IMG/VR virus record: IMGVR_UViG_3300020601_000005 | Length of the DNA: 64,000 nucleotides | Direction: 5' to 3' (one strand) | From: a virus | Part shown: positions 1 to 64,000 of the stretch, in pieces | Numbering within the stretch: the first letter of the stretch is position 1 | How the letters are laid out: each line of letters starts with the position of its first letter | The notes under the pieces: model-generated | The model's input: only the letters and a program-made list of their open reading frames with translations | Told to the model about the DNA's origin: nothing | The model's database searches: none | Position numbers and translations under genes: made by a program

Positions 1-1284
1 AACTGGGAGTTCAACAATGGAACCCTGTTACTCGCTCAAGGTGGACAAAGTGTCAGGATGATTAAAAATGTTGGAGTGCTTAACAGTTATACTATAGATA
101 ATCCTAATGGTTATAATACTCCTAATAGTGATTACTTTGGATACTCGGTCGGAATATCTGGTAAATACGCTATCGTCGGTGCTTATTATGAAGATGATGC
201 TGGTGGCAGTGCTTCAGGTAAAGCATATATTTTAGATGTATCCACTGGAAATTTAATTTACACAATAGATAACCCAAATGCTTATGGTACAGGTGCTAAT
301 GATTACTTTGGATACTCAGTAGCAATATCTGGTAACTATGCTATCGTCGGTGCTTATTATGAAGATGATGCTGGTGGTACTGAGTCGGGTAAAGCATACA
401 TCTATAAAACCACTAACGGAACTTGGTCGGATACGATTCTACTCCATACACTAGATAACCCTAATCCTTATAGTACAAGTCAGTTTGAGCTTTTTGGTCG
501 AGAAGTTGCGATATCCGGTAACTATGCGATTGTTGGTGCGTATAATGAAGATGATGCTGGTGGCAGTTCTTCAGGCAAATCCTATATTTTTAATGTTACT
601 ACTGGTGCGCTAGTTCATACATTAGATAACCCAAATGCTTATGGTACAAGTGCTAGTGATCAATTTGGATTTTCTGTTGCAATATCTGGTAACTATGCTA
701 TTGCTGGTGCTCCGTATGAAGATGATGCTGATGGTACTGGTTCAGGTAAAGCCTATATCTTTGACGTATTAACTGGAGATCTAGTTCATACACTAGATAA
801 CCCAAATGCTTATGGTGGCAGCACTAATGACTACTTTGGTTACTCAGTAGCAATATCTGGTAACTATGCTATCGTCGGTGCTTTTTCAGAAGATCTTAAT
901 GGTACTACTTCAGGTGTGGCATATATCTTTGACGTAACAACTGGAATATTGCTTCATACATTAGATAATCCCAATTCTTATGATACAGGCGCCAGTGATT
1001 CCTTTGGATTTTCTGTTGCAATAGATGGTAATTATGCAGTTGTGTCAGCTAAATATGAAGATACTGCTAATGGTCTTTCAAACGGCTCTGCATATGTATT
1101 TGATGTTAGGACCGGAGAACTTCTTGGAAAGTTAGTAAACCCAACTAGCTTGAATGTTTCGGATACTGCAAACGGAATGCCGGTTGGAATATCAGGATCA
1201 TATGTTATTTCTGGACATTCACAGGGATATACCAACGGCGTTTCTAATTCAGGATATGTTCGCATTTGGGAGGCTAATTATTAA
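1..1284 (+). CDS. FG-GAP beta-propeller virion/adhesin protein, 5'-truncated by window edge
   Basis: Frame is open from position 1 (NWEFNNGTLLLAQGG...). About 7 repeats of LDNPNAYG-x-DYFGYSVAISGNYAIVGAY-EDDAGG-SGKAYIF. Confidence 0.8.
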   Translation, partial: NWEFNNGTLLLAQGGQSVRMIKNVGVLNSYTIDNPNGYNTPNSDYFGYSVGISGKYAIVGAYYEDDAGGSASGKAYILDVSTGNLIYTIDNPNAYGTGANDYFGYSVAISGNYAIVGAYYEDDAGGTESGKAYIYKTTNGTWSDTILLHTLDNPNPYSTSQFELFGREVAISGNYAIVGAYNEDDAGGSSSGKSYIFNVTTGALVHTLDNPNAYGTSASDQFGFSVAISGNYAIAGAPYEDDADGTGSGKAYIFDVLTGDLVHTLDNPNAYGGSTNDYFGYSVAISGNYAIVGAFSEDLNGTTSGVAYIFDVTTGILLHTLDNPNSYDTGASDSFGFSVAIDGNYAVVSAKYEDTANGLSNGSAYVFDVRTGELLGKLVNPTSLNVSDTANGMPVGISGSYVISGHSQGYTNGVSNSGYVRIWEANY

Positions 1285-1526
1285 TGGCGTTACTATCAAA
1301 AATTATATCAGATAAAGCATATGCTGCGGATGCGATAGACACGTCTGTCAATGGGTTAGTACCAGTCGGTACAGTCAATCTCTTGGCGGATTTGCCAATG
1401 TCGAATAATGAAGTTGGTGTAAAGATATTGGTGTTAGAAAACAATACAATATACCTCTGGGCTGGTAGAGGTATTAGTTATGGATGGTATCCTCTAGTAA
1501 TGCTTGAAGATGCTCCAATAACATAA
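1284..1526 (+). CDS. Small protein consisting of the fibre-array module B
   Basis: LPMSNNEVG...ENNTIYLWAG...GWY matches the LPLSGN...RLYIWNGTGWF segment of the five paralogues; TAATG overlap with the upstream gene. Confidence 0.65.
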   Translation: MALLSKIISDKAYAADAIDTSVNGLVPVGTVNLLADLPMSNNEVGVKILVLENNTIYLWAGRGISYGWYPLVMLEDAPIT

Positions 1527-1543
1527 ATCAAAATAATTTTGGT

Positions 1544-1551
1544 TATAAATA
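1544..1551 (+). promoter_or_regulatory. T4-type late promoter TATAAATA
   Basis: Exact gp55 consensus in an intergenic gap upstream of structural genes. Confidence 0.75.
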
Positions 1552-1582
1552 CTTATATCGATGAACACTGAGGGTTACTAAA

Positions 1583-1762
1583 ATGGCAACTATGGATTTT
1601 CCGGCATCTCCAATTGATGGAGATAGTCATATTCATGCTGGTAGAACATATCGTTATAACGCTACTAAGGGCGTCTGGGAATTACTATCAAACGAAAACA
1701 ATATAACAGATAAAATTGCGACCGAGAAAAAAGCTGTCGCATTTTCAATTGCATTATCATAA
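1583..1762 (+). CDS. 59-aa protein carrying fibre-array module A (not in ORF track)
   Basis: MATMDFPASPIDGDSHIHAGRTYRYNATKGVWELL...; same FPxxP..GD..GRTYxY...W motif that starts the fibre paralogues; follows a late promoter and GAGG. Confidence 0.75.
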   Translation: MATMDFPASPIDGDSHIHAGRTYRYNATKGVWELLSNENNITDKIATEKKAVAFSIALS

Positions 1763-1778
1763 TTGGAGTTATCAATAA

Positions 1779-4700
1779 ATGTCTAAACAATTAGCACATC
1801 ACTATACCATCAACGTTGACGATAACTCGGTAACGATCCCGCGGTATATCAATCAAGAAAGATTCCTTCTCATCACAGACGTAACAACTGGTGAGAACAT
1901 CTATAGTTTCGCAGATTCTTCAATTGGTATTGTTACTTGGTCATTCGATGAAGTTACAGAAGCAACTACTATTGTTCTTGCCGCAGACTTTGGAACGTAC
2001 AATGTAACTTCTGAAAGCAAGTTACAGATCTTCTATGATAAAGCTGGTCCTACCGAATTTGAACCGTCAGAGAGTATTCTAGATCCAGTTCATAAGATGC
2101 GCGTCTCTAATCCAGAGAACTTGATTGACACTGACTTCGAATACGGTCTACAACCTACTAAGTGGGAAACTCTAGAGACTTCTAATAACATTCCTTCCTT
2201 CTATACTGGTGACGGTGATGTCCCACTATCTGGCATCATGAGTGTTACTACTGTTGAGGGTTCTGAAGTTGTCACGGTATATACATCCGATGATCACGGT
2301 TTAGCGCAAGGCACTCCAATCGATATTCAAGGTGTATCGTCTAGAAGTGCTGAAGGTAAATTCCTAATTGCATCTACAACTGCAAACACATTCACATATA
2401 AGTCTAAAGCAGCACAAAATTATACTGGTAATATTGGTGGAATTTATACAACTATCACCCCAGGCGCTTTCTATCACGAATCTGGTATTCCATTCGATGT
2501 TGCAAGTGGACTACAGTCAGATGAGCAAGAACCATCTACGATTACCATTACCACACCAGCTCGTCATGGATTTGTAGAAGGAAGTAGTTTCTACCTTGTA
2601 AATACAGTAGGAACTAAGGCTACTGAAATAACAGATGTGACTACATCATCCGCTCCCGATGGAAATCCATACATCGATTTTGAAAACATTGTTACAACAA
2701 CTACGACGAACGATGCAACCTTGACAGAAACTCGTCAGGTAAGAAGTAGACACTTTTTAAAATTTACTGCATCATCTGTCGATATTTCCGCCAATACGAT
2801 TACTTGGCCAAATCATGGATTTAGAGCTAATGACTGTGTGTTATATGATCCCCCAGTAGGCGATTCTCCCATCGGCGGACTATCTAGATTTACAGTTTAT
2901 TATGTCATCGTAGTCGATTCAAATACGATCAGATTGACAGCAACTTCTGACGGCGCAGCCGTCGACTTTATTTCTACTGGAACATATGATTTTGGTAGAT
3001 CATCTTTGCATCTAGTATATGAAGTTCGTAGAATTTATATTCCATATAACGCATATTATTCACAATTTTCCCATGTAGCGAACGAGACTGGTGGCACTGG
3101 TAGCGGTTGGGATTTACGAGCGAATACTCCACTGGGCGGAAATACGTCACTTCTCACGTTAATGCCATTCACTACAAACAACGCCAGCCAATATTTAATG
3201 GTAAATAGATATGTCCAATGGCCAACTTCATACTGGATCGGCGGTTCTCCTAATTGGGGATATGGAATAGAATCTGATTCAGTTCCAATGAAGTATAACT
3301 TTATTGAAGATTTCAGTCGTTGGTCTACTCAAAACTGGGTTACTAATACTTCATACTGGTCTCAACAAACATATGGTTTATACTGGTACAACAAATACCG
3401 TTATGACGGAACCTATAACTTTAATCCACCAGCAGCTACAACTTTCTTGATACCACTAGTGTATGATGAAGAAGGCGAATCTATCTACATTGAAGATCAT
3501 GGATTGAAGAGTGGTGACACAGTCACATATAACGGAGCAACTTCAGGTTCGCCTATTCAGGCGCACGTTCCAGTCACTTCATATTCTGCTAATGCTTCTG
3601 TTAGTAATTTGCCTACAGGCACCTATATCGTAGATGTTTTATCAAAGGATAGATTTAAGTTTAGAGGTCGTCAATTATATTCAGTTACGGGTGTTCAGGA
3701 ATTCACATACGTCGGAGAGAAGAAGACTGCGAACTCATTCTACCTTCCCGATCATGGATACGTATCCAATCAACAACTTATAGTTTCAACTTCAGATGGA
3801 GGATCCCTTCCTACAACCACTACTGGAAACGTAGCCCCAATAGTAAATCCAAATACTGTTAATGCTTTACCACAGACTTTTAATGTCATTGACGATGCGA
3901 TTCAGTCATATTTTTCGGATAATTCTATTACTCCGTTTAATATGACTACGTATAGCGGCACTAGTGCAACCAATACGCTTATATTTGGTAATGGAGGTCT
4001 TCCAAATATCTTATCCAGTTATAACCTAACTACTGGAAACCACTATGCGGTTTATAGCAATACTGGATCAAGGGTTAACGCTAGTTTGAATTACTACAAT
4101 CCAGCGGTAATGAATTCAACAAGTCCTACAAATATTTTTACTGGGACTACTTATGAAAATAGATACCATATGGCGATGCAGACTGATTGGGCGCCTAATA
4201 TTTCTATTCCATATTATCTACTGGTCAGATCGACAGATTTTACTTCTGCGACAGAACGATATTATAATGTGTTCCAAGAGAATATTCAATGGAACTCTAT
4301 AAGTAATTATAGATATCTTTCTGCGGTTAGTAATACAACGTATGCCGTTCCTGGCGGAGCATCTTATAAGTATGCTGCAGTTGCGAATAATTTCTATTAC
4401 GGTACGCAGAGAGTGACACACTATAGATTGAAGTTTACCAAGTTAGGAGATACTACAAATTGGTATGACTCAACTGCCAATATGATTCCGATCACTTCGA
4501 GTAATAATAATACATACACGTATAGTTACTTTAACTCATATTGGCAAGGTAGAACCGTTGAACTATCTTTTCTCTTTGCGGTAGATAATATTAGTACATT
4601 TGATGATACGGCTTGGATTAATCCATTTACCCAATCTATATTAGCCGCATATGATACTAATATGGTATATCCGTCGTTGAATAACGGAGATTCGATTAAT

Positions 4701-7337
4701 GTTTCTTTGGTCAGTAATGATAGATTTAGAGTAACTAAGAATGGTATTTCCGTAGACCTGACTAACTCTGGGACTCAACCAATTACATTTACTACTGCAG
4801 CTCAGTTAGGTGTTGTTGATGGAATCTATCAGACTTCCGCTGTAGGTGATACTTCGATTGAAATACAGACTAACGCAGCAATCAATGGGCAGACAGCTGC
4901 TGTTGATGCATCTGCTATTAATGGTAGTGTGATTCCATTAGTGACTGGAACACATTCTTTCAGATCTGGAACCGCAGTGATATATGATAACGGCGGTAAT
5001 GCAGATATCGCAGAATTGACGAATGGAAATACATACTATGTCGTAGTAATCGATGACGAACATATTTCTGTTTCCGATGACGCTTCTGAAGCATCAAATG
5101 GGGCTGGAGGAATCACACTAACAGCTGGGACTGGAACTCATACATTCCGATCAACTAGTTTGGCTGGGGTTGTTCCTGCACAAGGAACAGTCGCCGTGAC
5201 CGTAGGTTCTAATATAATTAAAGGAACAGATACTTTATTCAAGAGATACTTTAAAGTCGGAGACACTATCTATGTCAAAGATAATAATGCTACTCCTGGA
5301 GGTATGTCTAGATTTGCAGTAACTGCCATTGCAGAAGATTCTACATTAACAGTTGATCAACCTCTGACATTCACATCAGCATCAACTTTACATTTTGTTG
5401 AGACTAAGGTATATACTAGACCAGATGGATATTCTTTACATAGACCGTTCGACGGTGGTGTTGAGATTGCAGCGGGAACCGCTCCTCTATCAAGAATTAC
5501 TCGCCAAACACGTAAGTACTTCCGATATCAGTCTGGTAAAGGTATTCAGACATCATTGGCGATCAACTTCAATCCTCCAGTGATCTTAGATACAATTTCA
5601 GCGACAGGTACTTTAGTGACTTGTACGACCAAGTATCCACATAGAATGTCTGACGGTCAATTGATAGAAATCAGTGGAGCGAGTGATGAATCATATAATG
5701 TACAACAGACGATCACGGTTGTAGACGATTCTACATTCACGATTACTCTAGACAATGCTCCGTCTGTTTCTAATCCATCAGGTATTATTCAATATAACCT
5801 ACGTGGATATTCTGATGCATATATCCGTGCTGGTATGTTCGATGATCAAAACGGATTCTTCTACGAATATAACGGACAAACTCTATACGCATGTAGGCGT
5901 TCTTCGACAACTCAGTTGAGCGGAACAGTAACAGTTGTAAAGGGTAGTGGTATTATCACTGGAACTAATACAAACTTCCGTGGTCAATTATCCGTCGGAG
6001 ATCAGATCGTTATTCGTGGTATGTCATATAAAGTCGTTTACATTGACGGAACTTCTACACTCAACGTTCAACCTCAATATCGTGGACTGAGTGCTTCCGG
6101 AGTCATCATCACCAAGACAGAAACTGTGAGAGTTCCACAAGAAGAGTGGAACGAAGATGTATGTGATGGAACTGGTCCAGAAGGATTCTTGTTAGACTTA
6201 GACAAGATTCAAATGGCGTACATGGATTATTCTTGGTATGGTGCTGGTAAATTGAGATTCGGTCTAAAAGATAGAAACGGTCATGTTCGTTACGTACATT
6301 CGTTCCTACATAATAACAGACTCGATGAAGCGTATATGCGTTCTGGTAACTTACCAGCCAAGTATGAAATTGAGAATGGATCTAATCCAACGTATGCACC
6401 AACACTATTCCACTGGGGAACTTCTGTTATTATGGATGGTAGGTTTGATGATGACAAAGCATATTTGTTCACCGCTCCTTCCAAGTCATTATCGTTCTCT
6501 AACGGAGATACTTTAACTGCTACCACAAATGCTAATAGTGCGCTAACATTCCAATATAATTACGCTCAAAGAAGGTATGATTGGTACTTAAGATTGTCTT
6601 TCCCAAGTACTGATGGATCTAAATTCTATACTGGATTGAAACTATACACCGTTTCTAACGAATTAGATGGTGAAGAGGTTGCATATACACAATATTCTGG
6701 CAGCAACGTTTATGTGTATATCTACCTAAGTACTTCTAGAAATCAACCAAGTTCTTATCCTAATGTTCCTACTTCAACTGCGGTTACACTTGGTTCTGCC
6801 GCTAGTTCAGATAGTAGCATTAACTTGGGAACTACCACGATTCCATTGGTTTCATTACGACTCTCTCCATCCGTCGACACTAACTTAAGTGGTGCATTGG
6901 GTGCTCGTGATATTATCAACCGTATGCAGTTGCAGTTGAATGAAGTAGGTTTGATCCTATCTCACGACTGTGAAGTTAAGTTGATTTTGAATGGCGATTT
7001 GAGTAATGTCAATTGGCAATCTGTCAAGAACCCGTCATTGTCTCAGTTGGTGGAACATGAACAAGGTGATTTGATCTCTGGTGGAACGGAAGTATTTTCA
7101 TTCCGAGCATCTGGAGGTACTATCGACAGTACTGGTAAACGTGGAACCTTGGCTACGAACTTCGCTCTTGGAGAAATTATCGACATGGGTAACAGTATCT
7201 TAGGTGGAGACGGAACCTATCCTAACGGACCAGACGTATTGACAGTCGCTGTTAAAGTTGTGGACACTGGTGGTATTAAATCCAGTAACCCATTCTCAAC
7301 CAGTGCTAGAATTACTTGGTCTGAGTCACAGGCTTAA
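1779..7337 (+). CDS. Large (1852 aa) virion structural protein, baseplate/fibre-associated
   Basis: Thr/Ser/Gly-rich beta protein with repeated HGL/HGF..GD.V.Y modules; N-terminal ERFLLITDVT..IYSFAD and RQTRKYFRYQSGKG segments typical of structural proteins of aquatic T4-like phages. Confidence 0.65.
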   Translation: MSKQLAHHYTINVDDNSVTIPRYINQERFLLITDVTTGENIYSFADSSIGIVTWSFDEVTEATTIVLAADFGTYNVTSESKLQIFYDKAGPTEFEPSESILDPVHKMRVSNPENLIDTDFEYGLQPTKWETLETSNNIPSFYTGDGDVPLSGIMSVTTVEGSEVVTVYTSDDHGLAQGTPIDIQGVSSRSAEGKFLIASTTANTFTYKSKAAQNYTGNIGGIYTTITPGAFYHESGIPFDVASGLQSDEQEPSTITITTPARHGFVEGSSFYLVNTVGTKATEITDVTTSSAPDGNPYIDFENIVTTTTTNDATLTETRQVRSRHFLKFTASSVDISANTITWPNHGFRANDCVLYDPPVGDSPIGGLSRFTVYYVIVVDSNTIRLTATSDGAAVDFISTGTYDFGRSSLHLVYEVRRIYIPYNAYYSQFSHVANETGGTGSGWDLRANTPLGGNTSLLTLMPFTTNNASQYLMVNRYVQWPTSYWIGGSPNWGYGIESDSVPMKYNFIEDFSRWSTQNWVTNTSYWSQQTYGLYWYNKYRYDGTYNFNPPAATTFLIPLVYDEEGESIYIEDHGLKSGDTVTYNGATSGSPIQAHVPVTSYSANASVSNLPTGTYIVDVLSKDRFKFRGRQLYSVTGVQEFTYVGEKKTANSFYLPDHGYVSNQQLIVSTSDGGSLPTTTTGNVAPIVNPNTVNALPQTFNVIDDAIQSYFSDNSITPFNMTTYSGTSATNTLIFGNGGLPNILSSYNLTTGNHYAVYSNTGSRVNASLNYYNPAVMNSTSPTNIFTGTTYENRYHMAMQTDWAPNISIPYYLLVRSTDFTSATERYYNVFQENIQWNSISNYRYLSAVSNTTYAVPGGASYKYAAVANNFYYGTQRVTHYRLKFTKLGDTTNWYDSTANMIPITSSNNNTYTYSYFNSYWQGRTVELSFLFAVDNISTFDDTAWINPFTQSILAAYDTNMVYPSLNNGDSINVSLVSNDRFRVTKNGISVDLTNSGTQPITFTTAAQLGVVDGIYQTSAVGDTSIEIQTNAAINGQTAAVDASAINGSVIPLVTGTHSFRSGTAVIYDNGGNADIAELTNGNTYYVVVIDDEHISVSDDASEASNGAGGITLTAGTGTHTFRSTSLAGVVPAQGTVAVTVGSNIIKGTDTLFKRYFKVGDTIYVKDNNATPGGMSRFAVTAIAEDSTLTVDQPLTFTSASTLHFVETKVYTRPDGYSLHRPFDGGVEIAAGTAPLSRITRQTRKYFRYQSGKGIQTSLAINFNPPVILDTISATGTLVTCTTKYPHRMSDGQLIEISGASDESYNVQQTITVVDDSTFTITLDNAPSVSNPSGIIQYNLRGYSDAYIRAGMFDDQNGFFYEYNGQTLYACRRSSTTQLSGTVTVVKGSGIITGTNTNFRGQLSVGDQIVIRGMSYKVVYIDGTSTLNVQPQYRGLSASGVIITKTETVRVPQEEWNEDVCDGTGPEGFLLDLDKIQMAYMDYSWYGAGKLRFGLKDRNGHVRYVHSFLHNNRLDEAYMRSGNLPAKYEIENGSNPTYAPTLFHWGTSVIMDGRFDDDKAYLFTAPSKSLSFSNGDTLTATTNANSALTFQYNYAQRRYDWYLRLSFPSTDGSKFYTGLKLYTVSNELDGEEVAYTQYSGSNVYVYIYLSTSRNQPSSYPNVPTSTAVTLGSAASSDSSINLGTTTIPLVSLRLSPSVDTNLSGALGARDIINRMQLQLNEVGLILSHDCEVKLILNGDLSNVNWQSVKNPSLSQLVEHEQGDLISGGTEVFSFRASGGTIDSTGKRGTLATNFALGEIIDMGNSILGGDGTYPNGPDVLTVAVKVVDTGGIKSSNPFSTSARITWSESQA

Positions 7338-7351
7338 AAGGGGAAATAAAG

Positions 7352-7831
7352 ATGGCATCAATTAACTTTCCATCTTCCCCAGCTGATGGGGATACATTTA
7401 CATATAGCGGTAAGACCTTCGAGTGGTCTGCCGCTAATGGAATTTGGTTTCGTAGACCAAATGGACCGATTCCAGCTATAGTGGCAGTAGACACTCCGGT
7501 ATTGTCCGGAGAGGTTTCTACTATAAACGAATTGGAAACCACAACGATCACCATTTCAAACTATGATCCTTTGGCTACATATTATGTATCTGTCACAGGA
7601 GGTACGTTTGTCAGAACAGAAGATTCTATTTCATGGACTCTTCCTGCAGCTGATAATGCCGACATAACGCATTCTATATACATATATGCAACACTACCTG
7701 GAGCTGGTATATCTTCAACCGCTCAGTATGATATTTTAGTATCAGACGTAGTTATAAATCTTCAAGCAGATACTGCTATTATCATAGGCGTATTTGGAAC
7801 CGACTCTTCTTCTATTGATTGGGAATTCTAA
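7352..7831 (+). CDS. Fibre accessory protein: module A plus Ig-like domain
   Basis: Starts NFPSSPADGDTFTYSGKTFEW...W, followed by a beta-rich domain. Confidence 0.6.
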   Translation: MASINFPSSPADGDTFTYSGKTFEWSAANGIWFRRPNGPIPAIVAVDTPVLSGEVSTINELETTTITISNYDPLATYYVSVTGGTFVRTEDSISWTLPAADNADITHSIYIYATLPGAGISSTAQYDILVSDVVINLQADTAIIIGVFGTDSSSIDWEF

Positions 7832-7832
7832 T

Positions 7833-10415
7833 ATGAGAGCACTTTCTAGAAATTCAAAATGGACAAGTAAAATATATTCACAGGAAGTCGGTGAAGGAAA
7901 TTGGGCATTAGCATCTCCGCAAATTGAAGCTAGACATCCTAGAATTATTCTAGATTCAGAATCATCTGCGACTGAGTTAGTTTCATATCAAAACCTTGAC
8001 GTACAGCCTGGTGATAAACTCTTAGTTAAGTTAAGTGACGGCGAATATCATGAAGTTACCGCAGAGTCGGTTGCTAAAAATAATCCTACCGGTGGAATTG
8101 AAATTACTAGACAAATAGATGACAATACATATTGGACTGTCACTGGCGAACAGGCAATTAATTTTAATTATCCAGGTCAGAGAATATTTAGTAATGATGG
8201 TACTAAGTTATGGTCGAACGCAACCGGCACTGGTCTTATTCAATATAATTTGAGTACTCCATTTGATGTTACTACTATGACTTCATCAGGAGTCAATTTA
8301 TCTGCACTAGATCAAGGGACCAATAATCATGGTTGGTTTTTTGCAGATAATGGTAGATATATTTTCATGGGAACTACTCTTTATCGGATGCATCGATATA
8401 CTTTATCTACACGTTATGATATTAGTACTGCATATAATTTAGTAACTCATACATGGAACAGTGGTTTTACATTTTCAGAATGGACTACTGGGGCTATTAG
8501 TGAAGATGGGCTAACAATGATGCTTTTTGAGCCTAACGGTGGATATAGTAAGTATACTATGCAAACTCCATTTGAAGTCACTTCCATGTCCATCGTTGAC
8601 TACGGAACAGTATCGTTAGTTAGTAATCAAACTACTTATACATACGCACATATTACGCCGAATGGTAAATATATGATGACTTATTATGATGACGTTGCCG
8701 CTGGTCCATATATTAAGTTAATAACGTTTTCACCACCATTCGATGTAACCAGCCCATCAGAAACCATACTATCTACCAGCACTTTTGGTGGGTTACTTGG
8801 GTCTACTAGCAATAACGGTTATTCTAGAGCAATATTTTCAGAAGACCTGCGTCATACGACATTGATGGGTGGTGTTGCTAATTCTTATAATAGGTTGGTA
8901 GACGTTTATACTAGACTAAACATTCCAACTAGAATTGATATATCAACTGCGGGACTAACCGAAGTTCCCTCAGAAGTTATTTTAATCAATGATCTGAAAG
9001 CGAATATTTCCTTTGCTAACGATGCATCAAGAGTATCTTCTATCACCGAACAATTATGGTTGGAGAATAGTACAGTCACCACTAGTTCCGCAGTCGTTGG
9101 TCACATAGAGTCTAATAAATTAGAAGTCGGTGATACTATAATCTTAAATGGATCGGACGAAGTTGTTTTGACTGGAGTTACTGAAACTCTAGATGGTCTT
9201 CCTTATATAAGCCTTGATGTGACAGATGGTAATAAATTATTAAATATCGCTAATGTAGGCTATGGAGGAGATCCGACCACTCTGGATGTTCATCAAGGAC
9301 CTTCTCCAAAAATGACGTTCTCTCCTGATGGAAAGAAACTGTTCGTTGCATTTAATTCCGAATCTTCTGGTGAACTATACAAGCATGGAATAGCTTGTTA
9401 TAATTTAGAAATTCCTTGGGATACTACCACAATGTCTCCAGATGCTAGGGGAGTTATACCTCCCACTCAGTTTGGATTCGCTAGTGTCTATATTGACATG
9501 CGTCAAACTTATGAGAAATTTCTAGGAATTCAATTTTCAGACGATGGTACACGAATGTTCACGTTCTTTTCCATTGGCGTTGTTGACATTCGAATTACTC
9601 AATCGGAGTTAATGGTTCCATGGGATCCATATACTATTAGTAGTACTTGGGCCTCGCCTGATATTACTAACTCAACCTATAGTTCCTTACGTAACGTTGA
9701 TATATATATCGATCAAGGAGGTACCTCATTAGTTATATTATTCCTTACAACAAGTACGTCTAGCTCTAACTTAGCAAATAGAGTCGCTCTTAGTATTTCT
9801 GCTTGGGACGTCACTTCGCTAACAGGTGATTGGACTGCATCAAGTGCAAACTTTAATTTTACCAGAAATGAAACTGCTGACGTTACTACTGCCTCATATC
9901 GAGGAGCATTTGAAAGGTTTAACTCGGATAAGAGTATCATAATCTTCTGTGGATCTGGAGGTACTTCTGACGGATTTGGTACTGGTTCGATGAAGGTGGT
10001 TAAAGATGATCCATCTGTGTTACTCGGGACATCGTTCCCAGCAGGAATTACTCTAGATGGAGATCCGGATGCAGTTATAACTGATGCGTATCTATCTGAT
10101 GATGGAACTAAATTCTTCGTTCTCACAATAGCTGGTGCATTATACGAATACCAGATTCGTGCAGAAACTTTACAAAAGTATGAGATCACTTTTGCCGCAC
10201 AAACAGTAGCGCCGACATCTATTCATGTCAAGGAGAGAACTATTCCAGTGACATTAACACCGACGCTAGTATCACTCAATGCCGGTGACGCTGATATTAC
10301 TTGGTCGTCTGATCCGATCGAACTCGATTCTAGAGCGCTCCAGATTCAGGTTGATGGTGCTGGTCCTTCCACAGAGATCTCGACAATTAGACTAGATCTA
10401 TTCACAGAACTTTAA
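7833..10415 (+). CDS. Tail fibre/adhesin with two beta-propeller regions
   Basis: Repeats FSxDG.K...Y.LSTPFDVTT / LSTRYDISTA / LEIPWDTTT / ISAWDVTS. ATG at 7833, just after the previous stop, is preferred to the tracked start at 7794. Confidence 0.65.
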   Translation: MRALSRNSKWTSKIYSQEVGEGNWALASPQIEARHPRIILDSESSATELVSYQNLDVQPGDKLLVKLSDGEYHEVTAESVAKNNPTGGIEITRQIDDNTYWTVTGEQAINFNYPGQRIFSNDGTKLWSNATGTGLIQYNLSTPFDVTTMTSSGVNLSALDQGTNNHGWFFADNGRYIFMGTTLYRMHRYTLSTRYDISTAYNLVTHTWNSGFTFSEWTTGAISEDGLTMMLFEPNGGYSKYTMQTPFEVTSMSIVDYGTVSLVSNQTTYTYAHITPNGKYMMTYYDDVAAGPYIKLITFSPPFDVTSPSETILSTSTFGGLLGSTSNNGYSRAIFSEDLRHTTLMGGVANSYNRLVDVYTRLNIPTRIDISTAGLTEVPSEVILINDLKANISFANDASRVSSITEQLWLENSTVTTSSAVVGHIESNKLEVGDTIILNGSDEVVLTGVTETLDGLPYISLDVTDGNKLLNIANVGYGGDPTTLDVHQGPSPKMTFSPDGKKLFVAFNSESSGELYKHGIACYNLEIPWDTTTMSPDARGVIPPTQFGFASVYIDMRQTYEKFLGIQFSDDGTRMFTFFSIGVVDIRITQSELMVPWDPYTISSTWASPDITNSTYSSLRNVDIYIDQGGTSLVILFLTTSTSSSNLANRVALSISAWDVTSLTGDWTASSANFNFTRNETADVTTASYRGAFERFNSDKSIIIFCGSGGTSDGFGTGSMKVVKDDPSVLLGTSFPAGITLDGDPDAVITDAYLSDDGTKFFVLTIAGALYEYQIRAETLQKYEITFAAQTVAPTSIHVKERTIPVTLTPTLVSLNAGDADITWSSDPIELDSRALQIQVDGAGPSTEISTIRLDLFTEL

Positions 10416-10427
10416 AAGAGATATTCT

Positions 10428-10811
10428 ATGTTACAAAAAGAACCTAAGTTAGTAGAACCTCAAGTATATAAGATCAATTCGGTATTCGTTAACGAGAAAC
10501 TGCCTTTACAGGGAAGTAAAGCTAAACGTGCCGAAAAGATTCATACGTCTACTGTTGCGGCGAATGATATGGTATTTGATGCTAATGAAGAAAGTATCAC
10601 CAGGATGGGATATTATCTAACAAATGCAGCAGCTAAATATACAAAGGCTCGTTCTAGTGGATCGACTGGTCCTAGTGCATATGCCGCTTGTTATACAAAC
10701 GCCATGGTCAATTGGAAACTTGCCAATAACGTTTCTGCAGAGATTTCTCTAGAGACCCTTGCAGAAGTTCATGATTTAGCTTTGTCTCAATTAATGTCTA
10801 ATTGGATCTAA
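10428..10811 (+). CDS. DUF4376-like tail-fibre-associated protein
   Basis: FDANEESITRM...NWKLANN...ISLETL pattern; lies directly after a fibre gene. Confidence 0.55.
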   Translation: MLQKEPKLVEPQVYKINSVFVNEKLPLQGSKAKRAEKIHTSTVAANDMVFDANEESITRMGYYLTNAAAKYTKARSSGSTGPSAYAACYTNAMVNWKLANNVSAEISLETLAEVHDLALSQLMSNWI

Positions 10812-10816
10812 TACAG

Positions 10817-12556
10817 ATGTCATCACCATTCCCACTTAATCCAGAAAATGGAGATACCTATACTACATTCGGTAGAACTTATGAGTATTCTTCATTGAAA
10901 AGTGCATGGCATCCGGTCTCTATCGCTCCGAAGACATCTGACATCATTGGCATGGATCAATTCGAAACCCCTGATGTGGGAGATATATTAGTCAGCGATG
11001 GTACATTGTTTACCAAGTCCACTGTTAATCTCCCAAAGATATATCCAACTATTGCAGAACTTCCCCTGTCAGGAAACATAGCAGGAAATATAGCAGTAGT
11101 TTCTGAAAATAATCGTGTATATATTTGGAATGGTGCAGGCTGGTTTTCAGTAGCATTAATTAATACATCTCCATCAATCACGGTTGGACCAAATGCAACG
11201 TATGAACTGAATAACGATGGTACTCCTACAGTGATTACATTGGCTGCAGTTGATCCGGAAGAAGTTCCTATCGCATGGACATATTCTGTTACATCTGGTT
11301 CGTTAGAAGATACTACCGTTACTAATGATGGTTCTGAATTCACAATTACTCCTGGAACAGTTGCAGCAACATTTGATCTAACGTTCACGGCGTCAGATGG
11401 TATCAATCTAGCTCAGACATCAGCTAGTTCATTTACTCTGTCATTCGTTCCAAGTTGGACTTCAGGTGGAACCTTACAGTCGGTCCTAACAACGAACGTT
11501 ACAAATGCTAATCTTACAACAGCGGCAATAAATGATGACGGAACTGTCGCCGTCGTAGGATCATCTGCCGACTCTCTGGCAACGTTTCGAGTTTATACAC
11601 GAAACGGATCAACATGGACATTAGCATATACAGGATCTAATATTAGCGATAGATATGCTATGAATGTTTCTATATCCGGCGATGGAACTACTATAGCTGT
11701 TTCTCGTGGAGGCGATGATCGCCCAGGCGGTAATTATGGATCGTTTGAAATCTGGTCTGGGTCCGGATCTAACTGGAGTTTGCAGAACACGGTAAATTAT
11801 GGTGCATTCTCATCTTATTTTGGAGAATATGTTCAACTAAGTCAAGACGGAACCCGTATACTGGTTGGTTGTCTTTATGATCCTAGACATATGATAGTAT
11901 ATCAGAAGTCTGGATCAAACTGGGTTTTAAGAGGTGATACAAGTTCATATACCTATGGTACATACGAGTATTCGCAGATTCCAGCAGGCTCTTCTAATCT
12001 AGATGTAATTTCGTGTCAGATCCAGGATGTACTTAGTGGGCAAAGGAAATTCCATATATATGAATGGAACGGAACCACTTATCAATTAGTTGTTAATATA
12101 TCAGCATCAGGAACATACGGTAACTTTGGTTTGGCGAATGCAGTTTCTCCTGATGGACAATACGTAGTATATAGGAATAATAGTAGCGGTGGAATCAGTG
12201 GCTATAAAAGAGATTCTGCCCTGAATTGGAGCGTCACAGGTACTGAGTTAAATGACCTCTCCTTTGACCCGGCTAGATTTAAATTCTCCGGCAATGTGGG
12301 ACCTGGAAATTTTTTATTAGAATTTAGTAATTCTCCTAATACGTCTCCCAAAGTTTTAACGTTTTCCAATGGAAGCTGGAATATAAGTGAACTTGAAGGT
12401 GCTGCATCTTTTACTTTCACTGGTCTGCAAGGATCCCAAACTACTAACTGGGGTAATATTAGTGCAGATGGAAAACACATTGTCATAGTCAACACTGGCG
12501 AAAATAGAACTGGATATAATAACTCTGGCGGAGTGTATTTCTTCAAAGCTAATTAA
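10817..12556 (+). CDS. Fibre paralogue 1: modules A+B+Ig-like, divergent beta-propeller C-terminus
   Basis: PFPLNPENGDTYTTFGRTYEY, ELPLSGNIAG, DGTPTVITLAAVDPE, then ISGDG/LSQDG-type blades; ends FFKAN. Confidence 0.7.
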   Translation: MSSPFPLNPENGDTYTTFGRTYEYSSLKSAWHPVSIAPKTSDIIGMDQFETPDVGDILVSDGTLFTKSTVNLPKIYPTIAELPLSGNIAGNIAVVSENNRVYIWNGAGWFSVALINTSPSITVGPNATYELNNDGTPTVITLAAVDPEEVPIAWTYSVTSGSLEDTTVTNDGSEFTITPGTVAATFDLTFTASDGINLAQTSASSFTLSFVPSWTSGGTLQSVLTTNVTNANLTTAAINDDGTVAVVGSSADSLATFRVYTRNGSTWTLAYTGSNISDRYAMNVSISGDGTTIAVSRGGDDRPGGNYGSFEIWSGSGSNWSLQNTVNYGAFSSYFGEYVQLSQDGTRILVGCLYDPRHMIVYQKSGSNWVLRGDTSSYTYGTYEYSQIPAGSSNLDVISCQIQDVLSGQRKFHIYEWNGTTYQLVVNISASGTYGNFGLANAVSPDGQYVVYRNNSSGGISGYKRDSALNWSVTGTELNDLSFDPARFKFSGNVGPGNFLLEFSNSPNTSPKVLTFSNGSWNISELEGAASFTFTGLQGSQTTNWGNISADGKHIVIVNTGENRTGYNNSGGVYFFKAN

Positions 12557-12573
12557 AATAGAAAGAACATAAA

Positions 12574-15126
12574 ATGGCATTTCCAAGCAATCCAAGTGAC
12601 GGCGATACATATATCAGATATGGTAGAACGTATGAGTATGAAGCAGCTCTATCGATGTGGAAAGTTAAAAAGAGCGGAATTCAATTAACCGAATTGTCCG
12701 ACGTTGACGTTACTACAACGCCTCCAGCAGCCGGAGAAACTTTGGTCTGGTCTGGAACTAAATTTGTACCAGACGAAATAAATCTACTCTCTGTGTATCA
12801 AAGTGAATTGCCGTTGACTGGTAATGTCGCTGGTCAAATGGCGTATGTCACAGATACTTCCAGATTGTATATTTACACCGGCGCAGGATGGTTTAACGTT
12901 GCACTTGTTAATACCAATCCGTCAATTATAGTTGGTCCGGATGGAAGTTATGCATTCGCAACCGATGGCACACCGATCGTATTAACACTAGAAGCACAGG
13001 ATCCGGAAGAACTTCCTATCACATGGAGTTATACTGTTACCTCAGGTGCATTGGGAAGTACTGCTACAGTTCAGCAAGAAGGTAACGTATTCACTATTAC
13101 TCCTAGTACTGATAAAGATGATGTTGGTGAATTTAGTATTACATTCACTGCTTCTGATGGTGTTAATCTGGCGACAGCGGTCAGTTCGTTTAAATTAGCG
13201 TTTGGCGCAGCTGATCAATACTATAACAACAATTATATCTTGTTAAAATCCACATCAGTACTAAATAACCACACGTTTGTTGATGAGTCTACTAATGGAC
13301 ATACTATAACACGCTATGGCGATGTATATCAAATATCATCAAGTCCTTACTCACCTTCTGGATGGGCCGCTAGTTTTGATGGTAGTGGAGATTATTTAAC
13401 TATTCCAGCCTCAAATGATTTTGTTTTTGATGATGGGGATTTTACGATCGAAGCGTGGATATATCCCACAGATTCTGGTACAGAGCAAGGAATTGTTAAC
13501 AACTGGCAGATTGGCGGCGCATTTATTTTTAGATTAACAAATGCAAATAAACTTCAGTTATCATACCGGACAACAGCGTCCGTAAACAAGACTTCTACTG
13601 ATACAGTACCAGAAAATGAATGGACTCACGTTGCTGTAGTTAGAAATAATAATAACATTTATTTTTACATTAATGGGGTTGCTGATTCCGGTGGTGCTCA
13701 AAGTGAAACTGGTACTATTGTCTATTACAATGGTTCGCCAAAAGATTTAAAGATTGGCACATCAGGTGATACCGGTAATTTGTGGAATGGTTGGATTTCT
13801 GATTTAAGAATTGTTAAAGGTGTAGCTGTCTATACATCAGCATTTACCCCGGCTACCGAGCCCCTCACTGCCATCACCAACACTAGCCTACTGACCTGTC
13901 AAAACAATCGATTCATTGATAATTCAACTAATAATCACACTATAACTTCATATGGTCAGTGTGGTACTATCTCTGTATCACCATATGTTCCATCTGATCA
14001 ATATGATCCAACCGTTCATGGCGGATCAGCATCCTTTGATGGTAGTGGCGATTATCTCACCGCAGATATTACACCAGTGAGCAATCTTGGTGCCACAACA
14101 TATACTATTGAGGGATGGGTTTGGATTAATAGTTCAGGCAGCAGAGCTTTAATTGGAGCGGCAAATATAAAATATTATATTCAATGGAGTACCAGTACAT
14201 TTTATATTGGTGACGGTTCAACCAATATATCCGCCTCGTGGATAGCTCCGAAAAACAGCTGGGTGCATATAGCTGTCTCTAGAGATTCTGGTGGTACAAC
14301 CAGAGCGTTTATAGATGGAACGTTGTTATTGACTAGCTCTACTGTTTTACAAACAGGGAGCTTAAGCTATCTCGAGATAGGACGAAAGGGATCTACCGCT
14401 TACATCATGGACGGTTATATCTCAAATGTTAGATATGTTGCAGGTACAGCACTGTACACATCAGACTTTACTCCTCCAACACAATTATTGACCGCTGTTT
14501 CCGGCACAGAGTTGCTATTAAACATGAGCAATGCTGGTATTTATGATGAGATGACTAAGCAACACTTTCAAATGGTTGGCGATATTACTACATCAACAAC
14601 ACAGACAAAGTATAATGACACAGCAATATATTTTGATGGAAATGGTGACAGACTAGTCATTCCATGGGAAACTGGTCAGTGGTTAAATCAAGCTTTTCCT
14701 TATACTGTTGAATTTTGGTTCTATCCGGATTACAACTATAACAGGCAATACATTCTTGGGCGTAACTCTGGAAACTTTTTTAGCTTAAAATGGGATGGGT
14801 CCGCCACTAAGATTGAAGTTGATAAACAAGGTGTGGGTGTACAGATAACTGCCTCAGAGACATGTGCGCTTAACGCTTGGCATCATGTGGCAATGACGTA
14901 TGATGGCACAACCACTACATTGTGGATTAATGGTGTTAACGCTGGATCGGCTTCAGGTACTGGTGGACACAGCTCGGGAGATGTAACAATTGGATACTAT
15001 GCAGCTACCAGTACTTCTAGTTTCCGAGGATATGTCGAAGACTTTAGATGGACGCAGGGTGTTGCAAGATATACCGCTAACTTCACACCGCCAACAGATG
15101 CACTTGGTTTTGAAAACGCAGAGTGA
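12574..15126 (+). CDS. Fibre paralogue 2: modules A+B+Ig-like, three LamG/ConA-like lectin domains
   Basis: Three FDGSGDYL...(F/Y)TIE.W...W.H.A...GY(I/V).(D/N).R...G.A.YT..FTP units. Confidence 0.8.
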   Translation: MAFPSNPSDGDTYIRYGRTYEYEAALSMWKVKKSGIQLTELSDVDVTTTPPAAGETLVWSGTKFVPDEINLLSVYQSELPLTGNVAGQMAYVTDTSRLYIYTGAGWFNVALVNTNPSIIVGPDGSYAFATDGTPIVLTLEAQDPEELPITWSYTVTSGALGSTATVQQEGNVFTITPSTDKDDVGEFSITFTASDGVNLATAVSSFKLAFGAADQYYNNNYILLKSTSVLNNHTFVDESTNGHTITRYGDVYQISSSPYSPSGWAASFDGSGDYLTIPASNDFVFDDGDFTIEAWIYPTDSGTEQGIVNNWQIGGAFIFRLTNANKLQLSYRTTASVNKTSTDTVPENEWTHVAVVRNNNNIYFYINGVADSGGAQSETGTIVYYNGSPKDLKIGTSGDTGNLWNGWISDLRIVKGVAVYTSAFTPATEPLTAITNTSLLTCQNNRFIDNSTNNHTITSYGQCGTISVSPYVPSDQYDPTVHGGSASFDGSGDYLTADITPVSNLGATTYTIEGWVWINSSGSRALIGAANIKYYIQWSTSTFYIGDGSTNISASWIAPKNSWVHIAVSRDSGGTTRAFIDGTLLLTSSTVLQTGSLSYLEIGRKGSTAYIMDGYISNVRYVAGTALYTSDFTPPTQLLTAVSGTELLLNMSNAGIYDEMTKQHFQMVGDITTSTTQTKYNDTAIYFDGNGDRLVIPWETGQWLNQAFPYTVEFWFYPDYNYNRQYILGRNSGNFFSLKWDGSATKIEVDKQGVGVQITASETCALNAWHHVAMTYDGTTTTLWINGVNAGSASGTGGHSSGDVTIGYYAATSTSSFRGYVEDFRWTQGVARYTANFTPPTDALGFENAE

Positions 15127-15155
15127 TCTGAACTTTAATCTTAGACCAAACTAGG

Positions 15156-15163
15156 TATAAATA
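15156..15163 (+). promoter_or_regulatory. Late promoter TATAAATA overlapping a 12-bp inverted repeat (15159-15193)
   Basis: Exact consensus; AAATAACACTAT / ATAGTGTTATTT followed by Ts. Confidence 0.65.
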
Positions 15164-15219
15164 ACACTATAGAGTAAAATCATAGTGTTATTTTTTAGCG
15201 CTATAATCGGAGATACCCA

Positions 15220-17301
15220 ATGGCAAATTTTCCACGGAGTGCACGAACTGGACAAACTCATAAGAAGTTTGGTCGTAGATTCATATATTCCGAAACCACT
15301 GAATCGTGGACCCCAATATCAACACTTGCATCAGTAGCAGAAGTTCGCACTGCTGAACAAGCCGTATCTGCAAGTAATACAACCACATATCAAACCGCCG
15401 TAGAATTACCATTGTCCGGCAATACTGCTGGTGCAATGGCATTCGTCGTAGAAACAAATCGACTGTATCTATGGAGTGGTACAGGATGGTATAATATCGC
15501 AACTATTGCAGGAGCATCTTCATCTATCTCTGGTGCAAACAGTTCTTATACTTTAGCTACTGACGGAACTCCAACTGTTATTACATTGAGTCAAAGTGGA
15601 TTGACTTCTCCTACATGGTCATACGAAGTTACTACAGGATCTCTTGGTAGAACTGCTACAGTAACACAAGCAGATAATGTTTTTACAATCACACCAAGCA
15701 CAAGAGCGAGTGATATTGGTTCCTTTGGTCTGACGTTTAAAGCGACTGATGGTTCAAATACAATTGTCACGTCTAGTCAGTTTACAATGAGTAATACTGC
15801 ACCAGTAATCGGTACTGGTCCTAGTGCGACTTATACATTGGCTAGTGATGGAACACCTACTGTTATCACATTAGCTGCAACCGATGCCGATGGTCACGCA
15901 ATCACTTGGTCATATGAAGTTGTTAGTGGATCGTTGGGAAGTACAACGGTCACCAATGTCGGATCGGTATTTACAATTACTCCTAGTACAAATATTAGTG
16001 ACGCTGGTGTATTTCAGTTGAGATTTGTTGCATCTGACGGCGCTGCATCAGATACGGATGTTGCAGAGTTTACATTGGCATTTGGTCCAGATTGGACTAC
16101 TGCAACCCTTCTGCACACATTAGACAATCCGAATGCTTATGGCACAAGTGCTGGTGATGATTTTGGTCGATCCATTGCAATAGATGGTAACTATGCAATC
16201 GTTGGTGCAGCATCCGAAGATGATGCTAGTGCTAGTACTTCAGGTAAAGCATATATCTTTAACGTTACTACAGGTGCATTAGTTCATACGCTAGATAATC
16301 CGAATGCTTATGGCACAAGTGCTGGTGATCAATTTGGTTCCAGAGTAGCGATATCTGGTAATTACGCAATTGTAGGTACTTATTCTGAAGATGATGCTGG
16401 TGGTACTAGTTCAGGTAAAGCATATATCTTTAACGTTACTACAGGTGCATTAGTTCATACGCTAGATAATCCTAATCCTTATGATACAAGCGCTACTGAT
16501 CAATTTGGTTACGCATTAGCGATATCAGATAGCTATGCAATCGTTGGTGCTCATACTGAAGATGATGCTGGTGGTGGTAATTCAGGTAAAGCATATATCT
16601 TTAACGTCACTACAGGTGCGCTGCTTCATACATTAGATAATCCGAATGCTTATAGTACAAGTGCTAATGATCAATTTGGTTTCGCAGTAGCAATAGATGG
16701 CAATTACGCAATCGTTGGTGCTTATGTTGAAGCTGATACTGGCGGCATACGTGCGGGAAAAGCATATATCTTCGATGTCACAACTGGAGCATTAGTTCAT
16801 ACATTAGATAATCCAACTGCATATGGCACAAGTCAGAATGATTACTTTGGCTCATCAGTAGCAATATCTGGTAATTACGCAATTGTTGGTACTTATGCAG
16901 AAGATGATGCTGGCGGAAACACTTCAGGTAAAGCATATATTTTCAATGTCACTACTGGAGCATTGGTTCATACATTAGATAATCCGAATGCTTATGATAC
17001 AAGTGATGATGATCGTTTTGGACATTCAGTATCAATATCAGGTAATTATGCTATTCTTGGAGCTTATATGGAAGATGACGCTAATGGTACTGGTTCAGGT
17101 AAAGCATATATCTTTGATGTGACGACTGGTGCATTAGTAAAAACATTAGATAACCCCAATGCTTACAATACAAGTTTGTCTGATTTTTTTGGCCGTGACA
17201 CTATATCAATAGATGGCAATTACGCTATTGTTGGTGCTTTTGGTGAAGATGAAGCTGGTGGTATTGGTTCTGGTAAAGCATACATCTTCAAAGCTGGTTA
17301 A
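15220..17301 (+). CDS. Fibre paralogue 3: modules A+B, two Ig-like domains, 7-blade FG-GAP propeller
   Basis: Two DGTPTVITL domains, then about 7 near-identical 57-aa repeats; ends YIFKAG. Confidence 0.8.
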   Translation: MANFPRSARTGQTHKKFGRRFIYSETTESWTPISTLASVAEVRTAEQAVSASNTTTYQTAVELPLSGNTAGAMAFVVETNRLYLWSGTGWYNIATIAGASSSISGANSSYTLATDGTPTVITLSQSGLTSPTWSYEVTTGSLGRTATVTQADNVFTITPSTRASDIGSFGLTFKATDGSNTIVTSSQFTMSNTAPVIGTGPSATYTLASDGTPTVITLAATDADGHAITWSYEVVSGSLGSTTVTNVGSVFTITPSTNISDAGVFQLRFVASDGAASDTDVAEFTLAFGPDWTTATLLHTLDNPNAYGTSAGDDFGRSIAIDGNYAIVGAASEDDASASTSGKAYIFNVTTGALVHTLDNPNAYGTSAGDQFGSRVAISGNYAIVGTYSEDDAGGTSSGKAYIFNVTTGALVHTLDNPNPYDTSATDQFGYALAISDSYAIVGAHTEDDAGGGNSGKAYIFNVTTGALLHTLDNPNAYSTSANDQFGFAVAIDGNYAIVGAYVEADTGGIRAGKAYIFDVTTGALVHTLDNPTAYGTSQNDYFGSSVAISGNYAIVGTYAEDDAGGNTSGKAYIFNVTTGALVHTLDNPNAYDTSDDDRFGHSVSISGNYAILGAYMEDDANGTGSGKAYIFDVTTGALVKTLDNPNAYNTSLSDFFGRDTISIDGNYAIVGAFGEDEAGGIGSGKAYIFKAG
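16105..17301 (+). repeat. Coding tandem repeat, about 7 x 171 nt (FG-GAP blades)
   Basis: Recurring tcaggtaaagcatatatcttt...ggtgcattagttcatac.ctagataatcc; also very similar to repeats in 1-1060. Confidence 0.85.
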
Positions 17302-17318
17302 TAAAGAAAGAATAAACA

Positions 17319-19085
17319 ATGGCATTTCCAATAAATCCAAACGATAACGATATTATCGAACGATTCGGCAGAAGATTTAGATACAAAGCCAACAAAGGGG
17401 CATGGGATATTGTCAGTAGTCCTACTGTCGCTCCAATCCAAGAAGCTGCGCCCACAACTTCTTCTGTGACACAAGCAGTCGACTTACCTATGTCAGGAAA
17501 CGAGATTGGTGCAATGTCATATGTTCAGGAATCTAATAGATTGTATGTCTGGAACGGCACTGGATGGTTTGAGATTGCATTGGTTAATACTAATCCTACT
17601 ATTACTGCTGGAGGTCAAGCGTCATATACGTTAAACACCGATGGTACACCAACTGTTATTACTCTAACTGCAAATGACCCTGAAGGCGTTCCATTGACGT
17701 GGAGTTATACTGTTAGCAGTGGTTCGCTCGGTGGTACTACAGTTACGAATGTAGATAATGTATTTACCATTACTCCCAGTACTAACTCAGCAGATGCTGG
17801 ATCGTTTAGTTTAACATTTACCGCATCTGACGGAGTCAATGTTGATACTTCAGTAAGCACATTCTCGTTATCGTTTGTTCCAGATTGGACTGCTGCTAGT
17901 TTTCTTGCTTCTGTAGGTCCATACACAGTGGAATCGTATGAGAATCCAACAAGTTATAATTTTGGATCGGCATTATCAATCTCAGGAGATTATCTGGCTG
18001 TAAGTGCATATAGAGAGCGACTTAGTACAGGATACGACTCCGGAGCAGTTCACATTATTAGTGCTTCAACCGGCGCTCTCATAAGCTCTATACCAAATCC
18101 AAGTCCCTATGATGGAACATATAATGATTGGTTTGGAGAAGTTATTTCTTTGGACGGCAACTGTCTTGTTGTCGGGAGTCCAAGAGATGATAAAGCTGGC
18201 GTAACAAATGCAGGTAGAGTGTTTATTTTCAAAACAGTTTCTGGTGATTGGACCGATACTACTTTAGCTCATACAATAGAAAATCCAGCATCCGGAACCA
18301 GCTTCGGGTGGTCTGTAGCTCTTGCAGGCGATGTAGTAGTTATTGGTCAACCGGACTATAACGGATCAAGAGGTCGGGCATATGTCTATAGCGCTTCTAC
18401 AGGGACGATTCAGTATACGATTGAAAATCCTAATGCATATGCGGGGAGTCAGGTAGCCGATCAGTTTGGCAAAAAAATTGCAACTGACGGATCTAAAATT
18501 GTTGTGGGAACTCCTAATGAAGACAGTTCAACAACTGCGTTTGATCAAGGTAAAGTATATGTTTTTAACGCTTCATCAGGGGCGTTAATTTGGACATTGA
18601 ATAATCCGAGCCCTCAGAACTCCGGAGAGAGTTTTAGGTATGATTACTTTGGCAACACAGTTGCAATATCGGATGGATATATTGCTGTTGCGGCTACAAA
18701 TGAAGATGATGGGTTATACGATGATAATTGTGGATATGTGTATGTGTATAATTCTAATACAGGATCACTAGTATATTCTATAAAAGATCCGAATTTAATT
18801 GAACCGACATATTTCGCAGATTATTTTGGAAGATCAATTGACATATCAGGAGAATATATGATCGTAGGTTCCAATGAAAGGGCTTCAAATGGAACTCAAA
18901 ATGTCGGGGCGATTTGGATTTTTGAAGTATCAACAGGTAATCTATTGTTTTATACAGGCAATCCAACTGGAAACGCAAATGAAGGGTTCGGAGTCACTGT
19001 AGCAATCTCAGGATTTTACGCTTATGCTGGACTAACTCGTCCAGGATCAGATATGGGTAGAGTCGATATCTTCAAAGCTGGTTAA
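17319..19085 (+). CDS. Fibre paralogue 4: modules A+B+Ig-like, divergent FG-GAP propeller
   Basis: Same N-terminal modules; FGSALSISGD / FGWSVALAGD blades; ends IFKAG. Confidence 0.75.
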   Translation: MAFPINPNDNDIIERFGRRFRYKANKGAWDIVSSPTVAPIQEAAPTTSSVTQAVDLPMSGNEIGAMSYVQESNRLYVWNGTGWFEIALVNTNPTITAGGQASYTLNTDGTPTVITLTANDPEGVPLTWSYTVSSGSLGGTTVTNVDNVFTITPSTNSADAGSFSLTFTASDGVNVDTSVSTFSLSFVPDWTAASFLASVGPYTVESYENPTSYNFGSALSISGDYLAVSAYRERLSTGYDSGAVHIISASTGALISSIPNPSPYDGTYNDWFGEVISLDGNCLVVGSPRDDKAGVTNAGRVFIFKTVSGDWTDTTLAHTIENPASGTSFGWSVALAGDVVVIGQPDYNGSRGRAYVYSASTGTIQYTIENPNAYAGSQVADQFGKKIATDGSKIVVGTPNEDSSTTAFDQGKVYVFNASSGALIWTLNNPSPQNSGESFRYDYFGNTVAISDGYIAVAATNEDDGLYDDNCGYVYVYNSNTGSLVYSIKDPNLIEPTYFADYFGRSIDISGEYMIVGSNERASNGTQNVGAIWIFEVSTGNLLFYTGNPTGNANEGFGVTVAISGFYAYAGLTRPGSDMGRVDIFKAG

Positions 19086-19105
19086 TATAGAAGAAAGAAC
19101 ATAAA

Positions 19106-20803
19106 ATGGCATTTCCAACATCACCATCTAACGACGATCTTCATACAGAGTTCGGGCGTACATTTAAATATTCATCTGCATCCAATTCTTGGTCAGTTGC
19201 AACTCCGGATGCACCAGAAGATAATGCACTGACAACTCAAGGATATGTTGATGTGCAGAGTCTTCCTTTGACAGATGTTGCAGCTGGTTCAAAGGCATTT
19301 GTTCAAGACGGTAACAAGTTGTTTATCTTTACTGGCAGTGGTTGGTTTGAGATCGCTACTATCAACACAGCACCTACTATTACCGCTGGTGCTGATGCAA
19401 CTTATGCATTGAACTCTGATGGTACTCCAACTGTTATTACACTTCAGGCGACAGACCCTGAAGGAACACCAATTATCTGGGGATATCAAGTTACCAGCGG
19501 ATCGTTAGAAGATATTACAGTTACTAATGTGGATAATGTATTCACAATTACTCCTGGAACAGCGCCAGCAACATTTGATCTGGCATTCACAGCATCAGAC
19601 GGTGTTAATATTGATACTTCAGTGAGTTCGTTTACATTAACATTTGGATCAGATTGGACATTAACTACACAACAAGCCAAGATACAAGCGTCTGATAAAG
19701 AAGGAAATGATTACTTTGGCTACTCAGTATCAATAGATGGTGATACGGTAGCTGTTGGTGCTTATCAGGAAGACTCCACTGGTACTAATGCTGGTGCTGT
19801 ATATGTATTTACCAGATCTGGTACTACATGGACACAACAAGCAAAGTTAGCAGCAACTGATATCGGAGGGATTCAAAATGTATGGGTTGGTTTCTCAGTA
19901 GCAATATCGGGCGATACATTAGTTGCTGGTGGCTATCGTGCTAACGACCGTGGCGCTGCATATGTATTTACCAGATCTGGTACTACATGGACACAACAAG
20001 CTAAACTTATATCAACTGATATACAACAAGATGATTGGTTTGGTTACTCAGTAGCAATAGATGGAGATACAATAGTTGCTAGTGCAATGGGTGAAGACAC
20101 TGGTGCTACTAATACTGGCGCTGCATATATCTTCACCAGATCAGGCACTACATGGACACAACAAGCAAAGATTCAGGCATCGGATCGATCAACAAGCGCT
20201 TACTTTGGTAGCTCAGCAGCAATAGACGGCGATACAGTAATTGTTGGTGCTTTCGGAAAAAATGCAGAAACTGGCGCTGCATATATATTTGCCAGATCAG
20301 GCACTACATGGACACAACAAGCTAAGATTTTATCATCCGATATACAGGCAGAGGATAAGTTCGGTCACTCAGTAGCAATAGATGGCGATACGGTAATTGT
20401 TGGTGCTTGGGGTGAAGACACAGGTGCTAATGCTGCCGGCTCAGCATATGTATTTACCAGATCAGGAACCACATGGACACAACAAGCTAAGATTCAGGCG
20501 TCTGATCCAGAAGCAGTCGATCTATTTGGGTACTCTGTTGCAATAGAGGCTGATACGGTAATTGTTTCTGCGCCGGTTGAAGACCCTGCCGGTCTTACTA
20601 GTGCTGGCTCAGCATATATCTTTACCAGAGATGGCACTACATGGACACAGCAAATCAAGATTCTAGCATCGGATAGAGCATCAAGTGATGAATTCGGTAC
20701 ATCAGTTGCAATATCTGGCGATACTGTAATTGTTGGTGCAAAATATGAAGACCCCGATGGCACTGGTGATGCTGGTGCTGCTTATATCTTTGTCGGCGGC
20801 TAA
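19106..20803 (+). CDS. Fibre paralogue 5: modules A+B+Ig-like, FG-GAP propeller of the TRSGTTWTQQAKI type
   Basis: About 7 repeats FGYSVAIDGDTVIVGA..ED.G...GAAYIFTRSGTTWTQQAKI. Confidence 0.8.
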   Translation: MAFPTSPSNDDLHTEFGRTFKYSSASNSWSVATPDAPEDNALTTQGYVDVQSLPLTDVAAGSKAFVQDGNKLFIFTGSGWFEIATINTAPTITAGADATYALNSDGTPTVITLQATDPEGTPIIWGYQVTSGSLEDITVTNVDNVFTITPGTAPATFDLAFTASDGVNIDTSVSSFTLTFGSDWTLTTQQAKIQASDKEGNDYFGYSVSIDGDTVAVGAYQEDSTGTNAGAVYVFTRSGTTWTQQAKLAATDIGGIQNVWVGFSVAISGDTLVAGGYRANDRGAAYVFTRSGTTWTQQAKLISTDIQQDDWFGYSVAIDGDTIVASAMGEDTGATNTGAAYIFTRSGTTWTQQAKIQASDRSTSAYFGSSAAIDGDTVIVGAFGKNAETGAAYIFARSGTTWTQQAKILSSDIQAEDKFGHSVAIDGDTVIVGAWGEDTGANAAGSAYVFTRSGTTWTQQAKIQASDPEAVDLFGYSVAIEADTVIVSAPVEDPAGLTSAGSAYIFTRDGTTWTQQIKILASDRASSDEFGTSVAISGDTVIVGAKYEDPDGTGDAGAAYIFVGG

Positions 20804-20836
20804 TCTGGTAAAGCATATATCTTCCAAGCTGGTTAA
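20804..20836 (+). pseudogene. Vestigial 3' end of a displaced FG-GAP domain (SGKAYIFQAG-stop)
   Basis: 31/33 nt identical to 17269-17301; lies directly after the stop of paralogue 5. Confidence 0.75.
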
Positions 20837-20846
20837 AATAGAAACG

Positions 20847-20854
20847 TATAAATA
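20847..20854 (+). promoter_or_regulatory. Late promoter TATAAATA
   Basis: Exact consensus upstream of gp13. Confidence 0.75.
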
Positions 20855-20880
20855 GAAGATAAGAACAATAGGGAATTCAA

Positions 20881-21621
20881 ATGGCAGTAACAACACGAGA
20901 TGGATTAATCGATTATTGCTTAAGAGCGCTCGGCGAACCTGTAGTTGAAATCAACATTGATGACGCTCAAGTGGAAGACCGCGTTGACGAAGCCATAGAA
21001 CATTGGAGAATGTATCATTACGATGGCATTGAGAAAATGTATCTAAAGCATCAGGTAACTCAAGAAGATGTTGATGCTCGGTCTATTCCTATTCCTGATT
21101 ATGTTTACGGCGTTACCAAGGTATTTCCAATTGCCGCTGGAACGGGCACGTCAAAGTCAATATTCGATTTACAATATCAACTTCGTTTGAATGATTTGTA
21201 TGATTTAACCTCCGTTTCAGTTATATACTATAAACAGGTTATGGGCCATTTGGCGTTACTAGATCATACATTGAACGGTTCACAACTGTACCGATTTAAT
21301 AGACACACTGGAAGATTGTATATCGACGAATCATGGGGAGACAATATTCCCGTCGATTCATACGTTCTAGTTGAGAGTTATAGAGCTCTTGATCCGGCGA
21401 CTTATCCTGCAGTTTATGGTGATCCATGGTTAAAGCACTATACCACAGCGCTTATTAAGAAACAGTGGGCAGTTAACATAAAGAAATTTAGTGGATTGCA
21501 ACTTCCAGGCGGCGTTACGATGGATGGAGATAAACTCTATGCAGAAGCCATAGAAGAAATTAAAGAATTAGAAGATACGCTAATCTCAAAATCTGCTCCA
21601 TTGGAATTTTTCTTGGGATAA
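20881..21621 (+). CDS. gp13: Neck protein gp13
   Basis: LIDYCLRALGEPVVEINI, WLKHYTTALIKKQW, QLPGGVTMDG; synteny. Confidence 0.92.
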   Translation: MAVTTRDGLIDYCLRALGEPVVEINIDDAQVEDRVDEAIEHWRMYHYDGIEKMYLKHQVTQEDVDARSIPIPDYVYGVTKVFPIAAGTGTSKSIFDLQYQLRLNDLYDLTSVSVIYYKQVMGHLALLDHTLNGSQLYRFNRHTGRLYIDESWGDNIPVDSYVLVESYRALDPATYPAVYGDPWLKHYTTALIKKQWAVNIKKFSGLQLPGGVTMDGDKLYAEAIEEIKELEDTLISKSAPLEFFLG

Positions 21622-21624
21622 GTA

Positions 21625-22362
21625 ATGCGTAGCGTATATTTTTCACATGGAACCAAAAGAGAACAGCTTTTATTAGAAGATCTAATTATTGAAGCTGTTA
21701 GAATTTGGGGACAAGACTTTTTCTATATACCAAGGACACTTGTCGGTAAAGACAATATTCTCGGTGAAGATCGTTTGTCTGAATTTAGACATGCGTATCC
21801 TGTAGAGATGTATTTAGAATCGAATACTGGCTTTGAAGGACAAGGTGCCTTTGTAAGTAAATTCGGTTTAATGATGGAGCAGTCTGCAACACTGACTGTC
21901 CCTAAAAGAACATGGCAAAGATTTGTTGGACAGTATGGTCAGACAGTTTTGCCAGGTAGACCGGCAGAAGGAGATTTATTATATTTCCCTCTAACTGACG
22001 GTCTATTTGAAATCAAGTTTGTAGAGCATCAGGATCCGTTTTATCAACTTGGAAAATTGTATGTATACAGACTTGAAGTTGAACTCTTCCAGTATGCATC
22101 AGAGAAAATTGCAACTGGCATTGAGGAGATCGATGCGTTTGAATCTCTACAATCATTCGATGTAGAGAAACAGACATTCATTGATGATCAAGATCGTGTT
22201 GCCGATAATAACTTGTACAGACAAGAAGCTGCAGATATTATCTTCGACACGACAAACCCATTCGGTGATGTTATTGAAACTGCAAAAGTACGGTACTCTG
22301 AAACAGCAGACTCAACATCAATTTTAGTAGATTCGGATCTATTCACAGTGGACTTAGACTAA
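21625..22362 (+). CDS. gp14: Neck protein gp14
   Basis: EQLLLEDLIIE, YIPRTLV, GEDRLS.F, RPAEGDLLYFP, FYQLGK. Confidence 0.92.
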   Translation: MRSVYFSHGTKREQLLLEDLIIEAVRIWGQDFFYIPRTLVGKDNILGEDRLSEFRHAYPVEMYLESNTGFEGQGAFVSKFGLMMEQSATLTVPKRTWQRFVGQYGQTVLPGRPAEGDLLYFPLTDGLFEIKFVEHQDPFYQLGKLYVYRLEVELFQYASEKIATGIEEIDAFESLQSFDVEKQTFIDDQDRVADNNLYRQEAADIIFDTTNPFGDVIETAKVRYSETADSTSILVDSDLFTVDLD

Positions 22363-22363
22363 C

Positions 22364-23320
22364 ATGGCAAGACAAGTAATTGAAGTAGGCGCATCAGCAA
22401 ACGACGGAAACGGCGATACACTCAGAGCCGCCTTTATTAAAACCAACGAAATGTTTGGCGAATTATATTCGATCCAATTTAGTCGTTTATATACAGATCT
22501 AATTGGAGCGCCAGAACTATTTAGCGGATCATATAATGATCTTACTGATGTTCCGCAAACTTCATTTAATGATCTTAGTGACCGTCCTGTATTTTTTGAC
22601 GGTGAATTTTCTTCACTAACCAATCTTCCAACCACTTTGGCTGGTTATGGTATTACTGATGCATTTAATGGCTCATATAATAGTCTCGATGATTTGCCAA
22701 TATTATTCAGCGGATCATATAACGATTTGACAAATACTCCGGATATTCCGGTCCTCGATCAACAGCTGTTAACTACCTCTGTTCCAGAATTTGCCGGAAT
22801 TCAATTTGCAGATGGCGTACAGTATCGTGCATATTTAGGCCAAGATTTTGGCAAATATGTGTTTACACAGATAACTGACGTAAGTGTTATCCTTGGCCAA
22901 GGAGCTTCAGGATCTTGGAGACCGTATACATATGAACAGGGTTTTGTATCTTCTGCGGCAAGTAATCCAACATTAGAACATATTCCTGCTCCAGATAGTA
23001 CTGGAAAATTTAACGGATTTTACCAGAGCGGCGTATATGAAATTACTGCAGTATTTAGCGCAATAGGCAATAATGCTAGGTCTACGATGGCGGTTACTAT
23101 TAAAGCTGGGGACGATGGAGCTACTGCAAATTTGGGCACAATCGGCACAGAATTTGATGTAGTAAATAGATCAACGGCAACACTAAGTACGATTGTTAGA
23201 TTTACTAGTCCTGTGCTAGAATCAAACCAAATTTGGTTTACAGCTTCAGATACAGAAGTTGATGCTGCCGCAGTGAGTTATATTTCTAATGTTAACGTGA
23301 CTATTAAGAAAATTGTCTAA
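22364..23320 (+). CDS. Short fibre (possible neck whisker) with gp9/gp10-like N-terminal anchor
   Basis: MARQVIEVGASANDGNGDTLRAAFIKTNEMFGELY anchor, FSGSYNDL shaft repeats, beta-sandwich tip. Confidence 0.65.
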   Translation: MARQVIEVGASANDGNGDTLRAAFIKTNEMFGELYSIQFSRLYTDLIGAPELFSGSYNDLTDVPQTSFNDLSDRPVFFDGEFSSLTNLPTTLAGYGITDAFNGSYNSLDDLPILFSGSYNDLTNTPDIPVLDQQLLTTSVPEFAGIQFADGVQYRAYLGQDFGKYVFTQITDVSVILGQGASGSWRPYTYEQGFVSSAASNPTLEHIPAPDSTGKFNGFYQSGVYEITAVFSAIGNNARSTMAVTIKAGDDGATANLGTIGTEFDVVNRSTATLSTIVRFTSPVLESNQIWFTASDTEVDAAAVSYISNVNVTIKKIV

Positions 23321-24048
23321 TGTTAAGTAACAATATATATTATCACCAGATCACGCGAAAGATTATCGTAGCTTTTGGTGCTCTATTCAGTAATATTAAA
23401 ATTATTCGATCTAACGAAGGGATTGAAGTGCAAGGTATGGAAGTACCTATTGCATACGCTCCTAAGGAAAAATGGATTATGCGTATCGACCAGGATCCGA
23501 ATTTGGATTCATATGTCTATACATCTTTGCCGCGGCTTTCATTTGAAATGACCGGTTTAACATACGATTCAACTCGCAAGGTTAATCGTATGAATTATAT
23601 TTCGTGTGGTGATGGTACTGATACAGTGCAAAGAATGTATTCTCCAGTTCCATATAATTTCGAAATTTCATTATATGTAATAAGTAAAACTCAAGAAGAT
23701 GCGCTACAGATCGTAGAACAAATATTACCAACATTTTCACCAGAATATACATTATCATTACAACCTATTACCGATAATGATTTGGTGGTCGATGTTCCAG
23801 TTATTCTAAATAATATTAGCTTACAAGATGATTATGAAGGTGATTTCCAGACTAGAAGATTCATTACATATACGTTAAACTTTACTCTTAAAGCATACAT
23901 GTATGGACCAATTAAGGATGGTAAAGTTATTACTACTACTGTAGTTGATATGACTAATCCGGATACTGGTGCAGCTATAGGCAATTATTCTGCAACAGGT
24001 GATTCATCAACGGGTGATGTAACAAGTGATCTTTGGAATAACTTTTAA
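23320..24048 (+). CDS. gp15: Tail sheath stabiliser/completion protein gp15
   Basis: RKIIVAFGALF, VPIAYAPKEKW, LPRLSFE, LQIVEQILPTF. Confidence 0.92.
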   Translation: MLSNNIYYHQITRKIIVAFGALFSNIKIIRSNEGIEVQGMEVPIAYAPKEKWIMRIDQDPNLDSYVYTSLPRLSFEMTGLTYDSTRKVNRMNYISCGDGTDTVQRMYSPVPYNFEISLYVISKTQEDALQIVEQILPTFSPEYTLSLQPITDNDLVVDVPVILNNISLQDDYEGDFQTRRFITYTLNFTLKAYMYGPIKDGKVITTTVVDMTNPDTGAAIGNYSATGDSSTGDVTSDLWNNF

Positions 24049-24075
24049 TTATTAGTATCTAGAGATACATTATAC
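24045..24075. repeat. 31-nt intergenic element, copy 1 (palindrome plus minus-strand TATAAT)
   Basis: ttaattattagtatctagagatacattatac, 29/31 identical to 34896-34926. Confidence 0.7.
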
Positions 24076-24078
24076 CAT

Positions 24079-25689
24079 ATGGACCTGAATAAATTAAAAG
24101 TTTACAACAGTAATTCGAATCTTAAGGGGGCAGGTCAAGCAATACCGTTCTCCCAGCATGAAATCGAAGAATATTTGAAGTGTTCGGAAGATCCCGTCTA
24201 TTTTATTCAGACTTATTGTAAAATTGTAACATTGGACCACGGTTTACAACCGTTCAATCTGTACCCATGTCAGATTAACAAGGTCAAAGTCATCCATGAA
24301 AACCGAAAGGTTATTCTCATGGAAGGACGACAGCAGGGTAAAACTACCACTTCCGCTGCATACATTCTATGGTACACTTTATTCCAATCAAATAAGACCG
24401 TTGCTATTCTTGCGAACAAGAAAGCAGCAGCTATGGAAGTACTTGATAGATATCAGACAATGTACGAAGGTCTTCCAAAATGGTTACAGCAGGGTGTTAC
24501 TACATGGAACAAGGGTGATATTGAATTAGAAAACGGTTCTAAGGTATTCACCGCTGCAACATCTACATCTGGTATTCGTGGTAAATCGGTTAACTTACTA
24601 TACGTTGACGAAGCTGCAATTATTCCAAACAATGTTGCCGAATCATTCTTCACATCAGTATATCCTACAATCTCTGCTGGTGAGACTACTAAGATTCTAT
24701 TAAGCTCAACTCCTCTTGGATATAATCACTTCTGGAAATTCTGGACCGATGCTGAACAGGACAAGAACGGATTCGTTAACTTGTTTATTCCGTACTGGGA
24801 GATTCCAGGTAGAGATGAGAAGTGGGCAGAAGAACAGCGTAGACTTCTTGGTGAGATTAAGTTTAACCAAGAAGTGCTGTGTACATTCCTTGGTTCTAGT
24901 TTGACATTAGTTGCCGCGGACACTATTGCACAAATGGCACCGGCAGCTGCCGAGTTTTCTTCCAATGACGGATTGGATATATACGAAAAACCTAAAGAAG
25001 GTCATGTATACGCTATGGCGGTGGATCCTGCCAAGGGAGTCGGTGGAGACTTCTCGGCAATTGTTGTCGTAGATATAACACAAGTTCCATATCGCACCGT
25101 TGCTAAGTACAGGAATAAAAATATTCTTCCTATGCTATTTCCTACCGTGATACATAAGTTGGGAACCGATTATAATCAAGCTTATGTTCTAATAGAATTG
25201 AATGCTGGTGAACAAGTTGCCGACATTCTTTATAACGATATGGAATATGAGAATTTAATGTTTGTTACGCGTGATACTAAAGGTCAGAGCGTTTCAGCAG
25301 GTTTTGGTGGAGGTAAAACCCAATTGGGTGTATATACCGACAAGAAAACAAAAAGAATGGGCTGTTTTAACCTGAAAAGTCTCTTAGAGGGTAAAAAACT
25401 GCTAGTGAATGACGCTGATCTTATATCTGAAATTTCTACTTTCATTGAATCTAAAGGATCGTATGCAGCCGATGAAGGCTACCATGATGACTTAGTAATG
25501 TGTTTAGTTCTGTTTGCTTGGGCTTCTAGTAGTAATTACTTTGAAGATTTAAGTAATATAAATATAAGGCAAGCGATCTATGAGAATCATATGGCAGCAA
25601 TTGAGAATCAGTTGACACCCTTTGGTTTTTATAATGATGGTCGAGAAACAGACGAAGAAGCTTCCATCCGACAGCTTCTTTCATCATAA
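24079..25689 (+). CDS. gp17: Terminase large subunit gp17
   Basis: RQQGKTT Walker A, LLYVDEAA Walker B, SSTPLG, nuclease VDPAKGVGGD and HDDLVM. Confidence 0.96.
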   Translation: MDLNKLKVYNSNSNLKGAGQAIPFSQHEIEEYLKCSEDPVYFIQTYCKIVTLDHGLQPFNLYPCQINKVKVIHENRKVILMEGRQQGKTTTSAAYILWYTLFQSNKTVAILANKKAAAMEVLDRYQTMYEGLPKWLQQGVTTWNKGDIELENGSKVFTAATSTSGIRGKSVNLLYVDEAAIIPNNVAESFFTSVYPTISAGETTKILLSSTPLGYNHFWKFWTDAEQDKNGFVNLFIPYWEIPGRDEKWAEEQRRLLGEIKFNQEVLCTFLGSSLTLVAADTIAQMAPAAAEFSSNDGLDIYEKPKEGHVYAMAVDPAKGVGGDFSAIVVVDITQVPYRTVAKYRNKNILPMLFPTVIHKLGTDYNQAYVLIELNAGEQVADILYNDMEYENLMFVTRDTKGQSVSAGFGGGKTQLGVYTDKKTKRMGCFNLKSLLEGKKLLVNDADLISEISTFIESKGSYAADEGYHDDLVMCLVLFAWASSSNYFEDLSNINIRQAIYENHMAAIENQLTPFGFYNDGRETDEEASIRQLLSS

Positions 25690-25701
25690 AAACAGTGAAA
25701 T

Positions 25702-25709
25702 TATAAATA
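25702..25709 (+). promoter_or_regulatory. Late promoter TATAAATA
   Basis: Exact consensus upstream of gp18. Confidence 0.75.
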
Positions 25710-25752
25710 ATAAATCATCCGAGTTGGATTTTTAATAATAAGGAGTTGCAAC

Positions 25753-28065
25753 ATGCCTTTTCTAGTTAGCCCAGGCGTAGCAGTAGTCGAGAAAGACTTT
25801 AGTTCAATTGTACCAGCGGTCTCTTCATCTACCGGCGCTTTTGCTGGCCCATTTTCATGGGGACCAGTTAATTCACCATTGAGAATTTCTTCAGAAAACG
25901 AACTAGTTTCAAAACTAGGAAAGCCTACTGATGCGAATTATCAATCATTCTTTTCTGCAGGCAATTTCTTAGCCTACACGAATACATTATATGTTAACCG
26001 TACTGACGGTGATGGCCTGCTAAACGCTTCTAGCGTACAGTCTGGTCCTGTAGCTTCAGCGGATATTTCTATCACAGAGCAAGGTAGTGGTTACACTGCT
26101 GCTGAAACTCTAACTGCAACAGTAGAATTTGCTGAACCACTTATCGGCGGTTCAACAGCAGAAGGCACATTGATGTGGGAAGAGTACGATGCAATTAACG
26201 GCCTATGGCGCGTTAGCGGTATTCAACTAACTTCTGCCGGTGGTGGATACGTTAATCCACCAGCAATTACTATCAGTGATCCTGCTGCTGGTACTACTGC
26301 AACTGCTGCAGTATCAAGAATTGTAAAAACCGGCGTCAAGATCAAAAATATCGATGACTACCAAAATAATTTTTCTGAAACGCATTTGCATAACGGAGAG
26401 TTTGCTGCTAAGTATCCAGGCACACGTGCTAACGGTGTTACAGTATACTTGATTGATGCAAACAACTGGGCTTCAATGCCAGTTACAGTTCAGAAACAAT
26501 TTACTGGCGCTCCAGGTACTTCTGATTACGCTGCTGTAAACGTTGGCGCTAATGCATTAGACGAATTGCACATCTTGGTTGTTGACAATTCTAAGGGCTC
26601 TTTTACTGGCGTAAGCGGTGCAGTATTAGAGAAGTTTGAATATGTCTCTAAACTAAGTGATGCTAAGAGATCTGATGGCACCAATATCTACTATAAAGAT
26701 ATTGTTAATAACCAGTCTAACTACTTGTGGGCACTAGCTACTCCAGCTGCTATTCAGGAAAAAGCTTTAGCTCTTGGTGTAACTTCCACTACAACAGATG
26801 ATGCCGGCAATATTACTATTTCTGATAGTACTAAGTTTGCAGAGCTTTCAAGCTTCATGAACGAGTTCAATGCATCTAATAGTGCTGTCGAATTCAAACT
26901 AAGTCTTTTTGGCGGTTCAAACGAAGGTGTGCACACTATTTCTGGCATTACCACAACTACAGCTAACGATGCTATCACTGCATACGTTATTACAGTTACT
27001 AGTGAAACTATTGCCGAAACTGCTGCAGTAGCTGTCACTAGCGTTGGAGATGCATATAATTGGGGAAGTTCTTCTGACATCATAGTTGATAGCGGATTCC
27101 AATTGGCCGTTTTAAATTCTACATTTACTGATGGTGTTGCTTTGGCTGGTGGTGCTGATGGTTCAGCTCCTACTGACGGTCAAGTTCAAGAAGCATATGC
27201 AGCTTTTGCTAACACAGACGATTACGAAATCTCTTTAGTTGTTGCTGGTAATGTTTCTACAACGGTTGCAAACTATCTAATCACATCTTTGGCTGAAGTT
27301 CGTAAAGATTGTATCGTATTCATCTCTCCACGCAATGCTAGCGGTAATCATTGGATCACCTCTACTCAAGCCGGCGTAACCCCAGAAAATGCAGCGATTG
27401 CATACAAAAATGCGGTTAACGCTAGCTCTTCATACGGTGTTATTGATTCTGGCTGGAAGTACCAGTATGATGCATACAATGACAAGTACCGTTGGGTTCC
27501 ATTGAATGGTGATACTGCTGGCTTATGTGCTCGCGTTGACTTTACTGCCGATCCATGGTATTCACCAGGTGGTTTCAACCGCGGTCAGATTAAGAACGTT
27601 GTTAAGTTGGGCTACAACCCTAACCAAACTCAACGTGATGCACTATACACAGAAGGTATTAACCCAGTAGTTATCTTCCCAGGACAGGGAACTGTTCTAT
27701 ACGGAGATAAGACTATGTTAGCTAAACCTTCAGCATTCGATCGTATTAACGTACGTCGCTTGTTCATCGTATTGGAAAAATCCATTGCTACCGCTGCTAA
27801 GTACCAGTTGTTTGAATTTAACGATTCATTTACTCGTGCTCAGTTCCGCAACTTGGTTGAACCGTTCCTACGTGATGTACAAGGTCGCCGTGGTGTTGTT
27901 GACTTCAAGGTTGTTTGTGATGAAACAAATAACACTGGCGAAGTTATCGATCGTAACGAATTTGCTGCTGATATCTACATCAAGCCAAACCGTTCAATCA
28001 ACTTCATCACTCTAAACTTTGTTGCGGCTCGCTCTTCAGTAAGCTTCAGCGAATTAGGCGCATAA
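25753..28065 (+). CDS. gp18: Tail sheath protein gp18
   Basis: MPFLVSPGV..EKD, PWYSPGGFNRGQI, SAFDRINVRRLF, IYIKPNRSINFITLNF. Confidence 0.96.
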   Translation: MPFLVSPGVAVVEKDFSSIVPAVSSSTGAFAGPFSWGPVNSPLRISSENELVSKLGKPTDANYQSFFSAGNFLAYTNTLYVNRTDGDGLLNASSVQSGPVASADISITEQGSGYTAAETLTATVEFAEPLIGGSTAEGTLMWEEYDAINGLWRVSGIQLTSAGGGYVNPPAITISDPAAGTTATAAVSRIVKTGVKIKNIDDYQNNFSETHLHNGEFAAKYPGTRANGVTVYLIDANNWASMPVTVQKQFTGAPGTSDYAAVNVGANALDELHILVVDNSKGSFTGVSGAVLEKFEYVSKLSDAKRSDGTNIYYKDIVNNQSNYLWALATPAAIQEKALALGVTSTTTDDAGNITISDSTKFAELSSFMNEFNASNSAVEFKLSLFGGSNEGVHTISGITTTTANDAITAYVITVTSETIAETAAVAVTSVGDAYNWGSSSDIIVDSGFQLAVLNSTFTDGVALAGGADGSAPTDGQVQEAYAAFANTDDYEISLVVAGNVSTTVANYLITSLAEVRKDCIVFISPRNASGNHWITSTQAGVTPENAAIAYKNAVNASSSYGVIDSGWKYQYDAYNDKYRWVPLNGDTAGLCARVDFTADPWYSPGGFNRGQIKNVVKLGYNPNQTQRDALYTEGINPVVIFPGQGTVLYGDKTMLAKPSAFDRINVRRLFIVLEKSIATAAKYQLFEFNDSFTRAQFRNLVEPFLRDVQGRRGVVDFKVVCDETNNTGEVIDRNEFAADIYIKPNRSINFITLNFVAARSSVSFSELGA

Positions 28066-28067
28066 TA

Positions 28068-28091
28068 TAAGCAGGGGGAGACCCCTGCTTA
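28068..28091 (+). terminator. Stem-loop after gp18
   Basis: TAAGCAGGGG-GAGA-CCCCTGCTTA, 10-bp stem with GNRA loop; weak U-tract. Confidence 0.6.
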
Positions 28092-28095
28092 CTTG

Positions 28096-28103
28096 TATAA
28101 ATA
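28096..28103 (+). promoter_or_regulatory. Late promoter TATAAATA
   Basis: Exact consensus upstream of gp19. Confidence 0.75.
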
Positions 28104-28133
28104 CATATAACAGTTAAAACAAAGGAGTCTTAA

Positions 28134-28694
28134 ATGGCTAGAATCTCAGATTTTAAGGCACAAATGGGCGGCGGTGGCGCTCGCGCTAACCAGTTTAGAG
28201 TGGAACTATCTTTCCCTTCTTACGTTGGTGTTAGTGCTTCTATCGGCCAATCGTCCCAATTCTTGTGTAAATCAGCATCATTGCCTGGTTCAACAATCGA
28301 CAATATGCCGATTAATTACCGCGGTCGTGTTGTTAACATTGCTGGCGAGCGTACCTTTGCTCCATGGCAGGTTACCGTCTATAATGACACAGACTTTGGT
28401 ATCCGTAACGCTCTAGAAAAGTGGGCCGATGGCGTTCAAAGCTTGACCGATACTACCGGTTTGACAAGCCCAGGTGCATATCAAGTAGATCTATTAGTTC
28501 ACCAGTTAGATCGCAACGGTGCTACACTAAAGACCTATAAATTCGTTGATGCGTATCCAACAGAAATTGGTCCAATCGCATTGGACTTTGATACAACTAA
28601 TCAGATCGAAACATTTGATGTCAACTTCACATACAACTACTGGACAACTACTGAGTCCACTGGTTACGTTAATGTTAACATTGAAATCGGTTAA
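28134..28694 (+). CDS. gp19: Tail tube protein gp19
   Basis: GGGARANQF, CKSASLPGS, GERTF.PW.VTVYND, QIETFDV.F.Y.YW. Confidence 0.95.
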   Translation: MARISDFKAQMGGGGARANQFRVELSFPSYVGVSASIGQSSQFLCKSASLPGSTIDNMPINYRGRVVNIAGERTFAPWQVTVYNDTDFGIRNALEKWADGVQSLTDTTGLTSPGAYQVDLLVHQLDRNGATLKTYKFVDAYPTEIGPIALDFDTTNQIETFDVNFTYNYWTTTESTGYVNVNIEIG

Positions 28695-28722
28695 TTAGCA
28701 ACTTAGATTGGTTTAAAATATA

Positions 28723-30285
28723 ATGAATATATTTGGATTTGAAATCCAGCGTAAAAAGACGGAAGTCCAACTTACACCTGTAGCGCCAGCACATGATGAC
28801 GGCGCTACCGTTGTAACATCCGCTGGTGGTTATTATGGCCAGATGATTAATCTCGAAGCGACGATTCGTTCAGAAAACGATATCATTCGTCGCTATCGGG
28901 AGATTTCGCAGTATCCGGATTGCGATTCGGCAATTGATGATATTGCCAACGAGGCGATTGTATCTGAAGAAGATGATATCCCTGTTGAGATTGTTCTAGA
29001 TGATCTTAAAGTGTCTTCTGGAATTAAAAAGAAGATCACTGAAGAATTCTATCAAGTCATGAGGCTTCTAAAGTTTGACCAAAAAGGTCATGATATGTTT
29101 AGAAGTTGGTATATTGATGGTAGAATGTATTATCACATCTTGATTGATGAGAATAATCCCAAGAATGGTATTGTAGAACTACGTTATATTGATCCGCGAA
29201 AGATTCGTAAAATCAAAAACGTTAAGAAACAAAAGAATGCGAATGGCGTGGAGATAGTTAAGTCTATTGACGAGTACTATATCTACAATGATAAAGGCAT
29301 TCAAGAAGGTGATGTAAAGGGCGTTAAATTACCAATAGATTCAGTAATTTACGTTCCATCTGGAATCACAGATCAAAATACAGGTATGGCATTATCATAC
29401 CTACACAAAGCTATTAAATTAGTCAATCAATTAAAAATGATGGAAGATGCATTAGTCATCTATCGTATCAGTCGTGCGCCTGAGCGTCGTATTTTCTACG
29501 TTGACGTTGGAAACCTTCCTAAGATGAAGGCGGAACAATACGTCAACGACTTGATGAATAAGTTTAAGAACAAGGTTGTATATGATGCAACCACAGGTGA
29601 AGTACGAGATGATCGTAAACACTTATCAATGATGGAAGACTTCTGGATGCCACGTCGTGAAGGCGGCAAGGGTACAGAAATTACAACGTTGCCGGGTGGT
29701 CAGACGCTTGGACAAATCGAAGATATTGAATTCTTCCAGAATAAACTATTCCAGGCTTTAAATGTTCCAGCCTCTCGTCTAAAGGGCGAACAAGGATTTA
29801 ACTTAGGTCGTTCGTCAGAAATTACTCGTGACGAAATAAAGTTTACTAAATTCATTCAACGAATTCGTAAGAAGTTCTCTAATATATTTTTAGATGCGCT
29901 AAGAGTTCAATTGATTGCTAAAGGCATTATCAACCCAGAAGAATGGGATGATATGTCGCAAGATATCCGCTTTGACTTCCAAAAAGATAACTACTTTGCG
30001 GAAATTAAAGAGTCCGAGATTACGCAGTCTAGATTGAATATACTTCAGACCGTAGATCAATTTGCCGGTAAGTACTACTCTCCAACATGGATCAAGAAAA
30101 ATATCTTGAAACTAACTGATGAAGAAATTGAAGAGATGGATGAAGAGAACGAAGAGTATAACAAACAGCAAATGGAACTGCAAAGGCAACAGCTCGAAAT
30201 GCAACAAGGGCAACAGCAACAGCAGCCAGAATCAGATAATACAGATAATACACAATTAGGAGGTGAAGATGTCTACAACCCGTAA
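28723..30285 (+). CDS. gp20: Portal protein gp20
   Basis: YRISRAPERRIFYVDVGNLP, EDFWMPRREGGKGTEITTLPGG. Confidence 0.97.
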   Translation: MNIFGFEIQRKKTEVQLTPVAPAHDDGATVVTSAGGYYGQMINLEATIRSENDIIRRYREISQYPDCDSAIDDIANEAIVSEEDDIPVEIVLDDLKVSSGIKKKITEEFYQVMRLLKFDQKGHDMFRSWYIDGRMYYHILIDENNPKNGIVELRYIDPRKIRKIKNVKKQKNANGVEIVKSIDEYYIYNDKGIQEGDVKGVKLPIDSVIYVPSGITDQNTGMALSYLHKAIKLVNQLKMMEDALVIYRISRAPERRIFYVDVGNLPKMKAEQYVNDLMNKFKNKVVYDATTGEVRDDRKHLSMMEDFWMPRREGGKGTEITTLPGGQTLGQIEDIEFFQNKLFQALNVPASRLKGEQGFNLGRSSEITRDEIKFTKFIQRIRKKFSNIFLDALRVQLIAKGIINPEEWDDMSQDIRFDFQKDNYFAEIKESEITQSRLNILQTVDQFAGKYYSPTWIKKNILKLTDEEIEEMDEENEEYNKQQMELQRQQLEMQQGQQQQQPESDNTDNTQLGGEDVYNP

Positions 30286-30460
30286 TTTAGTTGATGCTTT
30301 AATTAGCGGAGATTCATTGTCAATCGAAACTACGTTTGATGCAGCAATGTCAGAACGTATTTCAGGCGGCCTAGATGCCATGAAGATGAGCATTGCTAAT
30401 AGTATGTTCAATCCGGCACCCGAAGCTGTAGAGGCTATTGCCCCAGAAGAAACAGAATAA
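30269..30460 (+). CDS. Small acidic prohead core protein (gp67-like position)
   Basis: Directly after portal, GGAGG RBS, acidic tail. Confidence 0.55.
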   Translation: MSTTRNLVDALISGDSLSIETTFDAAMSERISGGLDAMKMSIANSMFNPAPEAVEAIAPEETE

Positions 30461-30969
30461 TGAAATTCATTAGTTCCATGAGAAAACCAAGTGATGACGT
30501 AGCATATAAAGGCCATGTCATCACTATATCCGAAAATAACGTATATGTCGATTCGGAACTAATATTAGAAGACTGCATCAGCAATGGTGCAGGTAAATTG
30601 TATGCTAAGTCATACATTGATTCTATAGTCGTTTTAGAGACTGCCGAAGTTGTTACTACGGAGTCTATCGTAAATACTGCGATGCGACACCATGGAATCA
30701 AGCTGACGAATACATTAGTAGAGTCATATAAAGAGTTAATTCTTGCAGGAGAATTTACTCTAGATCCGGTTGTATTAGAACTTAAAGAAGGTAAATCTTC
30801 TATTTACGGTAAAACCGAATTTATCTTAAATGATAATTCTGTGGTCGCAATCAATGAATCTACTATCAAAAAATTGCTATCTTTAAATGTAGATAAATAT
30901 AAATTAGTAGATTTTATGAAACAGTCTAAAGACAACTTTGTTGCTGTAATACAAGAACTTGGAAGATAA
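30460..30969 (+). CDS. Hypothetical head-region protein
   Basis: Coupled ORF between gp20 and gp21; no motif recognised. Confidence 0.55.
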   Translation: MKFISSMRKPSDDVAYKGHVITISENNVYVDSELILEDCISNGAGKLYAKSYIDSIVVLETAEVVTTESIVNTAMRHHGIKLTNTLVESYKELILAGEFTLDPVVLELKEGKSSIYGKTEFILNDNSVVAINESTIKKLLSLNVDKYKLVDFMKQSKDNFVAVIQELGR

Positions 30970-30971
30970 CT

Positions 30972-31370
30972 ATGGCAAAACACATTTTAAAACTAACAGA
31001 CAAGAAGGTTGCCGTTAAAGTAAACGGGACTGACGTAACTGAAACAATTACGTTGGCGTCCGATTGCAAATTAGCAGCTGAAACTATTGATCAAACACAA
31101 TCAGTTAGCATTCTATCAATCACATGGATGGGAGCTGCGGGAGCATACGCCACAATCACGCGTGGCACTTCCGCAGTGCCGATTGCAATTGTTCAAGGCG
31201 AGTGCGCAACCACTATCAATTTTGCTGGATCTGAATTTTCTGAATCGGTTACTCCGACGGAAGATATCAAGATTGTCACTAGTGGCGATATGCAAGTATA
31301 CTTATTGTTGAGAAAAGATGATGGTTACTCAACCGCCGATCCTCAGCAGTACACAACTATTCCATACTAA
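30972..31370 (+). CDS. Hypothetical virion protein (beta-rich)
   Basis: ORF between gp20 and gp21; no motif recognised. Confidence 0.55.
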   Translation: MAKHILKLTDKKVAVKVNGTDVTETITLASDCKLAAETIDQTQSVSILSITWMGAAGAYATITRGTSAVPIAIVQGECATTINFAGSEFSESVTPTEDIKIVTSGDMQVYLLLRKDDGYSTADPQQYTTIPY

Positions 31371-31382
31371 TAGGAGTATTTC

Positions 31383-32036
31383 ATGAAACTTATTAGAGAA
31401 GTAGTTGAATCCGTAAATTTAATTACGGAAAACAAACTAGGACAAGAAAAAGAATACTTCATCGAAGGTATTTTTCTTCAATCAGAATTAAAAAACCGTA
31501 ATGGTCGTATGTACCCAGAGCCTACGATGGATAATGCGGTTAAGAGTTATGTGGAAAATTACGTTAACCAAAAACGTGCTTATGGTGAATTAGGTCATCC
31601 TGATACACCAAGTATCAATCTAGATCGTGTGTCACACATTATCACAGATTTGAGAAAAGAAGGTACAAATTGGATTGGTAAAGCTAAAGTACTTGCAACT
31701 CCTATGGGACAGATTGCTCGTGGCTTACTAGATGGCGGTGCTAATCTTGGTGTATCTAGCAGAGCGCTCGGTTCGTTAAAAACCAACAGGGATGGAATAC
31801 AAGTCGTACAAGACGATTTTGTCCTTTCTACTGCTGCTGATATTGTCGCTGATCCTTCAGCGCCTGATGCTTTCGTAAGAGGTATCATGGAAGGTCACGA
31901 ATGGGTTTATGTCGATGGGAAATACGTGGAAAAGCAGATAGAACAAACTCGAAAGTTAATCAAAAGTACTTCAACAAAGCACTTGACTGAAGTATCAGCT
32001 GTTGCTTTTGAAAAATTCTTGAATTCTTTAAAGTAA
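31383..32036 (+). CDS. gp21: Prohead protease gp21
   Basis: NRNGRMY, GELGHP, GVSSRALGS, DIVADPSAPDAFV. Confidence 0.96.
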   Translation: MKLIREVVESVNLITENKLGQEKEYFIEGIFLQSELKNRNGRMYPEPTMDNAVKSYVENYVNQKRAYGELGHPDTPSINLDRVSHIITDLRKEGTNWIGKAKVLATPMGQIARGLLDGGANLGVSSRALGSLKTNRDGIQVVQDDFVLSTAADIVADPSAPDAFVRGIMEGHEWVYVDGKYVEKQIEQTRKLIKSTSTKHLTEVSAVAFEKFLNSLK

Positions 32037-32085
32037 TAAATAATATTAACACCATTGGATATATCCAATCAATAGGAGATTACAC

Positions 32086-32997
32086 ATGTCAATTGATCAA
32101 AAAATCGCTCAGCTAATGGAAGAGTCTGAAAAGCTCCAGGCTGAAGAGTCACAAGAAGTTGTTGCTGAAGAGGCAACTGAAGAAGTAGTAGCTGAAGAAG
32201 CCGCTACGGAAGAGCAAGTTGAAGTTGTTGCTGAAGAAGCCCAAGAAGAAACCGCTGAGTTATCAGTTGACGTTTCTGCTGACGTTGCTGCTTTAGTTAA
32301 CGGCGAAGAACTTAGCGAAGAATTTAAAACCAAAGCTGCTACGATTTTCGAAGCTGCTGTGGTAACTCGTGTTAAGTCAGAAATGGCTAAACTCGAAGAA
32401 CAGTTTGAAACTCAACTTGCTGAACAAGTTGAAGAAATCAAAGATGGGTTAGTTGAAAAAGTTGATGGATATCTCAACTACGTTGTTGAGCAGTGGATGA
32501 CTGATAATGAAATCGCCCTTGAAAATGGCTTAAAGAATGAAATCCTAGAAAGCTTCGTAAGCGGCATGAAGGGTTTGTTCCAAGAGCACTATATCGAAGT
32601 ACCTGAAGACAAGTTTGACATCTTAGGTGATATGCAGCAAGAGATTGTTGACATGAAATCTAAGCTAGACGAGCAACTATCTACTAACGTAGATTTGTCC
32701 GCCAAGTTGAACCAGATGGTACGAGTTTCTGCAATTGATGAAGTTTCTTCACAGTTAGCAGATACAGACGCTGAAAAGTTCAAAGCTTTAGCCGAAGAGT
32801 TATCTTTTGAAGACTCTGAAACTTTTAAAACAAAGCTTGAAACTATCAAAGAAAACTATTTCGGCCAGAAGCAGCAAACTGCCAAAGTTGATACTGTCGT
32901 AACTGATGAACCAGTCGAGCAATTAGACGAGAGCGTAAAAGCTCAAATCGACCCTCGCATGGAAAGATACTTAACAGCGTTTAGGTCATCTAAGTAA
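32086..32997 (+). CDS. gp22: Prohead core scaffold gp22
   Basis: ELSEEFKTKAATIFEAAV, VDGYLNYVVEQWM; acidic coiled coil between gp21 and gp23. Confidence 0.93.
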   Translation: MSIDQKIAQLMEESEKLQAEESQEVVAEEATEEVVAEEAATEEQVEVVAEEAQEETAELSVDVSADVAALVNGEELSEEFKTKAATIFEAAVVTRVKSEMAKLEEQFETQLAEQVEEIKDGLVEKVDGYLNYVVEQWMTDNEIALENGLKNEILESFVSGMKGLFQEHYIEVPEDKFDILGDMQQEIVDMKSKLDEQLSTNVDLSAKLNQMVRVSAIDEVSSQLADTDAEKFKALAEELSFEDSETFKTKLETIKENYFGQKQQTAKVDTVVTDEPVEQLDESVKAQIDPRMERYLTAFRSSK

Positions 32998-33027
32998 TCT
33001 ATTAAATCTTTTAAAGGAAAATATAAA

Positions 33028-34272
33028 ATGGCAACACGTCCAGAATTATTGAAAAAGTGGTCACCAATCCTAGAAGCCGAAGGCGTTTCTAAAATTGGTG
33101 ACCAATACCGTCGTGAAGTTACCGCTCAACTCTTGGAAAACCAAGAGCGTGCGATGCATGAAGGTGCTCAGGCACTTTTCGAAACTTCTTCTATCGCTAA
33201 CCAAGGTGGTGGTTCTATCGCTGGTGGACAAGCTAATGCAGCTGGTTCAGGCGTTGACGGCTACGATCCAGTTCTAATCAGCTTGGTTCGTCGTGCAGCT
33301 CCACAAATGATCGCTTATGACATTTGCGGTGTTCAGCCAATGACACAACCTACCGGTTTGATCTTCGCAATGAAGAGCCGTTACGAAGACCAAGCAGGTG
33401 CTGAAGCATTGTTCAACGAAGCCGATACTGGTTTCGCTGGTACAGGTGCTCATCCAGCTGGTACTGGTATGTCTACTGCTTCTTCTGAAGACCTAGGCGA
33501 GAACGGTACGTTCGGTCAAATGGCTTTCTCAATCGAGCGTACATCAGTTGTTGCTAAGACACGTGCATTGCGTGCTGAGTACACTGTTGAACTTGCTCAA
33601 GACTTGAAGGCTGTTCACGGTCTAGACGCCGAAGGCGAATTGAGCAACATTCTCTCAACAGAGATCACCCAAGAAATCAACCGTGAAGTTGTTCGTACAA
33701 TGTACACAGCTGCTAAAGTTGGTGCACAAAACGGTACAGCCGTTGCTGGTACATTCAACCTAGACGTTGACTCTAGCGGCCGTTGGTCAGTTGAGAAGTT
33801 CAAGGGCTTGATGTTCCAAATCGAACGCGAAGCTAACTTGATCGCCAAAGAAACACGTCGTGGCCGTGGTAACTTCATCGTTACTTCTGCTGACGTAGCT
33901 TCTGCCTTGGCCATGGCCGGCGTGTTGGATTACACTCCTGCATTGTCTACTGGCTTGAACGTTGACGAGTCTTCAACAACCTTCGCTGGTGTGTTGAACG
34001 GCAAGTACAAAGTGTATGTTGACCCATACTTCAGCACAACTGCTGCTGACCAATTCTTCTTGGTTGGTTACAAGGGTACTTCTGCATTCGACGCTGGTAT
34101 GTTCTACTGCCCGTACGTTCCATTGGAGAAAGTTCGTGCTATCGATCCAGCTACGTTCCAGCCAAAGATTGGCTTCAAGACTCGCTACGGTATGGTTGCA
34201 AACCCATTCACTAGCTTGTCAGCTGGCGCTAACGTTTACTACCGCAAGGTAACAGTTACTAACTTGATGTAA
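33028..34272 (+). CDS. gp23: Major capsid protein gp23
   Basis: KKWSPILE, CGVQPMTQPTGLIFAM, ELAQDLKAVHGLDAE, FQPKIGFKTRYG. Confidence 0.98.
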   Translation: MATRPELLKKWSPILEAEGVSKIGDQYRREVTAQLLENQERAMHEGAQALFETSSIANQGGGSIAGGQANAAGSGVDGYDPVLISLVRRAAPQMIAYDICGVQPMTQPTGLIFAMKSRYEDQAGAEALFNEADTGFAGTGAHPAGTGMSTASSEDLGENGTFGQMAFSIERTSVVAKTRALRAEYTVELAQDLKAVHGLDAEGELSNILSTEITQEINREVVRTMYTAAKVGAQNGTAVAGTFNLDVDSSGRWSVEKFKGLMFQIEREANLIAKETRRGRGNFIVTSADVASALAMAGVLDYTPALSTGLNVDESSTTFAGVLNGKYKVYVDPYFSTTAADQFFLVGYKGTSAFDAGMFYCPYVPLEKVRAIDPATFQPKIGFKTRYGMVANPFTSLSAGANVYYRKVTVTNLM

Positions 34273-34300
34273 TTGACGAAACCTACGTAGATAGGTATTT

Positions 34301-34330
34301 AAAGGGATCCTTCGGGATCCCTTTTTTTTT
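34301..34330 (+). terminator. Intrinsic terminator after gp23
   Basis: AAAGGGATCC-TTCG-GGATCCCTTT plus T run; cUUCGg loop. Confidence 0.93.
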
Positions 34331-34332
34331 AT

Positions 34333-34340
34333 TATAAATA
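34333..34340 (+). promoter_or_regulatory. Late promoter TATAAATA
   Basis: Exact consensus right after the terminator. Confidence 0.75.
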
Positions 34341-34361
34341 GTGTATCATGAGGATAATCAT

Positions 34362-34895
34362 ATGACCATCAGAACTTTAGCCTGTCCATTACCAGCTGGA
34401 ATAAACTCGTTGTCCCCAGCGGGATACATGTTCAACATTCAAAAATTGCCAGAGTTGACGTACTTCTGTCAGCAGGTATCATTGCCATCTATTAATCTAG
34501 GAAATACTGAATTCATGAACCCATTGGTTCGAGTACCAGTACCTGGAGATACTTTAGACTTCGAACCATTACGGATAGAGTTCGTGGTTGATACGGGTAT
34601 GCTTAACTATCAAGCTGTTTATAGTTGGTTGACTGGTATTGCTTACCCAGAAGATAATTTACAGTTTACTTCTTTTAAAGCGCAACAGACGTTTCAAACT
34701 ACTGATGTATCATCTATGGTGTCAGATGCCACTTTAGCCATATTAGATAATAATAACAATAAAAGTGCAACTGTTACATTCAAAGATTGTTATCCTTTAA
34801 ACATAGAGTCATTGACTTTCTCATCTACTATTGATGATGTACAAGTCATGATTGGTGCTGCAACTTTTGCATACACGATATATACATTTTCATAA
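34362..34895 (+). CDS. gp3: Tail completion / tube terminator protein (gp3-like)
   Basis: NSLSPAGY.F, YFCQQVSLPSI, PGD.LDFEPL, SDATLAIL, F.DCYP; position after gp23 as in aquatic T4-like phages. Confidence 0.8.
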   Translation: MTIRTLACPLPAGINSLSPAGYMFNIQKLPELTYFCQQVSLPSINLGNTEFMNPLVRVPVPGDTLDFEPLRIEFVVDTGMLNYQAVYSWLTGIAYPEDNLQFTSFKAQQTFQTTDVSSMVSDATLAILDNNNNKSATVTFKDCYPLNIESLTFSSTIDDVQVMIGAATFAYTIYTFS

Positions 34896-34926
34896 TTAAT
34901 TATTTGTATCCAGAGATACATTATAC
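34896..34926. repeat. 31-nt intergenic element, copy 2
   Basis: ttaattatttgtatccagagatacattatac, 29/31 identical to 24045-24075. Confidence 0.7.
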
Positions 34927-35019
34927 TGTGAGTAGCCTATTAAACTACTCGAAGTGGATGAATTAGAATATTCCTCCTTGTGATATAATATGGTTATTCG
35001 TTATGGATAGTGGAAAATT

Positions 35020-35457
35020 ATGACTTTAGATGAACTAATTGATCAATGGGAAAAAGATAGTACAGTCGACGGGGACAACCTCGATCGAGAGTCTATACGT
35101 ACACCCAACATACATTCCAAATACCTTCGTATCATGATGACTTACAAGATGAAGTTGTCTGCATTGAAGGTGGAATACAGTACCCTACGACAAACTAAAT
35201 TTCGTTACTATCGTGGCGAGATGGGCAAAGTTGAGCTCGAACAATATGGATGGGAACAGTGGCAAGGTGTTAAGCCACTTAAGTCTGACATGAATGAGTT
35301 CCTTGATGGCGATGCCGACTTGAACAAAATTACGATTAAGTGTCAATACTTGGAAAATATGATCCAAGGCGTAGAGTCTATGATGAATCAAATTAAAGCT
35401 CGTGATTGGCAGATCCGCAACTCCATTGAATGGAAGAAATTCATCACTGGCCAATGA
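35020..35457 (+). CDS. uvsY: Recombination mediator UvsY
   Basis: WEKDS.VD..NLD.ES...P.IHSKYL, YYRG, I..R.WQIRNSIEW.KF. Confidence 0.9.
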   Translation: MTLDELIDQWEKDSTVDGDNLDRESIRTPNIHSKYLRIMMTYKMKLSALKVEYSTLRQTKFRYYRGEMGKVELEQYGWEQWQGVKPLKSDMNEFLDGDADLNKITIKCQYLENMIQGVESMMNQIKARDWQIRNSIEWKKFITGQ

Positions 35458-36932
35458 TTACAATTACTAAACTTAACGAATCAACTATCCGTGTTATTGG
35501 CGATGATAGCATTGAACAAGAGCTCAGAGACTTCTTTACGTTTGACGTTCCTGGTGCTCGTTATACTCCAATGTATAAAGCCAAGATGTGGGATGGAAAG
35601 ATTCGCATGTATGATATACACCGCAAGACATTGCAAAAAGGTCTGTATAACTACGTGGTTAAGTTTTGTGAAAAGAACGGCTATAAGTATGCGCACGATG
35701 GTGAGGTACTAACTAAGACCGATATTGGTTTACCTAAAGTGCAGGAATTCATACAGTGGTTGAATCCATGCTCTCGTGGTGTACCAATCACTCCGCGTGA
35801 TTACCAGATAGAAGCTGTCCACCATGCTATTGAGAATGAAAGAGCTTTGTTACTCTCTCCGACTGCATCAGGTAAGTCTCTCATCATTTACAGCACTATG
35901 CGCTATCATTTGGAACACGATAGAAAGTGTATCATCATAGTTCCAACAACCAGTCTTGTTGAACAGATGTATGCAGATTTTGTAGATTACTCTACTGGAA
36001 ACGGATGGAATGTAGAGAAACATTGCCAAAAACTTTATAGCGGATTTACTCGCGATGTAAGTTCTAACGTGTTGATTACCACATGGCAATCTGTCTATAA
36101 GCAACCAGCAGCGTGGTTTAAACAGTTTGATGTGTGTTTCGGTGATGAAGCCCACTTGTTTAAAGCAAAGTCATTGACTTCTGCCATGGATAAGATGAGC
36201 GAGACTAGATACCGCATCGGTACTACTGGAACTATTGATGCAAAGAACGCAAACAAGCTAGTTCTTGAAGGTGTATTTGGACCAGTTCACAAGGTTATTA
36301 CAACCAAAGAGCTTATGGACAACAACCAGGTTGCAGCTCTAAAAATCAAGTGCTTGATGTTGAAGTATGATGACGAGTCACGTAAATTGCTCAAGGGTGC
36401 TAGCTATCAGAATGAGATGAACTTCATTGTGCAGCATGAAAAGCGTAATAAGTTTATACGTAACCTCACTATAAATTGTGAAGGCAATACGTTGTTATTG
36501 TTTCAATACGTAGAAAAACACGGCAAGATCTTACATGACATGATTCGTGATAAGGTCGGTGATACTCGTAAAATTTATTTTGTCTATGGCGGTACCGATG
36601 TTGAGGCAAGAGAGGAAGCTCGTAGGATCACGGAAAAGAATGATGATGTTATAATTATTGCATCATACGGAGTATTCTCTACTGGTATTAACATTCCATC
36701 GATTGAGAACGTTATTTTTGCTTCACCATCGAAGTCTAAGATTCGTAACCTCCAGTCGATTGGTCGTGGTCTACGCCTGAAGAACGGAAAGACCCACTGT
36801 AACTTGTTTGATATCTCCGATGATCTTTCTTGGAAGTCTAAGAAAAACCACACATTAAACCACCTAACTGAACGTCTTAAGATATATTCTGAAGAACAGT
36901 TTAAGTATAAACTTATGGAGATAGATCTTTGA
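35454..36932 (+). CDS. uvsW: SF2 helicase UvsW
   Basis: SPTASGKS, GDEAH, GTTGT, LQSIGRGLR; ATGA overlap gives start 35454. Confidence 0.95.
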   Translation: MITITKLNESTIRVIGDDSIEQELRDFFTFDVPGARYTPMYKAKMWDGKIRMYDIHRKTLQKGLYNYVVKFCEKNGYKYAHDGEVLTKTDIGLPKVQEFIQWLNPCSRGVPITPRDYQIEAVHHAIENERALLLSPTASGKSLIIYSTMRYHLEHDRKCIIIVPTTSLVEQMYADFVDYSTGNGWNVEKHCQKLYSGFTRDVSSNVLITTWQSVYKQPAAWFKQFDVCFGDEAHLFKAKSLTSAMDKMSETRYRIGTTGTIDAKNANKLVLEGVFGPVHKVITTKELMDNNQVAALKIKCLMLKYDDESRKLLKGASYQNEMNFIVQHEKRNKFIRNLTINCEGNTLLLFQYVEKHGKILHDMIRDKVGDTRKIYFVYGGTDVEAREEARRITEKNDDVIIIASYGVFSTGINIPSIENVIFASPSKSKIRNLQSIGRGLRLKNGKTHCNLFDISDDLSWKSKKNHTLNHLTERLKIYSEEQFKYKLMEIDL

Positions 36933-37321
36933 AAGTCGTAATAATTAAACTTATAAACGGAGAAACATTACTTGGTGAATATATCGATAAAGACCAAGTG
37001 TATATTTCCATCAATCGACCTCTTGAAGTTAAAATGACTCCTAGCGTTGTTGGCGGTCAACTCGTGGAGAACCCAGTAATTTCAATGTACAGTCAGTTTG
37101 CTAAAGAAGAAGTATTTGACTTCCGCGGAGACCATATACTCTACTGTGTAGAGGCTCTTTCCAAGATTGCAGATTTTTATATTAAGACCTCGGATGAAAT
37201 GTATAACGTTGATATCAATGCTATCACTATAAAAGACTTTGAAGCTGGTTCTGAGGAAGAGAAAAAAGAAGGTATTGATATCGACGCAGTTCTTCAAAAT
37301 TCAAAAAAGATCATGCATTAA
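36929..37321 (+). CDS. Conserved hypothetical protein (Sm-like N-terminus)
   Basis: IIKLINGETLLG pattern, shared with 49194-49484; usual position between uvsW and gp55. Confidence 0.6.
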   Translation: MKVVIIKLINGETLLGEYIDKDQVYISINRPLEVKMTPSVVGGQLVENPVISMYSQFAKEEVFDFRGDHILYCVEALSKIADFYIKTSDEMYNVDINAITIKDFEAGSEEEKKEGIDIDAVLQNSKKIMH

Positions 37322-37361
37322 TATACAAATATAGTATATAATATATGATAAAGGAACACAT

Positions 37362-37925
37362 ATGGCACATTACGTAAACAACGCGGAAATGCTTGCGGCT
37401 ATTAAAGAATATAAGCTAGCACTCAAGACGGCTAAAGAAAATGATACAACACATCCAAGGATACCTGAGTACCTTGGTAAGTGTGTACTTATGATTGCAA
37501 CAAAACTATCGCATAAACCAAATTTTATTAACTATTCGTATCGTGATGATATGATTAGCGATGGTATTGAAAACTGTGTTATGTGTATTGATAGTTTCAA
37601 TCCTGAAAAATCTTCTAATCCATTTGCATATTTTACTCAGGTAATCTATTACGCATTTTTGCGTCGTATCCAAAAAGAAAAGAAGCAATCTTACATCAAA
37701 GGCAAGATGATTCAGGAAATGCCATTTGATTCTTTCGAGACTCAAGATCACGACGAAGGCGAATTCATTAATAACTATTTGTCATTCGTTCAGACTCATT
37801 CCAATTTTGATGATTCTTTCATTCGTAAGAAGGAAAAGAAAAAACCAGTTACTAAAGATGATCAGTCTTTAGTAAAATTTATTGATGATGGAGAACCTGT
37901 AAATGACGATAGCAGTAATAACTGA
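37362..37925 (+). CDS. gp55: Late sigma factor gp55
   Basis: HYVNN, PNFINYSYRDDMISDGIENC, NPFAYFTQ..YYAFLRRIQKEKKQ. Confidence 0.95.
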   Translation: MAHYVNNAEMLAAIKEYKLALKTAKENDTTHPRIPEYLGKCVLMIATKLSHKPNFINYSYRDDMISDGIENCVMCIDSFNPEKSSNPFAYFTQVIYYAFLRRIQKEKKQSYIKGKMIQEMPFDSFETQDHDEGEFINNYLSFVQTHSNFDDSFIRKKEKKKPVTKDDQSLVKFIDDGEPVNDDSSNN

Positions 37926-38952
37926 TCAACACTTTGGTGCGCGTGGTGATAGTGGACAGTGTCTAGATTACTATCAGAAATTCTATGATAATGTTTTCTT
38001 CCCTTCCATAGTGGAGAAGGGTGTATCATCTGTATACATCCTAGGTGATACATTCGATCGTCGCAAGTATGTCAACTTCAATACTCTTGCTCGCGCGAAG
38101 AAAATGTTTTTTGACAAGCTTCAAGAAATGGATATGCCTGTAGTGATGATTGCAGGTAATCATGACACATACTTTAAAAACACCAATGAGGTCAATTCAC
38201 CAGATCTTCTTTTGGTTGAATATTCAAATATCACGATTATTGATAGTCCTACCACGATTATTGATGGCGTATATGTGTGTATGCTTCCATGGATCTGCGC
38301 TGATAACTATCAAGCAAGCTTAGAGGAAATCAAGAATACCAAAGCAGAAATCTGTATGGGCCACCTTGAAATCGCAGGCTTTACGATGTACCGTGGACAT
38401 GAGTCTCAGGATGGACTAGATACTTCAATCTTCAACAAGTTTGATACAGTATTTTCAGGCCACTACCATCACAAATCTTCTAAAGGCAATATCCACTATT
38501 TGGGCAACCCGTATGAGCTAACATGGCAAGACTACAATGATCCACGTGGGTTTCATATTTTTGATTTGCAGACTCGTGAGTTAGAATTCATTCAAAATCC
38601 TTACACCATGTTTGAGCGTTACGAGTACGATGATACACAAGAAGTCATTAATGATTTTTCACGATTCACTGACAAGTATGTTAAAATCATTGTTGTAAAC
38701 AAGACTGATCTATATAAATTCGATCTTTTCATCAATGGACTGTATCAAAGTAATCCTCAAGATGTTAAAATTGTAGAGGACTTCTCAGAGTTTACCGATG
38801 GAGAAGTCGATGAAAATATCAATTTAGAAGATACATCATCTGTATTGATGGATTATATTGAATCACTTGAGACTGATAGCGACAAAGAAAAGATTAAGAA
38901 ATTTATGAAGTCTTTGTATATGGAAGCATTGAATACAACAGAACATGATTAA
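37903..38952 (+). CDS. gp47: Recombination nuclease gp47 (Mre11/SbcD-like)
   Basis: DQHFG, LGDTFD, GNHD, SGHYH metallophosphoesterase motifs. Confidence 0.95.
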   Translation: MTIAVITDQHFGARGDSGQCLDYYQKFYDNVFFPSIVEKGVSSVYILGDTFDRRKYVNFNTLARAKKMFFDKLQEMDMPVVMIAGNHDTYFKNTNEVNSPDLLLVEYSNITIIDSPTTIIDGVYVCMLPWICADNYQASLEEIKNTKAEICMGHLEIAGFTMYRGHESQDGLDTSIFNKFDTVFSGHYHHKSSKGNIHYLGNPYELTWQDYNDPRGFHIFDLQTRELEFIQNPYTMFERYEYDDTQEVINDFSRFTDKYVKIIVVNKTDLYKFDLFINGLYQSNPQDVKIVEDFSEFTDGEVDENINLEDTSSVLMDYIESLETDSDKEKIKKFMKSLYMEALNTTEHD

Positions 38953-40657
38953 CTTTAAGCAAATATCTTGGAAGAATTTTCTATCAACAGGAAATTCTGC
39001 AAATACAATCCAATTAAACCGTTCTGCATCTACACTCATTGTAGGTAAGAACGGTGAAGGTAAGTCTACTGTATTGGATGCAATCACCTTTGCATTATTC
39101 GGCAAGCCTTTCCGTAATATTAACAAACCTCAACTAGTCAACTCTATCAATGGAAAGAATTGTCTGGTAGAGGTAGAGTTCGATATTGGAAGTGTTTCGT
39201 ACAAGGTTATTCGTGGTATTAAGCCTGGTATCTTCGAGGTTTATTGTAACGGCCAATTGATGAATCAGGATGCCGCTGCAAAAGACTATCAAGATGTATT
39301 AGAGCGACAGATTCTAAAGCTTAGTTACAAAACATTCACCCAAGTTGTTATCTTAGGTTCTGCATCGTTTGTCCCATTCATGCAATTGCCTGCGGCACAA
39401 CGACGTAGTGTAATTGAAGATATTTTGGACATCAGTGTGTTCTCCACCATGAACACCATTCTTAAAGAAAAGATTGCGAATACTAAAGACGAAATCCAAG
39501 CAGTGGATAATCGTATTACTATTTCTAAGAACGCAGTCAATGTTCAAAAACGCATGATCGATACCTTAGTCTCTTCTAAGAAAGATCAAGTATCTCAGAT
39601 CGAAAAACAAATCTCTGATAACATTGCCGATATTGCAAAGGCTGAAACACAGTTTAAAGATATCGATAAGAAAATTAAAGCCATTTCCGTCGATATTGAA
39701 GATAACGATGATCTAGATACTTGGATTGCTGCCGCGATTCGTGCAAAATCATCGTTCTCTTCTACAATGGAACGCAATGAGAAAACTTTAAAATTCTTTG
39801 CAAAAAATGAAACATGCCCATCATGTTCTCAAGGAATTCCTCATACCCACAAGGAATCCATCGTCTCTACTTTATCGACCGATCAGGAAGAGCTTGAAGC
39901 TCAAATTGCAACTATCGAAGATGCACATTCTAAGTTGATCGAACGACAGAAGAAAACTAACAAGCTTAATAAAGAAATCACAGTATTAAATTCACAAGCT
40001 CATGCTTTGACTATGTCTATTAGTAATCTTGTAAAGCAGAACGAGAAGCTTAAGAAAGATATCCAAGACACCCAAGATGATACTGTGAATATTGATGTTG
40101 AGAAAGCAAAGCTCAGGGAGATTGCCGAGGAAGCAATGACCCTAGTAAATCGTAAGAACGAACTACTTGACGCTAAACAGATACAAGATGTTGCAACCCT
40201 TTTGCTCAAAGACACTGGCGTAAAGACTGCAATCATACGTGAATATCTGCCAGTCATGAACAAGTTGATTAACGGTTACCTGAGTGCAATGGACTTCTAT
40301 GTTCACTTTGAACTGGACGAATCATTCAATGAGGTTATCAAGTCTAGGTATCGTGATGAGTTTACCTATGCTTCATTCTCGGAGGGTGAAAAGATGCGTA
40401 TCGATCTTGCCATCTTGTTCACATGGCGTCAGATCGCAAAGATGAAAAATTCTGTCAATACCAACCTGTTACTCCTGGATGAAATCTTTGATTCATCACT
40501 CGATGTTGCAGGTACCGACTACTTCCTCACTATCATGAACGCTCTACAGGACAAAACCAACGTGTTCGTCATTAGTCACAAGGGAGATCAACTGTTCGAT
40601 AAGTTTCATAGTGTAATACGTGTAGAGAAGAAAAACGACTTTTCTGTAATACTTTAG
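38945..40657 (+). CDS. gp46: Recombination ATPase gp46 (Rad50/SbcC-like)
   Basis: GKNGEGKS, CPSC zinc hook, FSEGE signature, LLLLDE. Confidence 0.96.
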   Translation: MINFKQISWKNFLSTGNSANTIQLNRSASTLIVGKNGEGKSTVLDAITFALFGKPFRNINKPQLVNSINGKNCLVEVEFDIGSVSYKVIRGIKPGIFEVYCNGQLMNQDAAAKDYQDVLERQILKLSYKTFTQVVILGSASFVPFMQLPAAQRRSVIEDILDISVFSTMNTILKEKIANTKDEIQAVDNRITISKNAVNVQKRMIDTLVSSKKDQVSQIEKQISDNIADIAKAETQFKDIDKKIKAISVDIEDNDDLDTWIAAAIRAKSSFSSTMERNEKTLKFFAKNETCPSCSQGIPHTHKESIVSTLSTDQEELEAQIATIEDAHSKLIERQKKTNKLNKEITVLNSQAHALTMSISNLVKQNEKLKKDIQDTQDDTVNIDVEKAKLREIAEEAMTLVNRKNELLDAKQIQDVATLLLKDTGVKTAIIREYLPVMNKLINGYLSAMDFYVHFELDESFNEVIKSRYRDEFTYASFSEGEKMRIDLAILFTWRQIAKMKNSVNTNLLLLDEIFDSSLDVAGTDYFLTIMNALQDKTNVFVISHKGDQLFDKFHSVIRVEKKNDFSVIL

Positions 40658-40677
40658 TACTAATTTCTGGCCAAAAG

Positions 40678-40725
40678 TAATACTCTGGTTCTATATGTAC
40701 AATAATTGGTATTTTATTGTACAAT
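40678..40725 (+). promoter_or_regulatory. Early sigma70-type promoter (TGTACA-18-TACAAT) with upstream TAATACT box
   Basis: Same layout as promoters at 42.8, 43.1, 57.0 and 63.3 kb. Confidence 0.6.
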
Positions 40726-40746
40726 ACACCTATACCGGAGATTATT

Positions 40747-42798
40747 ATGGAATCAAATGACATCCTGGCTAAACTACTAGCCAACGAGAACATCAATGTT
40801 GTACGTGGACAGGTAACCACGGCAAGTTTTAACATTGGCACACGCACTCTAGTTCTTCCGCAATGGAAAAACCTGGAGGCAGTGACTGAAGAGATGCTAA
40901 TCTTGCATGAAGTCGGTCATGCTCTATTCACTACCGACGAGTATGCAGAATCTCAAAAAGACCACCCTCGTTCATTTGGCCACTATTTGAACGTTGTAGA
41001 AGACGCACGAATTGAGCGTAAAATGAAAGACCGGTATCCCGGTGCCCGCAAAACCTTTATTGGTGGTTATGCGGACTTGGCAGCACGCGACTTCTTTGAA
41101 ATTGCCGGCCGCGATTTAACTGCATATAATTTTATTGATCGAATTAATCTGTATTTTAAACTTGGCGCAAAATGTGGCGTTAAATTTTCAAAATCTGAAA
41201 TTAATTTCATATATGATATTGAGAAAACGGATAGTATTAAAGATGCAATTGAATTAACTGAACGCCTTTATGCATTCTGCAAGCAAAATGCAGAGGAAGA
41301 AATTGAAACGTCTAAAATTACACAGAATCTGGATGATGAAGATGATTCAGATGAAGACGATTTAGATGATCAATTAGAAGGCAATTACGACTATTCAGAT
41401 GAAGAAGGCGAAGAAGAGGAATCTGAATCAGATATTAACTCTGGCGAAAATGATATCGAAAAGAAATTGCAATCTGAAACGATGCAATCATTAGATTCTA
41501 AATTGCAAGATAGTGCAGATGTTGATACAGAATTCAATTATTATGAACCTGCATTTCATCAAAACGATTTAGATGATGAGCTTATTGTTGAATATAAAAC
41601 CGTATTACGTGAATTAACAGATTCAATAAGCGAAGATTCATTTCAATTTTATTCCAATAAAGCATCTCAATTGCGTCGTGATAATGCTTCTATCATTAAT
41701 AATATGGTAAAAGAATTTGAAATGCGTAAGTCAGCTTCTAATTGGAAGCGTGCTCGCACAGCAAAAACAGGTCAAATTGATACAAAGAAGCTTTATGGTT
41801 ATCAAATTAAAGACGAATTGTTTAAGCAATTAACTGTAATTAAAGATGGCAAAAAACACGGAATGCTTTTCTTGCTGGATTGGTCTGGTTCAATGGGCGA
41901 CTATATGAACGAAACTATTGGCCAGCTAATTAATCTTGCAATGTTTGCTCGCCGAATTAATATTCCATTTCAAGTATTTGCATTTACTTCTGCATATCGG
42001 AGTACTTATTCGCACCTCGATAAGCCTGAATATGACGAATCCAAAAATATTAAAGGCTTAGGCAATGCTTATAATGTGTCATTATTAGAATTGTTTAGTG
42101 ATCGTATGAACGAATCAGAATTTAATAAAATGGTCACATTTTTAATTTCACGCCCCTATTATTACTCACGTAATTATGGTTTAGGTGGCACTCCTTTAAA
42201 TGAAGCATTGTTGTATTTGACTGATTATATTGGAAAATTTATCCAACAACGATCTGTAGAAAAAATGGTATTAATTACATTAACAGATGGAGAAGGTGGC
42301 AGAATTGTTGGAGAACGCAGATTAGATGTGCGTCAATATAATGTTGAATCTAATAAGCATATTAATGTGCGTAATTTTATAAAAGATCCTATTACAGGAA
42401 AACAATATACTATTACTGATGATAGTAATACACAAACTCGCGTATTATTAACAATTATTAAAGATCGATATAATGTTTCAAATATCGGATTTAATTTAGT
42501 CTCTAATCGTCGTCACGAATTATTTCGTTTGTCATACTATATTTTAAATAAGGATATTGATTTACATAAAATGCAATTAGATTTGCGAGCAAATAGATTT
42601 GTCGAAGTTTCAAACGGTGCATATGATCATTATTATGTAATTGATATTAAAGGATTGCGTGTAGAAAATAATATAGATCTGTCTGCAGTTAATAGTGATA
42701 TGTCGGCAGCAAAAGCTTCTAGGGTATTTGCAAAGGCAATTGGAACCAATAAAACATCTCGAGTGGTGCTCAATCAGTTTGTCTCAGAAGTAGCATAA
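40747..42798 (+). CDS. CobT-like protein: HExxH metallopeptidase-like domain, acidic linker, vWA domain
   Basis: LHEVGH, NVVEDARIE, MIDAS LLDWSGS, GGTPLN, LTDGE; partner of the downstream AAA ATPase. Confidence 0.8.
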   Translation: MESNDILAKLLANENINVVRGQVTTASFNIGTRTLVLPQWKNLEAVTEEMLILHEVGHALFTTDEYAESQKDHPRSFGHYLNVVEDARIERKMKDRYPGARKTFIGGYADLAARDFFEIAGRDLTAYNFIDRINLYFKLGAKCGVKFSKSEINFIYDIEKTDSIKDAIELTERLYAFCKQNAEEEIETSKITQNLDDEDDSDEDDLDDQLEGNYDYSDEEGEEEESESDINSGENDIEKKLQSETMQSLDSKLQDSADVDTEFNYYEPAFHQNDLDDELIVEYKTVLRELTDSISEDSFQFYSNKASQLRRDNASIINNMVKEFEMRKSASNWKRARTAKTGQIDTKKLYGYQIKDELFKQLTVIKDGKKHGMLFLLDWSGSMGDYMNETIGQLINLAMFARRINIPFQVFAFTSAYRSTYSHLDKPEYDESKNIKGLGNAYNVSLLELFSDRMNESEFNKMVTFLISRPYYYSRNYGLGGTPLNEALLYLTDYIGKFIQQRSVEKMVLITLTDGEGGRIVGERRLDVRQYNVESNKHINVRNFIKDPITGKQYTITDDSNTQTRVLLTIIKDRYNVSNIGFNLVSNRRHELFRLSYYILNKDIDLHKMQLDLRANRFVEVSNGAYDHYYVIDIKGLRVENNIDLSAVNSDMSAAKASRVFAKAIGTNKTSRVVLNQFVSEVA

Positions 42799-42881
42799 AA
42801 AGTAATACTTTTGACATATGTTCAATAATTGGATGTTTTGGTATAATAAACCATAGACGAACAACGGAGAACGTTATGAAA
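42798..42881 (+). promoter_or_regulatory. Early promoter/RBS cassette copy 1
   Basis: Palindrome AAAAGTAATACTTTT, TGTTCA-17-TATAAT, GGAG; 42837-42881 is 41/45 identical to 43096-43140. Confidence 0.75.
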
Positions 42882-43040
42882 CTAAAAGAAGCCTTCATGG
42901 AATACCTGGAAAATGCCGTAGAAGCAATTGCTTCTGGCGAGGTAGACTCAGACGAGGTTGTACAGGAACTGGTAGACTTGGGGATGCATATCTCCGTTGC
43001 CCGGGACATGGTTTATACAGCAATTGAAAGTAGTACCTAA
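42876..43040 (+). CDS. 54-aa acidic early protein (not in ORF track)
   Basis: MKLKEAFMEYLENAVEAIASGEVDSDEVVQELVDLGMHISVARDMVYTAIESST, with its own promoter and GGAG RBS. Confidence 0.7.
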   Translation: MKLKEAFMEYLENAVEAIASGEVDSDEVVQELVDLGMHISVARDMVYTAIESST

Positions 43041-43077
43041 GTATTATAAAATAGTATACTTTTTTGGTGTACTACTA

Positions 43078-43140
43078 TGTACAAAAAATAGAAGATTTGG
43101 TATAATAAACCATAGACAGACAACGGAGAATATTATGAAA
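43078..43140 (+). promoter_or_regulatory. Early promoter/RBS cassette copy 2
   Basis: TGTACA-17-TATAAT with TGn extension, GGAG RBS. Confidence 0.75.
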
Positions 43141-43230
43141 TTTATGACTGATCTTACACAAGCTACTTTGGTTGCCATCTTGATCGGTGCTCCATTTGCC
43201 TTCTATTTTGCCTTTATGATGCAACCTTAA
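43135..43230 (+). CDS. 31-aa single-pass membrane peptide
   Basis: MKFMTDLTQATLVAILIGAPFAFYFAFMMQP; start fixed by the cassette RBS rather than the tracked 42997 start. Confidence 0.65.
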   Translation: MKFMTDLTQATLVAILIGAPFAFYFAFMMQP

Positions 43231-43245
43231 ACTGAGGATTATATT

Positions 43246-44415
43246 ATGAAACGTGTGACTGACGAATTCAAGCAAGAATTCATTTCGGGCCTAAATGCAA
43301 TGTTCCCTGACGTGGTTACATCAGGGCTCGTATCTAACGCTCAGATTACTGAGTATATGAAAAAGACTAAAGATAAAAAGTGGCCGACGTGGCTCACTCG
43401 TCCCGACGCTCGCGCAAGTCGTGGCGTGTATTTTATTACTGCGCAAAAGAAATCAAATGTTGTGCCTATGAATGTTCCAAAACCCGTGGCAGTAGTGCAA
43501 TCTACTGACACTAAGCCGCTAGTTCCTGTAAAGGATCCAGCATTCGTACCTTTCGGTATTTACAAAGATGTTGAAACTATCGTCAAGTCTCGACAGTTTT
43601 ATCCTGTGTATATCTATGGACCTACTGGTAACGGTAAGTCTACTGCAGTAGAACAGGCTTGCGCAAAGCTCAAGACTCCGATGATTCGTGTTAACTTAAA
43701 CATGATGACAGACGAAGATCAATTGATCGGCACTAAGACTCTTGTAGATGGTAACATCGAAATTGTCGAAGGTCCAGTATTGATTGCGATGCGCGCAGGT
43801 ATTCCGCTATTGCTCGATGAACTTGATGCGGGTTCTGCAAATACTTTGCTGTGTTTGCAGCCAATCCTTGAAGGTAAACCGTACTTTTTCAAGTTGAAGA
43901 ATGAATTGATTATTCCTGCAGAAGGTTTCAACGTCTTTGCTACTGGTAATACCAAAGGCAAAGGTTCAGATGATGGCCGTTATATCGGTACAAACATTCT
44001 CAACGAAGCTTTCTTGGAACGCTTTGCGATTACTCTAACTCAAGATTATCCTTCAACTGGTGTTGAACGGAAAATCGTAGAAAATATCATGGGTCAATAT
44101 GACTGTTACGATGAAGACTTTGCAACATCCCTTGTAAAATGGGCTGATGCAATCCGTCGAACCTTCAATGATGGAGGTATCGATGAAAGTGTTACAACTC
44201 GCCGACTGATTCACATTGTACGCGCCTTTAGTATCTTTAAAAACAAGACTAAGGCAATTGAGTTGTGTACCAATCGATTTGATGAAGTAACACGACAGGC
44301 TTTCATTAACCTCTTTGAAAAGGTGAGTACTGATCCGGATTCTGATCTACTTGCTTCTAATGAAAGCGCAACTGTTATTATTAATGATGGAATTGATGAT
44401 GGAGATACACTATGA
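43246..44415 (+). CDS. CobS/MoxR-like AAA+ ATPase
   Basis: GPTGNGKS, LLLDELD, ATGNTKGKGSDDGRYIGTN.LNEAFLERF. Confidence 0.9.
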   Translation: MKRVTDEFKQEFISGLNAMFPDVVTSGLVSNAQITEYMKKTKDKKWPTWLTRPDARASRGVYFITAQKKSNVVPMNVPKPVAVVQSTDTKPLVPVKDPAFVPFGIYKDVETIVKSRQFYPVYIYGPTGNGKSTAVEQACAKLKTPMIRVNLNMMTDEDQLIGTKTLVDGNIEIVEGPVLIAMRAGIPLLLDELDAGSANTLLCLQPILEGKPYFFKLKNELIIPAEGFNVFATGNTKGKGSDDGRYIGTNILNEAFLERFAITLTQDYPSTGVERKIVENIMGQYDCYDEDFATSLVKWADAIRRTFNDGGIDESVTTRRLIHIVRAFSIFKNKTKAIELCTNRFDEVTRQAFINLFEKVSTDPDSDLLASNESATVIINDGIDDGDTL

Positions 44416-44759
44416 AATATAAAGACATGACATTCACCTACTCTACACTGACACGTATCCAACGTAAAGCTGTAGATGCATTTATTGCCCTAGATCCTTC
44501 TTTAGCAACTGCTAATAGTATTTCGCGCCAACGTTTGGAGGAATTGTTTCTACAAGCTCGTAAAACTGATCCTAAGCTTGGTTATCCTGCATTCGTGACC
44601 CGATGTGAACGAGTCGCCCGCGGAGTCTATCAATGGCCGAGTCCAGGTGCAGTTGTGAATCTTTCTGCGATTAAATCTCCTGAGGTTGCTAAGACGGTAG
44701 AACAGACTGAATTTGAAGAAACGTTTGCCAAAGAAATGGCAGATTGTGGTATAATTTAA
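44412..44759 (+). CDS. Hypothetical protein
   Basis: ATGA-coupled; YPAFVT....ARGVY resembles WPTWLT....SRGVY in the N-terminal domain of the upstream ATPase. Confidence 0.6.
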   Translation: MKYKDMTFTYSTLTRIQRKAVDAFIALDPSLATANSISRQRLEELFLQARKTDPKLGYPAFVTRCERVARGVYQWPSPGAVVNLSAIKSPEVAKTVEQTEFEETFAKEMADCGII

Positions 44760-44772
44760 ACATGGATTTCTT

Positions 44773-44810
44773 GCTGGGTGGTTTTGACCATCGGCCACTC
44801 AGCTTTTTTT
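44773..44810 (+). terminator. Intrinsic terminator
   Basis: GCTGGGTGG...CCACTCAGC followed by a T run. Confidence 0.75.
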
Positions 44811-44839
44811 ATTAGATGGTATTTTAAAATGGAGTTTTT

Positions 44840-45085
44840 ATGACTAAAATTGAACGCTTGAATGCTTACTTGTCAACCGGTGCCACTGTTACTGCTAAAC
44901 AGATTGGTAGCATGTTCGGTATCGCAAATCCTACTGCCGCAGTTCATGCCTTGCGCAGTCAAGGTGTTTGTGTTTATGGCAACAAAGTTACACTACATGA
45001 TGGTACTCCCTCCACAAAATACCGTGTTGGTGCTCCAAGCAAGAAAATGATCCAAGCTGCACACTCAGTTGGCGCATTCAACTAA
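44840..45085 (+). CDS. Small winged-HTH DNA-binding protein
   Basis: VTAKQIGSMFGIANPTAAVHALRSQG...KYRVG; GGAG RBS. Confidence 0.65.
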   Translation: MTKIERLNAYLSTGATVTAKQIGSMFGIANPTAAVHALRSQGVCVYGNKVTLHDGTPSTKYRVGAPSKKMIQAAHSVGAFN

Positions 45086-45091
45086 GCTTAG

Positions 45092-45140
45092 TGTATTTTA
45101 AATATAGGCTGATGTATAATATCATATGTCAGCCTATATT
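45092..45140 (+). promoter_or_regulatory. Promoter TGTATT-17-TATAAT embedded in a 12-bp inverted repeat
   Basis: AATATAGGCTGA / TCAGCCTATATT arms flank the -10 box. Confidence 0.6.
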
Positions 45141-45159
45141 AGTTTGGAGAAGTTATATA

Positions 45160-45489
45160 ATGAAAAAAAGAATTTTGACGAAGAGCAATGATGTTCCAAC
45201 AGGTATGAAGTTCGATAACGATAAACTTCGTTACGATCTGATTCCTCCTCTTGCTCAAGCTGAAATGGTGAAAGTGCTCACATTTGGAGCAGCAAAATAT
45301 AAACCAAACAATTGGCAACATGTAGATGAAGCACTAGATCGTTATTTTGCAGCATTCGAACGACACGTGTGGGCGTGGAAGATGGGTGAAACCACTGATC
45401 CTGAATCTGGTATCCATCACTTGGCGCATGCCGCATGTTGTTTAGCTTTCCTATACGAGCATGACGTCAAATATTCTAAAAAGGATTAA
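45160..45489 (+). CDS. DUF5664-like dATP/dGTP diphosphohydrolase domain protein
   Basis: GMKFD.DKLRYDLIPP, VLTFGAAKY..NNW, DPESGIHHLAHAACCL.FL. Confidence 0.8.
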   Translation: MKKRILTKSNDVPTGMKFDNDKLRYDLIPPLAQAEMVKVLTFGAAKYKPNNWQHVDEALDRYFAAFERHVWAWKMGETTDPESGIHHLAHAACCLAFLYEHDVKYSKKD

Positions 45490-45491
45490 TT

Positions 45492-46151
45492 ATGAAATTA
45501 AGTAAAGACACACTAACACTAATCAAAAACTTTGCTTCTATCAACGGATCATTGATGCTGAAAGAAGGCAATAAGCTTTCTACTATCTCAGAAGCAAAAA
45601 ACGTCATGGCTAATGGTAGTATTACCGAAACATTCCCACAAGACTTTGGCATCTATGATGTCAATGAATTCTTGGGCGTTATTAGTTTGTTTGATGATAC
45701 ACATCTTGATTTTAAAGACAAGTATGTAACCATTAGTGACGGTGGCACGTCAAAGATTAAATACTTTGCGGCAGGTGAAGGCGTTGTGCGTTCTGCTCCA
45801 GCTCAAATCAAGTTTCCAGAGGCCGATGTTTCATTCGATCTTTCGCAAGAACAGATTGCAATGATTCTTCGTACTGCATCAGTACTTAAAGCTAGTGATG
45901 TTGCAATCAAGGGTGAAGATGGTGAGTTGAAAGTTCAAGTTAGCGATAAGAAGAATGATACATCTAATGCTTATGAAGTTACAATCGGTTCTACTGATAA
46001 AGAGTTTACCGCAAACTTGAAAGTAGAGAACCTTAAAATGCTAACAGGAAATTACACCGTTGAGGTTTCTTCTAAGAAGATTTCCAAGTTCACTAATAAA
46101 GATATTGATCTCACATATTTTGTTGCTATTGAAGCCGACAGTAAATTCTAA
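45492..46151 (+). CDS. gp45: Sliding clamp gp45
   Basis: MKLSKDTL.LIKNFASIN, FGIYD.NEFL, YFVAIE. Confidence 0.95.
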   Translation: MKLSKDTLTLIKNFASINGSLMLKEGNKLSTISEAKNVMANGSITETFPQDFGIYDVNEFLGVISLFDDTHLDFKDKYVTISDGGTSKIKYFAAGEGVVRSAPAQIKFPEADVSFDLSQEQIAMILRTASVLKASDVAIKGEDGELKVQVSDKKNDTSNAYEVTIGSTDKEFTANLKVENLKMLTGNYTVEVSSKKISKFTNKDIDLTYFVAIEADSKF

Positions 46152-46187
46152 TTTATTGTATAATATATTTTTGTTATGGAGTTTAAT

Positions 46188-47126
46188 ATGAGTGAGCAGT
46201 ATTTATGGGTCGAGAAGTACCGTCCACAGAAAATTGATGAGTGTATTCTGCCCGAATCATTGAAAAAGACATTTAAGGAGTTCATCAATTCTGGTGAACT
46301 TCCTAACTTTTTGTTTTCCGGTACTGCTGGTACTGGTAAAACCACGGTTGCTAAAGCACTGTGCAATGAGGTTGGTGCAGAGTATCTATTCATCAACGGT
46401 TCAGAAGAATCAGGTATCGATGTTCTTCGAAACAAGATCAAGTCATTTGCATCGTCAGTATCGCTAACTAATGCCAAGAAAGTAGTTATCCTCGATGAGG
46501 CTGATTATTTGAATCCTAACTCCACTCAACCTGCATTGCGTGGTTTTATCGAGGAGTTTAGTAACAATTGTCGTTTCATTCTTACATGTAACTTCAAGGC
46601 ACGAATCATTGAACCACTTCACTCTCGTTGTGCTGTAATCGATTTTAAAATCGAGAACAAAGATAAGGCCAAGATCGCAGCAGGTTTTTACCGTCGAGTT
46701 GTCGACATCCTCTCAACCGAGAAGGTCGAATCAGATGGCAAAGTTGTTGCTGAAGTAATCACAAAATACTTTCCAGATTATCGTCGCATCTTAAATGAGT
46801 TGCAACGATATTCTGTTTCCGGTAAAATTGATTCAGGCATCTTAGTAAACTTGGGTGAAGAGTCATACAAAGAACTGTTCAAAAACCTGTCCGATAAGAA
46901 CTTTACCGAGGTTCGTAAGTGGATTGGCAAGAACAGTGATACTGATTCAACAGAGTTATTCCGTACACTCTATGACAGTGCAAAAAATTCAGTTGAGCCT
47001 TCTTCAATTCCTCAATTGGTTTTGATCCTTGCTGATTACCAGTATAAAGCAGCTTTTGTTGCTGATCAGGAAATCAACAATATGGCAGCACTAACTGAAA
47101 TTATGGCTCAGGTGAAATTTAAATGA
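46188..47126 (+). CDS. gp44: Clamp loader large subunit gp44
   Basis: LWVEKYRP, GTAGTGKTT, ILDEAD, PLHSRC; GGAG precedes the ATG at 46188. Confidence 0.96.
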   Translation: MSEQYLWVEKYRPQKIDECILPESLKKTFKEFINSGELPNFLFSGTAGTGKTTVAKALCNEVGAEYLFINGSEESGIDVLRNKIKSFASSVSLTNAKKVVILDEADYLNPNSTQPALRGFIEEFSNNCRFILTCNFKARIIEPLHSRCAVIDFKIENKDKAKIAAGFYRRVVDILSTEKVESDGKVVAEVITKYFPDYRRILNELQRYSVSGKIDSGILVNLGEESYKELFKNLSDKNFTEVRKWIGKNSDTDSTELFRTLYDSAKNSVEPSSIPQLVLILADYQYKAAFVADQEINNMAALTEIMAQVKFK

Positions 47127-47470
47127 CTGACTTAATACTGTTAACTATAATCTGTATTTTTGTTGCATTCTTTATCGGCATGCGTTATGAACGTGCACGT
47201 ATCCTCCAAATTATCGAATCTAATTTGGAGGATGCTGAAGACGAAAATGAAGTGGCAGACCAAGTTCCTGAAGGTTATATGCGAATGCGTATCGAACTTC
47301 ATGACGATATTATGTTTGCATATGGCGAAGATGGAATGTATCTTGCGCATAACAGTGATCCAGATCAGTTACTCATTAATTTGACAGAGCGTTTTAAAGA
47401 CACAAAGTTTATTGCAGATCCGGAAAGTATTGATATTATGTTAAAGAGATCTAACTATGACACCGTTTGA
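47123..47470 (+). CDS. Hypothetical protein with N-terminal transmembrane helix
   Basis: LILLTIICIFVAFFIG followed by an acidic soluble domain; overlaps both neighbours. Confidence 0.6.
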   Translation: MTDLILLTIICIFVAFFIGMRYERARILQIIESNLEDAEDENEVADQVPEGYMRMRIELHDDIMFAYGEDGMYLAHNSDPDQLLINLTERFKDTKFIADPESIDIMLKRSNYDTV

Positions 47471-47837
47471 TTTTCTTAATAGTATTAATGATACCAAAGT
47501 CAATCTGATTGACAAGGATCCTCAGAACAAGAAAGACTACTCAGCTTTCATGGTTAACCGTGGAATGAGTTATTTCCCAGATACCATCTTGTATGCAAAT
47601 GAGATGAATGTCAACAGGGATATTCCGGTCGAATGGCAGTATGACTTCTTTCTTGCCGCCATTCCTAAACGTAAACGATTCTCTAAATGGGCTAAGAAAG
47701 ACAAGACTCCGGATACGATTAAACTTATTATGAAAGAGTATAATTATTCAGAGGCTAAAGCTTTAGATGTTATAAATATATTGACTGACGAACAGCTAAA
47801 GGCTATAGTCAACAAGTATTCTACTGGCGGTAGATAA
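47457..47837 (+). CDS. gp62: Clamp loader small subunit gp62
   Basis: PFDFLNSIN, FMVNRGMSYFPDTILYANEMN, KRKRFSKWAK. Confidence 0.92.
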   Translation: MTPFDFLNSINDTKVNLIDKDPQNKKDYSAFMVNRGMSYFPDTILYANEMNVNRDIPVEWQYDFFLAAIPKRKRFSKWAKKDKTPDTIKLIMKEYNYSEAKALDVINILTDEQLKAIVNKYSTGGR

Positions 47838-47890
47838 TATCATTCGGCTTTTATTATTGCTGATAATTATAACAAGAAAGTGAACGTATC

Positions 47891-48316
47891 ATGGAGTTGA
47901 TCTATTATGACTGGGCACCCCAGCTTATGCTCGAGGTAACATTACCTGAGCCGGACAATTTTTTAAAGGTGAAAGAAACCCTCACCCGTATCGGTGTGGC
48001 TTCAAAGAAAGACAAGACGCTTTATCAGTCATGTCATATTCTTCATAAGCAGGGTAAGTATTTCATTGTGCATTTTAAAGAGCTATTTGCTCTAGATGGT
48101 AAGGAAGCTAATATCACACTAAACGATATTGGTAGACGTAATACTATCGCAAAGCTTTTGGAAGATTGGGATCTTCTGAAAATTGTTTCTTCTGACCTAC
48201 AAGAAGAGCAAGCAACGTTGTCACAGATAAAAATTGTTTCATTCAATGATAAGAAAGAGTGGAATCTAGTGGCGAAATATAATATTGGCAAAAAGCCTAC
48301 AAAAGGAGTGAACTAA
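47891..48316 (+). CDS. regA: Translational repressor RegA
   Basis: FLKVKETLTRIGVAS, LYQSCHILHKQGKYFIVHFKELF. Confidence 0.96.
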   Translation: MELIYYDWAPQLMLEVTLPEPDNFLKVKETLTRIGVASKKDKTLYQSCHILHKQGKYFIVHFKELFALDGKEANITLNDIGRRNTIAKLLEDWDLLKIVSSDLQEEQATLSQIKIVSFNDKKEWNLVAKYNIGKKPTKGVN

Positions 48317-48319
48317 ATC

Positions 48320-48520
48320 ATGTTTGAATTCAAACTTTCTCTAACCGAAACTAACTTGGTACTTGCCGCACTTGGTAAGCAGTCTTTTGACCAGGTTGCT
48401 GCCCTGATTGGTAACATTCGTGGTCAAGCAGAACCTCAGCTTCCACGCGTACAGCAAGAGATGGAAGCGGCTAAAGCTGCTGCAGAAAAAGCTGATGCCG
48501 AGGGCAAAGAAGCCGCATAA
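48320..48520 (+). CDS. Small hypothetical protein
   Basis: AGGAG RBS; helical amphipathic sequence. Confidence 0.6.
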   Translation: MFEFKLSLTETNLVLAALGKQSFDQVAALIGNIRGQAEPQLPRVQQEMEAAKAAAEKADAEGKEAA

Positions 48521-48524
48521 TTTA

Positions 48525-48532
48525 TATAAATA
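48525..48532 (+). promoter_or_regulatory. Late promoter TATAAATA upstream of the hsp20 leader
   Basis: Exact consensus. Confidence 0.7.
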
Positions 48533-48538
48533 GATTAT

Positions 48539-48711
48539 ATCCCACTACCTTGGGATCGTTTGATGCTACGATAAAAGGCGTCCGATCTTGTTCGTATAAA
48601 CAACGTGTAATTACACTGACAGCACGAAAGTCTGTCCCTGTATAAAGTAAGCAGGACTACTATGCCTTCGGGGTAGTAATTTCATTTAACTCGCTTAATA
48701 AGGAGAAAACT
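48539..48711 (+). ncRNA. Structured 5' leader of hsp20 with a ROSE-like SD-sequestering hairpin
   Basis: Back-to-back hairpins with GAAA and cUUCGg loops, a possible H-type pseudoknot at 48555-48582, and CUCGCUU-AAU-AAGGAG at 48690-48705. Confidence 0.65.
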
Positions 48712-49179
48712 ATGACACGATTCACTGGAATCAATTCAGATCCATTTAAAGATTTTGATAAACTATGGGTTGGTTTCGATGACCAATTTGGTAGGATGTC
48801 AAAACTTCATAATGATCTATCAAAAACTTCCCAAAACTATCCACCATACAATATCAAGAAAACGTCTGAAACTACTTACGTAGTTGAGATTGCTGTGGCC
48901 GGATTCCGACAAGAAGATATCAGTATTGAAACTGCTGATGGAACCTTGACTGTAACGGGAAATGTGGGCGATAAACAAGAAGAGACTTTCCTTTTCAAAG
49001 GAATTTCTAATCGAGCTTTCACTCGTTCATTTGTTCTAGCCGAACATATTGAAGTAAAAGATGCTGAGATGCTTAATGGTATGCTTAGTATTTCACTTGA
49101 GTATATTGTGCCTGATCACAAAAAACCAAGGAAGATTGAAATTAAAACCTCAGATCAACCACAGTTGTTGACTGAATAA
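48712..49179 (+). CDS. hsp20: Small heat-shock protein Hsp20 (IbpA-like)
   Basis: NYPPYNI, EIAVAGF, KGISNRAFTRSF.LAE, A.MLNGML.I, KPRKIEI. Confidence 0.95.
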   Translation: MTRFTGINSDPFKDFDKLWVGFDDQFGRMSKLHNDLSKTSQNYPPYNIKKTSETTYVVEIAVAGFRQEDISIETADGTLTVTGNVGDKQEETFLFKGISNRAFTRSFVLAEHIEVKDAEMLNGMLSISLEYIVPDHKKPRKIEIKTSDQPQLLTE

Positions 49180-49193
49180 ACCATGGAGTTGTT

Positions 49194-49484
49194 ATGACTA
49201 TTAAATGTTTGAAATTGATCACCGGTGAAACAATCATCGGTGAAGTAGAAGAATCTAGTGACATTGTTTCTGTCGAAACACCTGCAGCAATCATATTGCA
49301 ACAGACCGAGGATGGTAGAGTAAGTGCTAGTTTTGCTGCCTTTACTCCATATGCAAAGTTTGTCAAATTTAAAACGTCGGCAATTATTGCTGAAGTTATG
49401 ATTGATGACCGTATGGCAGATGAATATCGTAGAATCTTCGGATCTGGATTAGTTGTAGCAACGGCAAATCAACTTCCAAAGTAA
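49194..49484 (+). CDS. Conserved hypothetical protein (Sm-like)
   Basis: CLKLITGETIIGEV...EY..IFGSGLV; usual position between hsp20 and gp43. Confidence 0.65.
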   Translation: MTIKCLKLITGETIIGEVEESSDIVSVETPAAIILQQTEDGRVSASFAAFTPYAKFVKFKTSAIIAEVMIDDRMADEYRRIFGSGLVVATANQLPK

Positions 49485-49485
49485 T

Positions 49486-49535
49486 TTTACTTTAATTCAC
49501 GGACAGGATATAATATATGTATCCTGTCCGTTTTA
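49486..49535 (+). promoter_or_regulatory. gp43 promoter TTTACT-17-TATAAT embedded in a terminator-like hairpin
   Basis: ACGGACAGGATA / TATCCTGTCCGT arms followed by TTT. Confidence 0.65.
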
Positions 49536-49546
49536 GTTTGTGAGAT

Positions 49547-52075
49547 ATGAAATTTTATACTAATGTGAATCGTTATGGCAATAATATCCTTCTACGTGGT
49601 TATGTAGATGGTAAACGTGTCAATCGTAAAGTTAAGTTTAGTCCGACGCTGTACACCAGGGCAAAAGGGCAAACTCAGTTCAAAACTTTAGATAACGTAT
49701 TTGTCGAACCTAAAAAACTTGACACTATGCGTGATGCAAAAGACTTCATGGAACGTTACTCTGACGTAAGCAACTTTGAAGTATATGGTAATACAAACTA
49801 CATTGCTCAGTTTGTGGCCGAAGAATACCCAGGACAAATCCAATTCGATCGATCTAAAATCCGAATCCATGATATCGATATCGAGGTAGCATCCGACGAT
49901 GGTTTTCCAGAACCAGATCAAGCTAATCATCCAGTAACTGCAATTACAATCTACGATAGTATTACTAATGTGTATTTTGTGTGGGCCATGGGTGATTACG
50001 ACGTTGATGCTCGCGACGATAAGATTAAAGATTGTAATATCCGCTATACTAAGTGCGTGGATGAACAGCACTTGCTTAAATGCTTTATTAAGTTTTGGTC
50101 TGATGAGTTTACTTCTCCGGATGTTGTAACTGGTTGGAACATTCGTGCATTCGATATTCCATATCTGGTTAACCGTATTAATCGATTGTTTGGCGAGGAT
50201 GCAATTAAGTCACTATCTCCATGGGGTTCTGTCCAAGAGAAGATGGTAACTATGCGGAAGGGTCAAGTTCAAATCTATGAGATCACTGGTATTGCTCAGG
50301 TTGATTACATGGATCTGTTCATGAAGTTTGGCTATTCATTCGGTCCTCAAGAATCGTACTCGTTAAATCACATTGCAAACACCGTACTCGGTGAAGAGAA
50401 ACTATCATATGAAGAGTATGGAGATCTACACACTCTCTACAAAGAGAATCATCAAAAGTTTATCGATTACAACATTCGTGACGTTAACTTGGTTGAGCGA
50501 ATAGAAGATAAGATCGGTTTGATGACTTTATGTTTTACTATGGCTTATAAAGCTGGCGTAAACTATAATGACACATTCGGAACTACTGGTATATGGGATA
50601 CGCTGATCTATCGTTATCTTCTTGAACAGAACATTATCGTTCCTCCTAACAAGGATAGTTTCAAGACCGATTACGAGGGTGGTTATGTAAAAGAACCTCA
50701 ATGTGGTGTACACGACTGGGTTGCTTCGTTTGACGTCAACTCTCTGTATCCTAATATTATTGTCCAATGGAACATGTCACCAGAGACTATTCTCAAAGGT
50801 GATATTGAACCAAACATGAATGTTGATAGGTGTTTAAATGAATTTAAGAATCCGCACGCTGACAAATCTATGGCTGCTTCGGGTCAGTATTTCGATAATT
50901 CTCGTCAGGGTTTCATGCCGAAGATTATTGAGGCTATGTACGATGAGCGAGTACAAATCAAGAAGAAGATGCTTGATTCAAAAAAAGAACTTGAAAAGGT
51001 CGACAAGACTAACAAGACTGAAGTATACCGTATCGAACGTGATATCGCGACATTTGAAAACCAACAAATGACCGTTAAGATTCTTCTTAACTCTCTTTAT
51101 GGTGCGTTAGGTAATCGTTACTTCCGTTACTTTACGATGGAAATTGCAGAAGGTATTACACTAACTGGTCAATACATCATCAAGTGGGCAGAGAAGAACG
51201 TGAATGCGTATCTCAACACCGTCATGAAAACTAACAACGACTATGTGATTGCAATCGATACTGATTCTGTCTATGTTTGTCTAGGTGCACTGGTTGATCA
51301 AGTTATGCCTGGTAAGTCAAAAGATAAAGTTGTCGACTTCCTTGATAAGGTATGTGCCAAGATTGAAACCGATGTACTCGATGTTGCATTCAAGGAGCTG
51401 ATGGAAAACACCGGTGCGTTTAAGCAACGTATCTCCATGAAGCGTGAAAGTATTGCCGATCGTGGTATTTGGTCTGCCAAGAAGCGATACATTCTGAACG
51501 TATGGGACAATGAAGGTGTTCGTTACACAAAGCCTAAGCTAAAGATCATGGGTATTGAAGCTATTAAGTCTTCTACCCCAGCCCCATGTCGTGAAGCTTT
51601 TAAGGATCTATTTAATATCTTGATTTCAGGTACTGAGCAACAGACTCAAGAGTTTATCGCAGACTTCCGTAAGAAGTTTAACTCATTGCCTGTTGAAGAG
51701 AAGTCTTTCCCTCGTGGCGTTAGTGCGGTTCAGAAGTATGTAGATAAGAAGACTAAGTCTTACATCAAAGGTACTCCTATAAATTCACGTGCTGCTATCT
51801 TACATAACTACTTGTTGGATCGTCATGGATTGAAAAACATTGCTCCTATTCGTGCGGGTGAAAAGATCAAGTATGTGTATCTGAATCCACGCAATCCACT
51901 TCGTGAAGATGTTATCGGCTTCCAAAATATTCTTCCAAAAGAATTTGATATGCATCGCTATATCGATAACGCAAAACAATTTGACAAAGCATTCCTCGGG
52001 CCCGCTAAAATCATCTTAGACTCAATCGGATGGAAGGCTGAAGAGGAATCATCACTAGAGGACTTTTTTGGATGA
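49547..52075 (+). CDS. gp43: Family B DNA polymerase gp43
   Basis: Exo DIE, SFDVNSLYP, KILLNSLYG, DTDS, KKRY; no intron or intein evident. Confidence 0.98.
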   Translation: MKFYTNVNRYGNNILLRGYVDGKRVNRKVKFSPTLYTRAKGQTQFKTLDNVFVEPKKLDTMRDAKDFMERYSDVSNFEVYGNTNYIAQFVAEEYPGQIQFDRSKIRIHDIDIEVASDDGFPEPDQANHPVTAITIYDSITNVYFVWAMGDYDVDARDDKIKDCNIRYTKCVDEQHLLKCFIKFWSDEFTSPDVVTGWNIRAFDIPYLVNRINRLFGEDAIKSLSPWGSVQEKMVTMRKGQVQIYEITGIAQVDYMDLFMKFGYSFGPQESYSLNHIANTVLGEEKLSYEEYGDLHTLYKENHQKFIDYNIRDVNLVERIEDKIGLMTLCFTMAYKAGVNYNDTFGTTGIWDTLIYRYLLEQNIIVPPNKDSFKTDYEGGYVKEPQCGVHDWVASFDVNSLYPNIIVQWNMSPETILKGDIEPNMNVDRCLNEFKNPHADKSMAASGQYFDNSRQGFMPKIIEAMYDERVQIKKKMLDSKKELEKVDKTNKTEVYRIERDIATFENQQMTVKILLNSLYGALGNRYFRYFTMEIAEGITLTGQYIIKWAEKNVNAYLNTVMKTNNDYVIAIDTDSVYVCLGALVDQVMPGKSKDKVVDFLDKVCAKIETDVLDVAFKELMENTGAFKQRISMKRESIADRGIWSAKKRYILNVWDNEGVRYTKPKLKIMGIEAIKSSTPAPCREAFKDLFNILISGTEQQTQEFIADFRKKFNSLPVEEKSFPRGVSAVQKYVDKKTKSYIKGTPINSRAAILHNYLLDRHGLKNIAPIRAGEKIKYVYLNPRNPLREDVIGFQNILPKEFDMHRYIDNAKQFDKAFLGPAKIILDSIGWKAEEESSLEDFFG

Positions 52076-52662
52076 ACCAATTATTAGATTATATAAAAGT
52101 TTATGATGATGTTCTGGATGAAAATATTTGCCAGAATCTGATTGACACATTTGAAACATTCAACCCACAAAAATCTCCATTCTATCGACAATCAAAAAAT
52201 TCATGGGATCTAGACTATCGTCAGTTTTATGAATTTGATATTGCACGAGTAGTTGAATTTAATCATTTCATAAATCCGGTATATAATGTTGCTAAGAATA
52301 TATTTGCACGATACAATCGTGAATGCGGTAGATTCTTTCCGGAAAAGATGGGTTTCGAAGATCTGCGAATAAAACGATATGATGCGAATGGAATTGATCA
52401 ATTTGGTTGGCATGCGGATGTTGGCAATTACGCATCAGCTCGCAGATTCTTAGTTATGTTCTTTTACTTAAATGATGTAGAGGAAGGAGGCGAGACCGAA
52501 TTTCAATTTTCTGGTGATTACTCGAAGGTCCCGGACTTTACAGTAAAACCTAAACGTGGTAGAATAGTAGTATTCCCCCCAATGTGGATGTTCCCTCATC
52601 GTGGTTGTATGCCTATAAGCGGATCAAAATACATCCTTTCGACCTATGCTCATTATCAATAG
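52072..52662 (+). CDS. 2OG-Fe(II) oxygenase (prolyl-hydroxylase-like)
   Basis: WHAD (HxD), FYLNDVEEGGETEF, distal H in FPHRG, K in SKY. Confidence 0.88.
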   Translation: MNQLLDYIKVYDDVLDENICQNLIDTFETFNPQKSPFYRQSKNSWDLDYRQFYEFDIARVVEFNHFINPVYNVAKNIFARYNRECGRFFPEKMGFEDLRIKRYDANGIDQFGWHADVGNYASARRFLVMFFYLNDVEEGGETEFQFSGDYSKVPDFTVKPKRGRIVVFPPMWMFPHRGCMPISGSKYILSTYAHYQ

Positions 52663-52670
52663 GAGTTTCT

Positions 52671-53750
52671 ATGAGTATCCTTGACAAAATTAAAAAGAAC
52701 AGTACGATTAAAGAATCTGCTGTGTTGGCTCAATCAAAGTTCTTTCAAAAGAAAGATATGATTCCAACTTCTATTCCAATCATCAACGTCGCATTGAGTG
52801 GACGTCTTGATGGTGGACTAACTCCTGGTCTTACAATGTGGGCAGGTCCTTCTAAACACTTTAAGACTGCATTCTCCCTGCTGATGGCTAAGTCATATCT
52901 TGACAAGTATCCTGATGCTGCATTGTTATTCTATGATTCAGAGTTTGGCACTCCTCAATCATACTTTGATGCATTCGGTATCGATACTGATCGTGTATTG
53001 CATACTCCTATCATGGACGTTGAACAACTAAAGTTTGATATCATGCAGCAGCTTACCAATATTACACGCGGTGATCATGTTATTATTGTTGTGGATTCTA
53101 TTGGTAACTTGGCTTCTAAGAAAGAAGTTGAAGATGCTATGGATGGTAAGTCTGTTGCAGATATGAGTCGCGCAAAGCAAATGAAGTCATTGTTCCGTAT
53201 GGTTACTCCCCACTTGACGATGAAAGATATCCCAATGGTTGTTGTTAACCATACATACAAAACCATGGAACTATACTCTAAAGACGTTGTGGGTGGTGGT
53301 ACAGGTTCGTACTACTCAGCAGATAACATCTTCATCTTGGGACGTCAGCAAGAAAAAGAAGGTACTGAAATCGTTGGTTATAACTTCATTATTAACGTAG
53401 AAAAATCTCGATATGTTAAAGAAAAATCTAAAATCCCTGTGTCAGTATCTTACAATGGTGGCATTAGCACTTGGTCTGGGTTGCTTGATATTGCTATCGA
53501 ATCAGGACACGTTGTCAAACCTAGCAATGGTTGGTATTCAAAAGTAGATATTGAAAGTGGTGAAATTGAAGAAAAGAAGTACCGTCTCAAGGAAATCGAT
53601 AATCGTGATTTCTGGATGCCTATCGTTACTTCAAAGTCATTTAATGATTTCGTGAACAAGAAGTATCAAGTTTCATTTGGCGATATCATCAAGGATGAAG
53701 ACATTACAAAGGATTTAGAAAACTATGATGACGCAACTGAAGCCGCATAA
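52671..53750 (+). CDS. uvsX: RecA-like recombinase UvsX
   Basis: AGPSKHFKT, YDSEFG, DSIGNLASKKE; AGGAG RBS before 52671. Confidence 0.96.
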   Translation: MSILDKIKKNSTIKESAVLAQSKFFQKKDMIPTSIPIINVALSGRLDGGLTPGLTMWAGPSKHFKTAFSLLMAKSYLDKYPDAALLFYDSEFGTPQSYFDAFGIDTDRVLHTPIMDVEQLKFDIMQQLTNITRGDHVIIVVDSIGNLASKKEVEDAMDGKSVADMSRAKQMKSLFRMVTPHLTMKDIPMVVVNHTYKTMELYSKDVVGGGTGSYYSADNIFILGRQQEKEGTEIVGYNFIINVEKSRYVKEKSKIPVSVSYNGGISTWSGLLDIAIESGHVVKPSNGWYSKVDIESGEIEEKKYRLKEIDNRDFWMPIVTSKSFNDFVNKKYQVSFGDIIKDEDITKDLENYDDATEAA

Positions 53751-54069
53751 AGTTTTAGGTCGAATGATAGATGGCGTAGATACCCATGCGCTATCTCTCG
53801 AAGAAGGAGACTTTGCAGATATTATCTTTCTGTATAAGAATGTCTCCTTCGACGAGGATAAAGAAAACGACAAGCTAAAGCTTAGATTCGAATACGAAGT
53901 TATCGAAGTTCCAGAATATCGCCATGGATACGATAAGATCGAATTCGAAGCTGAATTAGGGGATTTTTTGGTACAATTGTTATTCTACGGATTAGAAAAA
54001 GACCACTTAGGATTTATTGATGACAACGAGCGTTCAACAGACCATCTTATCAAACCTCATTCACAATGA
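53725..54069 (+). CDS. Acidic protein at the T4 gp40 (head assembly chaperone) position
   Basis: Between uvsX and gp41, similar size; assignment mainly by synteny. Confidence 0.5.
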   Translation: MMTQLKPHKVLGRMIDGVDTHALSLEEGDFADIIFLYKNVSFDEDKENDKLKLRFEYEVIEVPEYRHGYDKIEFEAELGDFLVQLLFYGLEKDHLGFIDDNERSTDHLIKPHSQ

Positions 54070-55414
54070 GGAATTTTGCAGAAAAGTTTCTCCTTTCCTG
54101 AAGTCTGAGTACTTCACGGATCATTTTGAGAATGTTGTATTCAACACATTGCAGGACTTTTTTGCAAAGTACAATAAGCCTGCAAGCATGGATATCTTAA
54201 AGATCCAGATTCGTGATATTGAAAAACTAAACGGAGATCAAGTCGATAGTATCGATACATACATCGACAATCTAAACTTTCGTACTGATAACATGGAATG
54301 GTTAGTTGAGACCAGTGAAAAGTTCTGTAAAGATCGTGCAGTATACAACGCGATTCTAGATTCAATTAGTATCATCGATGGCAAAGATACTAAGACTAGT
54401 AAGGATGCAATTCCTTCTATCTTGTCCGATGCATTGGCGGTATCATTCGACTCTGCTATCGGCCACGATTACATTGAAGACTTTGAATCTCGATATGATT
54501 TTTATACTCGTGTAGAAGAGAAGGTTGCATTTGATATTGATCTATTGAATAAGATTACTAAGGGTGGTTTATCTCGCAAAACACTTAATGTAATTCTTGC
54601 TGGCACTGGCGTTGGTAAGTCATTGGCTATGTGTCATATGGCTGCATCAACTCTAATGCAAGGATTGAATGTATTGTATATTACAATGGAAATGGCAGAA
54701 GAACGTATCGCAGAACGTATTGATGCAAACCTTATGAATATGACCATGGAAGAAATGGCAACGGTTGATAAGGACATCTACGAGACTCGATTCGAACGTG
54801 TCGCCAAGAAGACCCGCGGTAAACTAATCATCAAGGAATATCCAACTGCATCTGCACACACTGGTCACTTCCAAGCTTTGATCGAAGAGTTGAAGATGAA
54901 ACGTAACTTTCTCCCCGATATGATTATCATTGATTACTTGAACATCTGTACTTCTTCTCGAATCAAGCAAGGTGCTAACGTTAACTCTTACACATATATT
55001 AAATCGATTGCTGAAGAAATCCGTGGTATGGCTGTTAAGTATAATGTTCCTATTTTATCAGCAACACAAACTACTCGAGGCGGCTATGACAACACGGATG
55101 TGGGACTTACTGATACTTCTGAATCTTTCGGATTGCCTGCTACTGTCGATTTTATGTTTGCTCTTATTTCAACGGAGGAGCTCGAAAACCTGGGTCAACT
55201 TATGGTTAAGCAGCTTAAAAATCGTTACAATGATCCTTCTTATTACAAGCGCTTTGTTATCGGCGTGGATCGTTCTCGGATGAAATTATTCGATGTCGAA
55301 GATTCTGCACAAAAGAATATCTCAGATTCTGGACAAGTAAACGATACACCAATCTTCGACAAGTCAGATTTTGGACAAAGAATGAAGTCAGTAGGCGAGG
55401 GATTTAAATATTAA
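54020..55414 (+). CDS. gp41: Replicative DnaB-like helicase gp41
   Basis: AGTGVGKS, ITMEMAEE.I..RIDAN, IIDYLNI, SESFGLPATVD, QLKNRY. Confidence 0.96.
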   Translation: MTTSVQQTILSNLIHNEEFCRKVSPFLKSEYFTDHFENVVFNTLQDFFAKYNKPASMDILKIQIRDIEKLNGDQVDSIDTYIDNLNFRTDNMEWLVETSEKFCKDRAVYNAILDSISIIDGKDTKTSKDAIPSILSDALAVSFDSAIGHDYIEDFESRYDFYTRVEEKVAFDIDLLNKITKGGLSRKTLNVILAGTGVGKSLAMCHMAASTLMQGLNVLYITMEMAEERIAERIDANLMNMTMEEMATVDKDIYETRFERVAKKTRGKLIIKEYPTASAHTGHFQALIEELKMKRNFLPDMIIIDYLNICTSSRIKQGANVNSYTYIKSIAEEIRGMAVKYNVPILSATQTTRGGYDNTDVGLTDTSESFGLPATVDFMFALISTEELENLGQLMVKQLKNRYNDPSYYKRFVIGVDRSRMKLFDVEDSAQKNISDSGQVNDTPIFDKSDFGQRMKSVGEGFKY

Positions 55415-55445
55415 ATGTGGTATAATATATCTAAAGGAGATTGAT

Positions 55446-55643
55446 ATGGGACCAGTGAGTGGATATTTCTCAGAACCAGGTACGTTAAACAGGACTAGCG
55501 AAGTCTTCGATAACATGGATGGTTCATATGTTGTTATGATGTATGAAGGAACTGATCTTCGCGAAGAGCGAATCATTGAAGGACATACATTGGATTATGC
55601 AGAAGACTGCGCAGAAAATTGGGTATTAGGAGTTATTAAATGA
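55446..55643 (+). CDS. Small hypothetical protein
   Basis: TGGTATAAT promoter and AAGGAG RBS; ends YAEDCAENWVLG. Confidence 0.65.
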   Translation: MGPVSGYFSEPGTLNRTSEVFDNMDGSYVVMMYEGTDLREERIIEGHTLDYAEDCAENWVLGVIK

Positions 55644-56062
55644 GTGTGAATTTGATTGAAGATATGGCGCATATGCACGACCACTATGGAGTACATACTG
55701 CAATTGAGAAGTTAACTGCAGAACAGTTAAAAACGTTCCTTAAATTTCGTATTGACTTTTTGCAAGAAGAGTTGGATGAGATGAATAAGGCTTATAATGA
55801 GGGCGGTGAAAGTGCAGCTGATGATACAGTTGATGCTTTGATTGATTTGGCTGTGGTTGCATTGGGTACACTTGATGCATTCCGAGTGAATGGTTATGAA
55901 GCATGGAACCGTGTTTATAAAGCAAATATGTCCAAAGTTGTTGGTATTAAAGAAAGTCGTCCTAATCCTCTAGGACTTCCAGACTTGATCAAGCCAGAAG
56001 GTTGGACTGCTCCGACTCATGTAGATAATGTTGGTTTATTGGAACAGGTATTTACAAAATGA
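55640..56062 (+). CDS. MazG/HisE-like all-alpha NTP pyrophosphatase (candidate dCTPase/dUTPase)
   Basis: QEELDE...DALIDL, V..ANMSK, KPEGW.AP. Confidence 0.8.
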   Translation: MSVNLIEDMAHMHDHYGVHTAIEKLTAEQLKTFLKFRIDFLQEELDEMNKAYNEGGESAADDTVDALIDLAVVALGTLDAFRVNGYEAWNRVYKANMSKVVGIKESRPNPLGLPDLIKPEGWTAPTHVDNVGLLEQVFTK

Positions 56063-57030
56063 TTGGTTTCACGGTTTTCAAATCTATCTTTGATAACAAG
56101 ACTGACGTAAGTGTCGACTTTGATAGCTTCGATAAGTTTGAAACTGCTTTATACCACTTGGCAACTAAGCCAGGTTATAAAGCACGGAAAGGCGAGTATA
56201 CCCCGAAAGGGGTTACTCCTTCTCCGCTGATATCTCCTGCAGTTTACAAAGAAGGAACCACCCGCGCCAACGCTAATGTAATTAAGTGGGCAGGTTGGGC
56301 CGCGGTAGATGTCGACCAAGCAGTGTTTGAGGGAAATCTAAAAGACGAGTTGCAGAAACGTTATGGTAACTGGCGTTATGTTTGTTATTCTACCGCCAGT
56401 AGTACGAATGAGCATCCTAAGTTTAGACTCGTCTTCCCTCTCTCCAGAGATATTCAGTCGAATGAAATCCGTCACTTCTGGTTTGCACTCAATACAGAAC
56501 TTGAGTCAATTGGAGATCTACAAACAAAAGATCTTAGTAGAATGTATTATGTTCCTGCTAAGTATCCTAATGCCAATAATTTCATTTTTAGTAATCCTGG
56601 CACTAATATTGAAGTAGATAGTCTTTTAGCAAAGCACGAGTATACGGAACGTACTGGAGATTCTTTCATGGATCGTCTACCAGAGTCTATGCAGAAAGAA
56701 GTGGTTGCATATCGCCAGAATAAACTTCGCGAGAGTTCACGAAGTTTCCATTGGACTTCATACTCAGATTGCCCATTCATTAATCATCGTTTGATCGGTG
56801 ATTATAAGGCAATTGCACGTACCGATGGTTCTGGTAGATACTCTATGATTTACAAGATCATGACGTCGATTGCATGTAATGCGGTTCGTCAAGGTTATGC
56901 AATCACAGAGTCTGAAATCTCCCAATTGATCCTCCAGTTAGATCGTGAGACCAGTAATATATACCAAAAACGACCATTGACCACAGAAGCTTCCAGAGCC
57001 ATAGAATACGCATACAAAACTGCAATGTAA
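56059..57030 (+). CDS. AEP-superfamily primase/primase-polymerase-like protein
   Basis: AAVDVD (motif I), YSTASS...PKFRLVFPL (motif II region), D..TKDLSRMYYVP (motif III), helical C-terminal domain. Confidence 0.7.
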   Translation: MIGFTVFKSIFDNKTDVSVDFDSFDKFETALYHLATKPGYKARKGEYTPKGVTPSPLISPAVYKEGTTRANANVIKWAGWAAVDVDQAVFEGNLKDELQKRYGNWRYVCYSTASSTNEHPKFRLVFPLSRDIQSNEIRHFWFALNTELESIGDLQTKDLSRMYYVPAKYPNANNFIFSNPGTNIEVDSLLAKHEYTERTGDSFMDRLPESMQKEVVAYRQNKLRESSRSFHWTSYSDCPFINHRLIGDYKAIARTDGSGRYSMIYKIMTSIACNAVRQGYAITESEISQLILQLDRETSNIYQKRPLTTEASRAIEYAYKTAM

Positions 57031-57074
57031 TACTTTAGTACTATATGTACAACAATTCGAACTTATAGTATAAT
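57028..57074 (+). promoter_or_regulatory. Early promoter TAATACTTTAGTA...TGTACA-17-TATAAT
   Basis: Near-identical upstream half to 63265-63311. Confidence 0.75.
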
Positions 57075-57080
57075 ATACCT

Positions 57081-57344
57081 ATGATTGACCAAAACAAAGC
57101 TGAACAAATCCTCCAAGCACTATTCGACCATGAAGTTATGAGTGAACACGATTTAGAAAATTTATCGTTTCTATTATCGTCTTCAGAAGAAACTTTATTA
57201 GATTGGTATAGCAAAGTGGATGAAGAAGACTTACGCTATGCTAGCACTATTTTGAATATTGCCCATAACTTCTTTAGCGACAATGCCGTGGCGATCGATA
57301 CTACACAAGCAAATCAGATTTTGAAAAAGTATATGTATGATTGA
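57081..57344 (+). CDS. Small acidic hypothetical protein, probably leaderless
   Basis: DLENLSFLL...WY...EEDLRYA; ATG begins 6 nt after the -10 box with no SD. Confidence 0.6.
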   Translation: MIDQNKAEQILQALFDHEVMSEHDLENLSFLLSSSEETLLDWYSKVDEEDLRYASTILNIAHNFFSDNAVAIDTTQANQILKKYMYD

Positions 57345-57891
57345 AATTGCGCAAAAGCTAAAAGACTCCGGAACAGTACGGATCCCCAAAGAAGAGATAG
57401 AAGACGATATAGCCTCAATGGCTGTGGCGATCTTTAGTCGTGGTGCAGATTCTAGAACGCAAGAAGAAGTCTTCCGAGACTGTAAACGTATTGCGATCGA
57501 GTTTGCTTTAGTAAAAGTTCTAGGCGGTGAACGTAACCCCAAAGAGTTTAACTTTAGAGACAAAGACTCGTATATTTGGGACGTTAAGGTTGACGGTAAG
57601 AAGTTTGAAGTAAAGCGACATAAAACCGGCGCTAAATACTTTACCTACTCTGGCAAGAAAATCGGCACATACATCAAAAACTGTATGGACATTGATTATC
57701 TAGTCACGGCTTATATGGATGAATCGGATGATAACTATATTATCGACTTTGCCATGATTGTGGATTCGAAGAAGTTTGAATTCTATTTTCAGAAAAGTCA
57801 GTATAATAGTTCATACTATTACGATCATCGTATAGCGACCAAAACCGGCGATTGTGTAGCCTTTGGTCTAAGAGATGCAACAATTTATTAA
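57337..57891 (+). CDS. PD-(D/E)xK nuclease-like protein
   Basis: Helix AIEFAL, then WDVKVDGKKFEVK. Confidence 0.55.
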   Translation: MIEIAQKLKDSGTVRIPKEEIEDDIASMAVAIFSRGADSRTQEEVFRDCKRIAIEFALVKVLGGERNPKEFNFRDKDSYIWDVKVDGKKFEVKRHKTGAKYFTYSGKKIGTYIKNCMDIDYLVTAYMDESDDNYIIDFAMIVDSKKFEFYFQKSQYNSSYYYDHRIATKTGDCVAFGLRDATIY

Positions 57892-57900
57892 GAGGTGAAC

Positions 57901-58257
57901 ATGACACAATATACACGAGCATCAGCAAATATTCTTCTTGAGGCAGCAGAACTTCAAGAACGTAAAGGATTAGATTATAATAATCCCAATTCCTCAGTAC
58001 AACAAGCAGACTATTATCCGCGTGGAGTGTGGTCTGTTATGGATATTATTAACGCTAAATATCTTCGCATGGTATCTGTTCTAGAGACTATGGAACAAGG
58101 CGGGAAAGCTAACTTTGAATCTATTGAAGATTCTGCATTAGATTTGATTAATTATGCATCGTTCCTTGCAGCATATATGCGTGGGCAGATTCCAGGTCAA
58201 GATGTGTCAAAGAAAGATATATTTGGCCGCAAAGTGATTAAAGGAGAAAATAAATGA
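57901..58257 (+). CDS. Nucleotide-modification-associated all-alpha domain (DUF1599/Nmad1-like)
   Basis: ELQERKGLDY...K..R...ESIEDSALDLINYA. Confidence 0.7.
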   Translation: MTQYTRASANILLEAAELQERKGLDYNNPNSSVQQADYYPRGVWSVMDIINAKYLRMVSVLETMEQGGKANFESIEDSALDLINYASFLAAYMRGQIPGQDVSKKDIFGRKVIKGENK

Positions 58258-58931
58258 TTCGAGTAGAAGATATACGTACAGAATTTAATAATGCATTACT
58301 TGCAGAACAATTTACAGTAGATCGTAATACAGGAGTTCGAACGATTGAGTTGTTGAATGCAACCTTTATTGCAGATGAAGATAAAATTTTTGGTACAGTC
58401 AATCAAGAATACGTAGAAAAAGAACTGAGCTGGTATCGTTCAATGTCTCTCAATGTTAATGACATTGAAGGCGGACCACCTGCCGTATGGGCGCAAGTTG
58501 CAGATCCAGACGGATTTATTAATTCTAACTATGGATGGTGTATTTACTCTGAAGAGAATGGTTATCAGTTTAAACATGTGTTAGAAGAATTAGCACGTGA
58601 TCCCAATTCTCGACGTGCTAATATGATCTATACTCGTCCTTCAATGCATACTGATTATAATAAGAACGGTATGTCCGATTTCATGTGCACAAATAACGTA
58701 CAATATGTTCTTCGGAATGGCCAACTGCATGCGATGGTGTATATGCGCAGTAACGATGCAATTTACGGTTATAAGAATGACTACGCATGGCAAAAGTTTG
58801 TACAAGCCCAATTGTTAATCGGACTTAATGCACGAACTTCGTCATCATATGGTTTAGGCCGTATTATGTGGAATGCTGGTTCTCTGCACATATATGATCG
58901 CCACTGGCACTTGATTAAAAAAGAAGCATGA
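58254..58931 (+). CDS. gp42: dCMP hydroxymethylase (T4 gp42-like)
   Basis: INSNYGW, SRRANMIYTRPSM, GMSDFMCTN (catalytic Cys), MRSNDAIYGYKNDYAWQ with Asp at the dCMP-specificity position (Asn in thymidylate synthase), GSLHIY. Confidence 0.9.
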   Translation: MIRVEDIRTEFNNALLAEQFTVDRNTGVRTIELLNATFIADEDKIFGTVNQEYVEKELSWYRSMSLNVNDIEGGPPAVWAQVADPDGFINSNYGWCIYSEENGYQFKHVLEELARDPNSRRANMIYTRPSMHTDYNKNGMSDFMCTNNVQYVLRNGQLHAMVYMRSNDAIYGYKNDYAWQKFVQAQLLIGLNARTSSSYGLGRIMWNAGSLHIYDRHWHLIKKEA

Positions 58932-59383
58932 ATTCGAAACGACAAACAAATAAATGGAATAACAGATATATTTCATTAGCCAAGGAAATTTCTGCTTGGA
59001 GTAAAGATCCAAGCAGAAAGATTGGTGCAGTTGCAATTGGAGAAAAGGGACAAGTTTTGTCTCAGGGATATAACGGATTTCCCCGTGGAATATTTGATTA
59101 TGAATCTCGGTACTCGAACAGAGAGACTAAATATCAATACGTAGTTCACGCTGAAATGAATTGCATTTATAATGCAACTTATAACGGAGTATCTTTGGCA
59201 GACTCTTCTCTTTTTGTGTGGGGATTGCCTGCATGTTCTGAGTGTGCTAAAGGGATCATTCAAGTAGGTATTAAGAAAGTTTACTGGTCTACTGATGAAG
59301 TGATTCCTGATATATGGGAAAAATCGTTAAAGCTTTCTGAAAATATGTTTAAAGAATCAGGCGTAGATATTATTAAGTTATGA
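58928..59383 (+). CDS. cd: dCMP deaminase
   Basis: WSKDPS.KIGAV, GYNGFPRG, HAE, C.EC zinc motif. Confidence 0.92.
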   Translation: MNSKRQTNKWNNRYISLAKEISAWSKDPSRKIGAVAIGEKGQVLSQGYNGFPRGIFDYESRYSNRETKYQYVVHAEMNCIYNATYNGVSLADSSLFVWGLPACSECAKGIIQVGIKKVYWSTDEVIPDIWEKSLKLSENMFKESGVDIIKL

Positions 59384-60531
59384 ACATTGAACCAACCAAA
59401 CATTATGAAGAGTATCTGCGATACTTTGAGTTAGCCACTAAACAACAAGAACTTTGTAACTTTGGTTGGTTACCTCATAGTGAGTCGAACATGGGTGATA
59501 GCCTAATGGAAAACGTTGAGCTATACGATGTGGTAGAACGTAAGTACGCAGGATTCTCTCAGATCATCAACGATTGCTTTTACGGTTGGACTGAAGAACA
59601 CCCATACTGGAAAAAGATGGAAAGTGGCAATGCCACCATCCAACGTCAAATTGTTGCTAAAGACTGGACTGGAAAACATTCAGACTTTAAATTGGCGGAA
59701 TGGCTCTATCTATTCATTTTACATCGTGTAACTGGTTCTGCAATTAACTACGCAACTAAACCATCAGGCTATCATAATACTATTATTTTCCATCTTCATG
59801 AATGTCGGACCATTGAAGATATGACGAGGATCGTGAGGATCTATCACAAGCCTTTCTATACTTCGGTTGGATACCAGTTTCCGGCATTCCCTAAACCACC
59901 AGAAGGTGGTGATTACAAACGAGGCGGTGATTACTACCTCTGTGAATATGCTCCACGACTTGCACGTGAAATGGCTGAATGGTTGGAAAAAGGTGGTAAG
60001 CGAGATCTACGTGAACTAGGTGGGTTTATGCTCGATTGGAATAAGAAGAATGGTTTGCGCCAATACTTCTTTCAGTACGCAGCAACAGTTGCAGATATTG
60101 CCGATTGGTTCCCTCAGTATGTAAATCGCGACTCTATGTTCTACTACGGAACCAATGCTCGTGAATGTATTTCTTATTTGGCAACTCCAACCAAGAAGAT
60201 GAATCAGGACCAATTCCTTGATGAGGTCATGCAACAAATCTACTTGGATACAGGATCGTTTCCATATAATGCAGAAGACGTGTGTTGTGATTACATCCGA
60301 TGGGTAGAGAACTATATTCGACCTGGAGCAGCGTATAACCATTTGGACTTTGATAAGGTGTGGTCTTCATGCAAGATTAAAGATCATCCATTTGGTAGAC
60401 AAGAGGCTATGTTACAATTAGGATTGGTAGATACATTCAATGGTATCACTAAACACCCATCCGATGATTATATTATTAAGAAGGCCGGTTTAACGGTAGA
60501 AGAATACAAAGCAAAATGTCAAAGCCTGTAA
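59380..60531 (+). CDS. Divergent amino-acid:DNA transferase / aGPT-pyrophosphorylase-like protein
   Basis: Collinear motifs GDSLM..V.LYDVV.R, LHRVTGS, FFQY..TVADI, YGTNA..CI and NAEDVCCDYIRW parallel the family pattern DDPIL..F.N..R, R.FN, F.AY...DL, GPGA..GL, E..LCE..KY as recalled. Confidence 0.55.
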   Translation: MNIEPTKHYEEYLRYFELATKQQELCNFGWLPHSESNMGDSLMENVELYDVVERKYAGFSQIINDCFYGWTEEHPYWKKMESGNATIQRQIVAKDWTGKHSDFKLAEWLYLFILHRVTGSAINYATKPSGYHNTIIFHLHECRTIEDMTRIVRIYHKPFYTSVGYQFPAFPKPPEGGDYKRGGDYYLCEYAPRLAREMAEWLEKGGKRDLRELGGFMLDWNKKNGLRQYFFQYAATVADIADWFPQYVNRDSMFYYGTNARECISYLATPTKKMNQDQFLDEVMQQIYLDTGSFPYNAEDVCCDYIRWVENYIRPGAAYNHLDFDKVWSSCKIKDHPFGRQEAMLQLGLVDTFNGITKHPSDDYIIKKAGLTVEEYKAKCQSL

Positions 60532-61511
60532 TTACAAATCCTATTAGCAATATTCCCAAGCTTGCAAACTCCCACGTACGGGGATGGTCACAGGTGTGGG
60601 CGGAACAGCTTAACGCTGAAGTGGATCATAAGTGTTCCACCAACATACTTAACGGATCGTTAGTGTACATCGAGCATGGTGTAAACTTTGGTGGAACACT
60701 TAATCTATTTGGCGGTGCGGGCCAAGATATTTTTGAGAAAATCGATCGTGTTATGCAATGTAAGAATGTTGTATCACTAGATTTCGACATGCCCAATTGG
60801 GGTGAACAACTGCGTAAACGTATCGGAAATGCAACTACATATGATGGAATCACTGAAAAGTGGTGTGATATGCTATCTAGTTGGTGTACATCAAACGTAC
60901 CATCTCTAAAGCAAGAAAATATCGATTGGCTCAATGACATTTCGGTGGGTGACAGTCATACTCCTGCTTTTTCTCAGGCAAATGATGTGGTGTTACGTAC
61001 TAACGGCAAAACATTGTTTGGTACATTAAAGAACGGTCTTAAGAATGAATTCCGTGGAATGACACCTAAAGGACAGATCACATTTAGTCTTGGTTCCATT
61101 GATATCCGTCATCACTTGCTTCGTCATGACGATAATCTAGATAATATGATATCAGAGTATGTTGCACAAGGCCAGGAACTTGAGCGTGAATATGGGGTGG
61201 ATGTATATTACGGAGCACCAGTGCCTGTCGAATATGAGGATAGGAAGCTTCCTAAGTCTGGATATTTCAAAGGTACTCCATTTTTTGGATCACGTGATGA
61301 TCGGATCCGACTTACGCTTAGGTTTATTGAACTACTAAATACACATAGTGGAAACAAGGTTATAATGCCCCCAGAGGAGTGGTACCATATGGATGGTGAG
61401 AAGTATGCCAAGATGCATATGGAAGCCAGTTCTAGTGTTCATATATCGCCAGAGTATTATAGGCGATATAATTGGGGCAAACAAGACTCCCTCGAGGGGT
61501 TTTTCAATTAA
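60516..61511 (+). CDS. Two-domain protein: BGT-like N-terminal domain plus SGNH-like domain (putative DNA-base acyltransferase/esterase)
   Basis: GTLNLFGG...VVSLDFDMP in the N-terminal half; VGDSH, LGSIDIRH and SSVHI in the C-terminal half. Confidence 0.45.
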   Translation: MSKPVITNPISNIPKLANSHVRGWSQVWAEQLNAEVDHKCSTNILNGSLVYIEHGVNFGGTLNLFGGAGQDIFEKIDRVMQCKNVVSLDFDMPNWGEQLRKRIGNATTYDGITEKWCDMLSSWCTSNVPSLKQENIDWLNDISVGDSHTPAFSQANDVVLRTNGKTLFGTLKNGLKNEFRGMTPKGQITFSLGSIDIRHHLLRHDDNLDNMISEYVAQGQELEREYGVDVYYGAPVPVEYEDRKLPKSGYFKGTPFFGSRDDRIRLTLRFIELLNTHSGNKVIMPPEEWYHMDGEKYAKMHMEASSSVHISPEYYRRYNWGKQDSLEGFFN

Positions 61512-61515
61512 ACTC

Positions 61516-61539
61516 AGGGACCACTAGGTCCCTTTTTTT
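61516..61539 (+). terminator. Intrinsic terminator closing the modification operon
   Basis: AGGGACC-ACTA-GGTCCCT followed by a T run. Confidence 0.88.
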
Positions 61540-61546
61540 ATAAATA
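61539..61546 (+). promoter_or_regulatory. Late promoter TATAAATA
   Basis: Exact consensus immediately after the terminator. Confidence 0.75.
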
Positions 61547-61572
61547 GAATATAGTTATTATCGGAGTAATAT

Positions 61573-62316
61573 ATGGCCGCTCAACAAGGCTTCCAATACG
61601 AAATAAATGCAAGTAATATGCTTAAACCAATGGGCTTCGTGCCTAAATCGTTTAAGCCTGCAGGCGCTGGTCATGACCAGCCTGACTTAATGCTCTTGCA
61701 TAAAAAGAAAGAAGCCGGGTGTGAGCTTAAGATTACTGCTGCATCAGCAGGTTCATTGGTCATAAAATACGATTCTAAAGATAAGAGAAACCCTTGGAAG
61801 TTCGGTGATATTAAAGCCGACGAGGATGAGAAAAGGTTCATTGCTGATCTTGCTAAAGAGGTTAAGTTGTTTGACCTTATCAAAAAGCAATGGAAAGAAA
61901 AACCGTATAAAAGAGATAAAGACGTTGAATGGAATGCAACTGCTGGTAAGATGACTCCTAAACAAAGATATGAAAGAGATCGTGATACCTTTGCCGATAT
62001 CCGTGGTGAAATTCCTGCAACGAAAATAGAGCAGTATTATAATCGTAAAGATACACACTATGTCAATGTTGGCACGCATGGTTTCTATTTAATGGGAAAG
62101 GCAAACCCTCTGAAATTAAAAGGTGTTCCTACATTCGGTGCTTCTGCAAAGGCTACGTATAGAGCCCGTGTTCAATACAAGGGCTCTGGAAATTATCAGT
62201 TTACGTTTGAAATGCAATTTAGTATGAAATCTAAATCTCCATACAACATTGCTCCAGTTGATGGAAAGAGCGTTACTATTTTAAAAGATAAATTAAACCT
62301 GGGATGTTTTGTATAA
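61573..62316 (+). CDS. Restriction-endonuclease-like PD-(D/E)xK protein
   Basis: GFQYE helix, QPDLML, GCELK; Lys-rich. Confidence 0.65.
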   Translation: MAAQQGFQYEINASNMLKPMGFVPKSFKPAGAGHDQPDLMLLHKKKEAGCELKITAASAGSLVIKYDSKDKRNPWKFGDIKADEDEKRFIADLAKEVKLFDLIKKQWKEKPYKRDKDVEWNATAGKMTPKQRYERDRDTFADIRGEIPATKIEQYYNRKDTHYVNVGTHGFYLMGKANPLKLKGVPTFGASAKATYRARVQYKGSGNYQFTFEMQFSMKSKSPYNIAPVDGKSVTILKDKLNLGCFV

Positions 62317-63267
62317 ATGAAAAACTTTATAGACTTTTTAACTGAAGCCTCTGGTAGTTCTTCTAATGAACACTTTGGCGTTGCATATGAAACTGCAACA
62401 GCGATGCATTTGCATCATATGACTGGTTCTAAGACTAACAACGATCCAGAACATAAAAAACGAATGCAAGAGATTGGATCGAAGGGTAAAGCTGCTTTTG
62501 ACAAGCTTCCTGATCATCTAAAGAGTCGTGCTTTGCAATCAGCTAAAGCATCCGCCGAGTCTTATATTGAAAGTCTTAAAAAGAATCACAAGATTAATCC
62601 TGCTGATATTCATGAAGTTCATCATACTTCAAAGGGAATCGATCATTTGATTAATGCTAAAGCTGATCGTATTCAAAACCCGCATGACGTTGTTGTTAAG
62701 ACTAAAGATGGAAAACTACATGGAGCGTCTTTAAAGGCAACGCAAGGTACTCTAAGTAATAACGGTATCGGTACTTTCGACAGTCAGAATAAAGGTCATA
62801 TTAAAACTGAGGTTGGCTCTATATGGGCAAAAGGTAAAAAGAAAGCCGGCTTAGAAGGCAAGAGCGGAGCAGAAATTAAAGCCGTACGTAATGATCCTAA
62901 AGTAAAAGCTGCAAATAAAGAAACACAGGCAGAGGCTGCAGCACACCATAGTAAACAGTTCAACAAGGCTTCTATTGAAGATCAACGTAAGCATCTACGT
63001 TATATTATGAAATCTGAAAAACCTGCAGTACCATATGACTACGTCAATGGAGAAAAGAACAAGTCAGTTCCTAGCCATCAACTTGATCACGCTCAAGCTA
63101 TTGAGAAGTCTAAGAAGTTTGAAATGCGTCATACCGCCGGAAGTAATCTAGTTAAGATCCACGACGACGAAGGTAGACACGTGGCAACAGTTGAACACAG
63201 ACCGACTCATGGTGCATTCTCTGGAGTACAAGTTAATACTAAAATTGGTACTATGAAGGCAAGTTAA
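62317..63267 (+). CDS. Basic PD-(D/E)xK-like protein with capsid-targeting-like N-terminus
   Basis: MKNFIDFLTE leader; GVAYE, NPHDVVV, GASLK (SLK variant). Confidence 0.55.
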   Translation: MKNFIDFLTEASGSSSNEHFGVAYETATAMHLHHMTGSKTNNDPEHKKRMQEIGSKGKAAFDKLPDHLKSRALQSAKASAESYIESLKKNHKINPADIHEVHHTSKGIDHLINAKADRIQNPHDVVVKTKDGKLHGASLKATQGTLSNNGIGTFDSQNKGHIKTEVGSIWAKGKKKAGLEGKSGAEIKAVRNDPKVKAANKETQAEAAAHHSKQFNKASIEDQRKHLRYIMKSEKPAVPYDYVNGEKNKSVPSHQLDHAQAIEKSKKFEMRHTAGSNLVKIHDDEGRHVATVEHRPTHGAFSGVQVNTKIGTMKAS

Positions 63268-63311
63268 TACTTTAGTATTATATGTACAACAAATCGAAGA
63301 TATGGTATAAT
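63265..63311 (+). promoter_or_regulatory. Early promoter TAATACTTTAGTA...TGTACA-17-TATAAT
   Basis: Same family as 57028-57074; TGn-extended -10. Confidence 0.75.
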
Positions 63312-63319
63312 ATTAATAT

Positions 63320-64000
63320 ATGTTAAAGCTTAAAGAATTCATCGCCGAAGAAAAGAACACCCACATGGAACACGTTGAGGATATGATCTTCAATGAAGGA
63401 GTTGAGGGTGCACGTAAATCTATTTTATTCTTACGCGATCTTCGCGACATGTTAGCCGGCAGTTCTACATCTAAAGTTACTGCAACGGTAAAATGGGATG
63501 GTGCTCCGGCCGTTTTTGCTGGCGTAGATCCAAGAGATGGTAAATTCTTTGTTGCAAAGAAAGGCGTATTCAATAAATCGCCTAAGGTATATAAGACTGC
63601 GGCAGAAATTGATGCAGATACTTCGGGAGATCTTGCGGCAAAATTAAAGATCGCATTGATAGAATTCTCAAAGTTGGGCGTAAAAGAAGGTGTGTTCCAA
63701 GGTGATTTGATGTTCACCAAGAACGATCTTAAGAAAGAAAATATCGATGGACAGGATTATATAACCTTCCATCCAAATACTATTGTCTATGCTGTTCCGT
63801 ATAATAGTGAACTAGGCAAGAAGATTAGAGGTTCAAAGATCGGTGTTGTTTGGCATACGACGTATTCCGGAAAAACATTCGAGACTATGAAAGCAAGTTT
63901 TGGTAAAACTATAGTTGACAAGTTAAACGAGGTCCAATCCGTTTGGATGGACGATGCTAATTATAGAGATTATTCTGGCACAGCGACGTTCACGAAAGCT
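63320..64000 (+). CDS. DUF6267-like protein with ligase-type KxDG motif, 3'-truncated (not in ORF track)
   Basis: MLKLKEFIAEEKNTHMEHVED...TVKWDGAPAVFAG.DP.DGKFFVAKKG...FQGDLMF; frame appears open to the window end. Confidence 0.75.
   Translation, partial: MLKLKEFIAEEKNTHMEHVEDMIFNEGVEGARKSILFLRDLRDMLAGSSTSKVTATVKWDGAPAVFAGVDPRDGKFFVAKKGVFNKSPKVYKTAAEIDADTSGDLAAKLKIALIEFSKLGVKEGVFQGDLMFTKNDLKKENIDGQDYITFHPNTIVYAVPYNSELGKKIRGSKIGVVWHTTYSGKTFETMKASFGKTIVDKLNEVQSVWMDDANYRDYSGTATFTKA

What the first reader, a model, noticed from the sequence alone, without database searches (positions are those of the whole stretch)
57028..61539. Candidate new cytosine hypermodification pathway: hmC synthesis linked to an amino-acid:DNA transferase-like enzyme
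Seen: one promoter-to-terminator unit of mostly overlapping genes: small acidic ORF, PD-(D/E)xK nuclease, Nmad1-like, gp42-like enzyme with the dCMP-specifying Asp (RSNDAIYGYKND), dCMP deaminase, an aGPT-Pplase/AADT-like protein and a BGT-N/SGNH-like protein. Known: T4 glucosylates hmC; characterised AADTs act on kinase-activated 5-hydroxymethyluracil (phiW-14, SP10, ViI types). No full-length glucosyltransferase or hmU-DNA kinase was recognised here. Inference: this phage makes hmC DNA and decorates it by different chemistry, for example activation of the hydroxymethyl group followed by substitution with an amine, amino acid or sugar, giving a possibly undescribed base.
Basis: partly seen in the sequence, partly recalled or inferred. 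Interest (0 to 1): 0.88.

Follow-up and report, generated by a model that had tools for sequence, protein, structure and literature searches.

The report
Two-gene hydroxymethylcytosine DNA decoration module
An uncultured T4-like phage makes hydroxymethylcytosine as T4 does, but where T4 has its sugar-adding enzyme it has a conserved enzyme pair (a glycosylase-fold transferase-like protein and an esterase-fold protein), so its DNA probably carries a cytosine decoration that has not been identified chemically.

Summary
One promoter-to-terminator unit (57046-61540, + strand) encodes:
- a small acidic ORF;
- a T4 endonuclease IV (DenB)-like protein;
- an Nmad1-like protein;
- a true gp42 orthologue with the cytosine-specifying Asp;
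- a dCMP deaminase;
- two proteins with no family assignment.

The first of these two, P1 (59380-60531), folds with high confidence. Its best solved match is the PaMx11 amino acid:DNA transferase (Z 9.7), but it has no detectable sequence or profile homology to that family.

The second, P2 (60516-61511), has an SGNH-fold C-half that keeps Ser and His. Its N-domain resembles the T4 beta-glucosyltransferase N-domain only weakly.

New here:
- P2 and P1 are fused into one protein in other phages, and they travel together in unrelated phage lineages.
- The TS-family enzyme nearby carries the cytosine-type Asp wherever it could be read.
- Most relatives add a second P1 paralogue and a PLP-type enzyme. 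This window, and two independent assemblies of close relatives, carry only P1 and P2. That makes it the smallest version seen.
- Five near-complete relatives have no canonical hmU-DNA kinase or AADT family match. The closest of them has none of the four glycosyltransferase families searched.

The chemistry is inferred, not shown. This scan has already flagged the same cassette in at least 23 other genomes, so the window is a new, minimal member of that set.

The parts
55640..56062 (+). MazG-like nucleotide pyrophosphohydrolase. It lies upstream of the unit and is the likely dCTP-clearing enzyme of the pathway.
   Evidence: phrog_671 E 5.8e-19. Conserved upstream of the cassette in 34 of 80 related loci. 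The relative's orthologue carries PF01503 PRA-PH, weak.
57046..57074 (+). Promoter-like site TGTACA-17-TATAAT
   Evidence: 10 of 12 consensus matches. It lies 6 nt before the ATG at 57081.
57081..57344 (+). Small acidic ORF, 87 aa, function unknown
   Evidence: 17 D+E against 5 K+R. No significant family match. A 98-aa ORF sits at the same place in close relatives.
57337..57891 (+). T4 endonuclease IV (DenB)-like nuclease, 184 aa. Likely cuts unmodified dC DNA.
   Evidence: phrog_1360 E 7.5e-9. PF26887 Phage_T4_End_IV on the orthologue in L102 and L103. In T4 relatives denB has the same distribution as gene 42 (PMC2993671).
57895..58257 (+). Nmad1/DUF1599-like protein, 120 aa, GTG start
   Evidence: Pfam DUF1599 E 0.021, below cut-off. 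phrog_18404 E 4.5e-16 and phrog_1485 E 7e-15. Lies directly upstream of gp42 in 40 of 80 loci.
58254..58931 (+). dCMP hydroxymethylase, orthologue of T4 gp42
   Evidence: PDB 1b49 E 9.2e-80 over residues 3-221. The catalytic Cys (FMCTN) and the Asp179 equivalent (YKND) are aligned.
58928..59383 (+). dCMP deaminase
   Evidence: PF00383 E 1.1e-16. phrog_174 E 1e-39.
59380..60531 (+). P1: AADT-like, HhH-GPD-fold protein, 383 aa, with invariant E299 and C303 (E-D-x-x-C-D)
   Evidence: Model pLDDT 95. VIA top match is PaMx11 gp46/PUGT, Z 9.7, followed only by HhH-GPD enzymes. BFVD matches. Invariant residues.
60516..61511 (+). P2: two-domain protein, 331 aa. N-domain (1-135) has a conserved S19-H20 and an NLFGG motif. 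C-half (135-323) is SGNH-fold with GDSH at 145-148 and H309.
   Evidence: Model pLDDT 90. SGNH matches at Z 8-11, 50 of 50 rows. Invariant residues across a broad alignment. Sub-threshold BGT matches in homologues. phrog_13881 E 5e-93.
61516..61540 (+). Intrinsic terminator-like hairpin followed by a T run
   Evidence: 7-bp stem with 5 GC pairs, a 4-nt loop, then TTTTTTT.

Best explanation
This is a post-replicative hypermodification module for 5-hydroxymethylcytosine that works without a DNA kinase. Its catalytic core is the pair P2 plus P1.

Supply steps, supported by clear homology:
- The MazG-like pyrophosphatase and the gp42 orthologue turn the dC pool into hm-dCMP.
- The deaminase feeds dTMP synthesis.
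- The DenB-like nuclease attacks unmodified dC DNA.
- The phage DNA is therefore made with hmC.

Decoration steps, inferred:
- P2 binds hmC DNA through its BGT-like N-domain, with H20 as a possible general base for the hydroxymethyl oxygen.
- P2's SGNH domain (Ser147/His309) esterifies the hydroxymethyl group. This takes the place of phosphorylation by 5-HMUDK and creates a leaving group.
- P1 flips the base out. Cys303 attacks C6 and Glu299 acts on N3/N4, as Cys247 and Glu243 are proposed to act in PaMx11 PUGT.
- P1 expels the ester and adds a nucleophile (an amine or amino acid) to the exocyclic methylene.

This window has no PLP enzyme and no second P1 paralogue. Its product would therefore be the unprocessed primary adduct.
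For: - gp42 orthology with Asp.
- Same position as T4 b-gt, which lies directly downstream of gene 42.
- P1 fold: the best solved match is the AADT PUGT (Z 9.7, rmsd 3.9, 207 aa), and the next 20 rows are almost all HhH-GPD enzymes.
- BFVD: a 68%-identical protein is named 'Amino acid:DNA transferase domain-containing protein'. Weaker matches are 5-hmdU DNA kinase helical domains and Pplase1.
- Invariant E299 and C303, near-invariant D300 and D304. The spacing is the same as PUGT's E243, T244 and C247, the metal ligands and the proposed C6 nucleophile (PMC11472151).
- The motif is also kept in the paralogue X327 (hhalign 85%), and an E-x-x-C-C occurs in the C-part of Aeromonas phage ORF233c.
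- P2: SGNH fold, with GDSH, H309, E303 and three Arg invariant across a broad alignment.
- P2-like and P1-like domains are fused in proteins of 640-790 aa. They are adjacent in PolA-type and PrimPol-type phages that also carry an Asp-type TS-family enzyme.
- 48 of 49 gp42 homologues next to P1 have Asp.
- Five near-complete relatives have one TS-family gene each and no PF18723 or PF18724 match.
- The closest relative has no PF09198, PF11440, PF00534 or PF00535 match.
- The two-gene arrangement recurs in two independent assemblies.
Against: - There are no chemical data of any kind.
- P1 has no sequence or profile homology to characterised AADTs. Z 9.7 is only moderate for a helical protein.
- The equivalence of C303 and C247 rests on motif spacing and alignment ranges, not on a residue-level superposition.
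- The SGNH block III Asn is absent (G-S-I-D) and there is no block V Asp, so P2 may not be a classical acyl enzyme.
- The BGT-N likeness is sub-threshold (13.6-18.9 bits against a cut-off of 27; hhalign probability 7%).
- No acyl donor or nucleophile can be named.
- The rest of this phage's genome is unseen and could hold a glycosyltransferase. Four of five relatives have a GT1 gene far from the cassette.
Confidence: 0.5

Rival explanations
1. P2 alone does the chemistry. It O-acylates hmC, and the acyloxymethylcytosine is the final base. P1 only binds DNA and flips the base, as the helical domain does for the P-loop kinase in 5-HMUDK.
For: - The fused P2-P1 proteins mirror the layout of 5-HMUDK, a catalytic domain plus a helical domain.
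- The P1 model matches the 5-hmdU DNA kinase helical domains of PhiW-14 and SP10.
- PF18723 HMUDK_hel weakly hits the C-part of Aeromonas ORF233c and one P1-family member.
- A known precedent for simple O-derivatisation of hmC is 5-carbamoyloxymethylcytosine (PMC8670742).
Against: - P1 keeps an invariant Glu and Cys in the same spacing as the proposed catalytic residues of PUGT.
- Many relatives add a second P1 paralogue and a PLP enzyme, which fits a substitution pathway better than a plain ester.
Confidence: 0.2
2. P1 replaces the hydroxyl of hmC directly, by Cys attack at C6 with no prior activation. P2 is an esterase that either frees the nucleophile from an ester-linked donor or trims the adduct.
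For: - There is no kinase and no obvious ATP-binding motif in P2.
- From general knowledge, not checked here: cytosine-5 methyltransferases can couple thiols to hmC through the same C6 chemistry without activation.
- Most matches to the SGNH domain are hydrolases.
Against: - P2's N-domain has motif-level and sub-threshold likeness to the DNA-acceptor domain of T4 BGT. This suggests that P2 itself faces the DNA.
- The strict pairing and fusion with P1 point to a shared substrate.
Confidence: 0.12
3. The pair does not build a new base. P1 is a DNA glycosylase-type repair or anti-defence protein and P2 is an unrelated esterase. The DNA carries plain hmC, or a sugar added by an enzyme elsewhere in the genome.
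For: - The P1 fold also matches true glycosylases such as AGOG, AlkA and EndoIII at Z 5-8.
- The rest of this genome is unseen.
- GT1 genes exist in four of five relatives.
Against: - The pair sits in the slot that b-gt occupies in T4.
- It is fused in other phages.
- It co-occurs with Asp-type hydroxymethylases across unrelated phage types.
- The closest complete relative has none of the four glycosyltransferase families searched.
Confidence: 0.1

Closest known systems
Thymidine hypermodification pathways of phages PaMx11, M6, ViI, PhiW-14 and SP10 (dUMP hydroxymethylase, 5-HMUDK kinase, AADT/aGPT-Pplase, often as a paralogous pair, and a PLP or FAD enzyme)
   Same: A 5-hydroxymethylpyrimidine is made before replication. 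The transferase has a glycosylase-like helical fold with a Glu...Cys motif. In most relatives of this window there is also a paralogous pair and a PLP-type enzyme (PMC8989533, PMC11472151).
   Different: The base is cytosine, because the hydroxymethylase is gp42-type with Asp. There is no P-loop DNA kinase; an SGNH-fold protein sits in its place. P1 is not detectable by PF18724 or PF18723 or by profile comparison. This window has neither the paralogue nor the PLP enzyme.
T4 hmC glucosylation (gene 42 followed by b-gt; a-gt)
   Same: gp42 orthologue, DenB-like nuclease, dCMP deaminase and the T4-like replication gene order. The modifying genes lie just downstream of gene 42.
   Different: There is no UDP-glucose-binding GT-B C-domain. 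At most the N-domain of P2 resembles the BGT N-domain.
5-hydroxymethylcytosine carbamoyltransferase, which makes 5-carbamoyloxymethylcytosine (MetaGPA study, PMC8670742)
   Same: A non-sugar derivatisation of the hmC hydroxyl. The gene sits next to a TS-family hydroxymethylase, a PRA-PH/MazG pyrophosphatase and a dCMP deaminase in uncultured phages.
   Different: That system is a single NodU/TobZ-type ATP-dependent enzyme of a different fold. Here there are two proteins of SGNH and HhH-GPD folds.
Aeromonas T4-like phages 44RR2.8t, 31 and 25: ORF233c family (phrog_17781, 795 aa)
   Same: The N-terminal 330 aa are homologous to P2 (31% identity, E 3e-35). These phages encode gene 42 and denB but no glucosyltransferase. 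The C-part has a weak HMUDK_hel match and an E-x-x-C-C motif.
   Different: The C-part is not detectably related to P1. The gene lies next to a sodium:solute symporter, not next to gene 42. It is uncharacterised.
Arabinosyl-hmC of RB69 and the pentosyl-cytosine of Shewanella phage Thanatos
   Same: T4-like phages with gene 42 that replace glucose with something else (PMC6024577, PMC12838424).
   Different: Those use nucleotide-sugar synthesis and glycosyltransferase folds. No such genes were seen here.

Membership tests
T4 gp42 dCMP hydroxymethylase | Full-length homology to the solved enzyme | tested here: met
   1b49 E 9.2e-80, residues 3-221 aligned to 7-225.
T4 gp42 dCMP hydroxymethylase | Catalytic Cys148, and Asp179 in place of the Asn of thymidylate synthase | tested here: met
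   FMCTN and YKND align with FMCTN and FRND of T4. The D179N mutant 6l18 shows N at that column.
Amino acid:DNA transferase / aGPT-Pplase (PF18724 ADDT) | Match to the family model or profile | tested here: not met
   No Pfam hit at E 0.1. The profile against PDB gives nothing at E 10. hhalign of the P1 family against the gp46 family gives probability 3.8%.
Amino acid:DNA transferase / aGPT-Pplase (PF18724 ADDT) | Two-helix-bundle, HhH-glycosylase-like fold | tested here: met
   8z2m_A is the top match of 48,161 chains: Z 9.7, rmsd 3.9, 207 aa. Nearly all of the next 20 rows are HhH-GPD enzymes. Foldseek alone is weak.
Amino acid:DNA transferase / aGPT-Pplase (PF18724 ADDT) | Glu-Thr-x-x-Cys active-site helix (E243, T244, C247 of PUGT) | tested here: inconclusive
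   E299-D300-x-x-C303 is invariant or nearly so and lies at a matching distance from the end of the aligned ranges. No residue-level superposition was available.
Amino acid:DNA transferase / aGPT-Pplase (PF18724 ADDT) | Works downstream of a 5-HMUDK P-loop DNA kinase on a phosphorylated hydroxymethyl group | tested here: not met
   No kinase in the operon. No PF18723 match in five near-complete relatives.
SGNH/GDSL hydrolase-acyltransferase superfamily (P2 residues 135-323) | Fold | tested here: met
   Z 8.2-11.3 and all 50 rows are SGNH proteins. Foldseek E 4e-4. An atlas row names an SGNH cluster.
SGNH/GDSL hydrolase-acyltransferase superfamily (P2 residues 135-323) | Block I Gly-Asp-Ser nucleophile and block V His | tested here: met
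   G145-D146-S147-H148 and H309 are invariant in 26 diverse homologues.
SGNH/GDSL hydrolase-acyltransferase superfamily (P2 residues 135-323) | Block III Asn (G-x-N-D) and block V Asp (D-x-x-H) | tested here: not met
   Block III reads G-S/N-I-D, with Ile where the Asn should be. H309 is preceded by S-S-V. E303 is invariant instead.
T4 beta-glucosyltransferase (PF09198, GT-B) | Match to the family model | tested here: not met
   P0002 gives no hit even at E 5. Three divergent homologues score 13.6-18.3 bits against a cut-off of 27, all in the N-domain.
T4 beta-glucosyltransferase (PF09198, GT-B) | N-domain likeness (I/L-N-F/L-F-G-G, then helix and strand) | tested here: inconclusive
   hhalign of the broad P2 profile against T4 BGT aligns P2 42-89 with BGT 54-98: E 0.0048, probability 7%. 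The narrow profile found nothing.
T4 beta-glucosyltransferase (PF09198, GT-B) | C-terminal UDP-glucose-binding Rossmann domain | tested here: not met
   The C-half is SGNH-fold.
T4 endonuclease IV (DenB) | Family model match | tested here: met
   phrog_1360 E 7.5e-9. PF26887 is on record for the orthologue. The Pfam copy used here gave no hit.

The most novel reading that the evidence does not exclude
An SGNH-fold enzyme built on the DNA-acceptor domain of T4 beta-glucosyltransferase is a new class of DNA-modifying acyltransferase. It activates hmC in place of a kinase. Together with one glycosylase-fold transferase it is enough to write an undescribed non-sugar cytosine base into the DNA of abundant aquatic T4-like phages. 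This window would be the minimal two-gene form.
Probability: 0.35. Interest if true: 0.88.

Novelty: new variant of a known kind. Interest (0 to 1): 0.76.

Why it matters
All characterised amino-acid or amine hypermodifications of phage DNA are on thymine and start with a DNA kinase. The known decorations of hmC are sugars and a carbamoyl group.

A widespread cassette that joins T4-type hmC synthesis to AADT-like and SGNH-fold enzymes would open a new branch of cytosine chemistry. The P1 family alone gave 954 metagenomic clusters, found in T4-like, PolA-type and PrimPol-type phages.

Such a base would:
- affect restriction, CRISPR and type IV defence outcomes;
- disturb nanopore basecalling of environmental viromes;
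- possibly give new enzymes for labelling 5hmC.

The two-gene form found here is the simplest construct to test. Cultured Aeromonas phages that carry the P2 domain and gene 42 but no glucosyltransferase, an open question since 2010 (PMC2993671), offer real virion DNA to analyse.

Tried and rejected
- Megablast of the unit and tblastn of P1 against 50,697 phage records found nothing.
- Pfam, PHROGs and NCBIfam gave nothing for P1. Pfam and NCBIfam gave nothing for P2.
- Scanning all 49 P1-family members against Pfam gave only scattered single weak hits. One was to HMUDK_hel at E 0.01.
- The P1 profile against PDB sequences gave nothing. hhalign of the P1 family against PaMx11 gp46, and against a 33-member gp46 family alignment, found no homology.
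- hhalign of the narrow P2 profile against T4 BGT found nothing.
- The C-part of Aeromonas ORF233c against P1, by BLASTP and hhalign, gave nothing.
- Complex prediction on P1 plus P2 gave no verdict: score 0.00, controls not run. This is neither for nor against binding.
- The protein-atlas search of the P2 N-domain gave one uninformative viral cluster at 0.76.
- The downstream ORFs 61573-62316 and 62317-63267 are not P1 paralogues. Homologues of the relatives' X327 and PLP-type genes are absent from the 64-kb window.
- GT1-like genes of the relatives have no counterpart in the window.
- No whole genome is held for the window.
- X327 and the PLP-type protein gave no match to PDB sequences.
- The Tenacibaculum phage PTm1 context (ribonucleotide reductase genes) added nothing.

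Full report
WHAT IS THERE

The window is part of an uncultured T4-like phage. The stretch from 35 to 57 kb carries, in order:
- a helicase;
- SbcD-like and SbcC-like nuclease subunits (the T4 gp47/gp46 counterparts);
- clamp and clamp loader;
- a gp43-type DNA polymerase (49547-52075);
- a 2OG-Fe(II) oxygenase;
- UvsX;
- a gp41-type helicase (54017-55414);
- a MazG-like pyrophosphatase (55640-56062);
- a gp61-type primase (56059-57030).

Nothing in 50,697 deposited phage genomes is close at the DNA level.

A TGTACA-17-TATAAT promoter-like site ends 6 nt before the ATG at 57081. A GC-rich hairpin with a T7 tail follows the last stop codon. Seven co-directional, mostly overlapping ORFs lie between them.

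THE KNOWN GENES

- 58254-58931 is an orthologue of T4 gp42 (E 9e-80 to PDB 1b49). The catalytic Cys and the Asp that replaces the Asn of thymidylate synthase are both aligned.
- 58928-59383 is a dCMP deaminase.
- 57337-57891 belongs to the T4 endonuclease IV (DenB) family (PF26887 on the orthologue). In T4 relatives denB has the same distribution as gene 42 (PMC2993671).
- 57895-58257 is Nmad1-like. The Pfam match is weak, but the PHROG matches are clear.
- The first ORF is small and acidic, as described.

Together with the MazG-like enzyme upstream, this is the standard kit for replacing C with hmC.

P1 (59380-60531)

No sequence library recognises P1. It is nevertheless very common. There are 954 clusters at 90% identity, most of them over 70% identical and lying on contigs of 150-190 kb. 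There are also 141 more distant representatives.

With a 49-sequence alignment the fold is predicted at pLDDT 95. An exhaustive structural comparison puts the PaMx11 5-PmdU glycinyltransferase gp46/PUGT first (Z 9.7, rmsd 3.9 Å over 207 residues). The queuine salvage enzyme DUF2419, AGOG, AlkA, EndoIII and MutY follow.

In the viral structure library:
- a 68%-identical protein is already named 'Amino acid:DNA transferase domain-containing protein';
- weaker matches are the 5-hmdU DNA kinase helical domains of PhiW-14 and SP10, and Pplase1 proteins.

At the sequence level there is no link. The P1 profile finds nothing in the PDB. Profile-profile comparison with a 33-member gp46 family alignment gives 3.8% probability.

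One detail is suggestive. The P1 family has an invariant E299 and C303, with D300 and D304 nearly invariant. In PUGT, E243 and T244 hold the metal at O4, and C247 is the proposed nucleophile at C6 (PMC11472151). The spacing is the same, and so is the distance to the end of the structurally aligned ranges. I could not obtain a residue-level superposition, so this equivalence is an inference.

P2 (60516-61511)

The model (pLDDT 90) has two domains.

Residues 135-323 are SGNH-fold. All 50 best rows are SGNH esterases or O-acetyltransferases, at Z 8-11 (Foldseek E 4e-4).

A 26-member alignment was built from divergent stand-alone forms, fused forms and the Aeromonas protein. The following are invariant across it:
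- G145-D146-S147-H148;
- G193, D196 and R198;
- E239, R243 and R263;
- M302-E303;
- S307 and H309.

The Ser and His of the SGNH catalytic set are therefore kept. The block III Asn and the block V Asp are not.

- P2 itself gives no Pfam hit.
- In three of four 28%-identical homologues, PF09198 (T4 beta-glucosyltransferase) is the only Pfam hit. It falls below the cut-off and always lies in the N-domain.
- A broad P2 profile aligns residues 42-89 with BGT 54-98, including I-N-F-F-G-G, at E 0.005 but 7% probability.

THE TWO PROTEINS BELONG TOGETHER

- Several representatives of 640-790 aa carry a P2-like N-half (31-32% identity, E 2e-37) and a P1-like C-half.
- In a PolA-type phage, a PrimPol-type phage and two short contigs, a P2-like gene lies directly upstream of, or one gene away from, a P1-like gene. 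The two TS-family enzymes that could be read there also carry the cytosine-type Asp.
- Among 80 related viral loci, P2 follows P1 in 64 of the 74 that have room downstream. gp42 precedes P1 in 45 of the 64 that have room upstream.
- In the near-complete genomes where gp42 is not adjacent, it lies elsewhere or across the contig ends. Each of the five has exactly one TS-family gene.
- 48 of 49 of these gp42 homologues have Asp at the specificity position.
- In T4 itself, b-gt lies directly downstream of gene 42, so the pair occupies the 'decorating enzyme' slot.

WHAT IS PARTICULAR TO THIS WINDOW

In all 64 of the related loci that carry both genes, one or two further genes lie between P1 and P2.

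- One is a roughly 325-aa protein, present in 56 loci. It is a paralogue of P1: hhalign 85%, E 6e-6, with the E-D-x-x-C motif aligned. Its nearest language-model clusters carry HMUDK_hel and ADDT.
- The other is a roughly 295-aa protein, present in 46 loci, of the 'threonine dehydratase'/PALP type (phrog_7093, E 7e-36).

That is the layout of thymidine hypermodification clusters: a paralogous AADT pair plus a PLP enzyme (PMC8989533).

The window has neither gene. P1 and P2 overlap by 16 nt. The same order is found in two independent assemblies of a 92%-identical relative. An 85%-identical relative has the paralogue. So this is a genuine minimal form, not an assembly accident.

IS THERE A CONVENTIONAL EXPLANATION?

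The window's own genome is not held. Five near-complete relatives (89-99% complete) were searched instead.
- None has a match to AGT, to HMUDK_hel or to ADDT. The AGT search rang in no genome and in no control, so it shows little.
- The only BGT matches are the sub-threshold ones inside P2.
- The closest relative (78% identical P1) has no GT1 or GT2 match.
- The other four have a GT1 gene far from the cassette, and one of them also has a GT2 gene. A sugar cannot be excluded for them.

MECHANISM

What is shown by homology: hm-dCMP synthesis, dC-pool clearing, and a nuclease of the family that cuts dC DNA in T4.

What is inferred: P2 brings an acyl-type group to the hydroxymethyl oxygen. This takes the role that phosphorylation has in the thymine pathways. 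P1 then uses Cys303 at C6 and Glu299 at N3/N4 to expel that group and add a nucleophile. With no PLP enzyme here, the primary adduct would be the final base.

Rivals:
- P2 alone makes a stable ester, and P1 only presents the base.
- P1 substitutes the hydroxyl directly, and P2 is a helper esterase.
- The pair has nothing to do with base decoration.

The complex prediction gave no verdict.

NOVELTY

I found no paper in the library that links an AADT-like or SGNH-fold enzyme to hmC.

Known hmC derivatives are glucosyl, arabinosyl or pentosyl, and carbamoyl (PMC6024577, PMC12838424, PMC8670742). [quoted passage not shown] They carry the P2 domain fused to another helical domain. That makes them a ready experimental entry point.

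This scan has already flagged the same cassette in at least 23 other genomes, with follow-up reports reaching a similar reading. My analysis was largely done before I read those notes, and it agrees with them. The contributions specific to this window are the minimal two-gene form, the P2-P1 fusions, the paralogy of the inserted gene, and the motif correspondence with the PUGT active site.

Noticed in passing
window 52072-52662: A 196-aa 2OG-Fe(II) oxygenase (phrog_61, E 1e-44) lies between the DNA polymerase and uvsX. This is a family that can act on nucleic acid bases. Its link to the modification pathway, if any, is unknown.
   Followed up: no
window 61573-63267: Two ORFs of 247 and 316 aa lie just after the terminator. 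They have no Pfam, NCBIfam or PDB match (phrog_26930 only, for the first). They are conserved in the 92%-identical relative but absent from the 80 more distant loci. Another first-reader note calls them restriction-like nucleases; this was not tested.
   Followed up: partly
window 63283-63311: A second TGTACA-17-TATAAT promoter-like site, with TG before the -10 box, lies upstream of the ORF starting at 63320 (phrog_455). It has the same unusual -35 hexamer as the operon promoter.
   Followed up: no
L001 4405-8385 (Aeromonas phage 44RR2.8t): The 795-aa P2-domain fusion ORF233c lies directly downstream of a phage-encoded sodium:solute symporter (PF00474, E 6e-53). This is an odd neighbour and could import a substrate.
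   Followed up: no
L002 734-4327: A 790-aa fused P2-P1 protein sits near a PALP-type gene on the opposite strand and a gp9/gp10-like baseplate gene. The fused form therefore also occurs in T4-like phages.
   Followed up: no
G002, G003, G005 (gp42 matches): The TS-family matches in three relatives are reported with one in-frame TGA inside the match. This probably means the match runs past the gene end into the overlapping next gene, but it was not checked.
   Followed up: no
window 58989-59019, minus strand: A 12-bp-stem inverted repeat lies inside the dCMP deaminase gene. It is scored as terminator-like on the minus strand, and its meaning is unknown.
   Followed up: no
window 43246-44415: A CobS-like 'porphyrin biosynthesis' ATPase (phrog_249, E 2e-102). 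Together with an hsp20-type gene near 48.7 kb (hsp20 per another first-reader note, not tested here), it may point to an aquatic cyanophage- or pelagiphage-like lineage.
   Followed up: no

Follow-up and report, generated by a model that had tools for sequence, protein, structure and literature searches.

A phage protein joining a BGT-like acceptor-side domain to an SGNH fold, with gene partners that suggest kinase-free modification of hydroxymethylcytosine

Within the window, a 64,000-nucleotide stretch of viral DNA, an open reading frame on the plus strand (60516-61511, ATG start, stop included; PHROG 13881) encodes a protein of 331 residues, hereafter the target. Upstream on the same strand lie a MazG/PRA-PH-like NTP pyrophosphatase (55640-56062; Pfam PF01503, E 1.6e-5), a candidate dCTPase that may fill the role of gp56; a DenB (endonuclease IV)-like nuclease (57337-57891; PHROG 1360, with a weak Phage_T4_End_IV match), which fits a genome without plain cytosine; a weakly Nmad1/DUF1599-like protein (57895-58257) conserved in 29 of 83 related loci; a gp42-type dCMP hydroxymethylase (58254-58931); a dCMP deaminase recognised by both Pfam and PHROG (58928-59383); and p383, an AADT/HMUDK_hel-like protein of 383 residues (59380-60531), the last 16 nt of whose gene overlap the start of the target. 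T4 gp42 makes hydroxymethyl-dCMP, and the thymidylate-synthase-like gene 1.6 kb upstream of the target is a true gp42 orthologue (55% identity, E 2e-91; Pfam Thymidylat_synt), so that the base concerned is hydroxymethylcytosine (hmC). The region gave no megablast match to phage records, and p383 gave no tblastn match to phages at 1e-5; on this basis the phage is without a close cultured relative.

An earlier note had read the target as a beta-glucosyltransferase (BGT) acceptor domain fused to an SGNH domain that replaces the UDP-glucose domain, citing motifs in its N-half (VYIEHG, GTLNLFGG, VVSLDFDMP) and C-half (VGDSH, LGSIDIRH, SSVHI). The frame is real and all of these motifs occur in its translation. 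They are not a product of chance: the AF2 model, built with 55 homologues as input, has a mean pLDDT of 95.4 and resolves two confidently modelled domains, each of which finds the proposed fold in structure searches. Scans of Pfam and NCBIfam placed the target in no family, a phmmer search of PDB sequences returned nothing meaningful, and none of the papers that we found describes the family. Residue conservation was counted over 179 relatives with identities down to ~26%; Ser147, His148, Asp196, Arg198, His200, Arg243 and Arg263 are present in all 179 and His309 in 177.

The N-terminal domain (residues 1-134; 60516-60917) is homologous to the N-terminal, acceptor-side domain of T4 BGT by both hhalign and VIA. 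Modelled separately it reached a pLDDT of 96.7, and among 48,161 PDB chains the top-ranked VIA match was T4 BGT itself (1c3j_A; Z 5.7, rmsd 3.3 over 101 residues, model residues 2-134 against chain residues 1-138), a weak structural match with the next fold at 5.1. Profile against profile, the domain aligned to the 28-member BGT family with an hhalign probability of 95.8% (E 6.7e-9, 95 columns), the alignment being confined to BGT residues 1-120. Against a single BGT sequence a profile reached only 63%, and BLASTP between the target and T4 BGT was insignificant; judged by sequence, the link is convincing only at the profile-profile level. The domain had no Pfam match at an E cut-off of 0.1, and its profile found nothing meaningful among PDB sequences. 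Foldseek against the PDB returned only weak TIR and flavodoxin rows; a TIR reading was rejected on account of the specific BGT profile match and because no TIR-type conserved site is evident.

The two BGT motifs that the earlier note cited, SSINFFGG and YLFTDIRLP, are indeed present in T4 BGT. In family alignments the loop N63-L-F-G-G67 of the target (60702-60716) is the counterpart of BGT N70-F-F-G-G74, making an N-x-F-G-G loop common to the two families. N63 is retained in 178, G66 in 162 and G67 in 174 of the 179 relatives, and N70, G73, G74, T99 and D100 are invariant across the BGT family. The suggested equivalent of the catalytic aspartate did not hold, as BGT Asp100, which follows strand 4, has no conserved counterpart in the target: D89, the closest acidic residue, occurs in only 117 of 179 relatives, and D91 is not conserved. 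The target thus shares with T4 BGT (PF09198; PDB 1c3j) a homologous Rossmann-like N-terminal domain and, in T4-like phages, a location near gp42, and both presumably act on hmC in DNA. It differs in that the UDP-glucose-binding C-domain of BGT (R191, R195, R269, E272) is absent, an SGNH fold standing in its place; it lies below every Pfam threshold and is not a glycosyltransferase.

This SGNH-hydrolase-fold domain spans residues ~135-325 (60918-61490) and was recovered by VIA and by Foldseek, the latter with a probability of 1.0. For residues ~132-322 VIA listed over 50 different SGNH/GDSL structures, with Z running from 12.2 down to 9, the best being 3p94_A (Z 12.2, rmsd 3.5, 168 residues), with a three-layer alpha/beta/alpha architecture around a parallel sheet. 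The likeness to SGNH/GDSL enzymes, including PDB 3p94, PatB (7tjb/8tlb), the OatA C-domain (6vjp) and CE2 esterases (2wao), is one of fold (Z 12.2-9.4) and of topology, with the GDS motif after strand 1, a Gly/Asp block after strand 3 and a histidine towards the C-terminal side, all in the expected places; some of the matched entries, namely PatB and OatA, are titled acyltransferases. At the level of sequence the SGNH signal is nearly absent. The Lipase_GDSL families of Pfam gave no match to the target, two relatives scored only E 0.02-0.04, below cut-off, and an hhalign comparison of the target family with E. coli TesA covered no more than the GDS block, at a probability of 1%.

The key residues behind the reading of GDS, GxxD and xxxH as SGNH blocks, Ser147, Asp196 and His309, are conserved; the SGNH oxyanion asparagine and triad aspartate are missing. 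Block I, G145-D-S147-H148 (60948-60959), holds Ser147 as putative nucleophile, with G145, S147 and H148 in 179 of 179 relatives and D146 in 178; in the Block II region G164 is found in 129 and T166 in 175. The Block III-like segment G193-S-I-D196-I-R198-H-H200 (61092-61115) conserves G193 and D196 and places isoleucine at the usual oxyanion position. This residue, 195, is Ile or Val in 178 of 179 relatives and never Asn, leaving the family without the Block III oxyanion asparagine. In the Block V-like segment M302-E303...S307-V-H309 (61419-61442), His309 is the putative general base. The position three residues before it varies among S, K, Q and R and is never Asp; judging by its retention in 176 of 179 relatives, E303 may serve as the third triad member in place of Asp, so that the site could work either as a Ser-His dyad or with Glu303. 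A conserved basic loop, R243-K-x-P-K...F256-x-G258...R263 (61242-61304; R243 and R263 in 179 of 179), is a candidate contact for DNA or for an anionic donor. This loop, the extra invariant His and Arg residues, the fused DNA-enzyme domain and a cytoplasmic setting further distinguish the target from the SGNH enzymes that it matches. Both folds were found by structure search, SGNH strongly and BGT at Z 5.7, and the proposed architecture, a BGT acceptor-side domain carrying an SGNH domain instead of the UDP-glucose domain, is supported by VIA (SGNH at Z 12, BGT at rank 1) and by hhalign (95.8%).

The near-obligate neighbour of the target is p383, which accompanies it in 69 of 83 target-anchored loci; conversely, the target is present in 38 of the 40 p383-anchored loci that extend at least 2.5 kb on both sides. 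The two form one polypeptide of 719-795 residues in metagenomic proteins and in cultured phages, among them Aeromonas phages 44RR2.8t, 31, 25 and Aes508, Stenotrophomonas phage IME13 and Tenacibaculum phage PTm1. The C-halves of these fused proteins align with p383 at an hhalign probability of 100% (E 3e-56), and the fusion with the p383 family is certain. A complex prediction for the separate proteins scored 0.16, which lies below the mark and speaks neither for nor against binding. The aGPT-Pplase families are said to have been defined by Iyer et al. 2013. Several features suggest that p383 resembles the amino-acid:DNA transferases (AADTs): E299, C303 and R307 do not vary across 41 diverse sequences, some of them fused forms, and parallel the essential Cys and neighbouring Glu of AADTs (PMC8989533); PF18723 (HMUDK_hel) matches a fused form at E 9e-4 and 19 bits, against a cut-off of 25 bits; and, as a lead, the Atlas feature neighbours of p383 carry HMUDK_hel or ADDT. 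For p383 itself Pfam and NCBIfam scans returned nothing, the Pfam matches falling below cut-off; its profile matched no PDB sequence, and hhalign against M6 gp51, a characterised AADT, gave a probability below 1%. Comparisons of p383, c13 and the target with M6 gp51, gp53, gp54 and gp55 were likewise without hhalign signal.

Across the 83 loci, gp42 lies within 10 kb of the target in 56, many of the others being cut by contig ends, and a PLP decarboxylase homologous to M6 gp52 (probability 97.3%, E 1.8e-11) is found in 64. The conserved neighbours of the target include no P-loop kinase, and conserved genes for acyl-CoA-binding or carrier proteins are likewise missing from its surroundings. The window together with 10 kb downstream contains no kinase or PLP gene and, over that span, is the minimal two-gene form of the system (target and p383) without a PLP decarboxylase; the Aeromonas phages likewise have only these two components. 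Glucosyltransferases are absent from the T4-like Aeromonas phage 44RR2.8t (PMC2993671), and the cultured T4-like Aeromonas phages with the fused protein possess gp42 and lack glucosyltransferases. Our own search of 44RR2.8t with PF09198 found no match, and its control was equally silent, so it is evidence of nothing.

To our knowledge, post-replicative hypermodification by an 'activate, then substitute' logic has been worked out only for thymine, where a 5-hmdU kinase is followed by an amino-acid:DNA transferase. Here that logic seems to be applied to hmC by way of an unrelated enzyme, in an activating or a partner role, that combines a glucosyltransferase DNA-binding domain with an esterase-type catalytic domain, and the gene partners suggest that the target helps to add a chemical group to the hmC of phage DNA without the usual DNA kinase. 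The folds, homologies, invariant residues, gene linkage and fusions are observed, whereas action on DNA, acyl chemistry with its donor and product, and the sequence of the reactions are what we infer. The reading to which we lean, tentatively, is that the target is an acyl-enzyme that O-acylates hmC in DNA and so takes the place that the 5-hmdU DNA kinase (5-HMUDK) has in thymidine hypermodification. The N-domain, from the BGT lineage, would bind hmC-containing DNA and present the flipped base; Ser147 and His309, perhaps with Glu303, would form a covalent acyl-enzyme from an acyl donor and then acylate hmC at its 5-CH2OH. The resulting 5-acyloxymethylcytosine would bear a carboxylate leaving group, and the co-translated p383, through Glu299 and Cys303, would attack C6, expel the carboxylate and add a nucleophile. 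Much the same role had been proposed in the earlier note, and the architecture and a fitting gene context (gp42, p383, no conserved P-loop kinase) speak for it; the BGT aspartate and the SGNH oxyanion Asn and triad Asp do not. Indeed, the non-canonical SGNH site, with Ile at the oxyanion position and no Asp at -3 of His309, counts against this reading, as do the scant SGNH signal in sequence, the missing acyl-CoA-binding or carrier-protein genes, the weak N-domain match, the non-conserved equivalent of BGT Asp100, the sub-threshold Pfam matches of p383 and a similarity of p383 to M6 gp51 too low to detect. Furthermore, Cys-dependent enzymes can replace the hydroxyl of hmC without prior activation, so that an activating step may be dispensable.

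The parallel with 5-HMUDK (M6, ViI, SP10, PhiW-14, PaMx11) is one of context. Like the kinase, the target has genes for a hydroxymethylase, an AADT-like protein and often an M6 gp52-like PLP enzyme as companions, and in some phages the target is fused to an HMUDK_hel/AADT-like helical domain just as the kinase domain is. By contrast, the target has no P-loop, an unrelated fold and no Pfam or NCBIfam kinase family, and hhalign with M6 gp54 is silent; its base would be hmC where that of the kinase is hmU, and its leaving group, if any, a carboxylate instead of a phosphate. Its placement at the position of 5-HMUDK in the pathway is accordingly a functional analogy only.

A different order of events is conceivable, in which p383, with or without c13, modifies hmC first and the SGNH domain then removes an acyl group from the added moiety or adds one to it, as when an amino acid acylated on O or N is deprotected. 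Most SGNH enzymes act as esterases or deacylases, the thymidine pathways include tailoring acyl chemistry (the PaMx11 gp48 acetyltransferase, for example), and the target gene often adjoins that of the PLP enzyme. Such tailoring enzymes vary between clusters, however, whereas the target accompanies p383 almost without exception (38 of 40) and is fused to it; the minimal two-gene systems lack other tailoring genes, and a BGT-like N-domain points to the hmC base itself as what is recognised. Following the pattern of the thymidine systems, the near-universal presence of the target, while the PLP enzyme and c13 vary, points to a core activating step, and we regard later tailoring as unlikely.

Rather less probable, in our estimation, is that an O-acyl-hmC such as 5-acetoxymethylcytosine is itself the final product in the minimal systems, with p383 acting not as a transferase but as a subunit that presents the DNA or flips the base. 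An allylic or benzylic-type ester on C5 is a reactive electrophile, and would be ill suited as a stable end product. Of the system, the window and the Aeromonas phages do carry only the target and p383, and in canonical 5-HMUDK the kinase is joined to a homologous helical domain (PF18723) that is possibly a DNA-presenting part. Yet p383 holds an invariant Glu/Cys/Arg motif like the one that AADTs need for catalysis, and in most relatives there is also a PLP decarboxylase, an enzyme that requires an appended amino acid. Derivatisation of the hmC oxygen beyond glycosylation is known, in the form of 5-carbamoyloxymethylcytosine (PMC8670742), a terminal O-derivative that lends some precedent both to the reading we favour and to this alternative. 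The hmC carbamoyltransferase identified by MetaGPA (PMC8670742) offers a parallel to the activity proposed for the target: it derivatises the oxygen of hmC with a group other than a sugar, and in uncultured phages its gene has TS-like, MazG-like and dCMP deaminase genes for neighbours; it differs in belonging to an unrelated TobZ-type family, in using carbamoyl phosphate and ATP as donor, and in yielding a terminal product without an AADT-like partner.

Were Ser147 to carry a phosphoryl, phospho-linked or other non-acyl group, the target would be a true kinase substitute generating a phosphate-type leaving group. The loss of the oxyanion Asn and the five invariant basic residues around the motifs (H148, R198, H200, R243, R263) would suit this, as would an AADT-like partner whose family is, by homology, adapted to a phosphate leaving group; DNA-backbone binding explains the basic residues equally well, though, and there is no phosphotransferase among the SGNH structural matches. 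We know of no SGNH-fold phosphotransferase, and consider the idea improbable. It is very improbable that the target does not act on DNA at all, whether it modifies free hm-dCMP or hm-dCTP (the hmC carbamoyltransferase accepts 5hmdCTP too; PMC8670742) or is a sugar or envelope esterase merely lying within the replication module (phage SGNH proteins are commonly tail-associated esterases, and in ~13 loci genes for a UDP-sugar dehydrogenase and an epimerase come after the module), given an N-domain homologous to a DNA-acting enzyme, tight linkage and fusion to an AADT-like protein, linkage to gp42, and a small, soluble-looking form without tail-protein context that tail esterases match at fold level only.

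If hmC is indeed O-acylated by the target, the fate of this base would be accounted for in those T4 relatives that have gp42 and no glucosyltransferases, and a further cytosine derivative would be predicted in very common environmental phages, by a route that abundant aquatic T4-like phages share with the cultured Aeromonas phages. The presence of a PLP decarboxylase in most relatives would call for an appended amino acid. It is tempting to speculate, with slightly more reserve than we attach to the acylation itself, that the target is the first DNA-base O-acyltransferase: through an acyl-serine it would give hmC a carboxylate as leaving group, and a Cys-dependent, AADT-like partner would then attach a substituent not described before to C5 of cytosine, with no ATP-dependent kinase involved. 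Such a protein might also furnish a new enzyme for the selective chemical tagging of 5hmC in DNA. Because cultured carrier phages exist, the question is directly testable. In a public assembly collection, the exact target protein is listed in 49 blocks, 28 of which include contigs of 50-200 kb.

The open reading frame at 60516-61511 (+ strand) encodes a 331-residue protein, the translation of which contains every motif quoted in the earlier note. It shares its first 16 nt, from the ATG onward, with the preceding reading frame (59380-60531, encoding a 383-residue protein termed p383), an overlap from which we infer that the two genes are probably translationally coupled. The protein has no match in Pfam or NCBIfam; within PHROGs it belongs to phrog_13881, of unknown function (E 5e-93), and also aligns with phrog_17781, over the first third of that family's ~795-residue proteins. 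Its relatives form a large, almost exclusively viral family, with 493 clusters when grouped at 90% identity, 389 representatives at 50%, and Atlas clusters of up to 1,311 members that are 99-100% viral. The assembly collection lists this same protein in 49 of its blocks, and the protein's relatives in BFVD are all labelled 'uncharacterized'.

Modelled separately (pLDDT 96.7), residues 1-134 form a predicted four-stranded Rossmann/flavodoxin-like unit. Among 48,161 chains its top structural match was T4 β-glucosyltransferase (BGT; 1c3j_A, Z 5.7, rmsd 3.3 over 101 residues), in a collinear alignment of residues 2-134 with 1-138; T4 α-glucosyltransferase ranked tenth. With TIR and flavodoxin folds close behind (Z 5.1-4.6), the structural case for BGT is weak when taken alone. 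Sequence profiles settle the predicted identity of the domain as BGT-like: aligned with the profile of the 28-member BGT family, residues 2-102 matched BGT 1-115 (probability 95.8%, E 6.7e-9, 95 columns), and the full-length profile gave 94.2%. In this alignment N63-L-F-G-G67 lines up with BGT N70-F-F-G-G74, in which N70, G73 and G74 are invariant within the BGT family; N63 is kept in 178 of 179 relatives and G67 in 174. The acceptor domain proposed in the earlier note was thereby borne out. BGT's catalytic residue, Asp100, has no conserved counterpart (D89 occurs in only 117/179).

Unlike T4 BGT, the protein lacks the whole UDP-glucose domain, and, as had been proposed, an SGNH domain stands in its place. 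When an AF2 model derived from 55 diverse homologues (pLDDT 95.4, pTM 0.91) was compared using an exhaustive structure aligner, SGNH/GDSL hydrolases and acyltransferases filled the top 50 rows for residues ~132-322, with Z falling from 12.2 (3p94_A) to 9.0. The peptidoglycan O-acetyltransferases PatB and OatA and CE2/CE3 esterases were among these matches, and Foldseek was concordant (probability 1.0, E 3.5e-4).

Conservation was assessed over 179 non-identical relatives, among them fused forms and a divergent class at ~30%. G145, S147, H148, D196, R198, H200, R243 and R263 are invariant; H309 occurs in 177 (the remaining two being gaps), E303 in 176 and T166 in 175. The GDS, GxxD and His blocks recognised earlier sit at fold-appropriate positions in the model, with GDS following strand 141-145, G-x-x-D following strand 188-191 and H309 standing before the last helix; S147 and H309 are therefore the putative nucleophile and base. 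The site is nevertheless non-canonical by comparison with SGNH enzymes: Ile/Val occupies the oxyanion Asn position, and no Asp lies three residues ahead of H309. The loop from R243 to R263 is basic and strongly conserved which, with the extra His and Arg residues, suggests an anionic substrate, either the DNA backbone or a phosphorylated donor.

Upstream in the window lie genes for a family-B DNA polymerase, UvsX, a gp41-type helicase and a MazG-like pyrophosphatase, then an AEP-type primase-like protein, a DenB-like nuclease and a weak Nmad1/DUF1599 match. The order continues with a thymidylate-synthase-like gene, dCMP deaminase, p383 and the BGT-SGNH gene. The thymidylate-synthase-like product is 55% identical to T4 gp42 dCMP hydroxymethylase (E 2e-91), hence the modified base made by this phage is, judged by homology, 5-hydroxymethylcytosine (hmC) and not hmU. 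The primase-like protein (56059-57030; phrog_9765, E 2e-53), downstream of the helicase, is kept in 30/83 related loci. Between the polymerase and uvsX is a 196-residue 2OG-Fe(II) oxygenase (52072-52662; PF13640 in the identical contig L169). Two proteins 3' of the BGT-SGNH gene, of 247 residues (61573-62316; phrog_26930, unknown function) and 316 residues (62317-63267; no match), are not kept beside it in related loci; a ligase-like reading frame with a K-W-D-G motif follows (63320-64000), the full gene in L169 encoding 410 residues with DUF6267.

Proteins 68-69% identical to p383 adjoin BGT-SGNH homologues in unrelated contigs. Gene clustering across 83 loci (80 viral contigs found via the BGT-SGNH protein, together with L002, L004 and the window) identified p383 (69 loci), a PALP-type PLP enzyme (64), dCMP deaminase (57) and gp42 (56), most commonly in the order gp42, deaminase, BGT-SGNH, PLP enzyme, p383 or a permutation of these. 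Reciprocally, the BGT-SGNH gene was present in 38 of 40 p383-anchored loci with flanks of 2.5 kb or more on each side. Aeromonas phage 44RR2.8t ORF233c is one of a set of 719-795-residue proteins whose C-halves are homologues of p383 (hhalign probability 100%, E 3e-56), so the two form a single polypeptide in some phages. This fused C-half resembles Pfam HMUDK_hel, the helical domain of 5-hmdU DNA kinase, at a level below the cut-off (E 9e-4), and in the Atlas the clusters nearest to p383 by features have HMUDK_hel in 11-36% of members and ADDT in 12%. No direct similarity between p383 and M6 gp51 was detectable. E299, C303 and R307 are invariant in a 41-sequence p383 alignment; amino-acid:DNA transferases (AADTs) depend on a Cys together with a nearby Glu, and displace phosphate from 5-phosphomethyl-dU via a C6 thiolate adduct (PMC8989533).

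M6 gp52, a PLP-dependent decarboxylase of amino-acid-nucleobase conjugates, is a homologue of the PLP enzyme (probability 97.3%, E 1.8e-11, 215 columns). A further ~320-residue protein, c13 (e.g. L002:7012-7983), which has no Pfam family, is probably a distant paralogue of p383 (hhalign probability 79.9%, E 1.4e-5), with which it shares the ED..C ('EDK.C') and 'P..VDP.S..GG' motifs. A full module may thus contain two AADT-like proteins. It occurs in 16/83 BGT-SGNH-anchored and 64/80 p383-anchored loci. Most relatives have the PLP enzyme and c13 beside the BGT-SGNH gene; both are absent from the 64-kb window and the 10 kb beyond it (L169:10997-20996), and this phage carries the minimal two-gene form, as do about a dozen other loci. 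The module is often followed immediately by genes for UDP-glucose/GDP-mannose dehydrogenase and NAD-dependent epimerase (about 13 loci, e.g. L023:12838-14582 and L021:3120-3926), mostly in loci where BGT-SGNH and p383 adjoin and no PLP gene separates them; such variants may involve a sugar-derived group. In 16 loci (e.g. L014:8859-9329) gp42 is closely preceded by a gene for a cytidylyltransferase-like protein (PF01467), and in 13 loci of one phage lineage (e.g. L069:10987-11253) a ribosomal protein S21 homologue is encoded directly 3' of the BGT-SGNH gene.

Taken together, the evidence best supports a predicted role for the BGT-SGNH protein on hmC in DNA, exercised jointly with p383. It is tempting to speculate with the earlier note, at somewhat short of an even chance, that an acyl-enzyme arises on the SGNH domain and passes its acyl group to the hydroxymethyl of hmC in DNA, this O-acylation taking the place of a DNA kinase step. 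We favor this reading because the protein is the invariant partner of a transferase-like protein, because it is fused to p383 as the kinase domain of 5-hmdU DNA kinase is to its related helical domain, and because no P-loop kinase occurs among its conserved neighbors. Less probable alternatives are that the protein is a later tailoring enzyme, that an O-acyl product is itself the terminal modification, that Ser147 carries out chemistry other than acyl transfer, or that the substrate is something other than DNA.

A literature search combining hydroxymethylcytosine, bacteriophage and SGNH, with Iyer et al. 2013 outside its scope, found no description of this architecture. SGNH is mentioned neither in the thymidine-pathway paper nor in the MetaGPA paper, which used Pfam domains to compute its associations (PMC8670742).

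Cultured Aeromonas phages also have the minimal form, as the fusion and with no PALP gene. Phage 44RR2.8t carries a gp42 orthologue, and phages 44RR, 31 and 25 possess genes 42, 56, alc, denA and denB and no glucosyltransferase genes (PMC2993671; PMC2771037). The fused protein is thus a candidate for the hmC-modifying activity otherwise unaccounted for in these phages. Directly upstream of the fused gene in 44RR2.8t lies a sodium:solute symporter homologue (ORF234c, L001:3405-4928), which might import the attached group or its precursor.
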